Shown: piece after piece, positions 1-20,000 of the stretch
Position numbering within the stretch: the first letter of the stretch is position 1
Layout: each line of letters opens with the position of its first letter
The notes under the pieces: generated by a model
Database searches by the model: none
What the model was told of the DNA's origin: nothing
Seen by the model: the letters and a program-made list of their open reading frames with translations, nothing else
Position numbers and translations under genes: made by a program
IMG/VR virus record: IMGVR_UViG_3300020056_000010
Length of the DNA stretch: 20,000 nucleotides
Source of the DNA: an uncultured virus (IMG/VR IMGVR_UViG_3300020056_000010)
Taxonomy: Duplodnaviria > Heunggongvirae > Uroviricota > Caudoviricetes
Strand: one strand, 5' to 3'

Positions 1-143
1 CGTTTGAGTCTGAAATGGAAACTCGCATCATGGCTGCTTTGGAAGAAAAGTACAAAACTGCTCTGAAAGAAGCAGATGAAGATGAGGATGAAGACGACGA
101 CGAAGATGATGAAGACGAAGATGAGGATGAGGACGACGACTAA
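1..143 (+). CDS. 3' end of a protein with a 22-residue pure Asp/Glu tail; possibly a gp67-like prohead core protein (partial)
   Basis: Frame 3 reads FESEMETRIMAALEEKYKTALKEA-DEDEDEDDDEDDEDEDEDEDDD, with stop TAA at 141-143. A helix followed by an acidic tail recalls T4 gp67, but this identity is tentative. Confidence 0.5.
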   Translation, partial: FESEMETRIMAALEEKYKTALKEADEDEDEDDDEDDEDEDEDEDDD

Positions 144-161
144 GTCTCCTTACAAACATTG

Positions 162-662
162 ATGTTTGCATCGATTAAAATTGCTATCGTAGTAGTGGTG
201 CTAGCCACCGGCGGTGTTGGATATATGTATGTCCAAAAGTTACAATCAGATTTAGAAACTGCACGCGCAAATGTTGCTAAAATGGAAGTAGCTGTACAAA
301 CTGCCGAGGCTAGCATTGCTACGTTAAGAGCAGATCAAGCACAAATGCAACAATTAAATCAGACTCTGCAAGCCGATTTGCAGAAAGCAGAAGCATACGG
401 CGATGATCTTCGTGGTAAACTTCAAAGACATAATTTAACAAACCTAGCTTTAAAAGAGCCAGGTAAACTTGAAGGAAAGATGAATGGCGCTACAGCAAAA
501 CTTTGGCGCGAGCTTGAGCAAGAAACTGGCGGCGATGGGTCTGACCCTCTTCCTAGCTGGTTGCGCCCTCGGGAGACCGGAACCGGAGATACAAGTGGTG
601 ACGGAAATCCAGAAGACGACGGTGCCGACAGTAGCTCGACCGAAGCCAATCAATCTGACTGA
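162..662 (+). CDS. Inner-membrane spanin (Rz-like, i-spanin)
   Basis: N-terminal TM segment (IAIVVVVLATGGVGYMYV) followed by a long Q/A/L-rich coiled coil. Its 3' end is overlapped by a lipoprotein ORF in another frame. Confidence 0.75.
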   Translation: MFASIKIAIVVVVLATGGVGYMYVQKLQSDLETARANVAKMEVAVQTAEASIATLRADQAQMQQLNQTLQADLQKAEAYGDDLRGKLQRHNLTNLALKEPGKLEGKMNGATAKLWRELEQETGGDGSDPLPSWLRPRETGTGDTSGDGNPEDDGADSSSTEANQSD

Positions 663-867
663 TACACGATTATACGTAGTTAATGAAGATAACTTAGAGG
701 ATTTCCTCAAAGAGTTTGAAGAAGTTAACGGCAATCGTGCATTTGTAGCATTTAGTGTGAAAGATTATGAGAACTTAGCTTTAAACATAGCTGAGATGAG
801 AAGATATATCCAACAGCAAGGCGAAATAATTGTATACTATGAAGGGGCTGTTACTAAGCCGGAATAA
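484..867 (+). CDS. Outer-membrane lipoprotein spanin (Rz1-like, o-spanin)
   Basis: SD GAAGGA at 471-476. Signal peptide KKLAAMGLTLF plus lipobox LAGC (Cys27), then a Pro-rich linker. Overlaps the i-spanin over 484-662. Confidence 0.75.
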   Translation: MALQQNFGASLSKKLAAMGLTLFLAGCALGRPEPEIQVVTEIQKTTVPTVARPKPINLTDTRLYVVNEDNLEDFLKEFEEVNGNRAFVAFSVKDYENLALNIAEMRRYIQQQGEIIVYYEGAVTKPE

Positions 868-870
868 ATA
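863..870 (+). promoter_or_regulatory. Putative T4-type late promoter (AATAAATA)
   Basis: One mismatch to TATAAATA. Lies at a gene boundary 21 nt upstream of the ATG at 892. Confidence 0.5.
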
Positions 871-891
871 TTCCAAAGTATACAAGAGGAC

Positions 892-1380
892 ATGCAGTTG
901 GACGAATTAAGAACAGACGTCGCACTTATTAAAAAAGACATTAAAACTATCGAAAGATATTTCGGTAAGTTTGATTCTGCATTAGAACAAATGGCAGAGA
1001 TGTCTGAGCGAGTTGCAGTTCAAGGCGAGATGCTTAAGAATTGCCACGACAAGATCGAAGATCTTGAAGAAAGAATAGATATTCACAAACAAGAAGATGT
1101 TGCTCGCGCCGCTGTAATGACAGATCGCTTGGAGCAATATCGCATTTCTTCTAAGGAAGATCATCAAAGATTATCTGACCAAAACGCTCTTAACAGGGCC
1201 GAACGTAATCGTGAGATTATGGAAGCTCTTGCTAAGCTAAACGGAGCGTTAGATCAAAGAATCAAAGATCAAGAAGGTCGAATCAAGACTCTTGAAAACT
1301 GGAAATATTACATGATGGGTATAGGCGCGGTCGTAATGTTTATTGCGATGAAAATACAGTGGCCTACACTTTTTGGTTGA
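892..1380 (+). CDS. Coiled-coil protein with C-terminal transmembrane anchor, function unknown
   Basis: SD GAGGA, heptad-rich charged body, hydrophobic C-terminus WKYYMMGIGAVVMFIAMKI. Confidence 0.7.
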   Translation: MQLDELRTDVALIKKDIKTIERYFGKFDSALEQMAEMSERVAVQGEMLKNCHDKIEDLEERIDIHKQEDVARAAVMTDRLEQYRISSKEDHQRLSDQNALNRAERNREIMEALAKLNGALDQRIKDQEGRIKTLENWKYYMMGIGAVVMFIAMKIQWPTLFG

Positions 1381-1413
1381 CATTGTGTTGCACTAGTATA
1401 TAATTATACTATA
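1377..1413 (+). promoter_or_regulatory. Sigma70-like early promoter for primase
   Basis: TTGACA (1377-1382), 16-nt spacer, TATAAT (1399-1404), then TATA at 1410-1413. Confidence 0.8.
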
Positions 1414-1432
1414 CGTGAACACTGGATATATT

Positions 1433-2434
1433 ATGGTAGATTTTGTAGACATTCAATATGCTCAAATGTTGTCGGGCCGCCTCGACAACTTTCGAATACG
1501 GCATACTTCCCCTTATAAAATTAATTTTAGATGTCCAATTTGTGGTGACTCTCAAAAGTCCCGCTCTAAGGCCCGTGGTTGGCTTCTAGAAAAGGATAAC
1601 AGGTTCACCTATTATTGCCATAACTGTGGCGCTTCACAGGGCTTCCAGTACTTTCTAAAGTCTATCGATCCACTACTCTATAATGATTATGTTGCTGAGA
1701 AGTTTGTAAATAAAGCAAACAATACTATCAAAGATGACGTTACTCAGTTTCAAACTAAAAAGCCAGTCTTTCAGAAAGATCCTCTAAAAAAATTAAAAAA
1801 AGTGAGCCAACTCGCTCATAATCACGCGATCGTAAGATATATAAAGAAGAGGGGTATTCCACCTCATCATCATTATCGTCTTTACTATGCACCAAAATTC
1901 AAAACTTGGATTAATGAAATTATCCCAAATAAGTTTGAACATGTCGGTAAAGATGAACCCCGTCTGGTGATCCCTTTCTTAGATGAGAAAGGTAAAGTCT
2001 TCGGCGTTTCTGCTCGTGGGTTTAATCCTGACGGGATCAGATATATAACTATTATGTTTGATGAAAGGCCAAAGATCTTTGGTCTCGACAAAGTCAATTT
2101 TAACGAGCCTTACTATATAGTTGAAGGTGCGATTGACTCTTTCTTTTTGTCTAATGCCATCGCTATGAATGGCGCAGAAGGAAACGGTAATGCTGCAAAT
2201 GAACGTGCAATATACGTATTTGATGCTGAACCACGTAATAAAGAAATCCATAAACGTATGGATAAAGTGATTAAGAACGGTCATAAGATTTGTATATGGC
2301 CAACCGATGTACCTGGCAAGGACATCAATGAAATGTATCTAAACGGTCTTAATGACATTGAAAAGATTATCGAAGATAATACTTATCAGGGTTTGCAAGC
2401 CGAATTGAAGTTTGCCGCATGGCGCAAAGTATAG
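1433..2434 (+). CDS. DNA primase, T4 gp61-like
   Basis: Zinc-binding motifs NFRCPICGDS and YYCHNCG; TOPRIM motifs IVEGAIDS, FDAEPRN and KDINEM. ATG 1433 preferred (GGA upstream) over GTG 1415. Confidence 0.95.
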   Translation: MVDFVDIQYAQMLSGRLDNFRIRHTSPYKINFRCPICGDSQKSRSKARGWLLEKDNRFTYYCHNCGASQGFQYFLKSIDPLLYNDYVAEKFVNKANNTIKDDVTQFQTKKPVFQKDPLKKLKKVSQLAHNHAIVRYIKKRGIPPHHHYRLYYAPKFKTWINEIIPNKFEHVGKDEPRLVIPFLDEKGKVFGVSARGFNPDGIRYITIMFDERPKIFGLDKVNFNEPYYIVEGAIDSFFLSNAIAMNGAEGNGNAANERAIYVFDAEPRNKEIHKRMDKVIKNGHKICIWPTDVPGKDINEMYLNGLNDIEKIIEDNTYQGLQAELKFAAWRKV

Positions 2435-2446
2435 GAGTATTGAATT

Positions 2447-3133
2447 TTGCATGCACGACTTATTTCCCATAGCCAACCCGCAGGTCGTATCTACGCAGGA
2501 GAACCTGCATTCAAAGGATTGGAAAACATCCAGGACCTCATCGCATATTGCGCCCGTGTCTCGAATCCATCCAACCAAGCTAACACCAAGACAACTCCAA
2601 AGTTACTTGGATATCTCATCAAACACAAACACTGGTCACCATTCGAAATGGCAAGCGCCTGCATCGAAGTCGAAACAACCAGAGACATCGCAAGACAGCT
2701 CCTCAGACACCGTTCGTTTTCATTTCAAGAGTTTTCTCAGCGGTATGCTGACGTTCGCGATCTTGGCGATGATTTTGTTCTAAGAGAGGCTCGTCTACAG
2801 GATACTAAGAATCGTCAAAATAGTATTGATGTAGATGATCCAAAGCTATCAGCAGAATGGAGAATGAGACAACAAGATGTAATCGACAAGGCAAAAGAAC
2901 ATTACAATTGGGCTATTGCAAATGGTATTGCAAAGGAACAAGCAAGAGCTGTTTTGCCAGAAGGATTAACTAAATCACGTTTATATGTTAATGGTACTAT
3001 TCGTTCTTGGATTCATTTCATTGAATTGCGTTCAGGTAATGGAACACAAAAAGAACACATGGAGTTGGCTCGTGCAATTGCAGAAGCTATATCCAAAATT
3101 TATCCAGAAATAACCAATTTTGTTCAAGAATAA
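2447..3133 (+). CDS. thyX: FAD-dependent thymidylate synthase
   Basis: ThyX signature RHRSFSFQEFSQRY, plus HWSPFE and AKEQARAVLP. SD AGGAG precedes a TTG start. Confidence 0.96.
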   Translation: MHARLISHSQPAGRIYAGEPAFKGLENIQDLIAYCARVSNPSNQANTKTTPKLLGYLIKHKHWSPFEMASACIEVETTRDIARQLLRHRSFSFQEFSQRYADVRDLGDDFVLREARLQDTKNRQNSIDVDDPKLSAEWRMRQQDVIDKAKEHYNWAIANGIAKEQARAVLPEGLTKSRLYVNGTIRSWIHFIELRSGNGTQKEHMELARAIAEAISKIYPEITNFVQE

Positions 3134-3156
3134 CTACATATAGTTAAAAAATACGT

Positions 3157-3164
3157 AATAAATA
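3157..3164 (+). promoter_or_regulatory. Putative T4-type late promoter (AATAAATA) upstream of nrdA
   Basis: Intergenic, one mismatch to TATAAATA. Confidence 0.45.
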
Positions 3165-3194
3165 CTACATGTTGAGAGAGAAGGAAAATGAAGC

Positions 3195-5492
3195 ATGCTG
3201 CAGGTCGTAAAGCGTGACGGGTCAAAAGAAGAATTAAATATCGAAAAACTACACAAGGTTGTCTTTTTTGCTTGTGATGGAATTTCAGGAGTAAGCCCGT
3301 CAGAAGTTGAAATCAAAAGTCAAATTCAGTTTTTTAATGGTATGACGACAAAGGAAATTCAAGAAACCTTAATTAAAGCAGCAGCTGACTTAATTTCTGA
3401 AGAAACACCAAACTATCAATATGTTGGCGGTCGCTTAGTAAACTATGCGCTTCGTAAAGAAGTGTACGATCATTACGAGCCTTGTCACGTAAAAGAACTT
3501 GTCGAGCGTAATATTGAGATGGGATTTTACGATCCTGAATTGATTACATATTACGATGATGATGAGTGGGACAAGATTAACGGATTCATCAAGCACCAGC
3601 GAGATGAGAATCTTACATACGTTGCTATGGAACAGTTGCGCGGCAAGTACCTTTGTCAAAACAGAGTAACTGGCGAAATTTTTGAAACACCACAAATGTG
3701 TTACATTTTGATTGCTGCTACTCTTTTCAATAACTACCCAAAAGAAACCCGTTTGAAATGGATTAAGGACTATTATGACGCTATCTCTCTTCACGATATC
3801 AGCCTTCCTACTCCTGTTATGGCAGGTGTACGTACTCCTCAACGACAGTTTAGCTCCTGTGTTCTTATCGAGACTGATGACTCTCTTGACAGCATTAATG
3901 CTACTTCTAGTAGCATCGTTAAGTACGTATCCCAAAAAGCAGGAATCGGTATTGGGGCTGGTTCAATCCGCGCTATTGGATCACCTATCCGCAAGGGCGA
4001 CGCCTATCACACAGGAGTAATTCCTTTCTATAAGCACTTCCAATCCGCAACCAAGTCTTGTTCTCAAGGCGGTGTTCGTGGAGGTGCTGCAACATTGTAC
4101 TATCCAATCTGGCACTATGAAGTAGAAGATCTTCTTGTATTGAAAAACAATAAAGGTACTGAAGATAATCGTGTTCGACATATGGATTACGGAGTACAGT
4201 TTAACAAGCTAATGTACGAGCGTTTGATTACAGGCGGCGAGATTACTTTGTTCTCTCCTGCAGATGTTCCCGGCTTGTATGAAGCCTTCTTTGCAGACCA
4301 AGATAAGTTTCGTGAACTATATGAAACTGCTGAGCGCAACACTCGCCTTCGTAAGAAGTCTATTCCTGCTGCTCAACTCTTTTCTATGTTTATGGAAGAA
4401 CGTAAAAACACAGGTCGTATCTATCTACAAAACGTTGATAATGCAAACGATCATGGATCATTTATTCCAGAAGTTGCACCTATTCGCCAATCAAATCTTT
4501 GTGCTGAGATCGACTTGCCAACTAAACCATTGAATGATATCAATGATCCGGACGGTGAGATTAGTCTATGTACATTGTCTGCAATTAACTGGGGTAACGT
4601 AAAATCTCCAGAAGATTTTGAAAAAGCATGTACACTTGCTGTCCGCGGTCTAGATGCTTTGCTTTCATATCAAAACTATCCAATCCTAGCTGCTCAGTTG
4701 TCTACTGAAAAACGCCGTCCTATTGGTGTTGGTATTATTAACTTTGCTTATTGGATGGCCAAGCATGATCTATCCTATCAAGACATCACTCCAGAGGGGC
4801 TAGAATTGGTCGATGAGTACGCTGAGGCATGGTCATACTATTTAATTAAGGCTTCTGCTGATTTAGCTGTTGACATGGGATCTATTCCTGGTATTATGGA
4901 AACTAAGTATGGACATGGAATCACTCCTAACCAAACTTATAAGAAAGATCTTGACGAACTTGTTAAGCATAAAGAACGCATGGATTGGAAAGGATTACGT
5001 AAACAGCTCAAAAATACAGGTATTCGTAACTCTACACTTATGGCTCTTATGCCTTCGGAAACATCTGCTCAGGTGGCAAATGCAACAAACGGTATTGAAC
5101 CGCCTCGTAGTTTGATTTCTGTAAAACAATCTAAACACGGTGTATTGAAGCAAGTTGTGCCTCAGTACTTCCACTTTAAAAATAAGTATGATCTACTATG
5201 GGATCAAAAATCTCCTCAAGGTTATCTAAAGATTATGGCAGTATTGCAAAAGTATATTGATCAAGGTATCTCAGTCAATACTAGTTACAACCCACAATTC
5301 TTTGAGGACGAGAAAATTCCAATGAGTGTTCTTCTACAAGACCTACTTATGTTCTATAAGTATGGTGGAAAGCAACTCTATTACTTTAATACTTATGATG
5401 GCCAAGGCGAGCTTGACGTTGACAAGATGACTGAAGAAGCTTTACCACAAGGTGAACTAGACGACGCAGACTGCGAAAGCTGCACTATTTAA
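3195..5492 (+). CDS. nrdA: Class Ia ribonucleotide reductase alpha subunit
   Basis: N-terminal ATP cone (VVKRDG), PTPVM, FSSCVL, SQGGVRGG, QSNLCAEI (radical Cys), MPSETS, LYY and C-terminal CESC. No intron or intein apparent. Confidence 0.98.
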   Translation: MLQVVKRDGSKEELNIEKLHKVVFFACDGISGVSPSEVEIKSQIQFFNGMTTKEIQETLIKAAADLISEETPNYQYVGGRLVNYALRKEVYDHYEPCHVKELVERNIEMGFYDPELITYYDDDEWDKINGFIKHQRDENLTYVAMEQLRGKYLCQNRVTGEIFETPQMCYILIAATLFNNYPKETRLKWIKDYYDAISLHDISLPTPVMAGVRTPQRQFSSCVLIETDDSLDSINATSSSIVKYVSQKAGIGIGAGSIRAIGSPIRKGDAYHTGVIPFYKHFQSATKSCSQGGVRGGAATLYYPIWHYEVEDLLVLKNNKGTEDNRVRHMDYGVQFNKLMYERLITGGEITLFSPADVPGLYEAFFADQDKFRELYETAERNTRLRKKSIPAAQLFSMFMEERKNTGRIYLQNVDNANDHGSFIPEVAPIRQSNLCAEIDLPTKPLNDINDPDGEISLCTLSAINWGNVKSPEDFEKACTLAVRGLDALLSYQNYPILAAQLSTEKRRPIGVGIINFAYWMAKHDLSYQDITPEGLELVDEYAEAWSYYLIKASADLAVDMGSIPGIMETKYGHGITPNQTYKKDLDELVKHKERMDWKGLRKQLKNTGIRNSTLMALMPSETSAQVANATNGIEPPRSLISVKQSKHGVLKQVVPQYFHFKNKYDLLWDQKSPQGYLKIMAVLQKYIDQGISVNTSYNPQFFEDEKIPMSVLLQDLLMFYKYGGKQLYYFNTYDGQGELDVDKMTEEALPQGELDDADCESCTI

Positions 5493-5515
5493 CATTTAAA
5501 CATAAAGGAATTCAA

Positions 5516-6661
5516 ATGAGCGTTTTTGACGTACAAAACCGTGTTGACCATACATCTGTCGCATCTTTTCTAGATCCCAGCGGTGGCCCAACGATTCAAC
5601 GTTATGACACTTTGAAGTACAAACAGTTTGATCAGTTGACTGACAAACAACTAGGATTCTTTTGGCGCCCTGAAGAAGTAGACATCTATCAGGATGCTAA
5701 GGATTTTAAAGCACTTACATCACACGAGCAACACATCTTTACTTCAAACTTGAAGCGTCAAATTTTGCTCGATTCTGTACAAGGCCGTGCTCCGGCTGAA
5801 AGCTTTGGTAGTATTGTTTCATTGCCTGAGCTTGAGAACTGGATCATTACTTGGACATTCTCTGAAACAATTCATAGCCGTTCATACACTCATATTATTC
5901 GCAATGTATATTCTAACCCATCTAAAATCTTTGATGAGATGCTAGACATTCAAGAAATTATCGATTGTGCTGACGATATTTCTAAACACTACGACGATCT
6001 CATTCAGATGGCGGGGTGGTATAATCTTCTTGGTGAAGGTACCTTTGAATTGAATCAAAAGGGTATGAAAGAAGGTACTGAAGTTAAGGTTGATTTGTAT
6101 GAACTTAAGAAAAAGCTTTGGCTAACTCTTATGAGTGTTAACATTCTAGAGGGAGTACGATTCTATGTCTCTTTTGCTTGCTCTTGGGCTTTTGCGGAAC
6201 TTAAGAAGATGGAAGGAAACGCGAAAATTATCAAACTAATTGCTCGCGATGAGAATCTACACCTTGCATCTACTCAAATGATGTTGAAACTACTTCGTAA
6301 GGAAGATCCAGACTTTGAGAAGATTGCTGCAGAAACAGAACAAGAATGTATTCAAATGTTTGTAGACGCCGTAGATCAAGAGAAAGCTTGGGCAGAGTAT
6401 TTGTTTAAAGATGGCTCAATGATTGGTTTGAATACGGAACTTCTAAGTCAATACATTGAATTCATTGCATCAAAACGAATGACAAATGTAAAGTTAGAGT
6501 CTCCATACGGTAAACCTCAAAATCCGTTGCCGTGGACTCAAAAATGGATTTCAGGAGCAGAGGTACAGGTTGCACCTCAAGAAACTGAAATTACTAGTTA
6601 TGTACAAGGTGGAACTAAACAGGACGTATCAACAGACACATTCAAAGGATTCAGCTTATGA
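5516..6661 (+). CDS. nrdB: Class Ia ribonucleotide reductase beta subunit
   Basis: FFWRPEEV, LDSVQGR, ETIHSRSY, LEGVRFYVSF, RDENLH, VAPQETEITSY. Confidence 0.98.
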   Translation: MSVFDVQNRVDHTSVASFLDPSGGPTIQRYDTLKYKQFDQLTDKQLGFFWRPEEVDIYQDAKDFKALTSHEQHIFTSNLKRQILLDSVQGRAPAESFGSIVSLPELENWIITWTFSETIHSRSYTHIIRNVYSNPSKIFDEMLDIQEIIDCADDISKHYDDLIQMAGWYNLLGEGTFELNQKGMKEGTEVKVDLYELKKKLWLTLMSVNILEGVRFYVSFACSWAFAELKKMEGNAKIIKLIARDENLHLASTQMMLKLLRKEDPDFEKIAAETEQECIQMFVDAVDQEKAWAEYLFKDGSMIGLNTELLSQYIEFIASKRMTNVKLESPYGKPQNPLPWTQKWISGAEVQVAPQETEITSYVQGGTKQDVSTDTFKGFSL

Positions 6662-6909
6662 TTTACATATGGGGAAAGGCAGCATGCCCTAGCTGCGAAA
6701 AAGCAAAACGTACACTAGATACGCATAACATCAAATATGAATATCGCCAACTCGGTGTAGACTTTGAACGAGAAGATGTCATTGCAGAGTTTCCAGAAGC
6801 TCGTACATTTCCGCAAATTGTTATCAACGGTCAAAAGATTGGTGGCTATGAACAAATGGTGAAATATATCGAGGATACTGGATATACAGGAACTGGATAT
6901 TCATTATAA
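6658..6909 (+). CDS. Glutaredoxin (NrdC-like)
   Basis: CPSC active site, TFPQI, IGGY. ATGA overlap with nrdB. Confidence 0.93.
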   Translation: MIYIWGKAACPSCEKAKRTLDTHNIKYEYRQLGVDFEREDVIAEFPEARTFPQIVINGQKIGGYEQMVKYIEDTGYTGTGYSL

Positions 6910-6941
6910 ATACTTAAAAACAATTAAGAGTATTTGTAATG
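6902..6941 (+). promoter_or_regulatory. T4-type late promoter embedded in a start-codon-sequestering hairpin
   Basis: Perfect TATAAATA at 6905-6912. CATTATAAATACT (6902-6914) pairs with AGTATTTGTAATG (6929-6941): 13 bp with one G-U, including the hemA ATG. Confidence 0.75.
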
Positions 6942-8141
6942 GACCGCGACCTACTACATTATTTTGAGCAGACTATTGGTGACTTCAAAGAAGATGGTCG
7001 CTATCGTGTATTTAACGATATTATAAGAGAAAGGGGGCAGTTTCCAAAAGCCATTTGGTATGGGAAATATGCCCCTAAAAACATTGTGAACTGGTGTTCT
7101 AATGACTATCTTGGCATGGGCCAAAATGAATACGTCATTAGTGCAATGCATACAGCATTAGATCAAACCGGCGCTGGTTCTGGTGGCACTCGTAACATTG
7201 GTGGTACATCTCAGTATCATGTTACACTTGAAAGAGAGCTTGCAACATTACATAATAAAGAAGCAGCTCTCTTGTTTTCTTCGGCATATGTAGCCAACGA
7301 ATGGGCCCTTGTTGCTCTGAGTAGAATAATTCCAAACATTTGTTTTATCTCTGATAATAAAAATCATGCTTCTATTATTATGGGAGTGAAACACAGCAGA
7401 GCTGACAAGATTATCTTTCCACACAATGATATGGATGAACTTGAGTTAGCTTTGCAAACCGCAACAATGTCTAATCAGACACCTGTTATTGTTTTTGAAT
7501 CAGTTTATAGTATGGATGGAGACGTAGCACCAATTGAAGATATTTGCGACCTTGCAGACAAGTATGGCGCAATCACCTATATAGATGAGGTACACGCAGT
7601 AGGAATGTATGGCGATACGGGAGCAGGATACTGCGAATGGTTAGGCGTACAACATAGGATTGATATAATCAATGGAACATTGGGAAAAGCCTTTGGGGTT
7701 CAAGGTGGTTATATTGCTGGCAATAGTGCTGTTATTGACGCTATTCGGTCCGTGGCTTCTGGGTTCATCTTTACAACAAGTATCTCGCCCGTCCTCTGCG
7801 CAGGAGCAATCGCCGCCATCAAATATCTCCGTGACGCTACCGGATTAAGAAAACAGCACCAGAAAAAGGCGGAACAATTAAAATATATGTTAGGAGCTGC
7901 TGAGATTCCAGTTCATCAAAATGCTTGCACCCATATTGTACCAGTGATGGTAAATGATGCATTTAGATGTAAAACTGCGAGTGACCGTCTATTGAATGAG
8001 TTTGGAATTTATATACAACCTATAAATAGTCCGACAGTTGAAGTTGGTACAGAAAGATTGCGTATAGCTCCTACTCCATATCATACTGATGTTATGATGG
8101 TAGAACTAGTGACAGCTTTGAAAAAGGTATTACATAAATGA
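6939..8141 (+). CDS. hemA: 5-aminolevulinate synthase (PLP-dependent)
   Basis: ALAS-specific motifs [57 protein letters not shown] (PLP lysine), FIFTTS and GTERLRI. Confidence 0.95.
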
Positions 8142-8194
8142 ATCAACTTGAAGCCGCATTTTTCGGCAAAACATTATGGAAGAAAGAGAGTAAA

Positions 8195-8614
8195 ATGACT
8201 AAATTGAAAAAAGCATTCTGGTTCGTATGTGGAATGCTATGTTTAGGTATTGCATATCTAGGCGTAATTCTACCAGGTATTCCGTGGAGTACTCCGATCC
8301 TTGGCGCAGCATTCTGCTTTGCTAAGTCGAGCGAAAAGTTCCACAACTGGATTATGAACCACAAAACATTTGGCCCATTCATTACAGAATGGCAAACATA
8401 TAAAGTATATCCACAAAAAGCAAAGTATATTATGATGGCAGTCATGTCGACTTCGTTGGCTGTGATGTACTTTGGAACTGGCAATCCTATGGCAACATTA
8501 TACTTGTTTATTTTGTTTGCTTTGATTGTCACTTGGGCATGGAGATTTCCAGGCTCGAAAGAAGAAGCACAGCGTCGTATTGATGCGGGAGAGAAGCTTG
8601 GCTGGTTAAAGTAA
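8195..8614 (+). CDS. DUF454/YbaN-family inner membrane protein
   Basis: LGIAYLGVILPGIPWSTPILGAAFCFAKSSEKFHNWIMNHKTFGPFI matches the YbaN pattern; several TM segments. The start could alternatively be 8138. Confidence 0.82.
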   Translation: MTKLKKAFWFVCGMLCLGIAYLGVILPGIPWSTPILGAAFCFAKSSEKFHNWIMNHKTFGPFITEWQTYKVYPQKAKYIMMAVMSTSLAVMYFGTGNPMATLYLFILFALIVTWAWRFPGSKEEAQRRIDAGEKLGWLK

Positions 8615-9180
8615 TGCATTGGACTCTAGATACACATAAGAACATGTACCCAAACAATTTCAATGATGGGATGAATCGTTGGGTAGTTGAAAATCTTAAA
8701 CCGACAACGGTTTTAGAATTTGGCTGTGGAATTGGTTGGTATTGCGAGTTCTTTGCTAATCATGGAGTCCAAACAGTACATGGCATCGAACCGGCTCCTA
8801 TGGATCCTGAGAAGTTTTCACATGAAAATGCTACTCAGTTTACTTGGGATGCTACAGTAGATCCCGAACCAGAAGGTATCCTGCCAGAGTATGACATGAT
8901 TTTTTCTGTAGAAGTAATGGAACATGTCGCTCGTCAGTATCATACAAAGATTATCGATTGGATGCATTCTAAAAATCCTCGCGTAGTGGTTTTCTCGGCA
9001 GCAACACCAGGCCAAGGTGGTCACGGTCATATTGCTGAGAGACCACAGGCCGAGTGGGTAGGAGAATGGACCAGCAGAGGATATGCCGTAGATACTGAGC
9101 TTACGAAACAAATTAAGGCTTCTTGCAATAGAAGAAATATTAATCACGTTAAGAATTTACACGTGTACAAACCGATATAA
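8614..9180 (+). CDS. Class I SAM-dependent methyltransferase
   Basis: Motif I VLEFGCGIG, YDMIFSVEVMEHV, FSAATPGQGGHGH. Confidence 0.88.
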   Translation: MHWTLDTHKNMYPNNFNDGMNRWVVENLKPTTVLEFGCGIGWYCEFFANHGVQTVHGIEPAPMDPEKFSHENATQFTWDATVDPEPEGILPEYDMIFSVEVMEHVARQYHTKIIDWMHSKNPRVVVFSAATPGQGGHGHIAERPQAEWVGEWTSRGYAVDTELTKQIKASCNRRNINHVKNLHVYKPI

Positions 9181-9183
9181 ATA
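9176..9183 (+). promoter_or_regulatory. T4-type late promoter
   Basis: Perfect TATAAATA at a gene boundary upstream of SD AAGGAG and ATG 9217. Confidence 0.7.
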
Positions 9184-9216
9184 AAAGTATATTATGACTT
9201 TGATGAAGGAGATATT

Positions 9217-10242
9217 ATGGCAAAGCGCATTCTCATTACGGGTGGCGGTGGTTTCATTGCGCACCACCTAATTAACCAAGTACTTATCCGAACAGACTGG
9301 GATGTTGTTACACTAGATCGTCTAGATTATAGTGGCAATCTAAATCGTTTGCATGATCTTCTTCAAGATCGTACCCCAGCTGAACGCAAACGAGTTCGTA
9401 CAATTTACCACGATTTGAAAGCAGAAATCAACCCAATGCTCGAAGCAGACATTGGCCCAGTTGATATTGTTGCACACCTTGCAGCAGGTTCTCATGTGGA
9501 TCGTTCTATTGAACGTCCTATGGAATTTGTAATGGATAACGTCGTAGGTACATGTAATATTCTAGACTATGCTCGCCGTCAGGATAACCTAGAAAGATTC
9601 TTGTATTTCTCAACAGACGAAGTATTCGGTCCTGCCCCTGAAGGTGTCAAGTATGATGAGTATGATCGTTATAACTCAACAAACCCATACTCAGCATCTA
9701 AAGCAGGTGGTGAGGAACTCGCCGTAGCATATCAGAACACTTATAATATGCCAATCTATATTACGCATACTATGAACGTGTTCGGTCAACGTCAACATCC
9801 AGAAAAGTTTATTCCTCTATGTATTCGTAGAGCTCGTGATGGTGACACAATTACAATTCACTCTGATGCTACTAAAACAATTCCAGGCAGCCGTCACTAT
9901 ATCCATGCTGAAGATGTAGCTGATGCAACACTATTCCTACTTGAAAACGACCGCACACTGGATATGACAAACAACTCTGGAATCAAATGTCCTAAGTTCA
10001 ATATTTGTGGTGCAACTGAATTGAATAACCTTGAACTTGCTCAAATGATTGCAGATGCTCAAGGAAAGGAACTCAAGTATGAATTTATGGATTTCCATAG
10101 CAGCCGTCCTGGTCACGATCTCCGCTATGCTTTATCTGGAGAAAGAATGGCAAATATGGGATGGACTCCACAACCAGTTGCCGATCGCATTGCAGAAGTA
10201 GTACATTGGACTCTAGATAATACAAGGTGGTTAGACATATGA
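9217..10242 (+). CDS. NAD-dependent NDP-glucose 4,6-dehydratase (RmlB-like extended SDR)
   Basis: ILITGGGGFIA, HLAAGSHVDRSI, STDEVFG, YSASK catalytic motif, QHPEKFIP, RPGHDLRY. Confidence 0.92.
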   Translation: MAKRILITGGGGFIAHHLINQVLIRTDWDVVTLDRLDYSGNLNRLHDLLQDRTPAERKRVRTIYHDLKAEINPMLEADIGPVDIVAHLAAGSHVDRSIERPMEFVMDNVVGTCNILDYARRQDNLERFLYFSTDEVFGPAPEGVKYDEYDRYNSTNPYSASKAGGEELAVAYQNTYNMPIYITHTMNVFGQRQHPEKFIPLCIRRARDGDTITIHSDATKTIPGSRHYIHAEDVADATLFLLENDRTLDMTNNSGIKCPKFNICGATELNNLELAQMIADAQGKELKYEFMDFHSSRPGHDLRYALSGERMANMGWTPQPVADRIAEVVHWTLDNTRWLDI

Positions 10243-10820
10243 GCTTTTTACAAATGATTGATAAGGAATACGAAGATGCATGCAATACGTTTTCCGATAT
10301 TAATGAACACTTACCAGTTCTATATGAACTAGGTATGGAGTGCGACAGCATTACAGAAATGGGTACTCGTCGTGGAGCGAGTACTCGTGCTTTCTTAAGA
10401 ACAAATGCAAATAAGATTAGAGCATATGATGTACGTATGTTTGACCATGTAGAAAATCTATTTGTGCATGCAAGAGAAGCTGGTAAGGACGCACAGTATA
10501 TTAAAGCTAATGTGCTTGATATTGAGATCGACGAATGCGATCTATTGTTTATCGATACTTGGCATGCTAATCATCAGCTTACTCAAGAGCTTAAACTTCA
10601 TGGAAACAAGGCTCGTAAGTATCTTGTATTTCATGATACTCATACGTACGCAGTACGAGACGAAAAAGAAGATTGGCAACATTACAGAGATAAGCACTCA
10701 ATTCCAGGTGAAGGATTGCTTCCTGCCATCATTAACTTTCTGATTGCAAACCGCCATTGGCGATATAAAGAAATCAGAACAAATAACAATGGACTAAGTA
10801 TTTTAGAGAGAGTTGGATAA
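10239..10820 (+). CDS. SAM-dependent methyltransferase (Methyltransf_24-like)
   Basis: EMGTRRGAST, DLLFIDTWH, VFHDT, NNNGL. ATGA overlap with the upstream gene. Confidence 0.75.
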   Translation: MSFLQMIDKEYEDACNTFSDINEHLPVLYELGMECDSITEMGTRRGASTRAFLRTNANKIRAYDVRMFDHVENLFVHAREAGKDAQYIKANVLDIEIDECDLLFIDTWHANHQLTQELKLHGNKARKYLVFHDTHTYAVRDEKEDWQHYRDKHSIPGEGLLPAIINFLIANRHWRYKEIRTNNNGLSILERVG

Positions 10821-12370
10821 TGCCTCAGATTGTAGATTGTTTTCCATTTTTTGCACCTTATAACGAAGAAATGCTCTATCTTAGAGTGAATCTTCTTAAG
10901 GATGTTGTTGATAAGTTTATTATCGTAGAGTCTAATAAGACTCATAGTGGTCAGCCTGTTGAAAGGAAATTCATGGAGATTGCTCGTAAGCAAGGTCTAC
11001 CAATGGAAAAGATTATCTATGTAGAACATGATATTCCAGAAACTGATGATATCGAAGTTCTTAAACTAGACAGAAGAAATGCTGGTGAGAACGCAAAGAA
11101 TGACGATTCTGTATATGCTCGCGCAAGAGAACGCCTACAGAAAGATGCTGTTATGTCAGTAATGGATCAGTTTAATAACGACGACATTTTCATTTATGGC
11201 GACTGCGACGAGATCATTAAACCTGAGAATGTAAAGTGGGTTGCAAGAATGGCTCGAGCAAATCCTCAGGTTGTAATTAAAATTCCTCTTGCTTATTTGC
11301 AAGGTCGTGCTGATCTACGCATACATTATAAGAAAGAAAAAGGTCCAGTTGTTTGGTGGAAAGCTATGTTCTTTGCACGTAAAGACGTAATTATGAAGTG
11401 GACAGTTAATCGTCTGCGCTGTGGTGCAGTTGAACTTCCAACAAGATGGCCTACACATGCTAACGTTGTTATTCAAGACATGGGTTGGCACTTTGCTTGG
11501 ATGGGAAATGACAAACAAAGAACAATTAAAGCTCACTCTTTTGCGCATGCTCATGATAAATTTGCATGGATGGAGCAACAGGGCTTCAGTGGATTTGAAA
11601 CATATGAAGCTCAAAGAGTTGCTGAAGAAGAAACGGCTCCTGATGGTAATGAGAATCATATTCTTAAAAGACACCCTGTTGCAGATCTTCCCAAACTTAT
11701 CTTTCAGGAGCAGTGGCTAAAAGATTTCTTCTTACCAGAAGAAGATATTAATGGTGAATATTCTTTTAATAAGTGTAGATGTTTTTGGTGTACAAAGCTA
11801 GATTTCCCGTTACTATATAATCTAGATGGAAAACAATACTGGTTTGAAGTACCTCGTAGCTGCTCTGTAACTATTAAGGAAAGCTTCCCAGATCGTAAGC
11901 AAGTGTTTAGAGATGATGATGAGTACGATGAAGCAGGTGTGCCAATTATGATATGGACAGATCCAGTAGATCGATTCATCTCGTGCATTAATGCTTATGT
12001 GACACCAAAACAACGTTATTATGCTTATGGTCAAGATGTATTCTCATCTCTAGGATATAAGCTAGAAGAACTGGAAATAGAAGAAAAGGTAGATCTATTC
12101 TTTAAGAATCTGAGTAAGATAACATCTCAGCATCAGGTTCACCACTTCCATCCTCAGTGTCAATTTGTCGACACTAAACGTTTTAAGAAGATTGAAGTTG
12201 TTAAACGAGAAGAAGTAAATGATCGTTTTGGAATCAACGAAGTCATGAACGAGACAGTGAAAGAAATCACTCGTGAAACCTTCTCAAAAGAACAAATCGA
12301 ATTTATAAAACGCATATATAAATCTGATTACGAATTCTTTGAGAAGTACCGTGGCAAAAAGAAGAGTTGA
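10820..12370 (+). CDS. Two-domain protein: GT17-like glycosyltransferase fused to a sulfotransferase-like domain
   Basis: N-terminal IVDCFPF..NEEMLYLR...VDKFIIVESNKTHSG, GDCDEI (DxD) and GWHFAWMG. C-terminal WFEVPRSCSVTIK, TDPVDRFIS, HFHPQ and IYKSDYEFF. Confidence 0.75.
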   Translation: MPQIVDCFPFFAPYNEEMLYLRVNLLKDVVDKFIIVESNKTHSGQPVERKFMEIARKQGLPMEKIIYVEHDIPETDDIEVLKLDRRNAGENAKNDDSVYARARERLQKDAVMSVMDQFNNDDIFIYGDCDEIIKPENVKWVARMARANPQVVIKIPLAYLQGRADLRIHYKKEKGPVVWWKAMFFARKDVIMKWTVNRLRCGAVELPTRWPTHANVVIQDMGWHFAWMGNDKQRTIKAHSFAHAHDKFAWMEQQGFSGFETYEAQRVAEEETAPDGNENHILKRHPVADLPKLIFQEQWLKDFFLPEEDINGEYSFNKCRCFWCTKLDFPLLYNLDGKQYWFEVPRSCSVTIKESFPDRKQVFRDDDEYDEAGVPIMIWTDPVDRFISCINAYVTPKQRYYAYGQDVFSSLGYKLEELEIEEKVDLFFKNLSKITSQHQVHHFHPQCQFVDTKRFKKIEVVKREEVNDRFGINEVMNETVKEITRETFSKEQIEFIKRIYKSDYEFFEKYRGKKKS

Positions 12371-12584
12371 ACAAGGACTGCTTTATCTTAAAGCAGATGT
12401 AGAAAAACTAAGAAGGGAGAAGGCCGAACTCTATGAAGAGAACAACGGCCTTCGCCAAGAAAATATGATGCTAAAGGATGCGTTAAGCGCAATCGTAGAA
12501 GATGAAACTTTATGGTCTCAAGAAGCAATTCAAGGAGGATTGGTTTGGAGATTGAAAAATGTTTTGCAACAAATTGCAAATTAA
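12351..12584 (+). CDS. Hypothetical coiled-coil protein
   Basis: ORF fills the gap before the next promoter. GTG start at 12351 is assumed. Confidence 0.6.
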   Translation: MAKRRVEQGLLYLKADVEKLRREKAELYEENNGLRQENMMLKDALSAIVEDETLWSQEAIQGGLVWRLKNVLQQIAN

Positions 12585-12597
12585 TTGAAAAAAAGGG

Positions 12598-12635
12598 TTG
12601 ACATTCACTGGTAAAAGTACTATATTAATAGTATA
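12598..12635 (+). promoter_or_regulatory. Sigma70-like early promoter
   Basis: A-tract, GGG, TTGACA (12598-12603), 17-nt spacer, TATATT (12621-12626), TATA at 12632-12635. Confidence 0.8.
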
Positions 12636-12651
12636 ACAATGAGGCAGTACA

Positions 12652-13170
12652 ATGAAAAACCTAATCTCCGCAATCCTAACAGGATCTCTAATCCTAGGTA
12701 GTATCACAGTAGCATTCGCTGAAGTAGAAAAAAGAGCATCAGCAGAAGAGTTACGTTGTTTAGCACTTAATATCTATTATGAAGCACGTGGTAGTAACCT
12801 TGCAGATAAAGCAGGCGTTGCCGATGTAGTTTTGAACCGCGTGAATGACACTCGTTACCCTAACACAATTTGCGAAGTAGTACATCAAGGAAAGCAAAAA
12901 CCTTCTTGGAAAGATCCAAATGTAATGGTAATGGTCCGTAATGCGTGCCAGTTCTCTTGGTACTGTGACGGAAAAGCCGACAATCCTCAAGACGAAGATC
13001 GTTGGCAAGAAGCTCAACTTATTGCTTTCAATATGCTTGAGTATAACAAGTTTCGTGGTATTACCGAAGGTGCAACACACTACCACGCTACTTATGTTAA
13101 ACCAAACTGGGCCAAAGATCTACAGCAAGTGGGTCGTCTTGGCGCTCACATTTTCTATCGCTGGGAGTAA
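12652..13170 (+). CDS. Cell wall hydrolase, SleB/Hydrolase_2 family, with signal peptide
   Basis: Signal peptide ending AFA. Motifs CLALNIYYEARG (catalytic Glu), VVLNRV, CQFSWYCDGK, GATHYHA, HIFYR. Confidence 0.92.
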   Translation: MKNLISAILTGSLILGSITVAFAEVEKRASAEELRCLALNIYYEARGSNLADKAGVADVVLNRVNDTRYPNTICEVVHQGKQKPSWKDPNVMVMVRNACQFSWYCDGKADNPQDEDRWQEAQLIAFNMLEYNKFRGITEGATHYHATYVKPNWAKDLQQVGRLGAHIFYRWE

Positions 13171-13171
13171 T

Positions 13172-13315
13172 ATGTACCTCGTAAAAGCTTGGAATAAAGA
13201 TAACAATCTTGTAGCAGAATATTATTTCGATAAACAAAAGGAGGCTCTTCTCTTTCATGATGGCTTGATAGAAGAAGGGTACTCCGTAGCATTGGAGACT
13301 CGTAATGTCAAATGA
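13172..13315 (+). CDS. Small hypothetical protein (47 aa)
   Basis: SD GGAG then ATG at 13172. This is the real part of the listed 12941..13315 ORF. Confidence 0.65.
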   Translation: MYLVKAWNKDNNLVAEYYFDKQKEALLFHDGLIEEGYSVALETRNVK

Positions 13316-13670
13316 AAGATACGTAGTTGTAACCGCAGTAAGTCAATTCAGGCAGAGATATGCAATTCCTGTAAGCGCTTTGCAAGGCATGTCTCCCGAT
13401 GTAAAGCTTGATGATAAAACATTGATTGAATACGCAAATGACTCCGTAACTTGCGAAGAAGTAAATGAATTTTCTCAGAGTTGGATGGGTGAGCAAATTG
13501 TTGATACTTTTATCTTAGATGAGCCTCGTGTTCTTCAGTTGTTTGATCGTGATAATGACTATCTCAAAGACTGGACGAAAGAAAAGAAACTCGAACATAT
13601 CCACGATTGGGAAGAAAAAAAAGATTCTGCTGGTATCTCTTCTCCGTTCCCTATTGAGTTTGATAAATGA
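13305..13670 (+). CDS. Hypothetical protein
   Basis: SD GGAG, tightly packed with its neighbours, acidic 121-aa protein. Confidence 0.75.
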   Translation: MSNERYVVVTAVSQFRQRYAIPVSALQGMSPDVKLDDKTLIEYANDSVTCEEVNEFSQSWMGEQIVDTFILDEPRVLQLFDRDNDYLKDWTKEKKLEHIHDWEEKKDSAGISSPFPIEFDK

Positions 13671-14419
13671 AATTACAAATAGCGGGATACGGCTTTGTAG
13701 GTATGGCGCATGCTCTTGCTCTTGAAGGCGGAGATGTAAAAACTTATATCTACGATCCTGATAAAGGATATGGAAATTGGCGTAAAGACATGGATGCCAT
13801 CATCGTATGCGTTAGTACACCAATGGATACAGATGGATCTTGTGGCATGTCGAATGTGTATTCCATCATAGAAGATGTACCTCCTGATGTGCCTATTCTA
13901 ATTAAGTCCACGATCTCTCTAGAAGGCTGGAGATTAATGAAAAGGGCTTATCCTAAGGCAAAGCTTACCTTTTCACCAGAGTTTCTTAGAGCCGAGCATG
14001 CAATGGAAGATTTTAAGAAACAAGAGTTTACCTATATTGGCGGTGGCGACACTGCATTCTGGGCTGGTATTCTCAGTATGAGACTTGGTACAACTGTAGT
14101 CACTCATGATCCCGAAGTTTTAATTTTGACTAAATACTTTAGGAATAGCTTCCTTGCGGCGAAGGTTGCTTTCTTTAATCAAATGTATGACGTGTGCGAA
14201 GCTACTGGTGTTGACGCAAATGAAGTGTTGACATATACGGCTTTAGATGATAGAATAGGTACAAGTCATACAAAAGTGACAAAAGAAAGAGGATATGGAG
14301 GTCATTGCTTTCCAAAAGATGTATCTGCAATACTAAAAACTGTAGAACAACTTGGTGGTGATCTATCTATTCTCGGAGAAGTTCAAAACTATAATAAAGA
14401 TGTGAGAGGAAGAAAATGA
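13667..14419 (+). CDS. UDP-glucose/GDP-mannose 6-dehydrogenase, short form
   Basis: GYGFVG, VCVSTP, IKST, SPEFLRA, KYFRNSFLAAKVAFFN and catalytic GYGGHCFPKD. Confidence 0.9.
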   Translation: MKLQIAGYGFVGMAHALALEGGDVKTYIYDPDKGYGNWRKDMDAIIVCVSTPMDTDGSCGMSNVYSIIEDVPPDVPILIKSTISLEGWRLMKRAYPKAKLTFSPEFLRAEHAMEDFKKQEFTYIGGGDTAFWAGILSMRLGTTVVTHDPEVLILTKYFRNSFLAAKVAFFNQMYDVCEATGVDANEVLTYTALDDRIGTSHTKVTKERGYGGHCFPKDVSAILKTVEQLGGDLSILGEVQNYNKDVRGRK

Positions 14420-14832
14420 AAGTCGGATTTACATGCAGTGCATTCGACCTTTTGCATGCTGGGCATATTCAAATGTTGCGTGAAGCAAAAGAACAATGTG
14501 ACTATTTGATTTGTGGTTTACAAATTAACCCAGCCTTAGATCGCAAAGAAAAGAATGCACCTATTCAAACAGTGGTTGAACGCTATACTCAACTTAAAGC
14601 AGTATCTTACGTTGATGAGATCATTCCTTATTTGACAGAAGATGATTTATGTGATATATTAGCTATGTATCATATTGATGTAAGGATACTTGGAGATGAG
14701 TATAAAGAAAAGGATTTCACGGGCAAGGATATTTGCAAGAAGCGGGGTATCCAGCTATATTTCAACAAACGCGACCACCGCTTCTCGTCTAGCGATTTAC
14801 GTAAACGGGTTGCAGAAAGGGAAATTAAATGA
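14416..14832 (+). CDS. Cytidylyltransferase (TagD/glycerol-3-phosphate cytidylyltransferase-like)
   Basis: HxGH motif FDLLHAGH, YVDEIIPY, RDHRFSSS. Confidence 0.9.
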   Translation: MKVGFTCSAFDLLHAGHIQMLREAKEQCDYLICGLQINPALDRKEKNAPIQTVVERYTQLKAVSYVDEIIPYLTEDDLCDILAMYHIDVRILGDEYKEKDFTGKDICKKRGIQLYFNKRDHRFSSSDLRKRVAEREIK

Positions 14833-15065
14833 GAGAACCGGTATTTGAAAAAGGCTATCCTTCCTACGAAGCTGTAAACGATATTTACGATACAACTGAA
14901 ATCCGTTTACAAGATCAAGACATGCTTGTTACTTTGCATAACGTTGCTCGTATTATGGAAGAAGCAGACAACACTCTAGGTTCTGAGCTTAGAAAAATCG
15001 CTGATCGCTTTTCTGATCTTACTAACAAAGCACATAATCGTAAACATTGGACAGGACGGGAATAA
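14829..15065 (+). CDS. Hypothetical protein
   Basis: ATGA overlap with the upstream gene, 78 aa. Confidence 0.7.
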   Translation: MREPVFEKGYPSYEAVNDIYDTTEIRLQDQDMLVTLHNVARIMEEADNTLGSELRKIADRFSDLTNKAHNRKHWTGRE

Positions 15066-15250
15066 TGGAATATCTTTGGGCTTTATACGTTGTAACTGCA
15101 TTAGCTAGTGGCGATACTAAATATACTCGTGTATCTGATGTTCTATATGAATCTCGAATGAAATGTGAAATCGAGGCAACAGTTTATGCCGCGGTTCATG
15201 AGCCTTGGGCAGACAACGAAACAGTTTGGTGTATAAAGGTAGATGAATGA
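15065..15250 (+). CDS. Small putative exported protein
   Basis: TAATG coupling, hydrophobic N-terminus MEYLWALYVVTALASG, two Cys. Confidence 0.6.
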   Translation: MEYLWALYVVTALASGDTKYTRVSDVLYESRMKCEIEATVYAAVHEPWADNETVWCIKVDE

Positions 15251-15942
15251 GAAAATTTGTGTTTGATGTGGATGGTACTTTGACACCAAGCCGTGGTAAA
15301 ATTGATTCACAGTTTGAAGCTTGGTTTTCAAATTTTATTGAAAAAGAAAAAGTGTATCTTGTAACCGGATCTGATTATCCAAAAACCGCTGAGCAGCTTG
15401 GTAATGAGATTTGTGAAAGTGTTGTTACTGTTTACAACTGTCAAGGCAATGATGTATGGTTTAAAGGTAAGCGTGTTAACTCAAAAGAGTTCACACCTCC
15501 AAAAGAATTGTATGATCTAATGAATGGCTGGTTACAGGCAAGCGGTTTCCCTCTTCGTACAGGTACTCATATCGAAGAACGCCGTGGTATGATTAACTTT
15601 AGTATCTTAGGTCGAGGTGCAACTAAGGAGCAAAGAGCTGAATATGTTGTTTGGGACAAAGAGCATCGAGAAAGAGAAAGTATTGCTTATCAAATTAATT
15701 CTGATTTTGATGGAATTACTGCAACTATCGGCGGTGAAACTGGTATAGATATACATAGGACTGGTGGAAACAAAGCTCAGATCCTAGAAGACTTTAACGA
15801 GGATGATCATGTGATTTTCTTTGGGGATGCAATGTATAAAGGTGGAAATGATTATCCTTTAGCCAATGCAAACAAAAAAGGAACTAACCATCAAGTAAGT
15901 GGATGGGAAGAAACTTGGGAAATACTGAAAGGTTACACATGA
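15247..15942 (+). CDS. HAD-superfamily phosphomannomutase, eukaryotic PMM-like
   Basis: FDVDGTLT, VTGSD, IEERRGMINFS, GGETGIDI, FFGD, GGNDY. Confidence 0.85.
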   Translation: MRKFVFDVDGTLTPSRGKIDSQFEAWFSNFIEKEKVYLVTGSDYPKTAEQLGNEICESVVTVYNCQGNDVWFKGKRVNSKEFTPPKELYDLMNGWLQASGFPLRTGTHIEERRGMINFSILGRGATKEQRAEYVVWDKEHRERESIAYQINSDFDGITATIGGETGIDIHRTGGNKAQILEDFNEDDHVIFFGDAMYKGGNDYPLANANKKGTNHQVSGWEETWEILKGYT

Positions 15943-16148
15943 TAGAAATCTCTTTTGATCCAATGAATTTATGGTTATTAGCAACTGCGGTTATATTTAC
16001 ATTTTTTGGTCGTTGGATGTTCTGGAGAGAGAACATGTCAAGAATCATCGAAGAAACCATTGATAATTTAATTAAAGATGAGTTTATCAAAACAAAAGTA
16101 AACGATGATGGCGATATTGAGTTGTTAAAATATTGGGAAGAGCATTAG
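15939..16148 (+). CDS. Small membrane protein
   Basis: ATGA overlap, TM segment LWLLATAVIFTFFG. Confidence 0.65.
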   Translation: MIEISFDPMNLWLLATAVIFTFFGRWMFWRENMSRIIEETIDNLIKDEFIKTKVNDDGDIELLKYWEEH

Positions 16149-16376
16149 ATGTGGACAACAGAGTTTGATTGGGATGAAACTGCAATAACCATATTAGACG
16201 AGTCGGGCCAATATGAAGATGTGCAGGTTTTAATGTATGATGATATCGTTTATATAAGACAATGGTTTGAAGAAATGCAAAGATTTTCAGTCATTCAAAT
16301 GACACCAAAACAGTTTAATGAAATGCATCTCGCTATGTCTCATACAGATGGCGCCTTTATAGTGGATTACCCATGA
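16149..16376 (+). CDS. Hypothetical protein
   Basis: Abuts both neighbours, 75 aa, acidic. Confidence 0.7.
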   Translation: MWTTEFDWDETAITILDESGQYEDVQVLMYDDIVYIRQWFEEMQRFSVIQMTPKQFNEMHLAMSHTDGAFIVDYP

Positions 16377-16603
16377 TTGAAATTTACGGAAAAAAGAACT
16401 GCCCAAACTGCAAGAAAGCAGTAGAAATTGCTCGTAAGAATAAGCGCGAATACGAGTACAAAAATGTTGAGTACACTAAGTACAGAACTGAGCTTAACGA
16501 GAGACTTCAAAAAGAAGCTCGATGGGTACCACAAATTTGGATGGATGGCTACTATATACAAGATATAGATGAATTAGAGGCTAGACTAAAATTTTTGCAT
16601 TAA
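16373..16603 (+). CDS. Glutaredoxin-like protein (second copy)
   Basis: IEIYGKKNCPNC and VPQIW. Confidence 0.85.
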   Translation: MIEIYGKKNCPNCKKAVEIARKNKREYEYKNVEYTKYRTELNERLQKEARWVPQIWMDGYYIQDIDELEARLKFLH

Positions 16604-16607
16604 AGGG

Positions 16608-16645
16608 TTGACATTTGTTTTAGTTTAGTATAGTATATACTTATA
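16608..16645 (+). promoter_or_regulatory. Sigma70-like early promoter
   Basis: AAAGGG, TTGACA (16608-16613), 17-nt spacer, TAGTAT (16631-16636), TATA at 16642-16645. Confidence 0.78.
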
Positions 16646-16667
16646 TGATGATGAAAGGTGTAAGCTT

Positions 16668-17090
16668 ATGTCGATGCACATGATTAAAGGTGTTCAGGTC
16701 CACGGTAAATCTCATAAAAAGCGTAAGAAGCTTGATATGAAAAAGGTTGAGATTGAGTGGCGACAGTACAACAAAGACATGCGTCGTAAGAATATGCATA
16801 GTCTTCAATTTGACGAATTACAAGATTATGTGGATTACATATCTGGAAATCTCAAGAGGAAGAAAAAGGAGTTAGACTATGCGCCAGCCAAACCGAATGT
16901 CCGCGACACAAAGAGCTATCCAAGCCTCAAGACGTCGGACACAATACCTACAGGATCGACTGCCAGAAAAGAACCCCAGCAATACACAGGCGATCTCCTC
17001 GTCGGTATCGGCGTCATGCATAAGTCCAATCTCGTTCCGATTATGCGAGGAACAGACGAAGCAAAAGACATAGCAAATATGCGGAGGTGA
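16668..17090 (+). CDS. Basic hypothetical phage protein
   Basis: SD AAGGT, Lys-rich, C-terminal YTG..GIGVMHKSNLVPI..MRR motif recalled from T4-like phage hypotheticals. Confidence 0.75.
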   Translation: MSMHMIKGVQVHGKSHKKRKKLDMKKVEIEWRQYNKDMRRKNMHSLQFDELQDYVDYISGNLKRKKKELDYAPAKPNVRDTKSYPSLKTSDTIPTGSTARKEPQQYTGDLLVGIGVMHKSNLVPIMRGTDEAKDIANMRR

Positions 17091-17091
17091 T

Positions 17092-17337
17092 ATGACGTTA
17101 CCTATTGAAAGAACAAACGCAGTCTTAAACACTGAAAAGTTTCTTTTAAAACTATGTATTCCTAGTCACTCTCCTCGAGTGCCAAAAGCTATTCGTGAAG
17201 AAGCTCGTAGATTACTCAAGCATTATCCTTCTCAATACAATATGCGGTATATTGAAGAAAGCTTTGAAGAGATTAAAGATCCACGGGCAGAGGCGCTTGA
17301 TGAACTGTTTGAATTAAGTCAAGAAATGGAAAAATGA
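17092..17337 (+). CDS. Hypothetical protein, BPSL0761-family-like
   Basis: SD GGAGGT. Pattern MTLPxERT..V..T..FL and VP..IREEARRLLKHYP; family assignment is from memory. Confidence 0.65.
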   Translation: MTLPIERTNAVLNTEKFLLKLCIPSHSPRVPKAIREEARRLLKHYPSQYNMRYIEESFEEIKDPRAEALDELFELSQEMEK

Positions 17338-17338
17338 A

Positions 17339-17470
17339 ATGAAAGAGCTTTTACAAGTAGTAGGTATCGTCGTAATCATAGGTGGTATCTCTATCTACAC
17401 ATACCACGTTTGGTCTGATTGCTTAAATGAAAATTCTGTATTTACTTGCATGAGAATGCTTAACAAATAG
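17339..17470 (+). CDS. Small membrane protein (43 aa), not in the ORF track
   Basis: MKELLQVVGIVVIIGGISIYTYHVWSDCLNENSVFTCMRMLNK, ATG 17339 to TAG 17470. Starts 1 nt after the upstream stop. Confidence 0.65.
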   Translation: MKELLQVVGIVVIIGGISIYTYHVWSDCLNENSVFTCMRMLNK

Positions 17471-17517
17471 TCTAATAAGTCCAATAAATAGTCCATTAAA
17501 ACAATATTGGACTATTT
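17465..17517 (+). promoter_or_regulatory. Late promoter plus triple anti-RBS hairpin element
   Basis: AATAAATA at 17483-17490. Three upstream segments are each complementary to the RBS region TATTGGACTATTT (17505-17517). Confidence 0.72.
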
Positions 17518-17521
17518 TTAT

Positions 17522-17959
17522 ATGTGGTATTATAATGGAGAGGAATTTACCTCTGAGATGATTGAAGACTATGTCGGATTCGTGTACTTGATTACAAACT
17601 TATCTGACAACAAGAAATACGTTGGTAAGAAGACGCTTATTTCTAAACGCAGACTTCCTCCTCTCAAAGGTAAAACAAGACGTAGAACTAAGATCGTTGA
17701 GTCTAATTGGCAAGACTATTTTGGTTCTTCAGAAGAAGTTAACGCTTTAGTGGAAGAGCATGGACGAGACAACTTTAAACGCGAAATCTTACATCTGTGT
17801 AAGAGTAAAGGCGAGATGAGTTACCTCGAATTGAAAGAACAAATGGAAAGAGAAGTATTGCTAAACGACGAGTACTATAACGGCATACTTCAAGTAAAGA
17901 TACATCGTTCTCATGTTCAATCACTAAAAAAAGTTGACAAAAAAGCGCAACTGGTGTAA
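17522..17959 (+). CDS. GIY-YIG family endonuclease (Seg/DenA-like)
   Basis: GFVYLITN...KKYVGKK, YFGSS, FKREIL, YYN. ATG 17522 follows GGA at 17509-17511. Confidence 0.85.
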   Translation: MWYYNGEEFTSEMIEDYVGFVYLITNLSDNKKYVGKKTLISKRRLPPLKGKTRRRTKIVESNWQDYFGSSEEVNALVEEHGRDNFKREILHLCKSKGEMSYLELKEQMEREVLLNDEYYNGILQVKIHRSHVQSLKKVDKKAQLV

Positions 17960-17971
17960 TATATAATTATA
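17934..17971 (+). promoter_or_regulatory. Sigma70-like early promoter
   Basis: A-tract, G, TTGACA (17934-17939), 17-nt spacer, TAATAT (17957-17962), TATA at 17968-17971. Confidence 0.75.
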
Positions 17972-17990
17972 TTAAGTGAAAGGTAAAACT

Positions 17991-18221
17991 ATGATTATTA
18001 AGCGCAAATCCGTGTTCTCAGGTGTTGAGCGTACTCGCAATATCAACATCGACCCTAGAGACTATGCTGAGTATCAAGCTGGATACGGCAGTCTTACAGA
18101 GCTTGCTCCTTATCTTGGGCAAGAAGATCGTGAATTTATTTTATCAGGGATGACTCCGCAAGAGTGGAAAAATGCCTTCTCTGATGATATTATGAAGATT
18201 GTGTCGGATAGCTTTGCATGA
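17991..18221 (+). CDS. Hypothetical protein
   Basis: SD AAGGT before ATG 17991; motif DREFILSGMTPQEW. Confidence 0.7.
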   Translation: MIIKRKSVFSGVERTRNINIDPRDYAEYQAGYGSLTELAPYLGQEDREFILSGMTPQEWKNAFSDDIMKIVSDSFA

Positions 18222-18877
18222 TTATACTTTTCAACGGCCCTCCTCGTGCCGGTAAAGACGAGGCTGCAGCTTTTTTTAAGGCGAAGGGTTTTAAACACCT
18301 TTCGTTTAAGTATCAGTTGTATAAAGAAACAATTAAATATTTTGATGTTCAAGAATCTTGGTTCATGGATAGGTATGACAACCGAGCTGAAAAAGAAGTT
18401 CCTTCTGCTCTATTAGGTCATATGTCTGTTCGTGAAGCAATGATATATGTGTCTGAAGAAGTGATAAAACCTAAACGTGGTTTAGACTATTTCGGTAAAG
18501 CAGTTGCTGATGAGATTGTAAATGGTAAGGACTATTGCATCTCAGATGGCGGCTTCATCGATGAGTTGGTACCAGTTATAAATAAAGTTGGTTCCGATAA
18601 TTTCGTACTCGTTCAACTCACACGAGAAGGGTGCGACTATTCCACAGATTCACGACGCTATTTTGACGGTAACCTAATTCACGAATATGTGAATGAATTT
18701 AGAACGCCGGTTCATCAACAATATGTTCTACCTCAGAAATTTGATGTAAAGACATATCGTATCCACAACAATTCTAACATCGGAGCCTTTCATAGCGTCT
18801 TGCAAGAGATTTACGAAAAGGAAGGCAATGTCACAACAAATAAACAAAGAGAACTTCAAAAAGAAGATATTCTATGA
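18218..18877 (+). CDS. P-loop kinase, deoxynucleoside monophosphate kinase-like
   Basis: N-terminal Walker A IILFNGPPRAGKD, ISDGGF.DE, IHNN. Confidence 0.75.
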   Translation: MIILFNGPPRAGKDEAAAFFKAKGFKHLSFKYQLYKETIKYFDVQESWFMDRYDNRAEKEVPSALLGHMSVREAMIYVSEEVIKPKRGLDYFGKAVADEIVNGKDYCISDGGFIDELVPVINKVGSDNFVLVQLTREGCDYSTDSRRYFDGNLIHEYVNEFRTPVHQQYVLPQKFDVKTYRIHNNSNIGAFHSVLQEIYEKEGNVTTNKQRELQKEDIL

Positions 18878-19055
18878 AAATCCATATGATATCGAAACAT
18901 TTCTTGAAGGTCTAGAGATTGCTAGCAAAAACAATAAAGAGCTCATTTTTATGGACAGAGTTTTTGCTTACTTGAGATTAGACCCAACTCGTGAAATGAC
19001 AGATATCGTTTTTGATATTCTTGATAAGGATTTAGATCTAGTAGTATACAAATGA
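18828..19055 (+). CDS. Hypothetical protein
   Basis: SD AAGGAAGG. Overlaps the kinase by 50 nt and is ATGA-coupled to the next gene. Confidence 0.6.
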   Translation: MSQQINKENFKKKIFYENPYDIETFLEGLEIASKNNKELIFMDRVFAYLRLDPTREMTDIVFDILDKDLDLVVYK

Positions 19056-19609
19056 ATGAAGCACTTTTTAAGTATGTAAAAATATATGATAACGTAATTC
19101 CTGAGGAATACTGTAATCACCTGATTGAGAAGTTTCATGCAAACCCAGATTGTTGGGAGTATCATGATAACGAAACTTTTATATTCAATCAAATCAATTT
19201 ACCAAACCACAACAGCATATTCGAGGCAGAGATCGCTTTCTTGATGGAAGTGTTTGAACACTATGTTAATAGATATGCATATGACTGCAAGATGTCGCAG
19301 ATTCAAATGCCGGAAAATTATGGATTTGAAGCGATACGAATGAAGTACTACAAGGCGGATCATGGTGAATTTAAACCACACATCGACGCGTGTGATCTAG
19401 CAACTATTAAAAGGTTTCTTGTATTCTTCTTATACCTTGATGAAGGTGATGGCGGAGAAACTGCTCTCTACGATCAAGAAGTAGCGGTACAAAGAAAGCC
19501 TGGCAGATTGCTTATGTTTCCTCCGATGTGGACATATCCGCATGCTGGTTTAATGCCAAAGGGAACTGATAAGCATATTATTGGAAGTTATCTACACTAC
19601 GTTGAATAA
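19052..19609 (+). CDS. 2OG-Fe(II) oxygenase (prolyl-4-hydroxylase-like)
   Basis: HID (HxD), FFLYL, GGET, LLMFPP.W.YPHAG, terminal K in the 2OG-binding position. Confidence 0.9.
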   Translation: MNEALFKYVKIYDNVIPEEYCNHLIEKFHANPDCWEYHDNETFIFNQINLPNHNSIFEAEIAFLMEVFEHYVNRYAYDCKMSQIQMPENYGFEAIRMKYYKADHGEFKPHIDACDLATIKRFLVFFLYLDEGDGGETALYDQEVAVQRKPGRLLMFPPMWTYPHAGLMPKGTDKHIIGSYLHYVE

Positions 19610-19612
19610 ATA
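19605..19612 (+). promoter_or_regulatory. Possible late promoter (AATAAATA)
   Basis: At a gene boundary just upstream of SD GGAG; overlaps a TAA stop. Confidence 0.35.
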
Positions 19613-19624
19613 AACTTGGAGATT

Positions 19625-19891
19625 ATGATGAACATTGACAAAGAACAAGCTATAAAAGATCTTAAGAATGGTGTATGCAAAGTCGTTTTTACTAAAGCAA
19701 ACGGTGATAACCGTGTTATGCACTGCACTCTAAACGAGTCTATACTTCCCGCACAAAAAGATATTGAAGAAGAGATTCAGAAGAAAAAACCGAATCCAAA
19801 CGCACTTGCAGTGTGGGATACAGACAATGGCGGTTGGCGTTCATTTCGATGGGATTCTATTAAAGAATTTAAGACGGAGTTTAATCTATAA
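19625..19891 (+). CDS. WYL_2/SH3-like beta-barrel phage protein
   Basis: VVFTKANGDNRVMHCTL and VWDTDNGGWRSFR. SD GGAG before ATG 19625. Confidence 0.75.
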   Translation: MMNIDKEQAIKDLKNGVCKVVFTKANGDNRVMHCTLNESILPAQKDIEEEIQKKKPNPNALAVWDTDNGGWRSFRWDSIKEFKTEFNL

Positions 19892-20000
19892 TGAGTATGA
19901 TTCATAAAGGACATGTTGTCGAAACAGAGCTATCTAAAAACTCTAAAGGTGGCACAGAGATGATGCGCAAGCGTCTTCTTGACAATGTTCCTTTCGACCT
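19891..20000 (+). CDS. 5' end of a probable glycosyltransferase (partial)
   Basis: MSMIHKGHVVETELSKNSKGGTEMMRKRLL. The GGTE motif is typical of GT-B N-termini, but only 36 codons are visible. Confidence 0.45.
   Translation, partial: MSMIHKGHVVETELSKNSKGGTEMMRKRLLDNVPFD

Follow-up and report, generated by a model that had tools for sequence, protein, structure and literature searches.

Several genes of bacteriophage T4 are controlled by a translational gate. As summarized in the review of Uzan and Miller (2010; PMC3014915), in the validated cases (genes e, soc, 49 and I-TevI) the Shine–Dalgarno (SD) sequence and/or AUG is held in a helix whose 5' strand contains or adjoins a late promoter, and transcripts from that promoter lack this masking strand. 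The same review describes gates on homing-endonuclease genes, namely Aeh1 mobE, which lies inside a ribonucleotide reductase (RNR) gene, and T4 segB. The T4 late box is placed at −13 to −6, with the A(−13) variant at 9 of 50 T4 sites, as given in PMC2988020. The phage 5-aminolevulinate (ALA) synthase gene valaS was published in 2024 as an auxiliary metabolic gene (AMG) of aquatic, pelagimyophage-like phages, and ALA synthase activity was demonstrated for another, freshwater phage homologue (Wegner et al., 2024, Nat Commun; PMC11480375). The main text of that paper contains nothing on phage-gene promoters, hairpins, timing, RNR linkage or DUF454, and the promoters that it mentions are tac and T7; the description left the mode and timing of expression open.

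The DNA analysed here (the window) is a stretch of 20,000 nucleotides from a phage of a distant marine T4-like lineage. It carries an ALA synthase gene, hemA, of the same gene family and phage type (aquatic T4-like, pelagimyophage-like) as valaS, and the start of this gene is arranged as in T4 e, soc, 49 and I-TevI: a predicted late promoter lies in the 5' strand of a helix that covers the AUG and part of the SD, and transcripts from this promoter would lack the masking strand. The spacing equals that of T4 gene e, ATAAATA starting 33 nt upstream of the ATG in both. The locus differs from the T4 cases in that its cargo is an AMG and not a lysis, recombination, capsid-decoration or homing gene, and in that the stop codon of the upstream gene lies inside the masking arm; the T4 gates are experimental, whereas the gate described here is predicted from sequence. 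Like Aeh1 mobE, hemA lies in an RNR gene neighbourhood. Further, predicted gates like those of mobE and segB precede the SegE-like endonuclease gene of the window contig (17483–17522) and SegE-like endonuclease genes in two complete relatives (G001 and G002), the second of which also has one before an HNH endonuclease gene. Unlike mobE and segB, hemA does not encode a mobile endonuclease, and there is no autoregulation or splicing rationale for gating it. The device is textbook T4 and the gene is a published AMG; what is new is the combination of the device with a metabolic gene, its recurrence before hemA in two settings and the company of endolysin and homing endonucleases. The advance is one of scope, not principle, and the locus gives a concrete and testable hypothesis for how a valaS-type gene is expressed.

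Genomic context and identity of hemA

The window corresponds to bases 5151–25150 of a 25,150-base IMG/VR virus contig with a CheckV completeness of 12%. All 41 called ORFs of the contig are on the + strand; ORF calling was crude and some start sites are therefore approximate. The 5' part holds a spanin-like gene, a gp61-type primase gene, thyX, nrdA, nrdB and a glutaredoxin gene (grx); these are followed by a 400-residue ORF (hemA) and genes for a DUF454 membrane protein and a methyltransferase, and then by sugar-nucleotide and glycosyltransferase genes and genes for a cell-wall hydrolase, a SegE-like GIY-YIG endonuclease, a dNMP kinase and a 2OG-Fe(II) oxygenase. Primases of T4-like cyanomyophages share ~44% identity with that of the window, and a megablast search of GenBank phages with 5500–9200 returned no match. 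The genes surrounding hemA are the following (window coordinates).

3195–5492, + strand: nrdA, class I ribonucleotide reductase (Pfam PF02867, PF00317 and PF03477)
5516–6661, + strand: nrdB, class I ribonucleotide reductase (Pfam PF00268)
6658–6909, + strand: glutaredoxin gene (grx); the stop codon TAA (6907–6909) lies within the late box and the hairpin 5' arm
6939–8141, + strand: hemA/valaS, 5-aminolevulinate synthase by sequence, 400 aa; ATG at 6939–6941
8138–8614, + strand: DUF454 membrane protein; the start overlaps the hemA stop
8614–9180, + strand: methyltransferase; the start overlaps the stop of the DUF454 gene

Because their starts overlap the preceding stops, the DUF454 and methyltransferase genes are probably on the same transcript as hemA. 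Of 43 distinct proteins encoded downstream of hemA, 27 are DUF454 proteins.

The 400-residue ORF scores 565.1 bits against TIGR01821, a curated equivalog model covering the whole protein (cut-off 338.55), and the models of the next-best families, Kbl and BioF, remain below their own cut-offs. Residues 8–397 align with the solved ALA synthase 7x98_A (E = 5e-132), and the PLP-lysine motif of HemA, GTLGKAFG, is aligned with GTLAKAFG of that protein. Judged by these matches, the ORF encodes a true 5-aminolevulinate synthase. Among GenBank phages, a tblastn search with HemA found only Kbl/BioF-like genes of less than 37% identity.

The hairpin over the hemA start codon

The segment 6902–6914 (CATTATAAATACT) pairs with 6929–6941 (AGTATTTGTAATG) in a 13-bp stem with one G-U pair (T6907/G6936). 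An initial annotation of this DNA had described such a stem, with the hemA ATG buried, a weak SD buried in part, and a perfect TATAAATA and the grx stop codon both contained in the 5' arm; all of its coordinates are right. With RNAfold, the stem lengthens to 16 bp with three G-U pairs and a 12-nt loop, and the elements of the predicted gate are as follows.

6900–6915, + strand: hairpin 5' arm, predicted to be present only on RNA begun upstream
6905–6912, + strand: TATAAATA, predicted late promoter box of the T4 (gp55) type, inside the 5' arm; the T4 rule puts it at −13 to −6
6916–6927, + strand: hairpin loop, containing the predicted +1
6918, + strand: predicted +1 of the late transcript, an A, placed by the T4 rule
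6928–6943, + strand: hairpin 3' arm, covering the GAG of AAGAG and the hemA ATG (6939–6941)

The weak SD is AAGAG at 6926–6930, of which three of the five bases (GAG) lie in the stem. The minimum free energy (MFE) of the fold of 6880–6960 is −18.2 kcal/mol, compared with a mean of −7.71 (sd 2.49) for shuffled sequences (z = −4.21), and none of 200 shuffles reaches the native value. The hairpin is kept in both the MFE and the centroid folds of the longer segment 6820–7040 (221 nt). The reverse strand folds more weakly (MFE −14.1, z = −1.98), which is what a structure of the sense-strand RNA that uses G-U pairs should give. Folding with and without the 5' arm, which had been proposed as a check, gives a clear contrast: the RNA 6918–6998 is not more structured than its shuffles (z = +1.07), and its AUG is open in the centroid. 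In line with this, the predicted cost of opening positions −15 to +4 of hemA is 15.5 kcal/mol on the long RNA and 4.1 kcal/mol on RNA from 6918.

Owing to the T6907/G6936 wobble, the minus strand across the box reads TACAAATA and not TATAAATA, and the wobble may avoid an antisense promoter. The same G-U pair interrupts the 8-base exact seed of the inverted-repeat search, which for this reason skips the hemA hairpin. A search of 6000–8500 against Rfam found no family at E ≤ 1. An intrinsic terminator was considered for the element and rejected, as there is no terminator call in 6900–6943 and no U-tract after the stem.

The candidate late promoter box

The number of TATAAATA copies is not significant by itself: the window has four, 1.67 are expected and 13 of 200 shuffles reach four. 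It is the placement of the core motif that is significant. The 25-kb contig has 11 copies of ATAAATA on the coding strand and none on the other, and nine of the 11 sit 10–60 nt upstream of an ORF start. Several of the contig boxes, among them the ones upstream of hemA and of the epimerase gene, adjoin the preceding stop codon or overlap it. G001 (221 kb) and G002 (201 kb, with terminal repeats), the two complete hemA-bearing relatives, have ATAAATA in the same 10–60 nt interval upstream of an ORF start for 42 of 90 and 43 of 93 sites, respectively (46–47%). Of 20 other 7-mers of the same composition taken as a control, most reach 4–16% in that position, and those that overlap the box reach 26–28%. 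The motif is preceded by T at 53 of 94 sites, and an A is enriched 6 nt after the box (62 of 94 sites), a position that at hemA is A6918, the +1 proposed in the initial annotation. Homologues of the T4 late sigma factor gp55 are present in both complete relatives (E = 3e-24 and 7e-23, 45% and 42% identity). The search for gp55 in the window's own 25-kb fragment (12% complete) and in eight further fragments (from records 12–73% complete) found none, an absence that is uninformative at such completeness. The box is described as a positionally enriched and strand-specific gene-start signal with a strong in silico footprint, for which a promoter role is predicted. The placement of the T4 box at −13 to −6 and the gating of e, soc, 49 and I-TevI, both invoked in the initial annotation, agree with the accounts in PMC2988020 and PMC3014915, respectively.

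Three further promoter-like elements bear on the RNAs that may cross hemA.

1377–1404, + strand: sigma-70 consensus promoter-like site, TTGACA-16-TATAAT, 12 of 12 positions (a consensus match only), just upstream of the primase gene
3157–3164, + strand: AATAAATA, the A(−13) late-box variant, 37 nt upstream of the nrdA start
9176–9183, + strand: the next TATAAATA, overlapping the methyltransferase stop, 41 nt upstream of the epimerase start

The site at 1377–1404 is a candidate source of early read-through RNA. Between it and hemA, the only terminators called on the + strand are two weak ones inside nrdA (4272 and 4711). Marine T4-like phages set late-type boxes before replication genes. In the window, nrdA has its own AATAAATA box, and long RNAs may thus be present both early and late. 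The earlier proposal that ALA synthesis is repressed on an nrdA-nrdB-grx transcript and switched on late is in this respect too simple. Because of the nrdA box, the contrast is between hemA's own promoter and read-through, not simply between late and early: the gate separates these two sources of RNA, and late timing follows only from the class of the promoter.

Contigs from four salt-marsh RNA-library runs were compared with 2400–10300. The material consists of contigs at low depth, from which neither the start points nor the strand or abundance of transcripts can be read, and DNA may be present in libraries of this kind. Over 2400–10300 the contigs show no pile-up of starts or ends, and one of them, which could also derive from DNA, bridges 6762–6990. 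Contigs of two runs begin at 9208/9209, ~20 nt past the +1 predicted for the box at 9176, and this point is crossed by a contig of a third run; contig starts there are a weak hint at most.

Unmasking energies and other genes with predicted gates

The effect of the upstream strand was expressed as an unmasking energy, the ensemble free-energy cost of unpairing −15 to +4 around the start codon on a long RNA (40 nt upstream of the box included) minus that on a short RNA (beginning 6 nt after the box). Over 95 box-plus-ORF sites from three genomes, the median is 1.3, the mean 3.2 and the sd 4.7 kcal/mol. The window hemA, at 11.4 kcal/mol, ranks ninth of the 95 and is similar to T4 genes treated with the same script: 12.9 and 15.6 kcal/mol for the two late boxes of gene e and 12.5 kcal/mol for gene 49, which has AATAAATA. 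T4 denV gives 0.5 kcal/mol.

The 13 top-ranked of the 95 sites belong to 12 genes. One each encodes an endolysin, an HNH endonuclease, a PAAR-like protein and a virion protein; three encode SegE-like endonucleases, including that of the window; two are hemA; and the remaining three, one of which has two boxes, encode small proteins of unknown function. By comparison with the genes treated in PMC3014915, these are classes that are gated likewise in T4. The second predicted gate in the window contig is laid out as follows.

17483–17490, + strand: AATAAATA, overlapping the 5' arm (17486–17498)
17505–17517, + strand: 3' arm, ending 4 nt before the likely ATG at 17522
17483–17959, + strand: predicted gate and gene of the SegE-like GIY-YIG endonuclease; unmasking energy 9.5 kcal/mol

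The composition of the top-ranked set suggests that this phage group uses the T4 device on T4-typical targets and that hemA belongs to the set. Distant marine T4-like phages would then use the classic T4 gate widely, for an endolysin, homing endonucleases, a PAAR-like protein and a metabolic gene.

The hemA locus in relatives

A total of 57 viral-contig and 80 metagenome-contig hemA loci were fetched, of which 125 had a usable start, representing 76–77 distinct upstream contexts. Besides the window, the exact hairpin is limited to seven near-identical contigs. In these eight sequences there are no variable columns in 6889–6943, compared with 18 in the 313 nt of hemA that follow, up to the end of the shortest sequence at 7256, and 76 in 250 nt of grx. 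Contigs of the L059 type carry another grx allele as far as 6888 (68 of 250 positions differ); from 6889 they are identical across the hairpin, and 17 of 313 hemA positions differ. The switch of grx allele at 6888/6889 places a recombination junction at the hairpin's edge, and hemA moves together with its leader.

Five lineages have the grx-hemA arrangement: that of the window, L059, L095 (83% HemA identity), L152 (80%) and L012 (81%). In each the box lies on the grx stop codon, as TATAAATA in four and as CATAAATA in L012. Four of the five also retain TTA as the Leu codon and, past the stop, a non-coding ATA. The spacers differ, and a different helix lies over the AUG in each lineage. The opening costs on long and short RNA in the relatives are 15.8/5.0, 8.5/3.7, 14.0/5.0 and 8.9/3.3, and the occlusion percentiles of the five lineages against 597 background genes are 96, 99, 98, 92 and 82. 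The stability of the hairpin raised in the initial annotation is borne out by the fold statistics, and its conservation holds within the eight near-identical sequences, to which the exact form is confined. The compensatory changes sought upstream of hemA were not found within one hairpin register; what the grx-hemA lineages have instead is a set of different helices that bury the AUG. Classical covariation is not scorable on this material, the hairpin being invariant in the near-identical contigs and the distant lineages being in other registers.

A gated hemA is also predicted outside the grx-hemA arrangement. In G002, hemA (77% identity) follows a DUF932 gene after a 158-nt spacer, with the stop 107 nt before the box. 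AATAAATA is in the 5' arm of a strong hairpin and the SD in its 3' arm, and opening costs 22.9 on the long and 5.9 on the short RNA, an unmasking energy of 16.9 kcal/mol.

The arrangement is far from universal. A box is found 10–70 nt upstream of hemA in 17 of 76 contexts, and in 38 of 76 hemA abuts an upstream ORF on the same strand with no box within 300 nt. Where representatives of these abutting ORFs were sampled with Pfam, they were RNR genes (nrdB, a grx-nrdB fusion or a large subunit of 550–600 aa). Because half of the contexts join hemA to the upstream ORF without a box, late-only ALA synthesis is not a general need of these phages. Over 77 contexts, occlusion is slightly above background (median 6.4 versus 5.25, Mann–Whitney p = 0.013). 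The proposition that hemA is always masked was considered separately and rejected, only 12% of the 77 contexts lying above the 90th percentile of the background.

Proposed mechanism and alternative explanations

On balance, we consider it probable that hemA is read mainly from its own gp55-type late transcript and is masked on read-through RNA. In this mechanism TATAAATA at 6905–6912, overlapping the grx stop codon, would be hemA's own late promoter. RNAs begun further upstream, for which the sigma-70-like promoter at 1377–1404 and the AATAAATA box before nrdA are candidate starts, would contain both arms of the 16-bp hairpin; this would pair the hemA AUG and part of the weak SD and so block 30S binding. 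RNA from about 6918 would start in the loop, lack the 5' arm and leave the initiation region open. The main template for translation of hemA, and probably of the DUF454 and methyltransferase genes, would then be a promoter-proximal, replication-coupled late transcript. Since the grx stop is in the 5' arm, a ribosome that terminates there would open the hairpin, so that the putative read-through RNA may be masked incompletely. The structural part of the original proposal of a T4-type gate has good in silico support from box placement, from the A-enriched position at the predicted +1, from gp55 in the relatives, from the T4-like unmasking energy and from the recurrence before hemA, while some of its biological inferences have been weakened.

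The position of the grx stop (6907–6909) inside the 5' arm also fits translational coupling, the alternative named in the initial annotation, in which the hairpin would shut the hemA start on an nrd-grx-hemA RNA until a ribosome terminating at grx unwinds the arm, so that hemA output would be tied to grx translation and not to a late promoter. The masking arms of L152, L095 and L012 are likewise reachable by a ribosome stopped at grx, although the AUG in the window lies 30 nt past the stop, which is far for re-initiation. Where a grx-nrdB fusion lies upstream, the stop is spanned by a hairpin that has no box and directly adjoins the hemA ATG, and many relatives join hemA to the upstream ORF (RNR where sampled) with an overlap or a gap of 0–4 nt. 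Yet the box is conserved on the grx stop in five lineages, with the non-coding ATA after it in four, and hairpins of this design are also found at places that rule out coupling: before G002 hemA, with its distant stop, before the window's segE (stop 147 nt before the box) and at 10 of the 13 top-ranked sites, where 21 nt or more separate the upstream stop from the box. We therefore regard coupling in place of the promoter as possible but rather doubtful. Coupling and a late-promoter gate are not mutually exclusive, and both may act together.

The 3' arm lies exactly over the AUG, and the different helices of L152, L095 and G002 lie over the AUG or SD. A pure 3'-end element would not need such cover, which disfavours the view that the stem-loop guards the 3' end or stability of the nrd-grx message, or marks the edge of a recombination cassette, without an important effect on hemA translation; the site also matches no Rfam family, was not called as a terminator and lacks a U-tract behind the stem. 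Cassettes of a promoter and a stem-loop are known from the module borders of T4-type phages, and these, with the L059-type junction at the hairpin's edge, count in favour of a module boundary, which as a sufficient explanation is nevertheless improbable. That the element is a chance AT-rich intergenic palindrome containing TATAAATA is very improbable indeed: the stem is AT-rich and the box count in the window is not significant alone, but no shuffle folds equally well, the box is strongly biased in its placement and strand, and the design is met again in relatives and on gene classes typical of T4.

Timing of ALA synthesis

A gate of the kind favoured here, separating late-promoter RNA from read-through, leads to the more speculative and, in our judgement, unlikely proposal that selection acts on the timing of ALA synthesis, the gate having evolved or been kept in at least two unrelated settings (grx-hemA and DUF932-hemA). 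This would place hemA in the same regulatory class as endolysin and homing endonucleases. If true, premature, feedback-insensitive ALA synthesis would be costly, for example through porphyrin phototoxicity or a drain on succinyl-CoA, or else a late burst of tetrapyrrole would serve a late step. Such timing, if real, would limit ideas on why phages boost tetrapyrrole synthesis, and a second solution, limited by dose, would be that of the lineages in which hemA is joined to RNR genes.

Gene neighbourhood of phage hemA

The gene for 5-aminolevulinate (ALA) synthase is joined on its upstream side to an open reading frame on the same strand, with a gap of no more than 15 nt, in half of the distinct upstream contexts found among the relatives (38 of 76). 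In the representatives assigned with Pfam these reading frames are ribonucleotide reductase (RNR) genes, encoding NrdB, a fusion of Grx and NrdB or an RNR large subunit of 550-600 residues, and TAATG overlaps between the RNR gene and hemA are frequent. The linkage between RNR genes and hemA thus looks conserved. Examples, with coordinates on the hemA-bearing contig loci of the relatives (L numbers), include

L007, 2865-3992: upstream reading frame adjoining hemA
L009, 2332-3990: upstream reading frame adjoining hemA
L026, 2718-3974: upstream reading frame adjoining hemA

On the downstream side, a gene for a DUF454 (YbaN-like) membrane protein lies directly 3' of hemA for 27 of the 43 distinct downstream proteins scanned, and in many cases its start codon and the hemA stop codon overlap. 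This gene order spans HemA identities of 65-100% and differing upstream contexts. DUF454 is not mentioned in the main text of the paper describing viral ALA synthase (PMC11480375). The DUF454 protein may be a functional partner of ALA synthase.

Window, 8138-8614: DUF454 gene after hemA
L008, 5185-5661: DUF454 gene after hemA
L009, 5182-5655: DUF454 gene after hemA
L131, 1726-2145: DUF454 gene after hemA

The neighbours in other lineages include alternative oxidase, a ferritin-like protein, IscA-like Fe-S assembly proteins and 2OG-Fe(II) oxygenases. They suggest that iron and redox functions are a theme of the phage hemA neighbourhood.

L034, 5172-5741; L039, 5183-5623; L100, 1781-2125; L026, 5185-5790: iron- or redox-type neighbours of hemA

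Variation in the hemA leader

The edge of the promoter-hairpin leader (window 6889) is a recombination junction. Four related contigs (L059, L089, L090 and L091) carry a grx with differences at 68 of 250 positions as far as window 6888; identity begins at 6889 (column 250 of alignment A1) and extends across the hairpin. In hemA there are 17 differences over 313 positions. In more distant lineages (65-72% identity; L125, L128, L131, L138, L140, L060, L144 and L153) the first base of ATAAATA is just 11-14 nt upstream of the hemA ATG, and a gp55-type transcript with this spacing would be leaderless or nearly so.

Other leaders and late-box sites in the window

830-841 / 874-885: further hairpin, whose loop contains ATAAATA (864-870); a 162-residue reading frame follows at 892

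For this hairpin (window 830-892), opening -15 to +4 around the start costs 6.5 kcal/mol more in the long RNA than in RNA begun after the box. At another site (window 9176-9217 region), TATAAATA overlaps the methyltransferase stop, and the epimerase start lies 41 nt further on. RNA-library contigs begin at 9208/9209 in two libraries, at most a weak hint regarding this site; the same place is bridged in a third. In the leader of the SegE-like endonuclease (17465-17522), 17505-17517 is complementary to two alternative 5' arms, 17465-17477 and 17486-17498, the second of which overlaps AATAAATA. The endonuclease likely starts at the ATG at 17522 and not at the TTG at 17507.
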